Below are positions 1 through 64,000 of a stretch of DNA of 64,000 nucleotides, piece by piece (within the stretch, counting starts at the first letter, position 1; every line of letters starts with the position of its first letter). This DNA is from Ruditapes philippinarum. Taxonomy: Eukaryota. The position numbers and the translations under genes are program-made. The stretch covers positions 1 to 64,000 of the forward strand of contig NW_026855015.1 of the NCBI RefSeq assembly GCF_026571515.1. The letters run 5' to 3'. Under the pieces are notes generated by a model. The model did no database searches and had not been told where the DNA came from. It saw only the letters and a list, made by a program, of their open reading frames with translations.

Positions 1-255
1 AAACAATGATAAGCAGCTTTGTGAAAACATATAGCAGTCACATGTAAATTAATAATCTTGTCCATGGGTAATGGAATCCCCTGCGATAAGACATGTGACA
101 AATATCTGAGTGATGTCAGATGTAATAAACATAACATAAATACAGCAAAGAGAAAAAGACCTCATTTTTTCCTTCCATGTCTTAGTGTGTTTTATTAATA
201 TTAAAAGAATTACTGTAACAATGGCAAAACTCAAAACAAACAAATGCTGGCATAC

Positions 256-3200
256 CCGTTTAGTTGATGGAATTCGTAGCATATCCTCTTCAACTTCAAA
301 CCCACAATTCTCTCCTACAGACTTCACAAAATCCAGATATAACCTGTATTTACCAGAATTTTCTGAACCATTTGCCACCTTCTGTGTAAAGCTGTACTTT
401 GTGTTGAAATCCCACATGCAGCATGGTAACACAAAATAATTACATGTATACGCTGATCTGTAAATAAAGAAAAGTTTTATAAATATTTTTAAGGCATGGC
501 AACATAGTTTAGTTTATACAAATTTATTTTAGTTCCAACTAGCTATAAGCAATCTTGAATCAGTTGCTAGAACCAACTGGGGACTAAAGATTCTAAATCA
601 GCCAACTAAACCACTCAACTAAAAAAAGGTCCTTTCAATGTTTGTTTGTTTGTTTTTTGGGTTTTACGCCACATCGACACAGTATATGTCATATCGCGAC
701 GTTCCAGCTTTTACTGGTGGAGGAAGACCTCAGGTGCCCTTCCGTGCATTATTTCAGGCACGAACGGGCACCTGAGTAGAACCACAGACGTTCCGTAAGC
801 TAGCTGGATAGCTTCCTCACATGGAAGAATCCAAAGTCCTTGTCGGGATTAGAACCCACAGCGGTGAGGGGCATCCTTTCAATGTAGTATACAATGTTTT
901 GTACATAGTGGATATTGAATGAGTGTAGGTTTAATACTAAATTTATTGAACAAATTGAATAAAATCATATTATGTAAGCCTCTGGCGAGCATAATGTTGT
1001 TTTATTCAACAAGTTCAATAGATTTAGTATTGAATCTACACAAATATAATATTCTATTTATCACTTATATAAAATAAGAACGGTAAACTGTTAAAAAGAG
1101 TCATTTTTCACTAACGCGCCTATAGTGTAATGCTAACATTAGCGCGTTTTAACGCTATGTTTATAGAGCTTATGACATAACGTCAAAGTGTTATTACACT
1201 AGTGTAATATTGTTTAGAATAATATCGTTTTTTATTAAATGGCTTTATTACACTCCTGCGCCGCGGTTTATGTGATAAATTATATTTTACGTTTTATCTT
1301 TTATACAAAAAAAAATACAAATGCTTCGTCTTTTAAATTCAGCTTAAGAAATACAAATGCTTTATTAAAATGACAGATTACCAAAACATGTATAAAATAA
1401 ATATCAAACCTTGCAGCCATTACAGGTATCCAAGGTGTCAACTCATCACTATGGTTACCAATCAACCAGTCACTTTCCGGATACACACTCTCCGTGGACG
1501 GAGTTATTGTCATTTCCTTTAAAATATATCTAATGTTTACATTGACAAGGTATTTATTGCTTGTTGTCTGTAGTACAAATTAATCAAAATTTCAGTAATT
1601 AACTTGTTGGCAGTGCCTTCCAAGTGTAATTTGATTTTGGGCTAGTACTTTCACATATTGTCTAAGGTCACTGCCAGCTTCTCAAAATGAATAATGGACA
1701 AGAACTTGCATAAAATTTGAGATTTTTTCCCAAAAAAATTTTCATGTAGTTTACATCTAAGGCCCCTTAATCTGAGAAATCTCAATTACATGTAACTGCT
1801 ACCTTTATATACATTCAAATAAAACTTACACAATTTTAAATTACAATCCATTTACAAAAAAATGTATATGTATTTAGCTGTTAGATTTACATTGTAAATT
1901 TACAAATTAATGACAAGTTTTCTTGCTTTCATAGTATTGTTTAAAGCTGTCCCTAGAGTCATTGCATGTTAAATGTAGAAATTAGGAGAAACTACAATAG
2001 TTACAATACATGTACTTACTTTAAGTATGGTCTCTGTTCCATATAAATCCCAAATATTTCTTTTCCTGACATCTATACCATAGCCAGGATGCTGTAAGAA
2101 CAACACAATATCATCTGATTAACAAACTTAAAAACTCATGTTATACTAGAACTCCGCGAGTCGGATGTGTCGCCTTGTGAACAAAATAGTTTAGGAGAAA
2201 TGGCACGGACAAAAATGAAATATGAAAATTAGCAATAGGCAATAACTCAAAAAATAAGAAATGCAGAGCAGCAGTTTCTGTGCACTGCACTTCTTATCAA
2301 TAAGATCTATCATCCTATTAAGCTTTTATAATTTATAAGAAATGGCTTGGACAAAAATAAAGTATGAAAATTAACAAAGGGCAATAACTCAAAAAATAAG
2401 AAATTCAGAGAACCGATTCTTGTGCACTGGGATGAGATTTTACAGAGTGGTTAAGACTGATGACTTAAAATCACCTGTTTGTTATTGTTTAGTTATCAGG
2501 TTTCTCGTGAGATTAGAAATCTGAACAATAAGCAGCAAATAATTTTAAGTCATCGACTCTAACCACTCGGCCATGGACAATTTACAGTTTTACAAATACT
2601 CTTACTATTTGACCTCATTTAAGCTAAAACTAATGAAGAAATAGTCTGTCCTCAAATAGGCTTAAAATCAATGATAATAAATTAAATGCAAACAAATTTC
2701 TTACCCCTTCTGAGGCTAGTATATGTACAAGTAAACCATTACCACACCCTAAATCTACAAAGGATTGTTTCTTTGTAAGTCCCTTCTTTTTCCTGTCATC
2801 TTCCCATAGTAGCTATAAAATATGTTAAACACCATAATATTGTTTGTATAAAACAGTGTCTAGATTTTGATGAATTACTGTTATGAATTAAAATGAAGAG
2901 TTACTTTATAGGTGAAAATTATTTTTTCATATACATTTAACAACATGGAAAATCATGCTGAAAGATATGGTCACGTAACTGACATTGTAACTGTTTGTCA
3001 GCATTTCTGTAGCAACAAAAAATTAATCAACTCTTACTTTTAGAGATAATATCATAATTAGAACAAAGTTGCATTGTGTAGATATAAGCTTAACTAGGAT
3101 GCCTGCCACTCATTCTTACATAAAATATTGTGGGCCTTATTTGTAATTTGACTTGGAAAGTGTTGAAGTTGCATACAGTATATTACTCAACAGGGAATTT

Positions 3201-6200
3201 GCCTCAAGTGTGACTGATTTACTTTGAAATATATAAAGATGGGAATTTAGTTGGCCAACACCATTTGTACTTATCTTACCAGTAAATAGGTTGCTATGGC
3301 AACATCTTCAAACACATACTTCTGAGCACTAGTCTTTTCTGGCCATTTCTGAAAATCAAGTATAAGTTATTATATTATTCATACTACAGACTTTATCCTA
3401 CAGACATACATTGTACCACTCCGATAAAGATTTACTTATAAATCATGCAAATTTTTCTCTTATAAAGCTAAAGGTATTGCAAAAATTCATAGCCTTCAGA
3501 ATGAATATATAACTGCTTCAGTAACAGATAGTACACAATGCTTGCTTGTAAGAAAGTTACATTGTTTGTGCATCTGTTATAATATTATAACAATATTATA
3601 ATAAAAAAAAAAAATTATAACAATATTATAAATTGCACATTTGCATTTGTACAAAATAGAAGATTTATTCATTTATGAAGCCTTTATGTACCTTTAAAAC
3701 TCTCTACTATTTATAGCAAAATTTTATATGCAAACTAGCACAGGAGTACCGATCATTGAATGTTCACAAAATTGGTGTTTGATAGCAGAAAACATTTATC
3801 AAAAGTCACAAATTACTTCAAGTCCATTCCCATTTATTGGCATTACACCCTATACTAATATAAAGTATTCATATTAGTATATAGAGTGATAGGAATTGAC
3901 TTTATATTAGTATATAATGTCATGGGAATGGATTTAGAATTAATTTATGACTCTGGATATTTTTTAGGTATCAAACACATATTTTGTGAACATTCAATTA
4001 GCAAAACTACTGTGCAAACTAGAACCTTAGACTTTGAAGAGTTCAGAACTATACTTTCTATTACAAAAGTTTGCATGTAAGCTACAAACTTAGACTATGA
4101 ACAGAACAGAGTATAAAAGACAACAAAAACCTCTGCAATGGGGATGCCATATTTGTTTTTCAGTTCACTGTACAGTCTGCTATAGTTCTCTACAGAGATC
4201 AGACGCAGAGAAACAAGGCCTGTTCTCAGACTTGGCTGTTCACTCCATCTTGCAAGCTTCTGTAGAAGCTGACTTTTAATCCAGGTCAATGAGAGCTTTC
4301 TTTCAGAATCTGTAGAGCAGTCTGAAGTACTGGCATACAGGCAAATCCTAAAATGAGATTTATATATAAATAAATTTTGTTATGAAAATAAATGAAAATT
4401 CATTATAGTTTACCAAAGAATATAGTCATGTTTATTGAAATGTTGACAGTATAAAAGGTTCCTTATAAGAAATGATTAAAATACAATAAATATATTAAAG
4501 GTCCATTAAACTTAAAAAAGATGATACTTTCATTTTTCAAAAGCATTAATTTTTTATTGTTGGTGACCTGATACAGTTTCTCAAATAGCCAAAAAGTATG
4601 AAAGATAGAATGTTTGTAAGTCAAAATACAACTTTCAGATTTTGCTACCTTCAATGTATATCCGGTATTATTTCACATTTGATGTGACTTATTTCGGGTG
4701 ATAGATGCTGCTTTTCAAATTTACAATCACAACATAATGAAAAACCTGTAGGCCCTTTTTACAGGAAAGAATAAAAAAATTCTTAGGATAAATGGGCCTT
4801 TCAGGCTAAGAGAAAATCATTCTATGAGTTCATCAAATTCTGTCACATATGTACATGTGTATTTTCATAATATTCATGATCAAATCCTTTATTAAATCAA
4901 ATTAAAAAACTTATTATACACTCCTCTGGATAGTGCCATTATAAACATTCTGAACATGAAAAACTACAGTTACCTTTTCTCAGGACTTTCTAGATATTTA
5001 AAGCAATATCCAACTTCCAATGGTACAATCTTTTTGGAATCATCTAATCTTTTCAAGGGGATGAAAGAACAACTGTTCTGAGATTTATCTAAAATAAGAA
5101 GAATATAATTGACTTAAATATGCTGTATAAAATTTACAACAGAAAAAGTGCAAGCAGGGTGTTTAAAATAAAATTATATTTAGTTAGACAGACCCTAGTA
5201 GGTTTTGCTATCAAGTACGAACACCAAACATGTCACCAGTTATGCTCTTAAATTTTTTTTTTTTAATTTAAAGCATAAAGTGTTGATACAGTAATTAACC
5301 TCCCTGCAATAACCATGCAGGGTATAAGCCAAGATATAATTTTTTGGCTGAAAGTACATCACTACATGAAGGTCACTATACAGCAGGGAATGAGCTCCAT
5401 AGGGCACTGCCGTTCAAGCAGTCTTATTGTATTTTGAGCTCATGCAACCTAGTAGCCTTCCTTATCATCCCTTCCTAGTCTGTTGAGCCACTATAGGATC
5501 TGCCTTCTATATGTTAAAAGAAACAAAGTTCTTTATCCTAACTAGTGAGTAGTCAGTCGGTGTTCTTTCTGCAGATGACCTGTGCCTCTCAGAGTCAGAC
5601 GCATACCAAGCCTTGGCAAGGGGAAGAGAAGAAGGGATATCTATAAATCCTTTTAAATAATATAAATTTCAAGGTTATGTTATTAAATTAAATAATTTGT
5701 TCTTCGGAGTAAACTAAAGTTATTTGGGGATCAAAACATTTCATGAAGGTAAGCTATCCAACTATGGACATCATTTTTTCACTCGGGTGCCTGTTTGTGT
5801 CTGAAATAGTGCATGTTTCGGTACATGTACCTGAGGTCGTCTGATCTAACATTAAAGCTAAAGAGCTGGCGTAATAGTACTGTTGGTGCCGGGACTTAAA
5901 ATACCTTTTGTCCATGGTTTAGGTGCTACATTTTTTAAACAACTTCGCTCGTCCAAAATTATCTTAATGGGTAATTGTCTATTTCCAATGCAAGTCGAAA
6001 CAGTTTCACTGTAAGAAAAAAAAATGTTTGAAACATAGGTCCAACCATTCAAACTGAAAATATTTGGCTATCTAGATCTATTAACACTTACCATAAATTA
6101 CTAATTCTGGAATATTAGCGTGCCTTTCTGGTTGTTTTGGCAACAGTTGACGGATAATAACAGCAACATCATCTTCTGATATATCTGAAAGACCTTCAAC

Positions 6201-6518
6201 ACAATCACTTGTATTTTCTTTAATGTCATGTTCAATGGCAAGTTCACCCCCAGATATATTCTGTGAATTAAACACCTCATCAAATGAGAATCCGTGCAAG
6301 TCTAAACTAAGATTTTCAAAAGCAGATTTTAATTCATGTCTGCAAAATGTGTCCTTTGAAATAATCTTAAAGTATTCTAGTCTAGAACCACAAAGACGTC
6401 TATTCACAACGTGTGGTTTATTTAACCATACAGTCAGAGAATTTGCAAACCCTTCACTATTTCCATTGCACACTTCTGTAGCAAGCACTTCTCCATAGTT
6501 TATAAAATGTTCATTCAT
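256..6518 (-). CDS. TRMT44: tRNA (uracil-O(2)-)-methyltransferase TRMT44, 5' part (8 exons; continues beyond left edge)
   Basis: Exons 6092-6518, 4974-5088, 4131-4347, 3280-3348, 2705-2812, 2020-2091, 1410-1516 and 256-457 are all GT-AG and splice in frame (439 codons). Motifs: WPEKTSAQKYVFEDVAIATYLL, SAM-binding FVDLGCGNGLLVHIL, GIDVRKRNIW, WLIGNHSDELTPWIP, VLPCC, LRIPSTKR. Confidence 0.93.
640..873 (-). mobile_element. tRNA-derived SINE, family A (MetaSINE-like core), 5'-truncated
   Basis: The minus strand has a B-box-like GGTTCTAATCCC, the core GAGGAAGCTATCCAGCTAGCTTACGGAACG...GCACCTGAGGTCTTCCTCCACCAG and a (CAAA)n tail. The same core recurs at 5740, 48855 and 60775. Confidence 0.8.
906..1281. 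mobile_element. non-autonomous hairpin-bearing dispersed element
   Basis: Starts GGATATTGAATGAG and contains a long imperfect inverted repeat (about 933-1031), then ATATTCTATTTATCAC...GTGATAAAT. A related copy lies at 22609-22840 and a similar structure at about 45800-45990. Confidence 0.6.
2147..2430 (+). mobile_element. Helentron/HINE-like element fragment with about 160-bp internal units
   Basis: GGACAAAAATAAAGTATGAAAATTAACAAAGGGCAATAACTC units also occur at 25690-25900. TGTGTCGCC here is the inverse of GGCGACACA at the end of the 26090 copy. Confidence 0.6.
5740..5858 (+). mobile_element. degraded SINE family A fragment
   Basis: AAGCTATCCA...CTCGGGTGCCTGTTTGTGTCTGAAATAGTGCA...CCTGAGGTC matches the SINE core at 640-873. 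Confidence 0.6.
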
Positions 6519-6814
6519 TTCTGAGCCTTATTTCTTACCCTTATTATGTTCTATTTCAAATCTTTAATTAATTCAGCGTATTTTCAACATGACGAAATAA
6601 ATTCATTATTTAGAAAATCTGATATTTCAACATAATGGGCGCAGACATCTTGAATTCAGACTGGTATAAAATTCATTGTCTTTAGACGTTTGCATTTTTG
6701 CAAAATCCTATAGCGTGCGGCAGCGTGATCACCGTTTTTAAGACGCTTTAAAAATCACCAACTGCGAACAATTCAATGCGGAAGTGAGATGCCGGTTAAT
6801 GTAAACAAATCAAG
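6519..6814. promoter_or_regulatory. bidirectional promoter region between TRMT44 and the ICE2-like gene
   Basis: The two divergent ATGs are 296 bp apart. There is local CpG enrichment and an ETS/GABPA-type GCGGAAGTG at 6778-6786. Confidence 0.65.
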
Positions 6815-9800
6815 ATGTGTTTGCCATGCATGTCACTTTTTGGATGTTTTATTGAATTCCTGCCTTACATATGCCTTGTCACTATACCATTTTTCGGTTC
6901 TTTTGAAGGAATTGATGTGATTCTTCGACTTTCACTGCTGATTTTCTTGTATACAAGCGTCAGTGCAATAATTCCTAAATCATTGGTAATAATTTTAATT
7001 GTTTCAGATATAGCAGGTGTGATTTTCATGGTATAAATAACTATGCAAAATTTGCAATAGTATAATTATGTAGAATAATTTGGTAAATTTATATTTAAAT
7101 ATTTGAAATGATGCCGAGAATCTTTAATGGTACATTACATTTATTAAATTACATACATTACTCTGCAATGTACATTTGTAGTCTCAATATTTTGACTGCA
7201 AGAACGACCAATTATATTCAATCTAAAATTACACAGATGTAACGGGCGACCAAAGTCTATATGTCTTCTTGTTTACATGTCTACGTACCCATGAGGTGTT
7301 TGACATTAGTGATAGATATTAGCTTAAGGTCAGGTCTTCAGTGTACCAGTTTATATAGGAATGACATGACATGTACTATGCAGCATCAGATGAAAAACAA
7401 AAATGTTAAAAAGCGGCTTATAAAGTTTTGGAAACCATAACTAAATAGATACATAATAAAAAGTCCTAAAGCGCACAATTTATTGGCTAGTCATTGTGTT
7501 ACACAAAGACGTCTATTCACCACATGAGGTTTACCTTTCACTGTTACCATAAAGTCCTAAAGCACACAATTTATTGGGCTAGTCATTGTGTGCCTGATTG
7601 GATTTAAAGTTAACACAATGCTTTTGTCCAGTTTCTTAAATTATGTGCAAAGTTTTTAAAGGCACCTGAACCACTGATACAGTGAAACTCCAATAAGTTG
7701 TTAAAAGGTTAATGTTAATATTTTCATACAAGTTAACAATTAACATAGCAGATCATAAACAGGCAAGTATTGAAACCATAAATATTAGTAGTAGTAAAGG
7801 ACACATCGCTTTATATATAATGTTATAATATATATAATAATAGTTCCGGTGCCGATTTTATGCTTAAAGACTCAGGAATCTTGCATAAGAGAAAACCCTG
7901 GTTAGGATATTAAAAACATCAGCCAATCTGATTCCATATTATGAGCTTACATGTACAGTGTACCTTTATTAATTATCATATATACATAAAGATAGTTTTA
8001 ATAACTTTTATTGATTAAAATATTTATGAAGATATTTGTCCAGTATCATTTTACATTTAACTTAAATATTAAATTTTATTTTCTATTTTCAGCATTATGT
8101 CATACCATACCTAAACCTTTTGGCGTTTGGTTTAATTGTTATTTATCTACCACTCGGCTCGATACCATATCCGATAATTTGGCTGTACGATAAGATATTA
8201 TGGTTATCTGATCCAGTCTTGTTAGCTGTAGAGGTGATATTGGCCCTGAACTTTGTCATGCACTGTAGTAGAAGATGTGCAGAAAATATTGAAGAAGACG
8301 AAGAGGAGGCGTGGAAATGGAAGGTATCATATTCTATGTATCATATTTTACATAACATATTTTATGCGCTAAAATAGTGAAATACATTACAGCCTGAAAA
8401 AGGCCCTTAACAAAGAAATTTCTCTGAAAGGTGTTGCTCTATTGAAGTTAATTCTATGTCAAGTCTTATATTTGGAAGCATTGATACAGTTGCTGAGAAG
8501 AGGTTATTGCTCTATACAGTGGACCATTCTGACGAGGTTGCACAGTACATTACAATTAACAAATATCTTTACTTCTTTTTGTATTTGCCGTACCTGTTTT
8601 TTTTTAATCAAGAATTTTATTTCCTAAACATTAAATTGGAAAGTCGCCAGTTTTTTTGCTTAAAATGCATGTCAAATGATTTGGGCTATGGATTTTGCTT
8701 CCATTTTACCATTAACTCCGAGAGTCTCCTGACAAAATGTCAGAAGATCATATTAATGAATCTTGAATTTTTAGAAGTCTGAGAATTTTAGGAAAAAATA
8801 TGTGACCAAGTTTTGGTCATGAATTTGGCAAAATAGAATTCTGTCTTACAAATTACCCATCCAGATTTTTGGTAACAGTTTTTGTGCACTAGTTTATTTT
8901 TTTCTTTTACTAGTTATATTGTATTGTAGGTTAGAATAATGTACATTAATCAATGCCTTAATAATGAAGCCTGATTGTCGTTTAAAGCATGTCATACAAC
9001 AAGGTTAATTTTTCCACATCTATTTTTCAATAAGACAATGTAATACATGTAATGCACATTTTGAATTTAGAATTTCATATTATGAGTGTTATTTTCACTT
9101 TGTTGATATGACTTTGTTATAAGATATACAATTACTATTATTAGAGACTCCAAAATACATGTGTAGTTATTTTATCCTGCACTATAGGCAAGCCATGAAT
9201 TACATACATGTATATATTATAAGTATAAAATATTATGCTACTTTAATACTTATATAAATATTGCTGTTTTTTATCATTACAGGTGTTGTTGTCAGTATTT
9301 TCAGCAGCATGCTATGCTATTTTAGCTATTATAGTGGTACATGTGTACCAACAAGGCTCCGATATACAGTTCTGGTGAGCCTCAGATTTATTATACTATT
9401 TTGAATGCATGTGTTATTTTAAAAATAATATACATTATTGTACCATTTTTTTTTACTTTGTTGCTTTATGTTAAATGTGTTTAAAGCTATATCTGATGAA
9501 ATATTATATGAAAAATTTAAAAAAAGTAAAATTATGTTGTTTTCATAACACTTATGGTTGCTTCTTTAAATATTTGTCATATAGATTGTCTGTGTAATTT
9601 ATTATACCTAAACGGACTAAAATGTTCTGGAACAAAATATTCTTTTCCTCTTTTTAAAAGCTTTTGCAATGATTTCACACATGCCCTACTCACTTTCAAT
9701 AAAATATATATGGATAGATATTTTTTATTCTAGGTGTTACATTACCATTTCAATCACAATATAAAAATAATATTTCAGACCATAGGCAATAAAAAAATAT

Positions 9801-12800
9801 TTTTACAAACTTTAAGCAAATTGACTATATTATATCTCCCTTAAGCAAATTGACTATTACCTCTCCCACTTCACCCCACCCCCTCCCCTTTCCAGTTCCC
9901 CTACCCCTTTAACATCAAATTTTTCTTCAATCTTTGAAAATCATGTGCACTGTGTGTGGTGCCTATGGCAAATTTTTTAAAGGTACAGTAGCAGTATATG
10001 CTAAATAAGTTAGTCAGTGGCTGAATCTGTAAAATAGAATTTATTTCCATTTTTTCTCTCATTTGATTGCATGTGTTATTCTTTCAAATATTTTCTTTAT
10101 TTTTGTGTGTAGATCTTTTAAATTATAGGACAATATTTTAATTTGATTGCATGTGTTGTGTTCTTACAGGGTTGTGGTATTAGTGTTGTGCTTTAGTTTT
10201 ATGTTAGCAGCTCACAATATGATGTGGATGTCTGTTGAAGGTAGGATGTTATTTGTTTAAAGGAGCACCACTGAGGTCCAACAGCCTTAGAACATAAAAT
10301 ATGAATTGCCTCCACAGATTTGCTGGAATAAGTAACGCTGAAAGATATGCAAAAGATAATAAAGAAATATACTAAGAAATAAAGTAAAAATTTCATTTTT
10401 GTGCTTTTCATAGACCGATTTGGCGCTTTGGTATTTTTGGTCATTTTTCACAAATAGAATAACAATTTTTGAAAAATGGAGTGAAAAAAATTTGCACACA
10501 ATTTATTTGCCTATTTGGGGGTTGGTGTGAATATAGAGAATGGCTTGTTGGAAGGTGGTACAGAGATTAACCTAGTGACTTGCAGTAGTTGGCAAGTACT
10601 GAGTTTTGAAATTTGATTGTCCAAAGGTCAAGGCTACAGTGGTTATCACACTGTGTGACAGAAATGTTAATGCTAAATGACTGTGAGTTTTTCATCCTCC
10701 AATCATGATCATTGCCTTAAGTATACACAGACGCAGGTCTTACCTTAGTGAAATATAATTGACAATTTTGTAATTATTACATAGATATAAATGTCCATTT
10801 ATTGGATTGGAATAAAATTTTCGTGTTAAAAAAGGAAAATGCCTGAAACACTGTCATTTGCTTGTGAATGGCTCACACAAGACTGCTTGAAATCAAGAAG
10901 TTATACAATAAATTGTGTATATTAGGGTTTACTCTACTCAAATTTTCCTGCGGTCTCCTATTTGATGGTTTATGTAGAAAAATTTCTATCTGGAATGTCA
11001 ATGATAAGCTTTGTATTAAAATATTTTCAGGTATAATAAGTGATGTAGCATTTGTGACACTAGCATCTATGGTAATATTATACACAATGAAAGAAGAAGT
11101 TTCACTAAAACACAAACCACTAGCTACACCTTCCTCATGGTACAGGTAAGAATTTGATAGTATTTTCTCAGGGCATTTTCTCCCTATCACCAGCGGCCCC
11201 ATAAGGCCCCATTCCCAATCTAAAATAATCTCTCTTTTCCCAATTACAAAGAAGTATTCCCTACAGCTGCCTTAAATATTATTCTGTTCAATTCTTTAAG
11301 AACAACTGAATTGCTTTTTGACTTGTTAAAAGAAGGAACAGGTAATACTGAATAATCAAACACATGAAATTTCAATAAAACTAAAATAGTTTTTAAATAG
11401 TTTGATATTTCTCAAATTTCCTTAAATGTCGCATATTCTTCCAAATAACTGGAAAAGGGAGACATTTGTTAACCAGATAATCTCAAGAAAAAAATGTTTT
11501 GTTTAAAAAAAAATAATAGATTAGTGGGCATGAACAATTTCTCCTGATGTGTGCCAAACTTGTCATACATTTCTCAAAAATTTCAATAGCATTTTTACAG
11601 AACTATTTTCACCAAGTGCCTTGGTTTATATTGTTGGCGTTGCGTGATTTGAAAATTTCTTGCAGAATTATGGCCCTTTGTTGTTCTTTTTTTCCCTCGC
11701 ACATGAAAATATTGGCAGAAATACCAGATTTTGTGAAAATCTGGTGTCATTTCTTTTTAATGACAATTTTTTATTTAGGGCATAAAGTTGTATGATGTGA
11801 AAACAAACTAGTGTCATTCCTGGCCTTTTTCAGTTGATATGATTGTATCTTGATAAAAATCATACCAAAGTACATGTTCTAAAATTGAAAGAATGATTTT
11901 TGTAAATTTCAGAGGTTGGTACTTGCCTAAAATGACTTCTAAAGTTACTTAAAAAAATGGCAGAATAATTTTCAATTTTTTATATTTTTCAGTTTTTACA
12001 GCAGAGGCTCTATGCTAACTGAGACTTACAAAATCATACACACTTCTATAGGTAAGCTTTTTATTGTGTTTAATTGATGGGCTGTCAAATGGTGATTTTA
12101 ACTTTTCAGGCATTTTTTCGAGTTTCATAGTCAAGATTAATAGGATCTTCCATTCCTTACTATTTCATATACTGTAAATTTTAAACTTATCTGAGAAATG
12201 CAGTAAAGACAGGCTTTATATCATCTTCCCAGATTTGTTAAATCATTACTATTCCTATTATCATAAATAGACTTGTCCAATTCTTTCAATCTAGACAAAA
12301 CCATTTATCATTTTAGGGGAAATTTTAAAATATGTATCAACTGAATGGTGAACAGTGCAGACGTAGACAGTGACTTTTTTAAGGTCAATTTTGGCTGAAA
12401 TTGGGCCTCTTTCCCCACCTGAAAATTATAAATTTTCCATTTAATAGAACAATTTTAATCCCCTCAACATTTTAAAAAGTAATGGAAACTACTTAAATGT
12501 TTTGGAGTGATTTAAACTGACGAAAAACAGTATGGATATATGCAGGGGAGTTGTCCTAATTTTTTTTATTATTTCGAAATTGTATTGGTTATTAAAGATT
12601 GTTTCAAACCTTGATGATTTTGATTTGGCCCACTCCCAAAAAATGCTGATAACCACACATATTTTTCCATCTGATAGGCCCCTCCACCTTTCACCAAAAT
12701 GATTAAAACCAATGCATGATAATCACATGGTATAATGCATATTTTCTTTTCTTATCTATTTCAGAGAATGCTCAGGTTGCTATACTCTACCTAAAGAGAT

Positions 12801-13618
12801 TCCTTAGTCCACTATTCTTGTTGTTGTTGGGCGTCCGTCTGTACAGTATACTTTTCCTTATCGGGAGAATTATGAAAAACTTTGAATTAGAGGTACGTTT
12901 TTAACTACGTACAGTAAAGCTCAGGTTATAGTGAACTTGTCCAGATTATGACTTTTTTATATGCTTTGTCCGAGATTTTGATAAAAAAGTTTACCACTTT
13001 TGGGAGATTTGACTGGTAATGTCTACTTTAGTAAAAATATTTAAGAGTAATTGCCTTGATGAGGAGTTATTGCCCTTTGATAAGAATATCCAGAGATTTT
13101 AAATAGATATTGATAATTGATTGACAACTTGTTTACTGATAATTAATTTAATAAACATTGGCATCAAATGACAAATGAAACAGAGTGTTTATAACTTCAT
13201 TGAGTATATTTACATTGTAGTTAGAAATATCTGAGCATGATTAGCATTTAACAATAACGTTTTTATTACTGTGATATGAGAATAGATGTTTTTTTTATAT
13301 TAATAATAAAATTTTCAAAAATATTTCATCAAATTTCAGACAGAGGAGTCCTATTTAGAAGAATTGCAGACAGAGTTATCACCCTTTAAATCTCCGTTTA
13401 TTGTGAAATGTTCCATGATATTTATGATAACTCAGTTTACCACGAGACTGTATTACCAGTGTAATGGCGTATCAGTATTACCAGCATGGTTAGACTCACT
13501 TTTACCAGAAGATATTCTCTTCGGCAGGATGTTTCAAGTCATTGTGTTGAACAGTTTCTATATTTGGAGATTATATTGTGCTGATAATTGGCAGTGGAAT
13601 GACTGGTTCTCTGCTTGA
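6815..13618 (+). CDS. multipass membrane protein, ICE2-like (ICE2/SERINC superfamily), 381 aa, 8 exons
   Basis: Exons 6815-6985, 8093-8323, 9283-9374, 10170-10240, 11031-11145, 11993-12051, 12765-12892 and 13340-13618 are GT-AG and splice to 1146 nt in frame. There are about 9-10 hydrophobic segments. Motif order resembles yeast Ice2: LVTIP; SDPVLLAVE; WKVLLSVFS; EGIISD; LSPLFLLLLGVR; CSMIFMITQ. The gene model is solid; the family call is from memory. Confidence 0.75.
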
Positions 13619-13850
13619 AGAAGAAATTTGTCTGGTTCTCTGCTTGAAAAAGAAATTTGTCTGGTTGTCTGCTTGAAGAAAAAAATTTGTCTGGTTCTCT
13701 GCTTGAAAAAGAAATTCATCTGGTTCCCTGCTTGAAGAAGAAATTTGTCTGGTTCTCTGCTTGAAGAAGAAATTTGTCTGGTTTACTGCTTGAAGATGAA
13801 ATTTGGTTGTCTGCTTGAAAACAGAAATTTGAATAGTTCTCTGCTTGATA
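13603..13850 (+). repeat. 29-bp tandem repeat (about 8.5 copies) starting across the stop codon
   Basis: Unit CTGGTTCTCTGCTTGAAGAAGAAATTTGT; the first unit contains the codons W-F-S-A-stop. Confidence 0.9.
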
Positions 13851-14971
13851 TAATGCTTCAAGTGAAGGAAACATGAAGTGTTTTTTTTTTTTTTGATAGC
13901 AAAAAGGTTAATGGTTCTCTGTTAAGAAATAATTTGTTTTTGATCTTTTTGTTTGAAAAATTGCTTTTGAATAATTTTATTTTTTTAGAGTTTAATTAAG
14001 TTCAGAAGTCAGAATACGGGAGTAATATTTTAGAATAGTTTTTACTGTCTTATTATTTGCATTATTTTAAAGGCTCATGATGCCTAAGAAATTTATTTTA
14101 ATTTTTTCAAAAACTTCTTTTTTTTAAGTGTGTCAGGGGCAAGTGTTATGGTTTCAAAAATTACACATTGGCCAAGTACCTGAACCATCTTTTGCTTCCG
14201 TTGCTATCTGGTAATTAGTTTAAATATGGTAATTAGTATTTTGAATGAAAGTCAAAATACTTCTTTGTTTACATTTTTGCTACTTTTCAAGTTTTGTGAA
14301 AAATAATCACACATTCACACTCTATTTTCTTTATGTGATAAGCATCTAACATTCTCAAAACCATTATTTTCTAAGGGGAGAAAAAATATTAGTTTCATTG
14401 ACATAATGTGCCATTAACATTCTGAAAAAGGGGATATAGGTCAAGATTAATGATTTATATATAAATGTTGCATGGCTACTTTCTGTGGTTATTATTTGAT
14501 TTCTATACTATTCTCATTCATGCAAATTCATAATCTTTGAGTTTATTTATGCAGTCTTTGCAATCCAAATCAGGGTATTTTTTTTATCCATTTTCCTTTG
14601 ATGAACATGTGAAGTGTTTTGTTAAAAAATGTTTCAAGTATTTGTACAAGTTTTTACAAAGGCAAAGAAGGAAAGTGACCTGACCTAAAAGAGCAAAAAA
14701 CTCAATTTCACAGTCAGATGACTTAAATAGTAGAATGATGCCTCCCAATTTTTTTTCAACAATTTGAATAAATCAGGATACTCTTTAAGAAAACATCCTC
14801 TTGAATTTTAATTAAAGCTGTGGCTAAATTAAATTTTCCTTTGCCTTTATAAAAAATAGCACTACACCTTAAAACGTCTTTAACTTTTCACTGCTCATTA
14901 TTACTAATATTTTTATATGACATAATGATTTAAATTTGAAATCTGTTTTGTTTTGCTGTACTTTAAATGTA

Positions 14972-15150
14972 TACAGTCTAACCTCCAGTAAAGACCATCT
15001 ACAAATTATGACCATCCTGTAAATGTAGGCCATTTGCGACAACTCTCCATTGATTTATTAGAACAGAGTAACTTCCAAATAAAGACCACCTGTCTATAAA
15101 GGTCATATTCAGTCTCTCCTTAGGGTGGTCTTTGTTGTCCTTAGGGTGGC
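14972..15150 (+). mobile_element. Tc1/mariner-type MITE fragment
   Basis: TACAGTCTAACCT start, with repeated AAAGACCA(T/C)CT sub-repeats and an inverse GGTGGTCTTT. Confidence 0.45.
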
Positions 15151-15154
15151 TACT

Positions 15155-15383
15155 ATCCTTGAAATTGGTCTGCAAGTTTGTTTTGATGATTTCCAGGTCA
15201 AGTTCAAATATGGGTCACCTGGAGTCAAAAACTAGGTCACACTGCCAAAATATGGATAAATCATGTGAACACTCTATAGGTCACAATTTTTACTCAATTG
15301 TCACCTAATTTGGTCTAAGTAATTGCTCGGATAAGTTTGATGGGTCAGGTGAGCGATCTAGGGCCATCTTGGCCCTCTTGTTT
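15155..15383 (-). mobile_element. Helentron/HINE-like element end
   Basis: CAGGTGAGCGATCTAGGGCCATCTTGGCCCTCTTGTT: a subterminal repeat plus a short palindrome. It is the inverse of the left end of the element at 26237. Confidence 0.6.
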
Positions 15384-15877
15384 TACAACGCGACCAGTTG
15401 CTTTTCAACAATCTAGCAAAAGCAGAAATTTTGATAAGACCCGTAGCTTTTCAGAGATATGGATTGAGGCAAATTTTGAGAAAATAGAATTGATGATAAT
15501 TGATGTGAATATTTTATTATTGATCTGGTTACATGTATTTTGTTATTATTTTTCTGTACTTTTATATGATGAGGAAATCTCAATAAACTTTACATTTGTG
15601 GTATTTGTTCTTCTTTCGTTCTGTTAATTTCGAGAAAAATCAGAGTTGCCCGCTAAGCTGCAAAGGGAGAGCATCGGGTTTTATAATCTATTGGTCGCAG
15701 GTTCAAGCATTGGGCAAGGCAAAATTCTCCATCACAGTTGATCTTCCATATTGAGTCTTACAGTCATTTGTCTCTCACTACTGATTTATTAAACATGTGG
15801 GATTTGTAATTGGTCAACGTTTTACATGCCAATTTTTGAGAGGCTGCTGAAAGTTTGCAAAGTGTCGCTTTCTTTCT

Positions 15878-16232
15878 TTAAGGAACTCAACTGCGGTTCA
15901 AAAGCATAAAAACATAACATTGGAATTTTTACATAGAACAAGTGTGACAATTTACAACAGAAAGATATCCATAAGATTATCAAGAAATATACTCAAAAAT
16001 ATGTAAATAATTGTATTTTTGTGAAATTTGTAGCCCAATTTGTGTGAAAAGCATTGCAAATTTTGGGTCATTTTTCTTGATTAGAAAAACTACTCTGGAA
16101 AAACAGAGTAAGTGAATGATCTGAAAGTTTGAATTAAAGTTTTTGGTCAAAACTTACATTAAACGGAACATAGATCCTGAAAAATTAGTTCAAGTTCCCT
16201 CATGTCAAGAATTCTCTGTGGAGTCCCTTTAA
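15878..16232. mobile_element. TTAA-flanked MITE (Kolobok-like)
   Basis: TTAAGGAACTCAAC ... GTGGAGTCCCTTTAA imperfect TIRs. A related right end GTAGAGTCCCTTTAA lies at 63886-63900. Confidence 0.6.
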
Positions 16233-17380
16233 GTTATCCAGGAAAGCCTGTAAGTGAGACCCAGCGCCAGGATAAGACAACAAAATTAAAATTGGTGAAT
16301 ATGTAGACTGACCAAGCTCTTTACTATCGGCTGCTTCATTATAGCACATGTATTTTGATAGTGTAAAACCTTAACACATACACCACTATACATCTTTTAT
16401 GGACTCGTCCATCAAAACAGTTCCTTGTTTTTAGGGAAAACTTCACCATAAATGCTGTCTTAACAGTGCAGACCATGATGGTTATCACAGATAATCTTGA
16501 TCTGCATTGATCGCATAGGTAGATGCAACTGCCACCAGCAGACTAAGGTCACATTTACTTTATTTATGTCTTGTACATATATTTCTGGCCTTCAATCTTT
16601 AACAGGCTGGTCTGAGTAAAGGCTAGCCACTGTTGGGTTCCAGACAGGCTCAAAGCTCAATTGTAATGAGATATGCAAGAATATTTGAACCACTTTGGTT
16701 GTAAACCTGAATCTCAACAGCACTGGTGACATTCGAGGAAAGAAGACACTCGTATAATAAAACATGACAGTTTTATTTTTATAGAAATAAAGATAATCTT
16801 TAACTTCTACGACATATAAAGGTACATGTATATAATATACAAAGAATATATGAAATGAGGATAATCTATAACTTCTGAGTACATATAAAGGTGTAATATT
16901 CACAGAATAAATGATATATGTATTACAAAGCATTCTTTAAGTAGAATCAACATAAATCATTGTACTTAATTGTATGATCAATCCTTTTAAACAGAATGGA
17001 AATGATTCCTTTAAAAACGAGTTACTTGCCCTTTGCATGAAGCACAGAAATGTATACTGTCATCTGTTGTATAAACAGATTATAGTTTTAATGATACCTG
17101 TCTATAATAAATTATAATGAGTAGTAATAAACAAAATTATGTCAATTTACCATATGTTCATTTTTACGTACACAACTGACTTAATTCAACATGTAATTCA
17201 GAAGAAATATTTAAGTGAAAGCATAGTAACGTCCCTTGACTTAAGTTACACCATTTGTCAAAAGGTCTGTTCTAATTATACAATATTTAAAAGAAGATAT
17301 AGTTATACAACTTGTTTTTTTATTCACACCATTTGTTAAATGTCTTAACTGTTTAATAAACAAAGTTACGTCCCTTGATT

Positions 17381-20300
17381 TCAGCGATATTTAAATGAAA
17401 ACATAGTGATGTCCCTTGTTTCTTGTTCCCACCATTTGTCAAACGCCTCATTCTGTGCTACTGTAAACCAGTTCCGCCAATCTCCTATCTTACCTTGAAT
17501 AAGCAAATAACAGTTTTCGAGGTCGTTAATTGCATTTAATATGTTGCGAGATTTTATGGAATTTTAAACCATAACAATATGTAATATATTGATACAAAAA
17601 AGTTTGTTTCGTTGGTTTTACGGCACACTAACACAGTATAGGTCATATGGCACCGAAACAGGAAATACCATTTTGATTTACCTCGGGTGTTACAAACTTC
17701 AAAGCAACTTAAGGAGGTCAAAACCACCACACTTACTGGAGATAATAGATACATAGACTTCAGTAATTCGAACCCATTTAGTCGCCTCTTACGACCGCAC
17801 AGGGTAGACGGTGGCTGCAATTCCTAAGCTTCAACAATTAAAGACAACCCCTCAGTCACAAAGGACAAACATTGAAATAATTTGTTTAATGTTATGTCTG
17901 TTGATTTAAATAAAGATTAAGCCACTGCTGTCGGTTGAAATTTGAAAAGTCACATTAGATTAGATCTTAAAAGTGTTCATTGCAATAACACTAATGTAAA
18001 TAACGGAACCAGACTCCTTATAAATTATATAAAATAATTGCATGAAATAACTATAAAACAACCTCACCTTTTCTAAATACGGAAAAGTCATGCTTGGTCA
18101 TCTGTCCCATTCTTACTTTTATTTCTTCAGGTAATTTGTCCATCTTTCCCTTTCGTAGTTTATCAATTTGGCAGTTTGAGACGATTTGTTGCAAGTCTTC
18201 ATCACTTACATCGTTACCAAGAAACTTGCATACCTTTTTCATCTCCCCTTGACAATCCTGTTCAAATATAAAAACATGGACCTGTATAATAATTAAATAT
18301 ATGTAATACAAGTCTCTAAATAAAAGTATCTGGTAGAAATGATATAAACATTATTTTTTAACTTTAAAGCTGCACGCCTCCAGATGAACCAAAATATTTC
18401 AAGAAAATCAAATTTGAGAAAAAAAAGTACTGGGATTTTAAGAAAATCAAAAAAAATAAGATTATAGTAATAATTTCAATGTTATGTGTGATTAATGACT
18501 AATTTTGCAGTATTTTTAACTATTTTTATACTGCCTAAGTAACGAAATGCTGTTTGCAATGTAGAAATTATTATCTTAGTTCACTTCACAATATTTTACT
18601 CTTCTATGCATTTTCTCAATTTTCATGAAAAAAAAGCATAAATCTGGAGGTGTGCTGCTTTAAACCAGCATGTTTGGAACTTGCATTGCTTTAGTTCGAT
18701 GCATGTTCATAAGAATCAGGAGATTGTGATCTGGCCTTCTGTCCGTCCAGTTAAGTAGGACAGATATGCTCTTGGCCTATGAAACCTGTCTTCTTTTTGC
18801 AGTCAGGGCATATAACATATATAGTTTATGTATATCTGTTTATCATTTTCGACAAAACCCAATCTATTCCACAATCTTTAATACACAGTACAAAGAACCT
18901 GTCTAGAATTGCCTTGGAGAGTTTATATAAGGCAATGTTATAAGCGCGTGCGCAAGGTTATCAAGGAATCCAATCAATATACGTCATAACTCTGTCACAA
19001 TATTTCAGTAAACTTTGAAAGAATTAACAAAATAAATTTTACTTTTTCAAATGTTTAAATTATCATGTACATCTTGGATTTATAATGATTCTTATATCTC
19101 AGTGTACATGTATGCCATTAATTTATACTGCTTTCTTGTTGCTAAATATAAAGTTTACCTGATGCAGGTTTTCGTAATATACCAGATGAATGGGAACATC
19201 TGCATTTTCTTTCATAAACGTCTGCCATTCTCGTAAATATTCGGGATAAGAACCATAGTCAACTGTAAAAAAACCCTCTTAACAGCAATTACAAAAATAT
19301 GGAACAATTACAAACACCATTTGGAACAATTACAAACACCATATAATTACAAACACCATTTGGAACAATTACAAACACCATTATCATGGGAAAAATTACA
19401 AACAACATTATGGAACAATTTTAAACACTATATGGAGTAATTACAAACACCATAATTATGGAGCAATTACAAACACCATATATATGGAGCAATTACAAAC
19501 ACCATATGGAGCAATTACAAATACCATATGGAATAATTACAAAACCATATGGAACAATTACAAACACAATTTGGAACAACTTCAAACACCATTTGGAAAA
19601 TTACAAACACAAAATTATTGAACAATTAAAAGCACCATATGGAACAATTACAAATACAATATGGAACAATTACAAACACCATATGGAACAATTTCAAATA
19701 CCAAATGGAACAATTACAGACACAATTTGGAACAACATATGGAACAATTTCAAACACAATATGGAACAATTACAAATATAATTTGGAACAATAACAAACA
19801 GTATAAGGAACAATTACAAACAGTATAAGGAACATTTACAAACGGTATATGGAAAAATAACAAACAGTATAAGGAACAATTACAAACAGTATAAGGAACA
19901 TTTACAAACGGTATATGGAACAATTACAAACAGTATAAAGAACAATAAGATATCATATGGATATAAACGCCTTACCTTCACCCCTCATGAACATCTGCAA
20001 GAAGTTCTCAAACTTTCCGTCGTAGTCATAAAATGATAGACCTCTTGTATGATTGTAGAACGAGACAGCAACGTCCTTGGGATTTCTTACCAATAATACT
20101 ATTTTCAACTTTTTCTCTATAACATCCTGTGAGTAAAAGACATTTTTTTTCAAATTTTCAATTACGACCTCCTCTATATCGATGAACTTAGTTTAGTTTC
20201 AAACATACAGCAACAAACAAACAAATAACTGAAATAAGCACTTGAAAATATTTATCTATGTAATGATTGGCAGGACCAATAGTGGGGGAAATTGTCTGAC

Positions 20301-22412
20301 GGAGGGAAAAAGGGGGACAGTACGAAACATGTAACAGTCCGTTTCTTTTCTTTTTTTTTCAATTCAACTTGTGAAAAATGCCATTATTTTTATGTCATAT
20401 TCTGTCTCACAATTGTTATTTCTGATAAAATAGACCTTAAAATATTTATCTTTTACTTTTGGAGGGGAATTTTCCACAGAAATAATGGAAAATATATATG
20501 CTTTCTTTGGACAGGTACTGGCATGCGAGCAGTTCCCGTACAAAAATCGTAGTCACTTAAACATTATTTTTTTTTTACGCTCACTCACCAAAATTTGAAT
20601 GTTACATATCAATATTCGGCTCGTCACACAAATCATGGAAATTCCATCATGTTCTAAACATAGAATAACCCTTAGTTATGAGGCCTCATATGGGGTACAG
20701 AAATTATCCATTATTTTGTATGAAGAGAAGTAGTTCCCGTACATAAAATTTAACCCATTATAATTATACAATTTTATTTTATCGGACCTATTTTTCATTT
20801 ATAATTGTTGAACAGACCATTTTCTAAGAGATAAATATATATAGATGTAATTCAGGAAATAAAAAGTAGACTAAACGAGTGTATCTATTACCCGGTACCG
20901 TTACCCTCCAACGCATTCACATGCGATGGCATGCTTGTATACATGATATTTTAAGCATCAAAGCCATAAAATTATTTTATATAGTAATATTGGTCAAAAT
21001 TCTGATAATTAAACAAGTTTTCATCACATTGCCTTCTTATCTGTAAACAGGTGGTATTAGTGTAAACCCCTTAAACATGCCTCACGCGTAAGTATGTTTG
21101 CGCATGCGCGCAAGGACGGAATCCCCCAGATAAAACAAGGTCACGTTTTGACAACGCACAGGTGAAAGTGATTTAAAATGAGACTTTTTATACGTACTGC
21201 CGAACTGACACTTAGATTTTGTCTCGTTTATGTATCTGCTTGATTTGAAATGAATTTTTGAAGAATGCATGTAAAAATCAAGCGTTTAAATGAAAAATAC
21301 GGGTACTGCTTCTGTACGGGAACTGCTCGCATGCCAGTACGGGCCGACCGTTGGCCCAAAATTTGCCTTAAAACTTACTGAACTTTCTAATACGATAATT
21401 GTTTACCTTTGGCAAGTATTTGACTTTCAAATGAGAATTCAGAACCCTTGGTTGTGGCAAATTTTCGGTGTATTCGATTGGCGAGGCGTCTATCATATTT
21501 TGACCTTTTTGAACTTCTGTGATGTCACATGTCCCTTTCTTCACCAAATATATCATCTCCCATAGCCAATGAGTTCCTTTGAACATAAAATAAAATGTGT
21601 ATCTACGAGGTATGTACATTCTATCTGGAAGCAGGGAATAAGCGCTGGTAATAACCGCGGACTTTTTTTGCTTTTAAAGTGACTTATAAAGCTAGATCTC
21701 TGCTGCTATTTTAACTTTGAAAGAGAATGCTTCCAAAATTTCTGTATAAAAGAATTCCAAATAATTATGTTAGCATATTTCCTTAAAAGTAAATTACACA
21801 TGCACAAAATAATAAATTAAAAAACTATAACTAGTAATAATATACATAATAATACATAACATTTTGTTCCGGGACATTTTATTTTGTTAAAACGTACACT
21901 TTTATGAAATAACGTTGAAATTCTCTGTTTTTACTCTTTCGTGAATCATCTATTAGATTAAAGAGAGAAACAATGTTATTTTACTGTTAACAAATTGAAA
22001 AAAATATTTCATTAGATATATACTTCTATATAATATTCTCCAATGATCTGTCACATTTCAAAAATGTACGATGTTCCGTTCGTGCCACTGCCTATGAATA
22101 ACGCGAAAAATCGATAGCAATGAACGGATTTTTCTCGTTTCAAATTTCTTTCGTTCTAGGCAAGGCCCTTACGGAACACCGTAAAAAGCCCGTTGTCAAT
22201 CGCAACTTGATTGCATAAGTACCTGTTTTCGGATAAGATTCTAAAAAATTATCGCCATCTTTGCATTTTATAATCGGTATCTTGTTGAATAGTTCCTGAT
22301 GTACTTCAAATGGATATGCAAATGTACATTGTCTGTATCCATTTTCTTCATCGACCACGTCATAAGTGATGTTGTCACCGTCTGGGACGTCCTTAAATAC
22401 GTGTCTTGGCAT
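17381..22412 (-). CDS. cytosolic sulfotransferase (SULT1-like), paralog A, 305 aa, 6 coding exons
   Basis: Exons 22223-22412, 21407-21576, 19976-20126, 19159-19262, 18068-18257 and 17381-17493 splice in frame. 5'-PSB YPKTGTHW, catalytic His in RVLNSHL, 3'-PB RNPKDVAVS, and FRKGKIGDWRNWFT. Confidence 0.93.
17598..17870 (-). mobile_element. SINE family B
   Basis: The minus strand reads GTCGTAAGAGGCGACTAAATGGGTTCGAATTAC...GTGGTTTTGACC...AGTTTGTAACACCCGAGG...CCATATGACC...CCGTAAAACCAA. Same family as 36750-37013, with a tail resembling family A. Confidence 0.65.
18364..18663. mobile_element. TTAA-flanked MITE (Kolobok-like)
   Basis: TIRs TTAAAGCTGCACGCCTCCAGAT / ATCTGGAGGTGTGCTGCTTTAA. Confidence 0.75.
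19285..19947. repeat. about 22-bp minisatellite filling SULT-A intron 3
   Basis: Unit TGGAACAATTACAAACACCATA, about 30 copies, with a CAGTATAAGG variant block at the right end. Confidence 0.92.
20516..21339. mobile_element. MITE with perfect TIRs and TA target duplication
   Basis: TA|CTGGCATGCGAGCAGTTCCCGTACA ... TGTACGGGAACTGCTCGCATGCCAG|TA, in SULT-A intron 2. Confidence 0.85.
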
Positions 22413-22608
22413 TATTATCTAAAATATATATGCAAAAACACGTATATAAATTTGCTGTTTTGTGTGGTAATATACATAGAATCAATAAATCAGTAAGTAA
22501 AGTATTGATTAAATTTAGATAAATAGTAAACTGTAGCCTATTGACACAAGTAAAAACAACAACAACAGCTAGGCTATCAAATCTATATACTGTGCACACA
22601 TATAGATA

Positions 22609-22840
22609 GAGGATATTGAATGAGCGTAAGTATTTATTGAATAAGCATAATATTATTTTATAACGAATTCAATAAATTCACCAATGAACCTACACAGATA
22701 TATTTAATATTCTATTTATCACATGTGCAAAACGAAACATGTTTAAAGTAACAAAAAATCATTTCTCATTGCCTATAATGTGTATTGCTAACATTTAGCA
22801 GTGCAAAGCCATTTTACGGGCACGGGTATGTGATAAATAT
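22609..22840. mobile_element. internally deleted copy of the 906-1281 element
   Basis: Shares GGATATTGAATGAG, TTCAATAAATT, AATATTCTATTTATCAC and GTGATAAAT. Confidence 0.55.
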
Positions 22841-25319
22841 ATCGAGTTTAGATACTATAAAATGCATTGGCTGTCAATATAATTCATATGCTGTTCAGCT
22901 TAATAGCAATATAAATAGACTGAGATAACATTGTGTATAATAAAGTTTATAAAAACATCAGTTATGTGTTATACCTGGGACATATGACAAGTTATCTTAT
23001 GTCCCAGGTTATACATACATGTTTAAAAATAATAATTAAGCCTTAATTTATTACTAGGAAAAGGTAATCTTACAATGAATTTTAACGTTATAAATGTTTT
23101 ATTAATGTCGATAATAATTATATAGCTAGACGCTGTAAAAATATGAAACATTTTCAAAATCGCTAATATTATTAAGTTTAATTGATACATATGTATGTAT
23201 ATACATGTATAAATGGTATAGTACATACTGTGCATCTCTTAGTTCCCGGTACTTAACACTTTGAACCCAAAAAGAAAACAACAAACCATGAATTTTATGG
23301 TACAAATTGTCACAAGCTATAATAATATAAGTATTTTCTGCTGTATGGCACAAGGAAACAACAATATATTCAGTCAATTTTTATGGACTGAACGTAGACC
23401 ATATGTCGGCCAGTAAAACAGTAGATATATGTCATCATTTAAATCGCGTTAATGGTGTTACATCTAAGTTTTTCATGTTTAAGTTAATATTTCTACATGT
23501 AATTTTGCAATTTTAAATATTGAAATTATCCTTACTTTGTAACTCAAAATTTATTTTTTTTAACAAATGATGAGTGTTTCAGACATACGCACAAATTAAA
23601 ATGGACTATTGTTGCTTTTTTGTAGAAATTTGTAAAATGTTGTTCTGTTTTACGTAAAAATATAGATTTACAATATTTTACACAAAAACTCTGTTGTTTA
23701 GGTGTATGAATAAAATATGTCAATTCTGACCAATTTTTACCCTTGTCTCATGAAAATATGCCATTACCGTGAAATAAGTGATGACACGGAATTAGTGATG
23801 TTGAGTATATAAGTGTATTCACCCAACAAATTGTAGCAAATTGTATCATATCAGTCTTCAATGCTGTCGAAAAATTGAGACTAATACATGTATGTGCTGT
23901 TTTATTTGGATTTAGATGTGTTTGGATCTCCACTGGATAAATCAGGCATGTTGTAAAATACGGATCAATAGATCATCAGTAAAAAATCGCCACCACAAAT
24001 TTAATATAAAATTATAGGTTATAGGCCTTACATCTATCATCATCTAAGTCTGATAATCGCCTCAAAATAATGCTCACGTACCACTCTCTACGCTACGCGC
24101 TTGATGCGAAGTCGGCCATATTGGGTTAGTTTTTATTTTGAATTGAAAGTTACTTTTTCTTCAGTATACATTACGGATTTCATACTCATATAATTTTACA
24201 GTAGATCTAGAGCAAGATATACGCTTAGCAGTAATGTCTGGTTAGTCGGAAATACGCAAGTTTATAAAGTTAACGCAAAATAGCACACATTATCAGTTTA
24301 TCAAAAAAAGTACATTTGTTTAATTATATTTTAATAGATAGTTATAGCAGTAATGTATGCATAAAATATCAGTTGAATACTTAAAATAAATTAGAAAAAT
24401 CTACCTTTTTTATGAATCCGTAGATCCGCTACTTTTAAAAAAAAGCCTCTATTATCTATGTGTGATAGTTCAAGTGTAAATCAAAGTGCTGAAGGCACTG
24501 CAGTTGGGACGTATGAAGGATCAAATAACTATTTTTTCTATTTCGGGGCAGATAATTCAATGAGTGAAGGTTGTTGCCGGTTGATAAATATAAAGTGCAC
24601 AATTCAGTAAATGAACAGTAGTTGATACAATTATTCTATGGCACACATGTTCAAATATAATATTTAGGTTACATGTACGTGTAGGTCGATCATAAACCGT
24701 TATTGGCCTTTTTTGACAAGAGCAACAAGTGAAATTAGAGCTACCAGAGGAAACTGCAAGCTTGACTATTTTAACACATGACATTATAAAGGGAGACAAA
24801 GCTATGAAAAAATAATCAATTGTGATATATATCAAATTTTTTGTATCAGTATCAAGTAAACACTCAAATGGTCAATATTTTTTGCATCACATTATATGAA
24901 TGTGACCATGTCATTAGAACTTATAATGGCCTTTGTTTACTGCAATTCTCATGCTAATCTCTTTCACTGTATAACGTTTATAAAGTTTCAATCAAATTCC
25001 TTCAATATTTTAATCCTCTCTCAGAACAGTATCATGAAATATATACGGAGATAATTCAAAAACTAAGTAATGTAGAATTTTGGTTATTTGACACAAGACT
25101 TCTGCTCACTAGTCTCTACAACTGTATTTAGTTTGAGTGTGATATCATTGAAAAGATTAACTCCAGACAATCATTATTTTAAAAGTTGTTGTAAAAAAGT
25201 TGCTTTAAAAGTGATCACAGGAAACAGTTTTTATGAACAGACAGACAGACGGACTGAAGGACACTCTAAAGTTAATATTTGAAACATCCCTGTTACCAAA
25301 ATATAACATTTTAAAAGCA

Positions 25320-26095
25320 AAATTCTTAAACAGGAGATAACTCTTGTATTAAAGATGCAATTTCATAAAAAATTTTCAGCTCTTTTTGACTAATCACAAA
25401 TATTGTTATATTTGCCATGTTTTAAGCCTATTTGTTGCCAAGGCAACTGATATTTTTTCAATATAGGAAGAACAGATAAGACATGCATAACCTCAAGACT
25501 GCCATCTACCCATATGTCAAGTTTCATAAAAATATTTCCAGTACTTTTTGAGTTATCACTGGATTTAATTTATGTGTAAAATTTGCCATATTTTCAGTCT
25601 ATGTGTTGCCATAGCAACCAGAATTTTCAACATAGAAAGAAAAGAAAAAGACGTGCATAATCTCAAGACTGCCATCTACCCATATGGCCCGGACAAAAAT
25701 AAAATATGAAAATTAACAAAGGGCAATAACTCAAAAATTAGGAAGTACAGTGTACTGGTTCTTGTGCACTGCACTTTTTCTTAATGAGATCTATCATCCT
25801 ATGAAGTATCAAGTCCATAGCTTTTTTTGTTGAAGAGAAATGGCCCGGACAAAATTAAAGTATCAAAATTAACACACAAAGGGCAATACTCAAAAAATAA
25901 GAACTGCAGAGTACCGGTCCTTGTGCACTGCACTTCGGGTTATTAAAAGAAGCATGCATACCAAGTTTGAAGTCAATCAGACTTATAGTGACTGAGTTAT
26001 GCTCTGGACAAGCTTTAGGGGACGCCGACAACGACACAGACGCCGCCGACAAAAGTAACCCCTATTATGTCACCTTTTCAAGGCGACACAAAAAT
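25320..26095 (+). mobile_element. Helentron/HINE-like element with internal tandem units
   Basis: Repeated CTCAAGACTGCCATCTACCCATATG and GGACAAAA...GGGCAATA units, a (GACGCC)-like microsatellite, and a terminal TGTCACC...GGCGACACAAAAA. Confidence 0.6.
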
Positions 26096-26236
26096 TAGGG
26101 TTCTTTGAAAAAACACTTTCCTTCACTTGATTATTTTCGCTGTGTAAAAGTTTAATCAAATTTCATCAACTCTTTTCCAGTATTTCTCTGGACAAGCATA
26201 ATTAAGTACATGTATAATAAAGGTAGATAATTAAAT

Positions 26237-27460
26237 AAGAGGGCCATGAAGGCTCTGAGGTTGCTCACCTGTATATACCCCCCCCCCCACCCTGCAGGGC
26301 CAGTTTTAATCCACGGGCTTTTATTTGAACAAACTTGGAAGAATCCATAAGAAGATGATTCATGCTAAACATCAAAGCTCTAGTTTATTGGGTTTTTTTA
26401 AAGAAGATTTTTTAAGTTTTTACTAACACATACTGTTAAAAACAATGACAACCCTGGCGCAGGGCCAGTTTTGACCCCAGGGCTTTTATTTGAACAAACT
26501 TTGTAGACACTCACTAGAAGATGTTTCAACTTATAATATAAACTCTAGCTATTTGGGTTCATTAAAAAAGATTTTTGAAATTTTTACTATATGCATATAG
26601 GGAAAATCAATGATCCCCTGGGGCAGGGCCAATTTTGACCCCGGGGCTTTAATTTGAACAAACTTGGTAGACACTCATTAGAAGATGTTCATGCTAAATA
26701 TCTTAGCTCTAGCTCTTTGGGTTCTTTAAAAGAAGATTTTTAAGTTTTTACTATTTGCATTTAAAGAAAATTAATGACCTCCTGGGGCAGGACCAATTTT
26801 GACCACAGGGCTTTTATTTTAACAATCTTTGTAAACACTCACTAGAAGATATTTCATGCTAAATATCTTAGCTCTAGCTCTTTTAGTTCTTTAAAAGAAG
26901 ATTTTTTTAAGTTTTTACTATATGCATTTAAAGAAAATTAATGACCCCCTGGGGCAGGACCAATTTTGACCCCGGGCCTTTTATTTGAACAAACTTGGTA
27001 AACACTCATTAGATGATGTTTCATGCTTAATATCTTAGCTCTAGCTCTTTGGGTTCTTTAAAAGAAGATTTTATAAAGTTTTTACTATATGCACATAGGG
27101 AAAATCAATGACCCCTGGGGCGGGCCAATTTTGACCCCAGGGCTTTTATTTAAAAAACTTGGTAGACACTCACTAAAGGATGTTTCAAGCCAAATATCTA
27201 AGCTCTAGCTCTTAGGGTTTTTTTAAAGATGATATTTAAAGTTTTTTTCTTTCGGTTCCCATGGCAACCAGAGTTCAGCATGGAATTAAATTCTTTGCAC
27301 AATTTTTAAAGGTGACAGCCAAAGGTACATTCTTGTGAAGTTTTGGATGAAATTAGCGTAGTGGTTTATGAGGAGATGTCATTTAAAGTAAAAGTTTACG
27401 GCCGGACGAAAAGGGATCACAAAAGCTTGACCTGTCACTTTGTGACAGGTGAGCTAAAAA
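26237..27460 (+). mobile_element. Helentron/HINE-like element carrying six about 164-bp satellite monomers
   Basis: Left end AAGAGGGCCATGAAGGCTCT...GCTCACCTG, right end TGTCACTTTGTGACAGGTGAGCTAAAAA (subTIR GCTCACCTG/CAGGTGAGC). Monomers start at about 26297, 26461, 26625, 26789, 26956 and 27121. Confidence 0.8.
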
Positions 27461-30400
27461 CTAAGGAATGGAGTTATGGTTCTTTGACACATTGGAAAAT
27501 TCGAGTCGTTCAAGTTGATGTAGATTCAGTGATAGTTTGGAATAAGCATTTTTAACTTAAGGGATATAATTAAAACATGAAGCAAGGTAGAGTTATGTTT
27601 CTTGAACATTGCACTTCCTCTTAAAAGTCTCTATCACTTTGTGAAGTTTACATAAAATCCCTTCAATACATATCTAGTTATATTCATATTTCGGACAAGA
27701 GTGTGAAGGACAAATGTCTTCCTAAGTACAGACTATGTTTTTTTTCCTTTATCAACTAAAATCTCAAAAACACCATTAAAAACATATTTTCCTCCCATGA
27801 GCAACCTTTTTCCCCAAAAGTACAAGTCTGTATGGAATGAACACAGATATTTATCCAGAATATTACTTGAGTCCATACCGACAGATGGTTAAGACCGCAA
27901 CTATATTCTCTCCCTTTCAGGAGCATAAATTATAATAACATGCTAAATCTCTTTCAATTCTCAGGTTTATTACTTATCATTACACCAGGCAAGCTAAGAT
28001 ACATGTTAAAACCACAGGCACTATATACCACATTTACCCATATACGCTCATAATACTATATATAAAGAATAAAGGTCCCTAACGAGAGAAAAATATCATG
28101 CAAAACAAACAAGAACTGTTCGGTAAAAATACACCAGATCACTATTTTATCTTTGTGGTTGTCTCTAGGAATAATGTATCCTATCATAAACACTTTTTAC
28201 TTCATCGAAATCCTACAAAATGCTCCAAAATACGAGCAAGTTTCCAAATTTCACTGAAATGTCATTGCATGTCGTTTTCGACGTCCAAGCGATGCGTGTA
28301 AACAAAGGTGAATTCTGGTCAATTTCTACAAAATCAACGAATAACTGTTAAGATTTCGACATACTTTCTTTAAGGCAACTTGTATACACTCAAACTGCAA
28401 TGTCTTTACTTCACAACTGTCCGACGATAACACTAACAAGCTAAAAAATTAAAAATAATTGACAGCTCTGTTCCAGAAAGTAACCATTTCCTACATTACC
28501 GCACTGAATATAAGGTAAAGTAATGATTGGTTAAGCCGAAAATCCGAGTTTTAACATTTTCCTTCAACACAATGTTCATGACTGGCCTTTACTATTGACA
28601 GGGGATTCAATTCAGACTAGCCCTCTTAAATACTCCAACTAGTCCAAAGTGTTAATGGTGCCTATACAGTTATGATCATTACATATGGAAACTGGAGATT
28701 CCCACCGAGTGTGATGCTTATCTTCATTCGCTTGACAGTGACACATGTCCACCTTAAAAAAAAGCAATAAAAATTATATGAAGTGCAATAATTTGCAAAA
28801 AATGCTTATCTTATTTGTCTCTTCTTACATTAATAATGCAGAGCACTAGATTTGTGTGTCTGTCATACAAAATGACTTTCAATAATACTATTTAAATATA
28901 TTTGAAAAACAATTTCTTTAATAAATACTCATAGTAATACTAAATTCCTTTTTTGTGATATTTTTTCTGACACATGTGCAGACAGTACATTGTGTACACC
29001 GGTCTTACTGACCTGTGTGAAACCATTCTAAGCATGATGCCAAGAAAATTTTGGACTTGTGAGAGGCTGTAAATGACCCCAGATTGATCATAACTTCATA
29101 ACCAAACGTGTAACCAACGCTGAAAAGCATTTGACTATATCTCAATCCATTGAGAAGTGGCATCACTTTGAAATCAATTTTGATTGAAAAAATCGAGGCA
29201 AAATAGTGATTTTGGGCAATTTTGAGATGTCCCCTCGTTGCCATTGTAACAGAAAATTTAAGCCTGAGCATGTTGTTGCAAGGGCAATGGTCCAGTCAAC
29301 ATTTGTGCCAAGTTTGATTAGTGTTGAAGCAGTTTTTATAGTATTATAGCAATTTGAACTTGTAACGGGAGACTTTTCAATGAAAACAGCCATTTTTCAC
29401 AAAATGCTCATGAAGTAATGGGTTAAGAAATTTTGCATCTTGATTGGGAAAAATATTTAGTACCATGTACAAAGTTGTTAATCCAACAAATTGTATATCA
29501 TTCAAAGCATAAAAAATACATAAAAAATTGACAATGGAATGTGTTTTTGAACATCATCTGTCTGGTACCATATTGGATTGAAATGGAATGAAGAAAAATT
29601 GTCAGCTTTGATAACGGGAATTTTGACTTATGATTTTTTTCTAAACTTGGAAAAGAAAAAAAGCATATTTGGCATTATTTGCCACTGGGAATGGGTCTGT
29701 TAATCTGACCCGTGGTGACACTGGTAAAAATGCATGTTTTCATTATTTTTTTTTTGAAAACAGTTTGGTTGGTGAAATATACATTAAATATTATATAAGT
29801 ACCTGTTGTTTGTAATAATCTTCTAGTCTTTCTTTAATCTTATACTGTACTTTTTTCTAGCTACATGTACCAGCCTTTCCAAGTGAATTTTAAAGTAAAT
29901 AATCTTTTATTTCCCTGAAAATATCAATTTAGAGATTTCATTTTCAAAAAAACATCCAATACTACTCTCTTAGTGTGTGTATATACAGAGACATATAAAT
30001 ACATTTTATGTATTTTAACGTCTCTGGTATATACAATGTATATATGTGTCTATACAATGTATATATATGTTTACACTATAATATGATTGTGTACAGCATG
30101 TAATGACATAATTAAAATTTGAAAAATTTATGATAATAAAATATTAATAATATTTCTTCATATCACTCCACAGTATTACCACTAAAATAGAAAATGTTCT
30201 ATCATTTATTATGATATCTTTTTTTTACATGTAGATTTGTGAAAAAAATGTGAATATCAGTAGTGTCAAAAATTGTTAAATCATATAAAATGTCTAATTA
30301 ACACTGATAAATTACTTCAACCATGTATTGAGAACAGGTATAGATCATTTCCAACAGTCTTGCTGTTGTGTTGACATTTTCGCGACATGGTTGTGTGTCT

Positions 30401-31510
30401 GCCTTGTAATCAAGAGGTCTGGGGTTTATATCCCTTTAAGTGCCTGAAGATTTTTCAGGTTAACAATTATCAAGGTGGCAGTGATTTTTTTTTTTCAACT
30501 TTCAAAACAACCTGTGGCTTTATAAATGGGAAACTATAGCTTGATTAATCAGAAAAGAGGAAAAATTTCAACCACTGAAAATGGAATTTACCCATACATT
30601 TAAAAAAAGTGTTACTCAATTTAAAGGGGTTCCATTGAGGTATTTTGTCATGATGGGACTGAAATATCTTTTCCAGATAAATGTACCGTTTGATGAATGT
30701 TTAGAACACTAATCTTTGTACAAACCTTTAGATCATTTGCGCACTTCGTTTTTCCAGAATAATTATTCAAATTGTAAAAAGATGACCCAAAATGAAATGG
30801 CTAGACTTTAAATAGATATCCTGGTTGTACTATCTACCAGGAGTGTAAGCCTTATTTGGCCCACCGTCAGATAATACAAAAAAAATCTAATACAAAATAG
30901 TTATTTTCTGTAGGAGGTACCATTTTTTGATGAAAATAACAAATATCTAAAAGAAATTTTAACTATACATCAAAAAGATAGTTCTGTTAATAACCTCTTA
31001 TGAGTGGCAGCCATTTTTGTTTTTAAGTACTTAATACCAGGAATGACTTTTAAGCAATCAATAAAAAGTTAAAAACATATGTAAATGGTCCATTGCTGTT
31101 AATGATACTAAAGTTCTATTCAATATTTATCAGTCATCACACAGTAAAAGGGTAATAATTTGATAAGCATTTGCACACACATTCAAAATATCATGATGGG
31201 TCCAAATTGTTAGCAATATTACTGGTTTTTATACGTAAAACACATTTATGTGAATAGGGTTATTAAAACTTTGAATTTTCTTCAAAAAATGCTATATTTT
31301 GTATGAAATTAATGTGAAAAACACTTGCATACAAAAGAATTTTTTTATGTAAGTATTGTTTGTAATATCTGGACATTCCCGGTACAAAGTACCTCCCGGT
31401 ATAAAGTACCTTGAGGATATATATAATAATTTATAAAGGTCAAAATAAAATTATTCTGAAATATTCAAGAATGTGCCCCATTTGGTAGAGATGGTAGAGA
31501 TTGTTGTAAC

Positions 31511-31595
31511 GGCCGTGACTAGTCCTATAACATAAGACGTTTCCGTTCATACAGTATGAACGGAAACGTCTTATGTTATAGGACTAGGCCGTGAC
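31511..31595. mobile_element. 67-bp perfectly palindromic mini-transposon with 9-bp TSD
   Basis: GGCCGTGAC|TAGTCCTATAACATAAGACGTTTCCGTTCATAC-A-GTATGAACGGAAACGTCTTATGTTATAGGACTA|GGCCGTGAC. Confidence 0.85.
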
Positions 31596-34500
31596 AAGAC
31601 CAAAAAATTGTAGGCGTATATGCCGGTTTTCCTGTAAAGGCAGACATCTGTGTAATATCAATTTGTAAAATCTGTCGGTTTTGCAGTCTATGTATGATCG
31701 AAATGTCTTGGGTACGAAAGACTCGAGATCTCCAAATTACTTCGAAATTATTTACGAAAGTTTTAGTCCTTGGAAACAAATTGGCATCAATAAATAAACT
31801 TAATATTATTAGTCATCAAATTCATAACATATTTTGCTTTATAACATACCTTATGAGCTTAACAGGCTGATAATTATGCTCGTGAAGTAGGTCGAAAAAT
31901 ATACCGGAAGTTGTCGGATTCATTTAACCTAATTATCGGCTAATTCAGAGACGAATAGATTATCTACATCTCTGGCTAATTCTATTTCAATATCCACTTT
32001 GCAATTATAAACTACAAAATTTATCCGATAAATAATGTCTTTTTCAAAAATTCTGGAATATAATACAAAAAAATGTGATGATAAGGCGGATGAGTAAGTT
32101 AAATATTGCAAGCGGTCAAGCACTATGACCCAATTAATTTACTATCCCATTCATAGAATTATGTGACCTTTCAAATTATATCCGCTACGTTTCTAATACC
32201 GTAATTCAAGCTCAATTGCACATTATTTTCAAAAAATAAATTTCTTGACTCCACTTCTGTTCGCAATAAATCGAAGTTTTCAGAAATTCAGAGCACTATT
32301 TTTCACTCGCGGCGGTTATGCGTCGGTCATGGTCGGGTGATCACTATGAATTCAGCTTACGTTGATATGTTAGAATACAATATAGCATTTAGAGTGGCGA
32401 TGAAACGTCACAGCAGTGGGCGTTACCCTGTATGGTTGGAAATTTCGGGTTTGTAAGTGCACTAGTTGGGACTACGTCCCAACTAAAAACATTGATATTT
32501 CCGTATTAAAGCCTAAGGCCACGTCTACACCGATTCAAGTTTCTTACATGTCAGCTAAATAAATGGTCTTTACCACACATAATCAGGCACAATTTTTACT
32601 GAAATATCTTATTAAGATTGCCAAAGGAAATATATATCTTTGTCCTAACAATGCTATTATGTTTCTATAAAATGTGAATAAAAAGGCGGGAAAATGATGT
32701 AATAAGATAAAAAAAAACAATAGAGCAAATAAATTGTGCAAAATAGAAAATGTGAATAAAAATAGTTTGAGATTTTAAATTAAAGCAATTTTTTATTTGA
32801 TGAAAGTTTTTCATTAAATGAACAAGATAATTTAAAATCTATAGATTATACTTTATATACTTTTGATAAACATATTTTTTTTGCTCTTCTGCGTATCAGT
32901 GTATCGATTTGTTCCTTTGACCAATGCATTGTAAACATTTATTGAAATTCACAGGTCAAGTACACTGAATCAACAACAAAAAGTTTAAAAAAAGTGTAAA
33001 TAACAACAATATCACACCATCGGGGCAGATGCTTTGTGTCAAACCGGTGATATATATCAGTGTCTTGACAGCCAAAAATCTGTAGCAAAATAGAACGTGT
33101 TCTATTTCTTTTGCAAAAAAAAAATATCTTCATGGATGTCACATAATTTCTGTTTAAAAACCATTCAAGAAGGGTGTCTTCATTATCCAATACAAGAGAA
33201 TATGATACTTGCATTCATGACTTGGAAAGGTGTAGACGCGGAACACGCATACGTACTTTATCAGAGTTCTAACATGATGTTTACACGATGATAATCGATT
33301 TGTTTCCGACAAGCCACCAGGCCTGTACCAATAAGAGTGGTATACTCAGGAATGCTCCGCTAAATTGCATTTTTTTATTATTTTATCTTATTTCTATAAT
33401 TATAATTTTAGTTAAAGAACAATTGAATTTCTTAATGTGACCCATTTAATCGAATTTCGTATTCTTAACAATTTTTGATCCTCTCTACACATCGATCGAT
33501 ATGCCCTGTCGTCTGCTGGCTGCCATGATCGATCAAACAGGAGGCGAACCTAGTAAATAATTTGCAGTACGAGTTTGAGGGATACCGTGCACGATTGATT
33601 GTATTTTTGTTTCTTTTAATTAAGAAATATACATGCATTTATTTTTCGACCAACATAACATTAATTATTATTCTCGTACACTGAAGATTCGCATTTTCGC
33701 TTGAACAAATTTGTAAAGCTAAACGTGCGATAACTTTAATTATCGTTTATTTATTGGTATAGGGAACAGATATATTGCAATACACTGAAAATAGACTCAT
33801 TTATTGAGATGTTTTTTAAAAAAAAAAAAATAATGAAGGAACTGTGTGTAGGTTTCGTTGTATAAGCGATGCTGTCGTATCAAATTACACTAGTAAGCAG
33901 TTTAAAAAAACTGAACGACCAATCGCAACTACTCGGCCCTTTCCGTCAGTCTTCGGATAAGGACCTCGAACACAATAGTATGAATACACAGAACGGATGT
34001 GGAATTCAGGTCTAACCTACGCTAAGAAAATAAACCCCAAAATAAACATGTAAATAAATAGTAATTTAATGCTGGGAGTTGTTGACAAGTTAGTTCCAAT
34101 ATATGTAGCATAAGAGTACCGGAAGGGACATTAGATGTCAAATGTATACATTCGTTTTACATTATCTCATCTGAAATCACGTGGTAGAACTACTTTATAT
34201 TATATATATATATATTATAGATAACAGCCGAGGCAGTTCCGAATGACTGAACGACAAAGGAATATTGAAACTTTTTCCAATATCGTCTGCTTTTCTAAAC
34301 ATATTTGTCAAGAATGAGACGTCGTCGTGTATATATTTACATGATTTGCTATAGAATCGATCATTTCATTATATATAGATTACACTCAGCTTTATAAAGA
34401 TAGGACCCGGGAATGAGCTCGGGAAATAGTGATCGAACAGACTGTTAAAGAAGTTGTAAAATACATTTCCGGTGAGTCATTTTATTTGCTTTAAATTACA

Positions 34501-35175
34501 TACAGTATTTGAAGTCGCATTTTTGATGTCATTAACTCATACATGTAATATCGAATGCATGATTGTGAAAACATTTTTACAAATGTAGGAAAAACAACGA
34601 CATTTATACAGTATTGTGATACCGATCAATCATCACTTTTGACACATAATGGAGAAATCTCAATGATTATAAAAAAACATTACTTACTGTCTCATACGCA
34701 TAGTAAGTTCGAACGCTGTACAAAACAATTATGCTTCACGTTCAAATTGTTGACAAATTTCGAGCCTATTCGAGCCATTTCAATTTCTAAACAATGTAAT
34801 AAGTAAATACTTAAAAAATTTTTGCTTGGATATTAAGTCACATAGACAATTAAAAGAAGAAATAGCATCTGAAGTCCGAAAAAGATTATATCTTTACATC
34901 TACTTTACAGCTCAATTGGTATATAGAGAAAAGACATCAGCTCTCTTTTCTGCATAATTTCAGACATCTCACTTGGTAGCTTACTCACACTCTAGGAACT
35001 TTTGGCGACAAAATACAAACGATTTAAGTTCAAGGACTTCAACAACTCGGCCACGAAGCTTATTTCGATTTTTGTTTTTGTTTTAGAGATATTTCAAGTC
35101 AATTACTTAAATCAAAGAAGCAGCACATAGACAACCTTAAATTATAACCATTTTATTTCTCAGTGTTTTAATAAT

Positions 35176-38100
35176 ATGCCGAGACAAAAGTTTGAAGACG
35201 TAGCTGGTGGTGACACTTTGTTAGTTGACGTTGTGGATGAGGAAAATGGATACAGACAATGTACTTTTAGTTTTACGTTTGAACAACATCAGGAAAGTTT
35301 TAACAATATCCCAAACATAAAATGCCATGATGATGACATTATTCTCAACTCATATCCAAAAACAGGTACATATATTGAAATTGTTAACTTGGCCCTCGAT
35401 TTTTGATCGGTGCCCAACTGCATGTCTGCCCGGTGATGATGCGTGATTGGGCGCATGGCTACCATGGACGTTGCCGTCCTTTGTGGAACATATTTGTTAA
35501 ACTTAAACCATAAAGTATAAACAGTTGTGCTGTATGTATATATTTAAGCTCAGTCTGGTTTATTGTATTTTCTTAATGGGAATAAATCAATCCATCTTTT
35601 TTCGGCTATTTCCGTCAAACTTCGGACAAGTTACTATGAATAATAGCCGAGATGGTCCGATTTGAGAATAACTGACTTAAAAGCATAAATGTAGCTTATT
35701 CTTGCCGTGGATATAGCTTCATTAGAAATATAATTAAAACAACAATTGTTTGCTAGTCTGCAAAACATTGAAAAGCATCGCATGTCTTCAATTATATTGT
35801 TTTATAGTTCATTTTTGTCGCATGATTTTTTATAACATTTTGAAAGTTTCACAATTATAGCTTTTCTGTGAATTAATTTGTTCAACTGATGGTCTGGGAA
35901 ACATCAAAAGTATATGGTCGTTCAGTTAATTCGATAACAATTCTGAATTGCAAGGTTTTCCTGTTAATATTTTGTAACCAGATTAATTATTACCAGACCA
36001 AATATCAAGGCGAGTTTTCATTGATGCCATTTCAATTCCCTTTTAATGTTACATCTGAAAAAGATGACAATAGAGTTTGAAATATCTTTTTATAAATCTC
36101 CCATAGATATGTTCTTTAATTTTAATATGGTCCTTTTATCTCTGTATTTTATTCCAAATATACATAATGTTTTGCATAAATGTAAATATAATAATGCACA
36201 TTTAAGAATTTAATACACATAATAGCACGGAAGCAATTTTGATACACGTAACGCGGAGATTTGATTTAATAAACATAACGCAGATAATCATAAGTTACGT
36301 TGTATCTTGTTCAGGAACACATTGGCTATGGGAAATGCTTCAGATGGTAATTAAACAAACGGCAGAAGTGTCAAATGCAAATAAACTTCGTGAGATGATT
36401 GAAGCTTTTCCGACGGAAGTTGTAGAGAATTTACCTTCTCCAAGAGTTTTAAATACACACTTGAAAATAAAATATCTGCCAAAGGTAAGATACATGCATT
36501 TGGTGTTTTGCATTGCTAAAATTTTACATTATAAGTTAATAGCTTATACAAAATTGTTTAATAAAATTAATATAATAACAAGGGGCTATTCTCATTTGGT
36601 TCTATGTTACACCATGATATACATTATAGAATTATACAATTATTTGGAGGTCTATATTTTATAGTTTTCGGACCTGAGGAAAATTTATATTGACCAAAAT
36701 CAATAGTCCGAAGCCGATATATCTTTGATCAAGTGAGAACAAAACAAACTTCCCCCTTGTGGCTTAGGGGTTGCCTTGACGGATTGGGGCACCAGTAAGA
36801 CAGACAGTTTACTCTTGGAGTGTCGTAAGAACATGGGTTTGAATTACTTGAGTATATACATATTTTAGCTCCAATAGGCGAAGTGGTTTTGACCCACGGG
36901 GTTGCTTATCAGTTTGTGACACCCGAGGTTAGCCAAAATCATTTTTCCTATTTTGGCGCCATATGACCCAAGTTGTGTTGGTACACCGTAAAACCAAACC
37001 GAACAAACAAACAATTAGAAAAACTAAATACAGACCTCAAGTAAACAAAGTAATAAAGTACTGTTTTATATGCAGGTCGTCAGAGAAAAAAGTTTGTTTC
37101 AGAGTGATTTAATTCCAGACAATGACGTGCATAGGTATACATGTAGGACGTCACAAGTTTTATGTATTGTCGTGTTAAGGAATGATCAAGTGTTTTTAAT
37201 ATGTATGCAATTTATTGAAACTTTTATTGAAATTAAGACATAACTAAAGAGTTTTAAAGAACAGGATGCGTGAAATTTATACTGTATGACGTCAAATTTA
37301 TACTCTATATTGCTTCCTTCCTTGATCTTTCAGGACATCATAAAGAAGAGACTGAAAATGTTTTTGTTACTGAGAAATCCAAAAGATGTTGCAGTGTCTT
37401 TGTACCATCACCTTAAAGGAATCAAATTTTACGAATATGATGGGAAATTTGAAAACTTTTTACGATTATTTCAGAGTGGAGGAGGTATTTGTCAAAGCAA
37501 TTTATTAACATGAACTGCTTCGTGTATCCTTAAACACCAGCTCCAAGTCGAGGGATCATTATTATTAATAGCGACATCACAAAAATAATATTCAATCCAA
37601 AAAATTAACTTTTAATGGATGTGATGTGTCGGAGCATTCAAAATTTTGTATGCATTTTATTTTATCAACCGCATTGTTACATTCTTCTGGTCCTCCGGGA
37701 TTATTGATTACATCTTTAACTCTTTTATATGAATTTCAATGCTCATGTCTATCTTATCTTCAATATTTCATTGATTTAAAATAAAACATCTGTGACAGTC
37801 ACTAAAACTGTTACAGTAATGATATTTCGATTACATTAATATGTTTAAAAATATATTCTTTTGCTTTTAAACGTTGATTTTGTTATGTATTTCAGTTGAT
37901 GGTACTTAGTTTTATTTTTTCATCATCCATAATATATTTCAGTTGATTACGGGTCATATCCCGAATATTTGCGGGAATGGCAGACCTTTATTAAAGAAAA
38001 TCCGGATTTTCCGGTCCATGTTGTATATTATGAAGACCTTATAGCGGTAAATATGATTTATAATTGGTGAAATTATTTTATGAAGACCTGTTCGCGATTC

Positions 38101-39387
38101 AAAGACAACATGTATCATTATAATAGTAATATTAAATTATAGTTTCTTCTTTTACATAAAGTGTTGTGTTTTTTGTCTCGTTGAAATGCTGAAAAAATTA
38201 AAGTAATTAGAGTTAATTTCATATATACACTATAAAAGTGCTTCAAATACCTATTCAAGAATCCAAAAGTTCATTACTTTTAACTTTTGCTTTCAGGATT
38301 GTTTTGGGGAAATGAAGAAGGTTTGCGAATTTCTTGGCAAAGAAGTGAGCTCTGATTTACTGCGACAAATCGTTGAAAGTTGCCAAATAGATAAAATGAG
38401 ACAAGTAAAAGATGAAAAAATGACTGACGAAATGAGACAGGTACAAAAAACTGCACTGAATGCTGACTTTAACATGTTTAGAAAAGGTAACAAGAACCAA
38501 TTTATATTGTTTGAATAGCATATGAAAATGTATGCACTGTGTGGGATAGTTTCAGTTTGAAAATCAGTCTCATGTGTAAAAGGCTTTATACCAGTGAAAA
38601 CTGAAAGCCATGTTCCTGGTATAGTCGAATATATACTAGATATTAAATAAAATAAATACACGAGACAAGTTGTATGCAAAAGGAATAAGAATGAAATGAT
38701 TTATAATATAAAAATAGAATATATTAAAACTAGATCTAGAATTATAAGATTCTGTAACGTTATGGACATACTTTGTACTTAAAGTGGGCAATTTTTGTTA
38801 CAAAAAATGTTCCATATGGAAGTAATAACATCAAAAAGTTAACATACAACAAGATTATTTTGGACATTATATAATAAAATCATCAATATCATTATTTAAC
38901 TCTAACCTAACGTGGACGATAACCCTATGCCAGTAAAGAGCGGGTCAAGCCTGCACATCCATGCATTCTGACCAGACCCTTGACTGTCGGCTGAGTAACT
39001 TAAATTTTCATTTCGATTTCCCAAAAAAATGATTTGAACTTTTCCACGTAGGAAATTCAGCCGGTTACTGTAAGGGTTAATTCTAAAGCCCCTGATTGTT
39101 TAACATGCACTGTGATTTACTACGATGCTTACAGTATCATTTTTTATGCACTGGAAAATCAGGACAACTTTAGATAAGACTTCTTGGTGAAGGTGTTACA
39201 TTTTTTGGATATATTTTCAAAGGACAATATCTTAACATAACAAGTCTTAAATTGGCATCTTTCTATTGTTTCAGGTGGAATTGGAAACTGGAAGAACCGG
39301 CTAACTGTTGCACAAAACGAATATATTGATAAATGGTGGGACGAGGAAACAAAAGATCTCGACATGTTTTCCTTTAAGTTTGTGTGA
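35176..39387 (+). CDS. cytosolic sulfotransferase (SULT1-like), paralog B, 305 aa, 6 coding exons
   Basis: Exons 35176-35365, 36315-36484, 37334-37484, 37943-38046, 38297-38486 and 39275-39387, with sizes identical to paralog A. Motifs YPKTGTHW, RVLNTHL, RNPKDVAVS, FRKGGIGNWKN. An acceptor at 35163 implies an upstream non-coding exon; AATAAA lies at about 39474. Confidence 0.93.
36750..37013 (+). mobile_element. SINE family B
   Basis: GTCGTAAG...GGGTTTGAATTAC...GTGGTTTTGACC...AGTTTGTGACACCCGAGG...GCCATATGACC...CCGTAAAACCAAACCGAACAAACAAAC. Confidence 0.65.
38920..39080. mobile_element. short TTAA/CCC..GGG-ended MITE
   Basis: TAACCCT ... AGGGTTAA ends. An internal CTGACCAGA/GCAGACCATG-type core resembles the region at about 16370-16550. 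Confidence 0.4.
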
Positions 39388-41695
39388 ACATGCAGGTTTT
39401 GGACGAATGCTGTTATCGCAGCAAAACTCAATATTCCTGTAGTACCCATTAAACATTAACTCAACAATAACTTAATAAAACATTCATCTGATTCTAAGAT
39501 TTCGTTTTTATTCTATTTATGTGATCTTTGATTTCATTGCTCTTGACGTTTTTTTCAGTTTCTTCCCCAAACCTTTGCCCATCCAAGTTGGGTATCACAC
39601 AAGGTGCCTTTCTAGTGGTTCTTTGCGGATTTGTATTGCGTTGGATGCTATGGGATTGCTGCTTTTTTGTTGACCAAACTCTTACATTTTATGCTAAGCT
39701 ACGGGAAGCTCAAATGCTTAACCATCTGTAACCACATTTTCTTTCAATCATCTCTGTCTCATTATTATTTTCTTTGTTTTTTTTCTTCATTACTGTGGAG
39801 GAATCTTTCTGCTAAACTTATATATTTTTCGACACAATGGTAGAAGCCGGTGTCGAGTGTTACAGGTTCGACTGTATGTCAAATTAATAATTTAACGATG
39901 TGATAATATAGAGAAACATGAATCATTTTACATTGTGAGAGAAACTGTGTAAGCCAAATTCAAGATATGTAACATAACTATAAAGAAATTCTCTACTTGC
40001 AAGAATTTTTAAATTAGTATTGTAAGACATGTAAGCTTGTTATTGTTTCTGAAATATTCTATTTTTAGAATCATTATTTATTTATTAAATAATTACTTAT
40101 TGAAACTTTTAGCATGTAAGTACTATATACACAATAATCCTATTCAAATAAGGACAGTAAAGTAATTATATTGTTTTCAGCATTCTAATAATAAACATTG
40201 TATAATATTGGATTATTTCTTAATTCCAAGATTAACATGTCTGTTACTCCACATTTTTGTAGTATCCATATGTTTTGATGTTATAATCAGTAATGGTTAG
40301 TGAAACATGCTCTAATCAATTTATTTTTGTCAAAATAATAATTCCTAAAACTTTCCCAAAATGTTCGTGGAGGCTGCCATCTTTGTTTTAGGTACCTGCG
40401 TACCCATATCTGTAGTTTGTTTTGAAATGAGGCATATTTGACTTTATTGTGTAACATGTATTTTGTATAATGTGATTATAATGTTTGCTTCTCAAATTGT
40501 TCAAGAGATTTACTGTAATAGTTTATTTTTGTAAAACAAGACCGCACTATTTGTTCGGTCATTCGCGTAGTAAAGTTAGGTTGTGGAATCACCCTAATTC
40601 TCTTTAAATTGTAATAATCCTGCCAAATTACCATAAGTATTTAATTGAAATGCATTTAATAGTATAAGTGTTATTTCTCAACATAATGATTACTTACAAC
40701 TTTATATGTTTACTTTGTATTTTGTAATTATGATCTGTTGAGCTGTTTACTCATTTTAGGATGGGAATTCCTAACCGATTCTGATTGGCTTAGATAAATC
40801 CTAAGTGCAATCTGATTGGTCGGGAATCCTTTCCTAAATTCCTAAACGACTCAAAGGTTATAAATAGAGCGACAGTCCTCATTTTGGAACAACAACGCCC
40901 ACTAAAGTTGCTAGGGCGCGATAATTTAAAATTGAGCAGAAAGCATCAAAACAGAATTTTAGTAAGTTTCTATTTAGGAAAGACTCCTCAATCACATTGG
41001 AATATGTATTAAACATTTACTAAGCAACTTTCCCCGAATGAGAGCTGACGTACTTCATGTTATAACTTTTAATCCTAAATTAAACGATTAAACCAAAAAA
41101 TCCAAACTTGATTAAAGCGTTGTCAACTTTTATTTTAGGAAATCCTAAAATCACTTAACATAGCGCCTTATGAAATGATACTGAAAACTATTTCTGTATA
41201 TTGATAATAAGATATATTAAATATTAGTATATATATGTAGTTTATGTATACAGAACTGATGCATACTGTATTAAACCAAAGTATTGAAACTTGATGAAAG
41301 CGTTGTATTATTTTCGGAAATCCTAAAGAAAAGAATCCACTAATATAACATTGAAACCCGGTGCTGTATCTAAGTTAGCATATATGTTTATACAGTAGAA
41401 CTTGTGGCGTATTTTTGAAACAGCTATCCTGACACTGCGGCAAAAGTACGTTACAGTATTAATTTGATAAAACGCATATGATTTGTTAATGTAGTGGCAT
41501 TTAATTTAATCGGGGAAAATAGGCTTGGTTTTGTCGGGTTTGTTAATGGGCAAAATGTAAGCACCGGCTTTAAAATCACATAAATATGGAAATGGCTGTT
41601 AATGAAGAATTTAAGAAATATCCATTTAGAAACATCCGTGCGAAAATGATTGACTGTGACATTTTCATGCCATTAAATAAAATTAATTATATTTA

Positions 41696-41775
41696 TGAGT
41701 AGCGGTCAGTGTCTTCTATTTACTACGTGAGTAGCGGTCTGTGTCTTCTATTTACTATGTGAGTAGCGTTCAGTA
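41696..41775. repeat. 32-bp tandem repeat, about 2.5 copies
   Basis: TGAGTAGCGGTCAGTGTCTTCTATTTACTACG at 41696, 41728 and 41760. Confidence 0.8.
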
Positions 41776-42059
41776 TGTTAATACGTGGAGACGTCATCCT
41801 CGTGTAGCAGCCCTGCAAAGATAAATCAGGCAATATATATACTTTTATTATATACTATGACAATATTGAGAAAAATTGATGAAATAAAATGCGTATTTTC
41901 ATTGTCCGTATTTTCACTGTTAAAATTTATGTTTTACTGCAGTGAAACATATTTTCCATTTTTTCACTGGTGACTTGCCGGACTACTTTCTTCTAAATTC
42001 AGCCAATACACAAAATTTATGGGGAAGTCTTTCAGATTGTAATGTCAAAAAAGAGAATC

Positions 42060-42435
42060 AAAGGGCTGCAAGCTCTGTGGTATTTTCTGATCTTTGCAAT
42101 CTAAATCGCACTGTATATCTGTATTATTTTCCTGTATAAGTTTATTTTTATGTACTATAATTCTTCTTGCAGGGCACCAGAGTTTGATACATACGGAATT
42201 TTGCATGACTAGAGTTGCATCAAAATATCATTTATGTTCATTTTTATGACAGCCACACTTATCCTAGCATAACGTGGCTACTTCCTTAACAAAGAAACTT
42301 TTAAAAAAAATATAAAAATAGTTGCCTTACATGGGATTTGAACCCCAGACCTTTAACACTCTAAACGAGCGCGTTACCCCTGCACCACGGAGAAGTTATA
42401 TACGAAGAGCATGAATAAAATCAAGTAATACTAAA
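42060..42435 (-). mobile_element. about 370-bp dispersed element with internal tRNA-like cassette, copy 1
   Basis: Direct repeat of 44925-45330, starting AAGGGCTGCAAGCTCTGTGGTATTTTCTGATC. The tRNA-like part is at 42324-42393 on the minus strand. Confidence 0.8.
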
Positions 42436-42439
42436 TCAA

Positions 42440-42850
42440 AGTGAGGTTTTCTTTTGTCCTTCGATGCGAGGTTATCTTTTGTCCATCGATGTGGGGTTAT
42501 CTTTTGTCCATCGATGTGAAGTAATCTTTTGTCCATCGATGCGAGGTTATCTTTTGTCCATCGATGTGAAGTAATCTTTTGTCCAACGATGTGGGGTTAT
42601 CTTTTGTCCATCGATGTTGGGTTATCTTTTGTCCATCGATGTGGGGTTATCTTTTGTCCATCGATGTGAAGTAATCTTTTGTCCATCGATGTGGGGTTAT
42701 CTTTTGTCTATCATTGTGAGGTTATCTTTTGTCTATCATTGTGAAGTAATCTTTTGTCCATCATGTGATGTAATCTTTTGTCCATCAATGTCAGGTAATC
42801 TTTTGTCCATCAATGTGAAGTAATTTTTTGTCCATCATGTGGTGGTATAT
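42440..42850. repeat. 25-bp minisatellite, about 16 copies
   Basis: Unit GTCCATCGATGTGGGGTTATCTTTT, with an alternating GTGAAGTAATC variant. Confidence 0.92.
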
Positions 42851-43259
42851 TTTTTCTATTTCGGTTTAAAAGGTGGTGACTACCGGTTAAAATGTAAACA
42901 AAAACAATGTTGTTTTTGGCTAAAGGCTTTCACGATTTTTTATAGCGATGTAAATGTTAAATTCGTATAATTGAGTTACTGTTGCATTCATGAAGGATAT
43001 GGAATTTTATTAAAATATGTAAGTTTGAATTTGAATGTTGCAATATAAAGAGGTTATCTTGAACTTTTTAGAAATTGAATGTGTGGAGAGACTTTTTGTG
43101 AGCAAATTGTGAGCGCAAAAATAGCCTGAGGGTCTACCGTCCCTGACAAAATTTGCGGTCACGCCGCATGACTGAGCCGCTATTGGCTTTAATATGCTTT
43201 TGTTGAACAGTGTGATATTAATATATTTATCGAAGATTTATGTTGAAATTAATTTATGT

Positions 43260-43905
43260 ATCATGATGAGCTCAAATGAAAGCAAGAAACGCTCTTCAAT
43301 CTGGCTAGTGAAATTAGATACCCAGTGACCAATATTGACAATCAACCGTGTTTACCCAGTTTTACTAAGTTCCTTAGTGCAATGACTAAGAGAGTAGAAA
43401 CATGACGTCCATACACAAGCTCAGACAATTGAAAAAACTAGAACAAAAGATTAATTATAAATGAACTCAAAGAAAAGAATTCAGTTCACTATACGAAAGA
43501 ATTAAAAAAAGATTGAATTTTTGCTGTGAAAATGAAACGAGTCCGAACATACAGTCGCAGAAATACGGTGTTCGAATCTTTTGGCATTACGGCGATTGCA
43601 AAAATAAAGACACAATAAAAAAGCAAATCAGATCTTGTTCTGCAGAATGCAGATATTGACATCAGCCCAAGGACTTGGAAATACAAAGTCGGCAAGCATA
43701 GGACAAAATTATAGTTAAATTGTAAGACGGGGGCCAAAAACAAAAGTCGAACTTTTCAACAGGTCAAAACACCTGAAAGAAATAAGAATTTATGTCAACG
43801 AAGATTTGACGAAAATGAACGCGGACATGTTGGCATCCTGTCGTGTAAAAGACAAGTCAAATGTTGAAAAAGCGTGGTCTTTTGAAGGAAACATTTACGT
43901 GAATT
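43260..43905 (+). pseudogene. decayed LINE (CR1/Crack/L2-type) ORF1 relic
   Basis: Frameshifted pieces read YSRRN..RIFGI, DIDIS..LG, YVNEDLTKMN and KAWSFEGNIYV, typical of invertebrate LINE ORF1 RRM/C-terminal domains. Confidence 0.6.
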
Positions 43906-44439
43906 GCAATTAAAAAACTACCGCTATTGGTTACATCTTCCGTGGCCGGAAAAGGATAAAACACATGCTCAGGATTTAAGCAAAAGCCAAGGATATACTC
44001 AACTACATCTAAACAGCCATATAGTTTCTAGAATGCCTCAAACAACAATCCAGACCCTACGCAGTATTCAAAAACCAGGACTGTCTTATGCAGTCGCGGC
44101 CAAAAGACCTATCACTATTTTTTAAAAAGAAAAAAACATATTGTGTTCACAAACAAGTGAATCGTTACGTGATTAAGTTAATTCCCTTTGACCGATTTCT
44201 TCATCCTGTAATGCAGAATGTGCTATATAAACAATAAACTAAAAATGATGACAACGACGAAGATCTTGTTTCTTATAACGTATAAAAAATACTAAAGTTA
44301 TCTTGTTTTTTTCTGTAAATACAGGGACTGGTTATCGTCCTATGGTGTAGAATATTATCTTATTTCAGCCGTGGCTACCGACGCTGATGATAACTTGATA
44401 TTGTTAATATTGTTTTTATTTCTTTCTTTTCTTTCCTTT

Positions 44440-44860
44440 TTGACATCTGTCAAGTAGCTTTTTAAAACCTGTCACTTTTGTTTATACATACTATCTTTTT
44501 CACCTGTCGAGTAAATTGTCATTTGGTGTCACATGTCAAGTATCTTTGACAATCAAATTGTATGTTGTTTAGACATATTATCATTGTGTCACTTGTCTAG
44601 TAGCTTTTTAAACGACCACCAATGTTGTTTATACATGTACATTAAATCATTGTGTCACCTATCGAGTAGCTTTTAAAAGACCATCGGTGTTGTTTATACA
44701 TATAATCATTGTGTCACATATCGAGTAGCTTTTAAAAGACCATCGGTGTTGTTTATACATATAATCATTGTGTGACCTATCGAGTAGCTGTTTAAATGAT
44801 TATCAATGTTTGTTTATACATACAATCAATCATTGTATGAATTGTCAAGTAGCTTTCTAA
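44440..44860. repeat. about 59-bp tandem repeat, about 7 copies
   Basis: Unit ATCATTGTGTCACATATCGAGTAGCTTTTAAAAGACCATCGGTGTTGTTTATACATATA, with edge copies more degenerate. Confidence 0.85.
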
Positions 44861-44924
44861 AAGAGATGGAAATTACAGATTGTAAATGATGCAAATACTT
44901 TTTGATTTGTTACATTTTTAAATG

Positions 44925-45330
44925 AAAGGGCTGCAAGCTCTGTGGTATTTTCTGATCTTTGCAATCTGAATCGTACTGTATATCTGTATGTATTTTCCTG
45001 TATAAGTTTATTTTTATATACTATAATTCACCTTGCATGGCACCGAGATGCAGCGACTGCGTTTGGATTTTTTTACTTTAACAGTTTGAGTTTGATACAT
45101 ACGGAATTATGCATGACTAGAGTTTCATCAACATTCATTTATGTTCATTGTTTTTGACAGCCGCACTTTATCCTTTTATCCTTGCATATCGTGGCTACTT
45201 CCTTAATAAAAAAAAGTTGCCTCGACTGGGATTTGAACCCCAGACCTCTCACACCCGAAACGAGCGCGTTACCCTTGCACCACGGAAATGTTTAACGGAA
45301 ACAGCCTGAATAAAATAAAATAATTCTAAT
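44925..45330 (-). mobile_element. about 400-bp dispersed element with internal tRNA-Pro-like cassette, copy 2
   Basis: Direct repeat of 42060-42435. Confidence 0.8.
45219..45289 (-). pseudogene. tRNA-Pro(CGG)-like pseudogene
   Basis: Minus strand TGGTGCAAGGGTAACGCGCTCGTTTCGGGTGTGAGAGGTCTGGGGTTCAAATCCCAG: A and B boxes, a CGG anticodon loop and a following T-run. The acceptor stem pairs poorly. Confidence 0.65.
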
Positions 45331-46426
45331 TTTAGAATATCTATTCCCACAGATATATAAATCTTATATTTACCTCCATGGTAATCCTTATTAATTTGGA
45401 GGTATTTTCTTCACGATATACCTGCTGTCTAAAATTGATGTAAATAATTTAGCGAAAATCTTCTCCCTAAAACAGTCTTACATGTATATATTCCACTACT
45501 CGACAGTGTAATACGCTCTGAGGTATTCGGTAATCGACATCGCTAAAAATAGCATTTTCATATTCATCCGCGTAATTTGTGAATTGACAATTCTATAAGC
45601 CAACGCTTCTTTTAAACTTTGAATGCGTTGTAATTTGTTTGATACTTGTAACAAAATAAAAATATTTCTTTCTTTAACATCGCTAGTTTTGAGCTGTTTT
45701 GAGAACTACTTAATGTTAGGTTTGTCGTGAAAATTCTGTTTCAGAGATTGAATGTCAGCATTGAATTTTCTGATCTGCGATCAGAAAATACAAAAATGTA
45801 TATAATAAACAGAAAATTCAAGTTCAAGTTGTTTAATAGTTATTAAATACAGGATTTGTTTTCATATTGTGGTATAAAAAATATCATATTTCACTCGTTG
45901 CTACCTCCACTCATGAAATATTTATTTTCATTCCACTCGACGAAAATAAATCCTGTATTTACAACAACAAAAAACTTGAATATCATCTATGTGCTGTACA
46001 TTAGGCATTAAGGCATATAAAAATATGTGTTTTTTTTATATTGTTTAATGTTTGCGATTTGTTTAAATATTTACTTCAACAGTTTCAAGCGTGGTTTTCG
46101 AATATCAGGTAATTCAGCCATTTCATAACTCATTTTTTACTTTCCATATATACTTGTAAAAATATTTATATAGTATGAATACTGTATATAACATTACCAG
46201 GGGTCCAGTAGAAAGCAGTGAAAGAATATGTTTAAATTATTTAAAGATGTTGTGTTCTTATCAACAATAAATAGTTGATGTGGATTCTCATTAAATTTTG
46301 CCTATAGTGGAACACCGCATATGGCTCATCACTGTACATAAGATTCGTTTTATATGAAACAATAATACGAGAGTGTTTCAAGAATTCTAGTTCTCTATCA
46401 ATAGTAAGGTCTAATTCAGCATAGAA

Positions 46427-49400
46427 TTAGTGAAAGATATCTTGTTAAATGTAAACTTTAAAAAATGAAATAAAGAACAAAGGAGAGCATCGCAAAAAAA
46501 AACTCACTATCCCAACCCACGATCCACACACGCAAAATCAGACCACTCGCACGCACATGCACACACGCGCACGCACACACTTGAATGGTACCTTGTCGGG
46601 CACCGCATAAAGTATCAAGGAGGAATAGTGCACATGGGGCAGGACAAGAAAATGATAACAAAAACCTCAAACCGCAACAAACTCAACAGTGGAAAAAAGA
46701 TCAAATGTGTGCAGAGCATATATGTATGATGCAAAAGGGAGGCAGGGAGGGTAGTTGAGAAGGAGGGCTACAAAAGTTAAAAAGAGACCAAATTCATAAT
46801 TTCTTTTCAGATTTTCAGAAGAAACGTTGATACCTGCGAAACAAGCTGTGAGATAACTCGCTACTGTACCCACGATCATTGCTCGAAATATATGCTGAGT
46901 TATCTCTCCTAACCTCTCTGGTAACATAACACCATATGTCCCTAGAATCAAACCCATGATTGCAAACGAGGCTGATCCACACAACGCGTATGTAGCAATT
47001 ATTTCTGATCTGTGCTATAGAAGAGAATTGCACAAAAAAGAAAATGTCACGTTCACATATAAGTTATGAGAAGTTTTGACTATGTTGGCTATCATACAAA
47101 AGAAGTCTATTTTATGTTTTTAAATAATGTAACCTTTGGTTAACAAAACTATTTATAGATTATTTATTGTTGATTTATTCATATGGATAGACTAACTACA
47201 AAACTGTCATTTTAAAAATGTGTTTTTGTTTCAAAATCATTTTTAAAAACAATAGCACCAATTTGCTTCGTTTTAATAGGTATATACATATCTATAAAAT
47301 AAATACAAAGTTCCGTTTTGGTGGGAAAATATCTTACATCAATAATGCCACCGACTAACGTCTGGTTCAGTTTGTCCAGTACAATATCATTTCCAACAAC
47401 TGTCCAAGTGTTGTTTACACCGCCGGCAATATATTCCCGATATTTTATACCATTCTGAAAATATATATCACATTACGTTATACATGTGTACTCAAAACAT
47501 TTTATCATATTCTGTACTTAAATTACATACACGTAGGAAAACGTTTTAAGATTTTTTTACAAAAGATTCTGAATAAAGATTCGACCACACTTAAACATAT
47601 CCAAATATAATGTTACCATCCGATCTTTTGATGCTGGAAAAAAGATTACCTAGATAATAACATATCAATGAATTTGTAATAACTAAAGTATGAATAACAA
47701 GATCAACCAAGAAGGGGGGCATTCAATAATCACATTTTCCAACACAACCCAGCAACACAAGACCATCGGCGAGTAGCCCAGTCGCACATAAACAAAAACA
47801 GGAAAACACAACGACCAATTGCGAGTATACTTCTTGCGGAGGGATGCAATTGTTGAGATGATGATGATGATGAAGTTACACTGATATAAAATCACGGCAT
47901 ACAATGTATATTGATATAAAACAACGATGTTTACCTGAATAATTGGACCTAATTTAGGAAATGCCACAATAGCAAGACTAATTGTCCTCACACCCAATAG
48001 TTCCCCGATAAATAAACAATCAGCTGACTTTGCTCCCATCATAAACGCAAACGGATAAAACATATACGAAAACAAGAACTGCAATAGAAATAGTCTGTTG
48101 AGCTTATCCATTTGTCTCATAATCATGTGAACCGTTTCAGCCTAACGGAAACAATAAGAATGAAAGTTCCCCAATTGAGGACAGCAAAGAAGTGACTTCT
48201 CAACTGAAATTACAATTATAATGGATTTCCATCAGAATGGTTTACTATAATGGTAAGTCAACCTATTATATTGGTTTTTTTCTGTACCAGAGAATATTGT
48301 GAGCAACTCTTTTTTTCTTAGAAATAAAAATTGCTTTATTTTACTGTCTTATTTTCTAAAGTTATGGTTTTTCTTGCGCCCGATAATTTACTTAAATATG
48401 GACTGATTTCTTTTATTCTTTTACAAACTGTTTTATCATGACTGTCCTTTATATATATGTATTGCTTTTCATGCGCACCTCAAGCGTCATGTTTTCTACG
48501 CCTATTCTTTCACCAAACCAAACAGACGTGCTGTTAAGAAAGGCCATGATAATGACAAAAGCCAGAACGAAAGCAACCAGCTGAACAACGATCGTAGTGC
48601 TCTGACGTATTCCAATGATGATGGACTCCATCAATGATGTCGCTCGTCTGAAAATAAACGTTTTATTATCACAAGAAAGAATAAGAAATAAATGACAAAT
48701 CTGATAGGTATTTCCTATAAGTCTTTATTAAATCATATGATTTACAACTCGGGTACAACTCCTTTATCCCGCTCAACACACTAACAATTAATGTGGTAAT
48801 ATATACAACAATTCATATTGCTCAGTGTTTCGTTGTTTATTTTATACATTGGAACACTTGTCTCTCACCGATGTAGGTTCGAGTACGCAAGCGTGAGAAA
48901 TCAATTCAGCTAGCTTACGGAGCGTCGTTGATTCTACTCGGGTGCCCGTTTGTGCCTGAAATAATGTACTGAGGGACACCTGAGGCCTTCCTCCACCAGT
49001 AAAGCTGAAAAGTCGCCTATACTGTAAAACCCAATCAGAAAAAAAAATATTATATCGGGTTCAGCATTGGTTTTAGCCGAATTTATGGAACGCCGTGACT
49101 GTCTTATGCTATCAATATTTTTGCTATCTTGTGAAATTATGATATTATTTTGTCATTTAAGCATATTAACATGTGCAATTTACATCATATCTTGTCTAAA
49201 GACAATGCTGACTTGTTCAAACAGCATGTTAACTTGTCAAATAATCATTATGACATGTGCAGACAACATGTTAACTTGTCAAAGTATCATGATGACTTGT
49301 GCAAACGACATGTTAACTTGTCAAAATTTCATGATGACATGTGCAAACAGCATGTTAACTTGTCGAATTATCAAGTTATCATTATACTTGGACAAGTTAA

Positions 49401-52400
49401 CATGTCGTTTGCACAAGTCATCATGATACTTGGACAAGTTAACTTGCTGTATGCACATGTCATAACGATAATTCGACAAGTTAACATGCTGTTTACACAT
49501 GTCATCATGGAATTTTGACATGTTAGCATGGCATTTGCACAAGTTATCATAATACTTTGACAAGTTAACAGTACGTTTTGACATGTCAGCATGATACAAG
49601 ATAACATGTCATTTGCACAAGTCATCACGATTCTTTGACAAGTTCACATGTTGTCTTCACAAGTCATCATGGTTATTTGACATGATAACATGCTGTTTGC
49701 ACAAGTCATCATGATACTTTGACAAGTTAATATGTCATTTGCACATGTCATCACGATAATTCGACAAGTTAACATGTCGTTTGCACAAGTCATCATTATA
49801 CTTTGACAAGTTAACATGTCGTTTGCACAAGTCATCATTATACTTTGACAAGTTAACACGGCGTTTGCACAAGTCATCATGACACTTTGACAAGTTACCA
49901 TGTCATTTGCACAAGTCACCATTATACTTTGACAAGTTACCATGTCATTTGCACAAGTCATCATTATACTTTGACAAGTTAGCATGTTGTCTGCACATGT
50001 CATCATAATAATTTGACAAGTTAACATGCTGTTTGTACATGTAAGCTTGTTTCTTTGACGAGACATGATGTAAATTGCACATGTTAACATGCTCAACGAC
50101 AAAATAATATCATCGTTCCACAAGATAACATCATTGATGACATAAGACAGTCACGGCGTTCCATATGAATTCGTGACTATAAAGTCGTTAATATTTTATA
50201 TACTCTATATATCTCACAATAAGCTATACATGTAAAAGATCCTTACATTATTTAATATAGCCAATTTCATAGCAATTAATATACAACATTAAAACAAATT
50301 AAAACAAATTTTTATTCAACGTTATTATTTGCTTGAAAATATGCTTGAGTACATGTTTGAAACTATGCAAAAGCGGGCTACGTCAAGGTTCCGAAGTAAA
50401 AATATGTTTTTATGGTGTGAAACTCATCGCGCACACGCTTGAAACTATGCAAAATATTTTAGACAGGGTTAATGGATTTTAATTATTTTTGTATGCAGGA
50501 CAAGAGGAATGCATCTGTTTAAACTTGCAGTAACGATTGTTTCATACCTACCTTGAGGAGAAAGCACTTGTGTTTATTTTAACATCATCAGCAGTCTGTA
50601 TTGATACTTCTTCCCCGTTGTGAGAAGGAAAGCAGAGCTTACACGCAGCCAAAGCCGCCGGTGCCGACATCGCTGAGGCGGCAATCAAAGGAGCTGCCGG
50701 AATCTGATTGTGGCGAATAAAAAGTTGAGACTTTATACAAAGGTATAGCACACTATATCCAACTATTAAATAAAACACACAACTGATACATGATATGTAA
50801 CAGAAAAGTGTCTGAGGCCGCCATTTTAATATGAAAATAAAGTATTACCTGTACAACACCGATATTAAAGCCAGTTTTGCAGCAATCATATATTGTTCAA
50901 CATTTAAATCTTAACCGCTATAAACAAAGACATCCTTATGTCTTAATATATTGCCGAATGTGTCTACAGTCGATAAAGATACTGTTTATTTAACTTCAAT
51001 AGACAGACGAGCTAATATGTAACATCAAAGATAATGAGAATATACAAGTACTATGCATAAATACAAAATCAATCCAGCCAAAAATGTGACATTAAAATCA
51101 TATTTGCCAAGCAGTTGCAAATGTGATATAGGTTTATAAATACCCCCGATGCCATGAATACAACCAAAGACGTGCCACCAACAGTTGATAAGGCTCCAGC
51201 ATATGTCGCAAACAATTGAGATGGCGTCATTTCATGCAGATACTCTTGTACAAGCATTGCAGATTCAGGCTAAAACATTAATTCAACATTTTTTTTTGAA
51301 TCGGAATATAAAGGTAGCTTTCCACTTTATTAAGGCTATCCTAGAATGTTCTAAACTTCTATATTATTTACGCCAAAACAGGTGGTTTTTCATCTTTTAT
51401 TTGTTGATCTTTTTTACATTAAAAATTATAAATGCATCATTTGTATAATTGCTTATATATCATTTGTCATAAAGATTTTCGCAAAGTTTTACACCTTGTA
51501 TAAGCGGTTAGTGTTAACGGCGAAATAACAATGAAAACTTTACCTGTCAAAAGCTTTACAAAATCTTATTATTCCTTTCTTAACAAACTATGCATACATT
51601 TTTGGTAGTTGTCCATATAGATTTTATAAAAACTATCATTGTCCAGTAAAAATTGACATTATAAACTTGCAAATAATATTGAATCATTTTTTAGATAACT
51701 CAAGCAGCTTATATGGATGCATTTACGAAGAGAGAAAAAAAAACGGCAATAACATATTGAAGGCTTGATTGGATTGACAGCAGTAAATGCAAGCTGCGTT
51801 TAGCACCCACTTAAGCAGAATTCACAATTTAAACATCTTTAACTATCCGTTTTGCATAAGTTTTAAACATCATACCACATGCAAGAAAATATTTCCAACG
51901 GCATTAATCCCCTCGGCAGGACTTGTTCCAAGACAATATGCCAGGGCACGTCCAACAGTGTCTACAATCGCCTTGATAACACCGAGGAATGTCAGCACGG
52001 ATATTGCGATGATGACCACAAAAATTTGGGCTGTAGCCTTATATAGAATGATAAAAAATTATAAGTATATATACATACTTGTTTTTTCTCTTATATTTTA
52101 CAACCAATTTGTTGAAGAAAACTATTTTTAGTCATAACATTGTCACTGCTTATATCATTTGTGAAGGTAAATATGGCTGTTGCTAAATTTTGTTTTCTTT
52201 TCTTTTTTCCCCCATTTGAGGGACGCAAGCACTCGTACTTACTTACTGAATTTTTTTATATTTGAATTAAATGATTATAAATTTCATATTGCAAACGAAT
52301 TTATTTTAATAAGTCGTATCTGCATTTATAAGTTATTTTTTTTTTATAAAAATAGAAAATGTATATTGAGATAAGAAATACAGTGTAGATGCATAAAAAG

Positions 52401-54988
52401 CACACGCTACGATAGAATATCTCTTTTTTATTCATTTATACCAATAAAACTTGTTAGTAGTTTTTGAAATATACTGAAGATAATTATGTAATGGTTCATG
52501 TATTTGTCAAGATAGCGAGTTGCATAAAATTTAAATAAAAATAGAATCTCTTATTTTAAGAATTAAGTAGGTTATGTACAAAGTACATAAAGTACAAATT
52601 TAAAGTAAGAAATATAGGTTACCCTCTGAATGTACAATGTTATTTAATATGTGACTTGAAAAAAATGCTCGACCAACAGTATTTTGTATAATACATAAAT
52701 GAAAAAAAAAACCTATGAGTAATGTCTTGTGAACTGTGTATGTTTTATTTTAGTAGCTGTTATGAGAATTATTTTAGACTGGAAAAAAAATCAGGTGTCT
52801 GTAGTGTTCAGTCATAAAAATATAGTTTTTGTGAGCGGGGCTTGAAAATTTGGCAAGTTTTAACCACACATTTTGGGAAAGGCATATTTAAATTAAACAT
52901 TAGTATTGTGTATTAATGTGTTGCTTTTTTCATACATACGAGAGTGTTTTTTCCCCTGTAGTCTGTTTTAAGAGGGACAACTCGACAGTTTGCAAATTCT
53001 TAACCACAATAAGTACATGAAGTAGCTTTATTAACGGATTAAAAATGTTTAACTAAATTCATAAGTTTAAGTATAGACAAATTCGATAAAACCTACACCA
53101 AATGCCAAATAGTGATCTTTATATGTTTTTCCAAACAGAAAAATACTTCCAGCTACACCATGAGCCAGTAGCTCCTCTAGTCGTCTGCTAACCCAGCGGA
53201 TAATGTTAGCTCCCCAGCTTGTCTTCAAAATCAACAACGCCATGATGAATTGAATAGCCATTGCCCAGAAAACGGTGTGCCAATTGACCTTGCAGAAAAT
53301 AAAATCATCAAGTTGAAAACTAGCTGTACCTTGCAAAAGTCATTTAGTCACGTCAAATGATTCTTTTTTGAAAATTTCATTTTGCTCTCAGTCAAATTTT
53401 AAAAAAAGCGGTACAGAAACATTTCGGATTTAAGAATCGAGAAATGCCGAACTCAAAAATAAAAGTTGACGAAATATTTATCAAAACCTGCCAAATTAAT
53501 TTAATTTAGTAAATGAAACAGGCACTGTGGAGTACCGAAATACGCCGACATTAATAAGCGAAAAGAACAAAATGCAATTTTAAATACCGATATTTGCGTT
53601 TATATCTTGTAATATGTTATTTTATTTTATTACCCATTAAAGTAACAAAATAACGGAAATAATGATTAAAACATGGTCAGTTTAAGTACTACCAAAATAC
53701 CAAGGACCGAAACATAGTGAATAAGAATACTAAACATGGTGCATACATAATGGTCAATATTAGAAGCAAAACAAAAAAAATTGAATATGGAAACAAGTCA
53801 AACTCGAAAATGAGTTTGCACTTGAGTCTATCAAAACAGAACTTACTTTACATTTATTGTTGGAATACAGGTACAATAACAGCGGGAATCCTAGTAATCC
53901 GATTAATGACCAAAGGTTTTCTGGCGTCTTCATGGCAACAGCTATTACCAAGTATATGACAAAGAAAGCAGACATCGCAATGTACAAGAGCCTGTAGTAT
54001 AAAATAGAGGGATATTACACTTTTTTCGTGCATTAACATTCGCTTCAGCATTTAAAGGTGTGGTTTGGTAATAAGTCGACAGATGTTACTGCGCTAAAAT
54101 AGGTGCATTTGTGTAATTCTTGCATATAAATAATGTCTTGTTCAGTAATTTCATTATTTTTGTTTTCTTTTTGTTTTCCGCCGCTGGTCCTTATACTTTC
54201 TAAAACGAAGCAGGCTGATCAAATCATATCAGGTAAGCTTTGTCAGAAGTCTATAGTGTTTTAGAAATAACCAATTAAATCCAGTTTCTACACATGACAA
54301 CGCATTTGAAACATTTGTTTACATCAGTAAGACGCTCCATCATTTTGTCCGAGGATACATATGTTGCACCATATGTATTACGTTTCACTGTTATCTATAA
54401 GTTTTAAACGTGCCCGGTATGTTCGTTCCCGTCGACGATATTAAATTTCTAGAAGGGTAAGACTAAACACTACTTTATACGTTATTATTTCTAAAAAGGT
54501 ATTATATGAATACAAGGAAATAGCTAACGATAAAAAGGAGCTTACCATCTTAAAATCAAGCTCCGATTACCCTTTGAATATTCAGTGCAGAGCGCTTGGA
54601 GACCGGCCGTTAGTTTTGAATGAAAACCAGTCCTCTTAAGCACATGCCAGGCAATGATGAGAATCCCGCAAATTGTACATCCAATCAATCTCCATGACCC
54701 TTCATCACCAATATGATAAGACAACGCGAATCCAAAATATACAAAATACGCAAGGAGCAACACTACCTTTCCTAGAAAAATGAATTTGTCCGAGTTCGCT
54801 TTAAGATATTTGATTTTCGCTCGTGCCGTCTTCGAAAATTGACTCTTACTTTTTAAAAAATTCAATTTAAAATCAGATCCCTTTTCACTATGTTTGTTTG
54901 TAAACTGAATTCCAGACACTGTTTTACTTTGATGATATTTAACCTCTTCACTCTTCACATTTTCATTTTTTATTTCGTTAAGTTCCAT
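46427..54988 (-). CDS. SLC28/CNT concentrative nucleoside transporter family member (divergent), about 614 aa, 11 exons
   Basis: Exons 54546-54988, 53847-53991, 53097-53288, 51876-52037, 51144-51269, 50552-50703, 48479-48647, 47935-48078, 47338-47454 and 46834-47014 splice in frame; the last exon 46427-46440 is tentative. Motifs VNWHTVFWAMAIQF, AGSIFLFG, AVGNIF, LIAASAMSAPAALA, YMFYPFAFMMG, RSEIIATYALCG, GTVASYLTACFA. Confidence 0.88.
48855..49037 (+). mobile_element. SINE family A
   Basis: CTCACCGATGTAGGTTCGAG...CAGCTAGCTTACGG...GTGCCTGAAATAATG...CTTCCTCCACCAGTAAAGCTG. Confidence 0.75.
49084..50165. mobile_element. foldback-type MITE: long TIRs plus an internal 42-bp repeat array that inverts at about 49375
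   Basis: TA|TGGAACGCCGTGACTGTCTTATG ... CATAAGACAGTCACGGCGTTCCA|TA. Unit CATGTTAACTTGTCAAAGTATCATGATGACTTGTGCAAACGA runs forward on the left and reversed on the right. Confidence 0.88.
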
Positions 54989-55349
54989 ATCTAACGTCTA
55001 TGCCATACAGTACCTAAGTTATTTCTAAATCTATACTGCGGTGACTATATGTAAAATATGCGTGTCGTTATTACAAACATAAATTATATAAATGTTAAAA
55101 TTAATATTGCAAGTCGTCGCAAACAAGAAACACTTTGCTATTAATTTGATTTGTATTGCTTTCAAGCGAGAATACTGCGCCAAAACCATTGACCCATTCT
55201 AAAAAAAAAGATGTATGCTAAATAAGAAAGGAACAGGGAGTAAAAAAACCGAATCATTACGGGGGAACGAGACGAATAAAAACTTTATTATTCACAATGG
55301 AAGAATTAAAGGAGAAAAACAGATAGTCAATATGATTTAATAATGTGTC

Positions 55350-56570
55350 AAAGATATAAGTATTCAAAAGTTTGTGATGATGTGATTGTGTACCAGATAA
55401 TGTGTACATAAGTTTGTGTTGATGTGTAACAGATAATGGGTATTCATAAGTGTGTGTTGATGTGTTACAGATAATGGGTATTCATAAGTTTGTGATGATG
55501 TGTCACATACATGTATATTAGTATTCAAAAGTTTGTGATGATGTGACACAGATATAAGTATTCAAAAGTTTGTGATGATGTGTAACAGATATAAGTATTC
55601 AAAAGTTTGTGATGATGTGTCACAGATATTAGAATTCAAAAGTTTAATGTGATTTGTCACAGATATTAGTATTCAAAAGTTTGTGATGCTGTGTCACATA
55701 TATTAGAATTCAAAAGTTTGTGACGATGTGTTACAGAAATTAGTATTCAAAAGTTTGTGATGGTGTGTAACAGATATTAGTATTCAAAAGTTTTTTTTAT
55801 GATGTGTCACAGATATATGTATTTAAAAGCCTGTGATGGTGTGTAACAGATATTAGTATTCAAAATTTGTGATTGTGTATAACAGATATTAGTATTGAAA
55901 AGTTTGTGATGATGTGTCACAGATATTAGTATTCAAAAGTTTGTGATGATGTGCCACAGATATTTGTATTCAAAAGTTTGTGTTAATGTGTCACAGATGT
56001 TAATATTCAAAAATTTGTGATAATGTGTCACATATATAAGTATTCAAAAGTTTGTGATAATGTGTCACAGATATTAGTATTCAAAAGTTTGTGTTGATGT
56101 GTTTTTGAAGAGTCACAGATATCAGTATTTTAAAGTTTATGATGATGTGTCACATATATTAATATTAAAAAATTTGTTTTGATGTGTCATATATATTAAT
56201 ATTCAACAGTTTGCGATGATGTATCACATATATTAGTATTCAAAAGTTTGTGATGACAAGTCACATATATTAGTATTCATAAGTTTGTGCTAATGTGTCA
56301 CATATATTAGTATTCAAAAGTTTGCGATGATGTATCACATATATTAGTATTCAAAAGTTTGTGATGATGTGCCTCAGTTATTTAAAAGTATATGGCGATT
56401 TGTCACAGATGTAAGATATTCAAAAGTACGTGATGCTGTATCACATATTTTTCTAATATTATGTGGAGATATGTTACATGTATAACATATACATTGTTAC
56501 TTAGTTTAGATATGCAAATTTATGTGATAAAATGTCACAGAGATTAAATATAAACAATTATGTGATGATA
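55350..56570. repeat. 37-bp minisatellite, about 30 copies
   Basis: Unit CAGATATTAGTATTCAAAAGTTTGTGATGATGTGTCA. Confidence 0.93.
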
Positions 56571-59012
56571 TTTAAAAAAAACCCCACTAGATATTCAATA
56601 TTATCAGACTGTATATCAGATCAAAAGTATCAAAAGCCTTTGACAAACAAATGCTACAAAAGTGTGTCATTGGCAATAGCAACAGATAGGTCGCTAGGCT
56701 TTTTAACTTGATATAACGAACGCTTTTTAGAATAGATGGGTAATATATACACTTGTACGTTTTGAATTATCTTTCTTTATGACGACGAAGAACATATAAT
56801 GGTTATGCGAATTGTAATATTAGTTTTATTTGTAATGTATACATGAAATCACGCGACGGCCTGGTAAAGCAATGTTGACATTAATTACTATGTTAATAGT
56901 GTTGTCATGGTAGTACTAATGAACATTTTTAATTAGAATAAAATGTACTAATTACGTAACAAAGTAGTTAACACGACGTGTTTGTATTTATTATGATATT
57001 GATTTTTGTTACAATGTATGACTTATTAAATCGTTTCGGCGTGTGCGTGCGTGCGTGCGCACCGCGTGTTGTTTTTGTTGTTGTTTTTCTTTTATTATAA
57101 CTATGATTATTAATATTTATCAATATTTTTATATTGTAAAAATTTCATTAAAACACTTGAACTATTCGAATACACTTCCAGTCTTTTTGTCAACGATTAG
57201 ACGAACGAACTTTGTCGTCGACAGACAGTATAATGTCGACTATTGTGTCATATTTTTCATCAAAAGGCTACTATCTGTTGGGTCTTATCGATCCATCGGG
57301 CAAAATGTATTTTATTTGTGTGACTGCATCCGTGATATTTATGTTACATTTCAACAAATACAAGTATGTTATACTTTTAGTCCCACGGGTACATAATAAG
57401 TTGCCGCCAGTAATTTAAGAGCTAATTATTCAACTTCATTGTTGGTTTTTCTTTTCTTATTATAAATGTAGATGCTGATCTCTTAAGTCGTGAAGATTTA
57501 ATGCATTTAATATAAAATATATACTACTTATGATGCTATTTAAATTATCATAAATAAAATTTTTGAATTCTTATGAAAAATAGAAGAATATATTACTCAT
57601 TCTTTTAATATGTTTATTACCATCTAAAATCTTAGGCATTTATTATGATATATAAAATACAAATGTAGTAAAATTCGCTATGAAAAATGGGTTATATCAA
57701 AATAAATTATGTACAATAAATAATGTGAATCGAGATTAAAAGATTATAAGGTTATTATAGTTGGTGCAATTCTAATATTTCATTCGACAAGTCAAACCTA
57801 TATAGGACGTTTAAAATAGGTTTTTGCAGCTGTTAATGAGGTGTTTTATACTATATGTTATGTAGAACAGCGGTGAGGGGCAAGTGGTTTGAAGTCAATG
57901 TTCTACAAGAGATATGTATAACAAATACTTTAGAATACAAGGGGGTTAATTATTGACAAAGCAAGCCTTTACGAAACAAACATTTCATTTAATATTGTTA
58001 TCATGGTAAATTTGTTCGTTCTAAAGACGGTATTGGTGTGAAAGAACGTGACAGATGTTTGCACAATAATTCATTTTTAGTCAAAGATGGACTTCATAAA
58101 TCCAAGTCTGCAATGTTAATTTTTATGTTTTGCTTCAGTTGCCTTCATAGATTCTTCACTTTCCAGAACGTTCATCAATAATTTACATTTATAAATCTTT
58201 AACTCTTGAAGTCGAATACAGAGATACATTCTTGTTTGTTTAAACATTAGATAATTTGATACTTTTTACATTCTTCCAACTCAAACTGTTTTTGTTGTCA
58301 TCATTTATACCTGTACAGAGTATGTTGGAACATTGCAGACGACATAAAAAAGAAATTTTTCAATCAACAATAACACAATAAGGAAATGAAACAATATTTT
58401 ATGTAATAAATGGTATTATATATTAATTATGTAAAATATAATGCTATGCGTCGTAACAGGTTATGTACCAAACTGTCTTCTTAGAGGAAACAATATATTG
58501 TTAAATCATTTTCTCCGATTGGTTCTTCACTTTTTATACCAAGAAGTGAACATAGTAAAATCAGGATCGCAGTTTAGTGTGTGGACCTACCACTAGAAGG
58601 GTTTTCTGCTTGCTCAGAATCGCAAAGCAAGTGGGTGTTTAGAATATATTTAGCACAATAAATGTGTTCACGCTCGAGGGATTATACGAATTTGCAGGTA
58701 GAGAAATACATTACTTTTATTAATTTTTTTTTCACTTGCTTGTGAAAAAATATTGGCCGCGGCCTACATGACCGAAATGAAGCTACGCCACTGGCAATCG
58801 ACTGTAAGTAAATATATCGTTTTAACACGAACGTTTTCAACTACTTCTGATACCCAAAATGTGACGGTGAAAAAAAAGATCAAATTCTGACTTAATTTGC
58901 ATTCATTAGCAATAATATAATACGAAGGCGGATAATTAGATTTTAATTCTAGATATTGCACGTAAAATAAAATTTATACAAGGAAGTGTAGTGTTCTCTT
59001 TACAACTGAAGT

Positions 59013-61822
59013 TCAGGTTTCCACGTGTCTTTTCATTTCTGCGTCAACAATGTTCCATATGACGTCACAACATTTTTTCCATGACACTTCAGTCGCAGCA
59101 TTGTATTTATCACCAAGTTTGTCTTTCAGCATATTTTGAAGGATTTCAAACACAAGCTACAAGGATACAGAGAATTTTCATGTCTATATCTTAAAATTAA
59201 TCAAGCGGATATTTAAAAGCCAAGTGTAGCTCCTGAAATAAGAGTCTAATAAAATGTATCTTTTTAAAATCAATCAGTTTTTTACCTGCATGTATAATAA
59301 TTTTATTATATAGATTATTGATCGGAATTAAATCGAAATAGAACCATTATGAAATATGAAAAGGTAAACAGTTATCCGTTTGGACCTTGCGGTAGAAACC
59401 ATTTCAAAGCAATGAATCGGCGTAATGAATGTTTTTGGTATTGAACAAACTACTTCTGTTTATACATCATTTGAGATCTTTACGTTAACTTTATTGTTTA
59501 TCTTCCATACTATTTTGATGTATGTAACATAAATGTGAAAAAAATGGTTATCTTTTTAAAATTGATGTAAAAGTATAACCTTGAAATCTTGTGACGTCAC
59601 GCTTCTATTTTTATGGTCTCGTGCAATCGTCTGTGTCTCAGTTACAAGAAACTCTTTGTTGCCAAGGTTACCAACAAGAACATTCAGACTGTCCATCATT
59701 TTTCCAACATGGAACTTTAATTCATCGCTTTGTTTTAAGTTTTCCTCAGGCTCATCTTTGAACTTTTCAAAATAACCTTTGGCATGAGGAATTTGTTTGA
59801 AGAGTCTGTAATTAAATGTAGCAAATAAGTTTATTGTAAAAGAATAAACACTTTTCGGGAATTTAAGGGTTGGATAAGGGTAGTCTGCCAAAGAACAACA
59901 AAGTGACCAGAGCTGACAGGTTTTTCGCGGGTAAAGTTATTAAGTCAACGGCCGAATATAATAAATTTTTATTTTTAAAGATAAACAAAATGATCGAAGA
60001 GAAAGGAGAAGCTGCTGTACCATCTAACAATTGTTTCACACGACACTATCACAAACCAGTCCATCATACTAACTGTGACGCAGATACTTATTTGTTAGTA
60101 TTGACACACACCCCTCCCCCCGACCCCACCCACAACCCAAAAATTCAAGACACATAAAGGTTTGGTGTACGTGACATTTAAAGTTTTCCTTAATATCCGT
60201 CCTACAAATTATTTCAATAAAATATGGTTAGCCAATTTCTGGTGACATTATTTCGATTTTTATTAGTCTTTCGCCTTTTTATAACATCATCTTAAACTAT
60301 GATTTATAGGCACATGACGTTAACCTAGAAACCTTTTATAAGATTTATGGTGATACGTAGTGTTTTTGACTGATAAATCATGAAATTAACATTATAGCCT
60401 ATGTTAACTTAGCCATATAAACTTATATGAAACCAAAAAGCCAAAAACGTTTTATTACATTTATATCAACTTTTGTATAAATTGAATTGAAGCATACTTG
60501 AAAACAGTTTTATTTATCTGATGTGATTATATTATCACGCAATGACCTTGCTAAAACAAACATTTGATCATCTTTATCTTTAGTCAAACACTTGTAAAGT
60601 CATGCGTTTTGTCAAGTACCTATACGTTTCCAGTATTCAAACATTAGTGACTCTGCAATTTATTGTACCCTTGTAAATCTTTTGTTCATTGAAACTTTGC
60701 TCTGTTTTCTACATGTATTTCTACAATTTCTTACATGTCTTTGTCCATCAGGTAATTCTTATTGATATGATCACGGCCTCCTCTCCTCCGTGGGTCAAAT
60801 CACTCCCGTTGGACACCTTGAAATATTTATTGTAAAGGAACTATTCAGCTAGCTTAGGGAACGTCAGTGGTTCTATTCAGATTACAAAATCATGCCTGAA
60901 ATAATGCACGGGAGGGCACGGGAAGGCACGGGAGGCCACCAGAGAGCTGTATATTCATTACAAAGGCTAGAAAGTCGCCACATAAACTTTATATGTTTGG
61001 CGTGACTTTTAACCCAACCAATTTTGAAAGTAAATGTGTATGTAGCTCATACATATATAAACAAATTTATGTAAAATGCATGTAACTTTATTGTATATTT
61101 GAATAGTTTCAAACATTTAGCAATGACGAACAAGAGTTCGTATGTTAAAGTATATCATATATATTGTATTACAAACAAATGATTTAAATCTTGAGAAGTT
61201 ACAATCAAACTTTTCTTTTATATTATTTGATGCATATGATCCCTACCAATTTTTCAACACATATTTAGTTACAAATTCGAACAAACCGCTGATTCAAAGT
61301 ATTTAGACGAAACATGTTGTCGACAAAAGATTTGAAAAACGCCTCGAAATATAAGCCTGGACATTTTGCCGACGACACACATTTGCCTCAATAAATCTTA
61401 AAAATGGTCTCTATATTATTTCTAATTCAAAACAAAAGTTTTATCTAAGTTTACACAATTCTTCTGGAAAATATAACTGCATTTACGAAAAACATTTATC
61501 TGGGTTAGGAAAAAACTCAAAATGATTTTCTATAACTAGATGGATATGAAGGGCACTTTAAAAAAATTACTTCTGAGCCATAAATCTTCTACTCCCACTC
61601 AAAGCGGGCAAACATTGTGTAAATTACAAATCAATCTAAAAGTTTATCACCATTAATTTGTATTTATTGTAAATACAAAAACAAATACCTTAAAAACAAC
61701 TCGAGACCATTACTCCGAGAATTGATATACACCAGGGCCCATGTGTCCTTGACCGCTTGTTCTTCTGATCTTGTCAGAACTGTTGCTGTTTCATTGGTCT
61801 CCGTGGTAGATTTTGCTGACAT
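59013..61822 (-). CDS. globin (myoglobin/cytoglobin-like), 167 aa, 3 exons
   Basis: Exons 61689-61822, 59580-59805 and 59013-59156, with introns at the canonical B12.2 and G7.0 positions. A-helix LTRSEEQAVKDTW, CD1 Phe (GYF), distal His (KFHVGK), proximal His (ARDHKNR), H-helix SWKK. Confidence 0.92.
60775..61020 (+). mobile_element. SINE family A
   Basis: CTATTCAGCTAGCTTAGGGAACGTCAGTGGTTCTA...GCCTGAAATAATGCACGG...AAAGTCGCCA...AACCCAAC. Confidence 0.7.
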
Positions 61823-63539
61823 TTTCACTAAATATGTGAATGATTATTCGGAAAATATAAGTTTGTTTCCAGAAATATTTATGCATAATGATAATTCCAG
61901 TAATCTTTACTAACTTTTTATCGTGCCTTACAAAGGAGCATAATGCCCCAGAATGTTAAAAATTTTATTTCTCAATTTTAATTTATAATCTGCTTTATTT
62001 GCTTTGTTTTGTTTTTGTTTTTGGTGTCTTGTTATAGTTTCCAAAATAGTACTCATTTGTCAAGAACCTGAAACATCTTCTGAATATGTTGCCTCTGTTG
62101 CCCCTGTCAGTTAGTTATAGTAATAGTGAATAAATGTTTTGTATAGAATTCAAAATGGATACTACTTTGCTTATATTTTGCTACTTTTATGACAAATAAG
62201 ATCAGATTAAGTGCTACTTCCTTCAAGTATGATAAGTATCAAACCTTCTAAACATTGTAATACTCATATTTGCCCTCTCTACAGAGGGATTTTTATCAAT
62301 TTCTGAGGCATTATGTGCCTTAAATTTGCATCAAGTAATATTTAACCACACTGACTTTTTGTGGTTTCTTTTTTTCTCATAATACATTTTCTCTCTTAAT
62401 GTGACGCTTCCAACACGCAAATGAATGTATAAGATGCACACAACTACTAGCAAGTAAATATTTGAGGAAATTTATACAATTTATTTTAACAAATTGAAAA
62501 TGACATGCATTTAAACAAATTGCATTTAATATGTTATTATTTATAAATATTTATTTTCAAAAGTCGGATTAGTAATTAAGTATTTATTACAATTAGACTT
62601 TTTAAAGCTATATTTTTTTCTCAAATAAATGACAAAACAAACTTACGACGTATGAAATTTCTTTTCTTTCACCTTTTTTAACTTCCAGATTTTTAACAGT
62701 TTGGATTTAAGTCTAATAAACCTTTGCTTTTCCCACGTTCCACCGTTTTCAATATCAAATAAAATAACACTTTACCAATAGGTCGAGAGCTAAGCAAAAG
62801 CACTCATAATAATAGGGTAATAACCCTATGTAATAAAATTACGATAATAAGAACAAAACGTTATCAGCAACCGTAATAACCAAAGATTTCCTATTAAGGA
62901 AATAGAATTTCAAAATGAGATTAAGGCTATTGATTTGGACAAAGATAACGCTGACGCTAGACTAGCATAAATGCCTTTGTTTACAAGACTTTTATCATTA
63001 ATCGTCAACCTTAGAGTAATTGTTAGACCCCCTGAGGCTTATGTTGGTTCCGTGTCCATTTTGCGAGCTTAATTATATTCAATGCAGGGATTAAGCGGAG
63101 TTAAATCTTATCAAATGCCCGACGTGTTTTCGAGGAACTATGACAATAATTAATAATTAAAAGGTTTGACCGCGCCCATTTAAAATACTGGCTTTTTAAA
63201 AAGAATCAAACGTTATAAATTTTCCCAAGTATTTTAAAAATTAACCTACTAAAGGTTTGTAAAATTATGAATAGGGCCGAGGGGTTTTGGGGTTTTGTAA
63301 GTCATTTTGAATTTTTTGGGGTTTTTCAATTTGAAAAAACAAAAACGGGAGTTTACCAAAGTATAAAAACCGGGCCCCAAGGTTTCCCCCCGGAAATCGG
63401 ACTGAAAAGGGGAACTCGGCCAAATTCTGGTGTGACAAAGTAAAAATCACTTTTGGGTTACAGCTTTTTAAAGGTTTTAAAGTCAAAGGATAAATAATTT
63501 TAAAGGGGAAATTCCAAAATTGGAGGGGTTTAAAAGCCC

Positions 63540-63900
63540 CTTAAAACTTTTAAACCCCCAAATTTTTGGAATTTTTTTTTCTTTTAAATTTTTTGGGAAG
63601 CTGGGGCGCAAAAAAAACTTTGAAAAAAGTTTTAAAAGCAGAAATATATGCAAAGATAGTTGAGAAATATACTTTGAAATAAATTGAAAATCGTATTTTT
63701 ATGCCTTTTTTAGCCCGGTTTTCATTTTGGGTCATTTTTTTTTACAATTTGTATAATTATTCTGGAAAAACGAAGTACGCAAATGATCTGAAATTTTGCA
63801 CAAAGATTAGTGGTTTAAACCTACATCAAATGGTACATTTATATGGAAAAAAATATTTTCAGTCCCATCATGTCAAAAAACCACTGTAGAGTCCCTTTAA
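63540..63900. mobile_element. TTAA-flanked MITE related to 15878-16232
   Basis: Shares ATGATCTGAAA, CATGTCAA and the end GAGTCCCTTTAA. Its left end falls in the noisy sequence. Confidence 0.5.
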
Positions 63901-64000
63901 CAATTGCATTGATATGAACGTATTATATTCATCAATATGTAGAATACAAATGGGCTGGTTATCTGTTCCTTTATGTATCTTTCAGCGCATTAAGTTAGTT

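What the first reader, a model, noticed from the sequence alone, without database searches (positions are those of the whole stretch)
6815..13618. Intron-rich animal gene encoding an Ice2-like ER membrane protein
Seen: eight exons splice into a 381-aa protein with about 10 hydrophobic helices. Inference, comparing with my recollection of yeast Ice2, in colinear order: LLSIP vs LVTIP; LTKSTPFFTLSEG vs LWLSDPVLLAVEV; TWIISSLLTS vs KWKVLLSVFS; YRIY vs VHVY; KGSVIES vs EGIISD; a hydrophilic loop; VSPAIVINLCFR vs LSPLFLLLLGVR; CILIAMYTH vs CSMIFMITQ; and a final YATEL vs YIWRL. Established: Ice2 is usually treated as a fungal family, is a remote SERINC homologue, and regulates ER membrane expansion through Nem1-Spo7/Pah1. 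This protein lacks the Cys-rich N-terminus of ordinary SERINCs. It may therefore be an overlooked animal Ice2 branch, possibly regulating the CTDNEP1-NEP1R1-lipin axis in invertebrates. Seven spliceosomal introns argue against contamination or recent transfer.
Basis: partly seen in the sequence, partly recalled or inferred. Interest (0 to 1): 0.82.

Follow-up and report, generated by a model that had tools for sequence, protein, structure and literature searches.

The report
Clam Ice2-like SERINC-fold membrane gene
This is a real, expressed eight-exon Manila clam gene for a ten-helix membrane protein with the SERINC fold, but the invertebrate "Ice2-like" family it belongs to was already described in 2021, so it is a correct call rather than a discovery.

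Summary
Eight exons at 6815-13618 (+), all with GT..AG borders, join into a 1146-nt frame. Its 381-aa product is letter for letter RefSeq XP_060586074.1, [quoted passage not shown]. Six of the seven junctions appear as joints in intron-less contigs of two public runs.

The protein is 46% identical over its full length (E 1e-121) to scallop XP_021373130.1. Alli-Balogun & Levine (2021) list that protein among sequences used to define an "intermediate" ICE2-like family, mostly from invertebrates. Their tree places it on a common branch with fungal Ice2, off SERINC.

My own tests:
- **Fold:** the AlphaFold model (pLDDT 81) matches only SERINC structures over its full length (VIA Z 16.8 and 15.1; next best 8.5).
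- **Pfam ICE2:** it hits none of 33 family members.
- **Pfam Serinc:** about ten members give sub-threshold hits; the six whose coordinates I saw share one register.
- **Protein-language features:** fungal ICE2 clusters (0.85-0.89) rank above Serinc (0.75).
- **Genome:** canonical SERINC genes lie elsewhere, and this gene is single copy.

I could not run a direct Ice2 comparison or a tree. Control of CTDNEP1-NEP1R1/lipin remains untested speculation.

The parts
6815..6985 (+). Exon 1, start codon to residue 57 (TM1, TM2; N-terminus MCLPCMSLFGC with 3 Cys)
   Evidence: ATG at 6815, in-frame stop upstream, donor ttg|GTAATA. The product is identical to P0046. Matched by P0046 in the six-frame genome search. 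It is inferred from the 228 nt by which X2's 925-nt contig runs beyond exon 2.
8093..8323 (+). Exon 2, residues 58-134 (TM3 and the long crossing helix TM4, with invariant E104)
   Evidence: Joint 8323>9283 with GT..AG in contigs of X1 and X2. E104 is invariant in 27 of 27 sequences.
9283..9374 (+). Exon 3, 92 nt (TM5)
   Evidence: Joints on both sides in X1 and X2.
10170..10240 (+). Exon 4, 71 nt (TM6, with invariant H180)
   Evidence: Joints 9374>10170 and 10240>11031 in X1 and X2.
11031..11145 (+). Exon 5, 115 nt (TM7 and the start of the hydrophilic loop)
   Evidence: Joints in X1 and X2.
11993..12051 (+). Exon 6, 59 nt (loop with short helices)
   Evidence: Joints 11145>11993 and 12051>12765 in X1 and X2. 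It is too short to be seen in the six-frame search.
12765..12892 (+). Exon 7, 128 nt (amphipathic helix and TM8, with invariant R271-L272)
   Evidence: Joints in X1 and X2.
13340..13618 (+). Exon 8 coding part, residues 290-381 plus TGA at 13616-13618 (TM9 with invariant T320-Q321; TM10 with invariant R352, Q355 and F362)
   Evidence: Joint 12892>13340 in X1 and X2. This exon alone found the family in the full-library search.
13603..13848 (+). 29-nt tandem repeat, 8.6 copies, starting inside the last five codons and filling the start of the 3' UTR
   Evidence: An X1 contig runs from exon 8 into it, and a second covers it to the end of the laid stretch at 13700.

Best explanation
**Identity.** The stretch is the Manila clam gene LOC132741830. 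It is a single-copy, eight-exon gene, and spliced copies of it appear in many public runs. It encodes a 381-aa protein with ten transmembrane helices. The protein belongs to the invertebrate-centred "intermediate / ICE2-like" family of the SERINC superfamily described by Alli-Balogun & Levine in 2021.

**Shown here.** The gene model and its splicing. Orthology to a family member listed in that paper. A full-length SERINC-type fold, in which the long helices TM4 and TM8 correspond by position to SERINC's crossing helices. A set of invariant polar residues inside the membrane helices: E104 in TM4, H180 in TM6, R271 in TM8, T320/Q321 in TM9, and R352/Q355 in TM10.

**Inferred mechanism.** Like SERINC, and as predicted for Ice2p, the protein holds a membrane lipid in the cleft and groove where its two helical subdomains meet. 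It either moves that lipid or senses it, and so tunes membrane lipid balance. I put about 50% on lipid handling of this kind. I put about 15% on the specific Ice2 mechanism, which is binding the Spo7 counterpart NEP1R1 and thereby holding back the lipin phosphatase CTDNEP1.
For: **Gene model and expression**
- Gene model.
- The product is identical to RefSeq XP_060586074.1.
- Six junctions appear in intron-less contigs of two runs. Twenty runs from 13 studies hold about 7-10% of the stretch's words, close to its exonic share.
- Single copy in the assembly.

**Family membership**
- Full-length orthologues occur in bivalves, gastropods and cephalopods at 25-90% identity.
- The scallop orthologue P0005 carries accession XP_021373130.1. 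That accession is in Supplementary list (2) of the 2021 paper, which describes the family in its section 16.

**Fold**
- AlphaFold model: pLDDT 81.1, pTM 0.79, ten TM helices.
- Foldseek: only SERINC3 7ru6_A and Drosophila SERINC 6sp2_A reach probability 1.00, at E 0.014 and 0.016. The best other probability is 0.15.
- VIA-align: 6sp2_A Z 16.8 with 299 residues aligned over model 2-372; 7rug_A Z 16.8; 7ru6_A Z 15.1. The next best is 8.4-8.5.

**Sequence-level links**
- Sub-threshold Pfam Serinc hits occur in about ten family members. The six I saw in detail share one register: profile positions about 118-268 against family residues about 65-205. The best E-value is 7.7e-4.
- Protein-language features give 0.97 for the protein's own mollusc cluster, where 30% of members carry PF08426. 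Fungal ICE2 clusters score 0.85-0.89 and Serinc 0.75.
- hhalign of the family profile against a SERINC exon of this same genome is weak (E 0.07). It places invariant E104 on the Gln of SERINC's TM4 F-x-x-x-Q. The paper equates DmSERINC F177/Q181 with Ice2p F154/E158. That the clam residues are the DmSERINC ones is read by motif, not aligned.
Against: - No Pfam model passes its cut-off on this protein. ICE2 PF08426 gives nothing at all in 33 family members.
- A profile of the family finds no PDB sequence at E <= 10.
- Foldseek E-values for SERINC are only about 0.015. Global TM-scores are 0.40-0.51 and rmsd is 5-7 A, so the match is to the architecture rather than a close superposition.
- The tool notes that helical models can reach Z of about 14 without a known relationship.
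- The closer kinship to Ice2 than to SERINC rests on the published tree and on language-model features. I ran no alignment or tree of my own.
- Nothing here bears on subcellular location, lipid binding or partners.
Confidence: 0.85

Rival explanations
1. It is the working counterpart of yeast Ice2. It would be an ER protein that binds NEP1R1 (the Spo7 counterpart), inhibits the CTDNEP1-NEP1R1 phosphatase, keeps lipin phosphorylated and so favours ER membrane growth in invertebrates.
For: - The published tree puts the family on a common branch with Ice2.
- Language-model features rank ICE2 clusters above Serinc.
- The family has Glu at the TM4 cleft position, as Ice2p does (E158), where SERINC has Gln.
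- Nem1/Spo7/Pah1 are conserved in animals, according to PMC8591542.
Against: - There is no test of binding or location.
- Pfam ICE2 does not recognise the family.
- The paper finds the family more similar to SERINC than Ice2 is, and says functions may have been repurposed across the superfamily.
- The Ice2 surface that binds Spo7 is not mapped in the sources I read, so its conservation cannot be judged.
- Animals make PC and PE mainly by the Kennedy pathway, which alters the PA/DAG logic (PMC8591542).
Confidence: 0.15
2. It works like a SERINC. It would be a lipid transporter or scramblase of post-ER membranes, with no link to the lipin pathway.
For: - The only structural matches are SERINCs, over the full length.
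- The only recurring Pfam signal is Serinc.
- The short Cys-bearing N-terminus recalls the SERINC start.
Against: - The protein is about 100 residues shorter than SERINCs and fails the Serinc cut-off.
- The clam keeps at least two canonical SERINC genes as well, so this gene is not simply a replacement.
- A shared fold does not show a shared activity.
Confidence: 0.3
3. It is merely a fast-evolving canonical SERINC paralogue of molluscs, or an unrelated ten-helix protein whose resemblance to SERINC is convergent.
For: Sequence signals to SERINC are all below threshold, and rmsd is high.
Against: - The family is old and wide. My hits span bivalves, gastropods and cephalopods. The paper lists cnidarians, echinoderms, amphioxus, annelids, chelicerates and amoebae.
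- The published PSI-BLAST and HMMER searches link it first to Ice2 and then to SERINC.
- Z of 15-17 over about 280-300 residues is twice the next match.
Confidence: 0.04

Closest known systems
"Intermediate" ICE2-like family of Alli-Balogun & Levine 2021 (e.g. Mizuhopecten XP_021373130.1, Nematostella XP_001631941.1, Thecamonas XP_013756618.1)
   Same: It is a full-length orthologue of the listed scallop member: 46% identity, E 1e-121, 379 against 381 aa. It is of similar length (338-395 aa for the two seed proteins), carries no Pfam domain above cut-off, and is found in invertebrates.
   Different: Nothing of substance differs. The Manila clam protein is not itself in the paper's list and is still labelled "uncharacterized" in RefSeq.
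Fungal Ice2 (Pfam PF08426; S. cerevisiae Ice2p, inhibitor of Nem1-Spo7)
   Same: - Ten predicted helices.
- A shared branch in the published tree.
- Language-model similarity of 0.85-0.89.
- Glu at the TM4 cleft position.
   Different: - There is no PF08426 hit.
- It is shorter than yeast Ice2p (491 aa), which carries two budding-yeast-specific inserts.
- ER location and Spo7 binding are unknown for the animal family.
SERINC (Pfam PF03348; structures 6SP2, 7RU6, 7RUG)
   Same: - Full-length match to the fold, Z 15-17.
- Long TM4 and TM8 helices at the positions of SERINC's crossing helices.
- Weak Serinc profile hits in a shared register where coordinates were shown.
- A short Cys-bearing N-terminus.
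   Different: - It falls below the Serinc cut-off, with hits of about 11-14 bits where bits were shown, against 24.
- It is about 381 aa, against 513 for Drosophila SERINC.
- Sequence identity is 12-13% in the structural alignments.
- Canonical SERINC genes exist separately in the same genome.

Membership tests
Intermediate ICE2-like family (Alli-Balogun & Levine 2021) | Members find one another directly by sequence search | tested here: met
   The local BLASTP of the model against P0005 (XP_021373130.1, listed in the paper's Supplementary list 2) gives 46% identity over residues 5-381 at E 1e-121. Exon 8 alone recovers the family from 1.84 billion proteins.
Intermediate ICE2-like family (Alli-Balogun & Levine 2021) | No known domain above threshold; length of the order of 340-395 aa with about ten TM helices | tested here: met
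   P0046 has no Pfam family at E <= 1. It is 381 aa with ten TM helices in the model.
Intermediate ICE2-like family (Alli-Balogun & Levine 2021) | Iterated profile searches reach Ice2 first and SERINC later | not tested
The alignment search scored only the 8000 best word-sharing candidates and returned only molluscs.
ICE2 (Pfam PF08426) | Score at or above the curated cut-off (25 bits) on the ICE2 profile | tested here: not met
   There is no PF08426 hit, even at E <= 10, in P0046 or 32 relatives. The six-frame search of the genome with PF08426 finds nothing in this gene. Against that, the Atlas reports PF08426 on 30% of the mollusc cluster under Pfam 38.1.
ICE2 (Pfam PF08426) | ER membrane protein that binds Spo7 and inhibits Nem1-Spo7 | not testable with these tools
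   This needs localisation and binding experiments.
SERINC (Pfam PF03348) | Score at or above the curated cut-off (24 bits) on the Serinc profile | tested here: not met
   Hits are sub-threshold only. About ten members score, at 11-14 bits where bits were shown, with a best E of 7.7e-4. The six-frame Serinc search finds canonical genes on C4608 and C5026 but not this gene.
SERINC superfamily (fold level) | Ten-helix SERINC architecture of two four-helix subdomains joined by crossing helices TM4 and TM8 | tested here: met
   VIA Z 16.8 to 6sp2_A (299 aligned, model 2-372), 16.8 to 7rug_A and 15.1 to 7ru6_A, with the next best at 8.4-8.5. Foldseek gives probability 1.00 for the two SERINC entries only. 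The model has long TM4 (83-125) and TM8 (262-285) helices. The subdomain packing itself was not inspected.

The most novel reading that the evidence does not exclude
The invertebrate Ice2-like family is the missing animal counterpart of yeast Ice2. It would be a membrane-embedded brake on the CTDNEP1-NEP1R1 lipin phosphatase that sets ER membrane output, was lost in vertebrates, and is replaced there by other controls.
Probability: 0.12. Interest if true: 0.7.

Novelty: new member of a known kind. Interest (0 to 1): 0.27.

Why it matters
The practical value is modest. A clam protein labelled "uncharacterized" can now be annotated as a SERINC-superfamily, Ice2-like membrane protein, on fold evidence that the 2021 paper did not present for this family.

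The open question is functional. I found no paper testing what this family does in any animal. Yeast Ice2 controls the conserved lipin phosphatase complex, and I found no animal counterpart of that role described. The family is therefore a reasonable candidate to test in a tractable invertebrate. That idea follows from published work, not from this window.

Tried and rejected
**Searches that found nothing useful**
- An exon-by-exon Pfam scan of seven of the eight exons (exon 6, 19 aa, is under the 20-residue minimum) found nothing. The exons are too short.
- The word-index search with exon 8 found only one 68-aa fragment, because of the length window.
- The alignment search with A1 scored only the 8000 best candidates and returned molluscs only. 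It never reached Ice2 or non-mollusc members.
- A profile of the family against PDB sequences gave no hit at E <= 10.
- PF08426 against the clam's own genome gave two weak hits elsewhere (E 0.2 and 0.4) and none in this gene.
- The Atlas holds no structure model for P0002 or P0005, so there was no search by structure.
- The search of earlier findings holds nothing under the words SERINC or Ice2.

**Steps that were blocked or left out**
- No direct alignment, profile-profile comparison or tree with Ice2 or full-length SERINC sequences was made. No tool gave me such sequences by reference, and I did not type any from memory.
- The joined protein was never typed or sent to a search tool. Searches went exon by exon, by reference. 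The join was made only inside scripts, for the frame check, hydropathy and a local comparison with proteins already fetched. From then on the identical database protein P0046 stood in for it.
- No complex prediction was run, since I do not claim binding.

**Readings rejected**
- Contamination or a pseudogene. The gene is spliced, appears in intron-less contigs of public runs, and is conserved across molluscs.
- A canonical SERINC.
Full report
**1. The observation.**

Reading 6500-14000 and checking by script gives eight exons on the + strand:

| Exon | Coordinates |
|---|---|
| 1 | 6815-6985 |
| 2 | 8093-8323 |
| 3 | 9283-9374 |
| 4 | 10170-10240 |
| 5 | 11031-11145 |
| 6 | 11993-12051 |
| 7 | 12765-12892 |
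| 8 | 13340-13618 |

Every intron begins GT and ends AG behind a pyrimidine-rich tract. The exons sum to 1146 nt, which is 381 codons plus TGA. There is no internal stop, and an in-frame stop lies upstream of the ATG. Hydropathy shows eight or nine strong peaks and a weaker C-terminal pair.

The joined protein was never typed or sent to a search tool. It was built only inside scripts, for frame and hydropathy checks and for a local comparison with proteins already fetched.

**2. The gene is real and already annotated.**

Exon 8 alone, searched against 1.84 billion representatives, found 21 proteins, several of them full length at about 380 aa. A word search with the best one listed orthologues in many molluscs, all "uncharacterized" or "hypothetical".

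A cluster look-up returned P0046, which is XP_060586074.1, [quoted passage not shown]. This protein is identical to the spliced model at all 381 positions. From here on P0046 served as the reference for the whole protein. The Mercenaria orthologue is 90% identical without a gap.

Twenty public runs from 13 studies hold 7-10% of the stretch's sampled words, close to its exonic share. Their kind is only guessed to be RNA. Laid on 7750-13700, contigs of two of them skip introns 2 to 7 exactly at the predicted GT..AG borders. One 925-nt contig lies on exons 7, 5, 3 and 2 and runs 228 nt further, which fits exon 1 plus a short 5' UTR.

The exon 1-2 joint lay outside the 6,000-letter limit and is supported only indirectly. 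Raw RNA-seq reads, sampled at 4-6% of each run, cover the exons thinly, so expression is probably low. The gene is single copy in the 1.41-Gb assembly.

**3. What the protein is.**

*Pfam.* No family passes on any exon, on P0046 or on 32 relatives.
- ICE2 (PF08426) never appears, even at E <= 10. A six-frame search of the genome with it misses this gene.
- The only recurring signal is sub-threshold Serinc (PF03348), in about ten family members.
- In the six whose coordinates were shown, the register is the same: profile positions about 118-268 against family residues about 65-205. The best E-value is 7.7e-4.

*Canonical SERINCs.* The same Serinc profile finds two canonical SERINC genes on other contigs, at up to 64 bits per exon. 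The clam therefore has ordinary SERINCs in addition to this protein.

*Fold.* An AlphaFold model built with a 27-sequence mollusc alignment is confident (pLDDT 81.1, pTM 0.79). It has ten membrane helices, with TM4 (83-125) and TM8 (262-285) long.

| Search | SERINC matches | Best non-SERINC row |
|---|---|---|
| Foldseek, PDB | 7ru6_A E 0.014, 6sp2_A E 0.016; probability 1.00 for both | E 0.22; highest probability 0.15 |
| VIA-align, 48,161 chains | 7rug_A Z 16.8, 277 aligned, model 11-372 | Z 8.5 |
| VIA-align, Foldseek's top 1000 | 6sp2_A Z 16.8, 299 aligned, model 2-372; 7ru6_A Z 15.1 | Z 8.4 |

Rmsd is high (5-7 A) and TM-scores are 0.40-0.51. What is shared is the architecture over the full length, not fine detail. 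I take the SERINC fold as shown at the level of a prediction.

*Language-model features.* The nearest clusters are:
- its own mollusc cluster at 0.97, where 30% of members carry PF08426 under Pfam 38.1;
- two fungal ICE2 clusters at 0.85-0.89;
- a Serinc cluster at 0.75.

**4. The literature already has this family.**

Alli-Balogun & Levine (bioRxiv 10.1101/2021.01.08.425964; cited in PMC8591542 as Proteins 89:1240) showed that Ice2p belongs to the SERINC superfamily. In their section 16 they describe "an intermediate ICE2-like family".
- It comprises 42 proteins with no known domain, mostly from invertebrates, plus one fungus and several amoebae.
- In their tree it shares a branch with Ice2, off SERINC.
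- They also find it more similar to SERINCs than Ice2 is.

Their Supplementary list (2) names Mizuhopecten yessoensis XP_021373130.1, two Crassostrea sequences, Aplysia, Biomphalaria, Elysia, Pomacea and Octopus. XP_021373130.1 is my P0005. It is 46% identical to the clam protein over the full length, at E 1e-121.

The clam gene is thus an orthologue of a published member. "An overlooked animal Ice2 branch" is not new. A further search found no later paper on the family's function in animals.

**5. A residue-level hint, weak.**

hhalign of the family profile against a TM4 exon of the clam's own SERINC gives only E 0.07. It aligns LAVEVILALNFVMH with ILIQLILLIDFAHG. This places the family's invariant E104 on the Gln of SERINC's F-x-x-x-Q.

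The paper equates DmSERINC F177/Q181, a plug residue and a cleft-lining residue, with Ice2p F154/E158. The family has L100/E104 there, with E in 27 of 27 sequences. On this reading it shares the Ice2-type Glu. That the clam SERINC motif is the DmSERINC F177/Q181 site is read by motif, not by an alignment of mine.

Other invariant polar residues inside helices are H180, R271, T320/Q321 and R352/Q355. They fit a conserved intramembrane site. Whether they line the cleft was not checked on the model.

**6. How it most likely works.**

Shown: a conserved ten-helix SERINC-fold membrane protein, found as spliced transcript-like contigs in public runs and present across molluscs.

Inferred from the two characterised relatives: it holds a lipid at the interface of its subdomains, as the 2021 paper predicts for Ice2p from the Drosophila SERINC structure, and thereby affects membrane lipid balance. 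My odds:
- lipid handling in general, about 50%;
- SERINC-like transport in post-ER membranes, about 30%;
- the specific Ice2 mechanism of blocking the Nem1-Spo7 counterpart CTDNEP1-NEP1R1, about 12-15%.

The authors of the Ice2 mechanism paper themselves say only that SERINCs are possible distant counterparts still to be tested (PMC8591542).

**7. What could not be done.**
- No Ice2 or full-length SERINC sequence was available by reference.

**8. Verdict.**

This is a new member of a known kind and of modest interest.

Noticed in passing
window 13603-13848: A 29-nt minisatellite of 8.6 copies with 84% matches begins 13 nt before the stop codon. The last five codons (..W F S A stop) are part of its first unit. 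RNA-like contigs run into it, so it lies in the 3' UTR. The C-terminal WFSA is conserved in other clams, so the repeat probably grew out of the end of the coding sequence in this lineage.
   Followed up: partly
window 6084-6518 (- strand): An ATG-started 145-aa open frame of ordinary composition lies about 300 nt upstream of this gene's ATG, on the opposite strand. It has no Pfam match. It may be the first exon of a divergently transcribed neighbour that shares the promoter region.
   Followed up: partly
window 10340-10383, 11531-11729, 12282-12322 (introns 4, 5, 6): Short intronic patches reach contig depths of 270-430 in run X1, and two of them (10340-10383, 12282-12322) are also covered by raw RNA reads. 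Where loose ends were listed, the reads run on into unrelated sequence on both sides. These look like pieces of interspersed repeats transcribed from many other places, not parts of this gene.
   Followed up: no
proteins P0017 (2020 aa) and P0020 (864 aa), hits: An adhesion-GPCR-like protein (six GPS motifs plus 7tm_2) has four stretches, and a subtilase has one, that are 31-38% identical to the TM9-TM10 region of exon 8, at E 1e-9 and 1e-4. These could be chance similarity between hydrophobic helices, fused gene models, or a borrowed segment. This is unexplained.
   Followed up: no
P0006 (Mya arenaria, 236 aa) and P0003 (Dreissena, 150 aa): Besides their full-length orthologues, these two bivalves carry shorter second gene models of the same family, either fragments or partial duplicates. 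The Manila clam assembly has only one copy.
   Followed up: no
G000 contigs C3604, C8214, C13186, C2962: At least five near-identical weak Serinc-profile matches (positions 175-243, about 25 bits, each with internal stops) are scattered over several contigs. They look like a repeated pseudo-exon or a SERINC fragment carried by a repeat.
   Followed up: no

Follow-up and report, generated by a model that had tools for sequence, protein, structure and literature searches.

A multi-copy clam branch of the SLC28/CNT family with a rewritten nucleoside pocket and a possible new substrate

What does an SLC28/CNT protein carry once the residues that hold the nucleoside have been replaced? In the literature consulted, CNTs transport nucleosides and do not vary in their ribose contacts, and a paralog that departs from them lies in a stretch of 64,000 nucleotides of Ruditapes philippinarum DNA (contig NW_026855015.1, positions 1 to 64,000; hereafter the window). 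An initial annotation of the window suggested that this gene may have acquired a new substrate or a non-transport role. Here we analyzed its gene model, pocket, relatives and copies.

Gene structure and family membership

The gene occupies 54988-41778 on the minus strand and consists of 11 exons, all on that strand and separated by GT-AG introns. The spliced model encodes 621 aa with zero internal stops and is identical to the database protein P0001, which is RefSeq XP_060586075.1 of R. philippinarum. The initial annotation had described an intact frame across at least 10 exons, in agreement with this model, and a span of 46834-52037, which contains the motif exons but covers exons 4-10 of the 11 only. 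Exon 1 (54546..54988; Met1-Arg147), whose model equals P0001, encodes the cytoplasmic N-terminus and the first eukaryote-type helices. It is followed by exon 2 (53847..53991; aa 148-196) and by exon 3 (53097..53288; aa 197-260), which holds a scaffold region inside Pfam Nucleos_tra2_N and has an AAG acceptor common to two paralogs. Exon 4 (51876..52037; aa 261-314) ends with the HP1 residues N309-I-F-L312-H313-V314 (51893-51876), and exon 5 (51144..51269; aa 315-356) continues with P315, E316, Y337, S342-T343-V344 (51188-51180) and T347/S348. The conserved ASAMSAPAA helix, in which S369 corresponds to hCNT3 S396, is encoded by exon 6 (50552..50703; aa 357-407), and a long scaffold helix with Q429, invariant in the clade described below, by exon 7 (48479..48647; aa 407-463). 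HP2 with R494-TISLAIVAF (47988-47959) lies in exon 8 (47935..48078; aa 464-511), a loop with predicted beta strands in exon 9 (47338..47454; aa 512-550), and the unwound segment L561-CGSASFAI (46984-46958) in exon 10 (46834..47014; aa 551-611), together with S603 and T606, the equivalents of hCNT3 C602 and T605. Exon 11 (41778..41812; aa 611-621 and stop) has counterparts at the end of the neighbouring copies. Because the exon at 41812 agrees with P0001 and with the paralogs, alternative last exons at 45305 and 44203 were rejected. RefSeq labels the protein merely 'SLC28A3-like'. A neighbouring globin offered no functional link to the gene and was not seen beside the other copies within the stretches fetched.

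Sequence and predicted structure place XP_060586075.1 within SLC28/CNT by descent and fold. Nucleos_tra2_N scored 74.8 bits (cut-off 27) and Nucleos_tra2_C 161.5 bits (cut-off 32.3), while the Pfam Gate domain stayed below its cut-off (24.2 vs 29.6). A model predicted with the help of an alignment in which canonical CNTs predominate (pLDDT 88.7, pTM 0.85) shows the elevator fold of the CNTs, including its two hairpins and its pair of unwound helices, and Foldseek gave a TM of 0.87 by target length. Prediction from the single sequence reached a pLDDT of 40.8 only and yielded no usable model; pocket shape and side-chain directions were read from the alignment. Human and bovine CNT3 (SLC28A3; PDB 6KSW, 8TZ1) are about 30% identical to the clam protein, share its extra N-terminal helices and match its predicted fold over 506-522 residues (VIA Z 49.3 and 46.3, rmsd 2.7 A; hCNT3: Z 49.3, 506 residues). 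vcCNT (PDB 3TIJ, 4PD6) and CNTnw match the core of the fold over about 390 residues (Z 47-49, rmsd about 2.1 A), but these bacterial proteins are without the N-terminal helices. A distant structural likeness (Z 8-12, rmsd 4.4-6.1 A) extends to the small-anion elevator carriers of the DASS, TRAP and ArsB type (NaCT, VcINDY, SiaQM, IseQM), which have their binding sites at the hairpin tips; they form a separate family of about 10% identity, and a middling Z among helical proteins shows no function. An ESM Atlas search returned CNT clusters only and zero substrate leads.

Substrate pocket and cation site

The three altered motifs noted in the initial annotation were all located on the minus strand: NIFLHVPE, where GNIFLHV (51896-51876) splices to PE at 51269, RTISLAIVAF starting at 47988, and LCGSASFAI starting at 46984. 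The unaltered LSTVGG starts at 51191. HP2 here reads GVRTISLAIVAF, and the motif of the CNT family, (G/A)XKX3NEFVA(Y/M/F) (PMC5465479), is absent. The HMMER alignment of the motif stretches to hCNT3 (6ksw), bovine CNT3 and vcCNT (3tij) is free of gaps, showing that the residues are not merely shifted and ruling out a frame shift or a misalignment of the motifs.

The vcCNT contact numbering of the initial annotation agrees with PMC7440666 and with Table 3 of PMC5465479. As it had claimed for vcCNT E156, a single contact survives: seven of the eight hCNT3 nucleoside contacts are replaced, and E343 (E316 here) is the only one kept. Its list of changes was right but incomplete, since vcCNT V188 (hCNT3 V375) and G153 (G340) also differ. 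In HP1, H313 takes the place of hCNT3 G340, V314 of Q341 and P315 of T342, next to the kept E316; T347 replaces S374 and S348 replaces V375 in exon 5, A499 replaces E519 in HP2, and S564, S566 and I569 replace F563, N565 and S568 in the unwound segment. The clam protein further differs from CNT3 in C602, now Ser, in the Lys of the family motif, now Arg, and in a longer loop after HP2. Relative to vcCNT, one of four nucleobase contacts is kept (E156, with V314, P315 and S348 for Q154, T155 and V188), and the ribose contacts E332, N368 and S371 as well as F366 are all lost (A499, S566, I569 and S564 instead); these residues are described as invariant between the hCNTs and vcCNT.

In hCNT3, the mutants E519A, E519Q and S568P do not bind uridine, and N565A alone retains binding (PMC7440666). 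Cysteine at E343, E519, S568 or F563 inactivates the transporter but is tolerated at Q341, T342 and N565 (PMC5465479), and vcCNT F366A raises the KD from 45 to about 1630 uM, a value called unreliable by its authors (PMC4139061). E519, F563 and S568 are changed together in XP_060586075.1. Compared with these single-mutant data, its sequence strongly supports the view that the pocket is not a standard nucleoside pocket.

Sequence comparison indicates that the residues of cation site 1 (vcCNT N149, V152 backbone, S/T183 and I184 backbone) are kept as N309, L312, T343 and V344. Likewise, site-1 N336 and T370 and second-site S396, C561 and T605 of hCNT3 are kept. The proposed retention of the sodium site thus holds for the Asn of GNIF and for the Thr of the 'ST' in LSTVGG, which is the equivalent of vcCNT S183; the Ser is replaced by Ala in 5 of the 14 proteins of the clade. 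Proton-coupled NupC carries Ser, Leu, Thr and Val at the four site-1 positions (PMC5465479), so sodium coupling hangs on one residue, as N309 alone of the four separates sodium-type CNTs from NupC.

A conserved clam clade and its copies

The new residues define a conserved mollusc clade of five genera and two clam orders (Ruditapes, Mercenaria, Mactra, Mya and Dreissena; SH-aLRT 100). P315, E316, A499, S564 and S566 are present in 14/14 of its proteins, H313 and V314 in 13/14, and N309, T343, V344, S369, C562, S603 and T606 again in all 14. The best-conserved regions are HP1, the next two helices, HP2 and the last unwound helix (0.88-0.92 vs 0.76-0.79 for scaffold and loops), a pattern that fits a functioning transport domain. 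Conservation also covers many positions of the scaffold (W199, Q209, G222, G243, F246-G249). Against a background of all 273 non-clade rows, a new residue is fixed in the clade at 4 of 8 contact columns vs 41 of the 364 others (one-sided Fisher p=0.009, a descriptive value because the clade was chosen for these changes) and at 0 of 9 cation-site columns. The changes are therefore enriched at the ligand contacts, as the initial annotation had proposed, but not confined to them, since the clade has lost 25 of 103 conserved columns elsewhere. An earlier enrichment test was set aside, its background having been defined by five pocket residues and being partly circular.

In three quick trees, two of them without the pocket columns, the clade was nested among molluscan CNTs; its stem branch is long, at about 1.0 change per site. 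It falls inside a bivalve-wide group that lost E519 (SH-aLRT 99 in each of the three trees), and altered pockets also occur in other invertebrate CNTs, so pocket loss is not unique to the clade. Under LG+G4, in a tree that places a long Owenia row within the group, a joint origin of all molluscan E519-less proteins received an SH-aLRT of 99, and under a mixture model one of 63; a single origin is not established by these trees. The sister bivalve groups without E519 (P0050, P0062, P0156; scallop P0035, P0044, P0163; Solemya P0137, P0155; Pinctada P0161) share with the clam clade the lost HP2 glutamate and, in most, Arg for Lys. Unlike the clade, they mostly keep the aromatic at F563, and their HP1 tips are rich in Gly and Ser (GGIE, GGGQ); the clam clade alone has His-Val-Pro and the change of F to S. 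Canonical molluscan SLC28A3-like proteins (e.g. P0025, P0027, P0060; C7910 and C4382 in this genome) are about 36-41% identical, and their genome copies have a similar exon layout. They keep NEF[VIL]AY and CGF[AS]N, whereas the clam clade keeps neither. The initial annotation had missed the multi-copy subfamily and its nesting in a wider molluscan set with altered pockets, which widens the finding but makes the XP_060586075.1 gene less of a one-off. Literature searches on the clade yielded no relevant paper.

The R. philippinarum genome holds five complete clade copies besides nine loci with the NEF motif, and clade members number five or six per genome. All five complete copies are without stops and have intact splice sites (527 codons), dN/dS is 0.19-0.22 for unsaturated pairs among them, and at the pocket codons H313, V314, P315, E316, A499, S564 and S566 the copies differ by synonymous changes only. 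The five copies evolve under purifying selection, which supports the proposal that the gene is not decaying and speaks strongly against a pseudogene.

Proposed function and alternative readings

With some reserve, we read XP_060586075.1 as probably an elevator carrier that is coupled to a cation, likely sodium, and moves a small non-ribose solute. The cation would be bound by N309, the L312 backbone, T343 and V344, in the space that HP1 and the unwound helix leave between them, and would shut the pocket as in CNTs, while the transport domain would slide against the scaffold. H313 may occupy part of the former nucleobase space; A499, I569 and S564 would deprive the pocket of its aromatic floor and of hydrogen bonds to the ribose, and a smaller polar site could form from H313, E316 and the hairpin serines S497, S564 and S566. 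Canonical paralogs would retain nucleoside salvage, leaving this copy free to change. As a guess that we regard as doubtful, a short carboxylate, a sulfonate, an amino-acid-like metabolite or another organic anion or zwitterion of small size may be the substrate. The occurrence of a clade member, P0012, in freshwater Dreissena counts against a role confined to marine osmolytes.

It appears unlikely that the protein is uncoupled or does not transport at all, serving to sense a solute, to leak cations or to join canonical CNTs in mixed trimers as an accessory subunit. Such a role would account for the loss of all ribose contacts and for small or hydrophobic replacements such as A499, I569, V314 and P315, and the kept scaffold positions make assembly with paralogs conceivable. 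However, conservation is strongest in the moving transport domain and the pocket rather than in the scaffold, and five or six copies per genome fit a dosage-driven carrier. The fixed new polar residues H313, S497, S564 and S566 suggest a ligand, although a sensor needs a pocket too. To the same low degree we would expect that the rebuilt pocket still carries compounds related to nucleosides, be they free nucleobases, modified nucleosides or other ribosides. The base contact E316 is retained, a free base does not need the ribose contacts, Q341, T342 and N565 tolerate substitution in hCNT3, and the characterised family members in the literature consulted all carry nucleosides. Against this stand the joint replacement of three residues that are each crippling when lost singly, the His at the base-selectivity position G340, and the canonical paralogs in the same genome. 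The long stem branch would also suit a duplicate in decay, or an error of the alignment or of the gene model, as would the spliced products, which were seen for relatives only and not for the XP_060586075.1 copy itself. The intact copies, their low dN/dS and synonymous pocket differences, the same residues in five genera and the ungapped alignment make this very improbable.

With regard to the preferred reading of a non-ribose solute carrier, a selected multi-copy clam subfamily without ribose contacts would extend the CNT family to new chemistry, and the clade would be a natural experiment in which an elevator carrier switches substrate while its ion site stays. More broadly, we tentatively suggest, at somewhat less than even confidence, that, once the ribose-binding glutamate had been lost early on, the nucleoside-only SLC28 scaffold radiated in molluscs into carriers of unrelated solutes. 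The clam clade, with its His-Val-Pro-Glu hairpin and serine-lined pocket, would then carry a small metabolite other than a nucleoside, coupled to sodium; this would be the first function of that kind in SLC28, concealed by the name 'SLC28A3-like' in the databases. A mantle network of the clam Laternula includes entries named 'SLC28 member 3' and 'sodium/nucleoside cotransporter 2', which may have either type of pocket (PMC7703775). Transcriptome studies probably misread many of the mollusc genes that carry the label 'SLC28A3-like' or 'sodium/nucleoside cotransporter'.

Gene structure and predicted fold

The focal gene, whose product XP_060586075.1 (P0001) is labelled 'SLC28A3-like', was read from its splice sites as 11 exons on the minus strand (54988-54546, 53991-53847, 53288-53097, 52037-51876, 51269-51144, 50703-50552, 48647-48479, 48078-47935, 47454-47338, 47014-46834 and 41812-41778). 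Its introns are of the GT-AG type, and the frame runs through 621 aa uninterrupted by stops. The span 46834..52037 proposed in the initial annotation holds for exons 4 to 10 but not for the whole gene of 11 exons, while the three altered motifs described there are all present on the minus strand. In Pfam, Nucleos_tra2_N and Nucleos_tra2_C scored over the cut-off and Gate under it.

Several tandem arrays accompany the gene. Intron 6 contains a 42-bp array with a 21-bp subunit (49169-50039), in two parts that look oppositely oriented, and the long last intron contains a 25-bp (42441-42841) and a 59-bp array (44562-44864). Some 350 bases ahead of the start codon lies a 37-bp array of 29 copies (55343-56445), which recurs upstream of the inverted duplicate of the gene.

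AlphaFold2 predicted a CNT fold with a pLDDT of 88.7 and a pTM of 0.85 from an 84-sequence alignment, a model that leans on the canonical homologs in it, the single-sequence prediction being poor (pLDDT 40.8). Breaks in the predicted model at residues 312-313, 343-346, 497-498 and 562-566 fall at the places of the CNT hairpin tips and unwound segments. The top matches with Foldseek and VIA were all CNTs (Z 40-49; next fold 11.8). By descent and fold, the protein is of SLC28 origin.

Substitutions in the nucleoside pocket

HMMER alignments to hCNT3, bovine CNT3 and vcCNT, from which residue numbers were counted with offsets of 69 (6ksw) and 6 (3tij), had no gaps at the motifs, so that the residues are truly replaced and not shifted. 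Eight nucleoside contacts are given for hCNT3 in PMC7440666. Seven are replaced in the focal protein (Q341>V314, T342>P315, V375>S348, E519>A499, F563>S564, N565>S566 and S568>I569, hCNT3 residue first), and E343, retained as E316, is the sole exception. The rewritten pocket of the initial annotation is thus real, including its statement that only this glutamate (vcCNT E156) survives. At the selectivity position G340 of hCNT3, the focal protein has H313.

As reported, hCNT3 E519A, E519Q and S568P do not bind uridine while N565A does (PMC7440666), vcCNT F366A strongly loses affinity and the ribose contacts are termed invariant (PMC4139061), and E343C, E519C, S568C and F563C are inactive, with poor surface expression of both glutamate mutants (PMC5465479). 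Since contacts are replaced whose mutation abolishes binding or activity in other CNTs, standard nucleoside binding by the focal protein appears unlikely. The CNT family motif, as defined in PMC5465479, is also absent.

As anticipated in the initial annotation, the cation-site residues are retained: by alignment, site 1 corresponds to N309, L312, T343 and V344, and a putative second site to S342, S369, C562, S603 and T606. Proton-coupled NupC differs from site 1 at N309 only.

Conservation, copies and selection

Relatives were sought with exon 10, residues 190-621 and a wider alignment. Proteins of Ruditapes, Mercenaria, Mactra, Mya and Dreissena formed a tight group (58-72% identity), hereafter the clam clade, with next relatives falling to ∼41%. 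When 1.84 billion representatives were searched with a profile, a single representative of the clade scored 985 bits and the next match 563. All six signature residues (H313, V314, P315, A499, S564, S566) occurred in 16 of 292 aligned proteins, three to four in 3 partial or variant members and at most two in 273; the 19 clade rows take in isoforms and one fused model. P315, E316, A499, S564 and S566, as well as seven cation-site residues, were invariant in the 14 full-length members, among which two pairs fall within one 90% cluster each. The clade received an SH-aLRT of 100 in each of the three quick trees, including the two from which the pocket columns were left out, so that the substitutions do mark a conserved clade. 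Its members come from Venerida and Myida, which diverged ∼200 million years ago or more. New residues fixed in the clade occupied 4 of 8 contact columns versus 41 of 364 other columns (p = 0.009, a descriptive value, the clade having been chosen for these very changes) and none of nine cation-site columns.

Two relatives are known from assembled contigs. A Logan contig of 1140 bases encodes P0002 (208 aa), which agrees with the paralog on contig C11657 at 207 of 208 residues; as the matched exons span more than 5 kb of the genome, P0002 is a spliced product. The clade member P0017 (614 aa) lies on a 2500-base contig.

The 57 PF07662 matches on 13 contigs of the R. philippinarum genome were grouped into 18 loci, part of which may be allelic haplotigs. 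Six of the 18 belong to the focal type, three to a sister type, and the other nine carry NEF[VIL]AY. The focal gene shares its contig with three plus-strand focal-type loci at ∼72, 82 and 93 kb, the first being its inverted duplicate, introns included. A fifth complete copy is located on C11657, and C8293 carries only a 3' end (95% identical), which is presumably allelic. A search with exon 4 gave eight matches, five of them close copies. All five complete copies have identical splice sites and no stops over 527 codons. For the focal gene, NG86 dN/dS was 0.216 and 0.189 against the two nearest copies; the other pairs with unsaturated synonymous sites gave 0.199 and 0.220, and the six distant pairs are saturated at these sites. 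Holding the first parameter of the codon model at 1.0, intended as omega = 1, worsened the fit by 216 log units. The ratios of 0.189-0.220 and the intact frames and splice sites bear out the earlier claim that the gene is not decaying, and decay or artefact is very improbable.

The RefSeq model XP_060586079.1 (P0128, 885 aa; C3502:82534-101480, L033-L035) is apparently a fusion of two genes that are each complete, with exons 1-7 taken from the 82 kb copy and exons 3-11 from the 93 kb copy; both copies possess first and last exons of their own. In the sister-type genes on C11274, C3748 and C8778 (L053-L058) the pocket is rewritten in another way: they read RTLSSPV, RTLSSPG and RSISLAG and retain CGFAS. 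A canonical gene on C7910 has its CGFSN exon in two tandem versions ∼250 bases apart (513064-513518), possibly used alternatively. The loci on C7172 and C7558, and those on C5984 and C13597, are nearly identical, probably as allelic haplotigs or through recent duplication. CGFGSIA (N565>S, S568>A) is read in the C7172/C7558 type, and ALSSFSN in one copy on C13597. An intact globin gene of three exons (167 aa; 61822-59013, minus strand; Pfam Globin E = 6e-12 in exon 2) sits between the focal gene and its inverted duplicate.

Other invertebrate CNTs and possible function

From 5827 matches, 150 representatives biased to the query were listed, 146 of them new and 124 aligned over all eight sites. 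Among these 124, E343, E519, F563, N565 and S568 were all kept in 72, four were kept in 15 and at most three in 37. The sources of 20 divergent representatives included 14 molluscs, 3 annelids and 1 hemichordate. A bivalve-wide group lacking E519, comprising the clam clade, Solemya, scallops and pearl oyster, received an SH-aLRT of 99 in three quick trees; a putative single origin shared with gastropod E519-less proteins received 99 in one quick tree and 63 in another. Pocket rewriting is therefore a recurring theme of invertebrate CNTs, which counts partly against the uniqueness of the clam clade. The clade ranks with the most extreme cases. Searches of the open-access literature yielded no description of the clam clade and no non-nucleoside SLC28 protein.

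The focal protein shows neither the family motif nor the set of binding residues expected of a concentrative nucleoside transporter, and so ought not to be classified as one. With the gene intact, the clade under selection, cation-site residues retained and nucleoside contacts lost, we consider it probable that the protein is a cation-coupled elevator carrier of a small non-ribose solute. The pocket lined by H313, E316, S497, S564 and S566 would take such a solute, and its elevator transport would be coupled to the cation; a small anion or zwitterion is our tentative guess for its class. A carrier of nucleobases or nucleosides would have to use a rebuilt pocket in which E316 alone persists, and we regard this as unlikely. 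A role as a sensor, leak or accessory subunit is similarly unlikely.

P0127, the 72 kb copy and nearest duplicate of the focal gene, carries G for S348 and N for I569 in its pocket, two differences that may tune specificity further.
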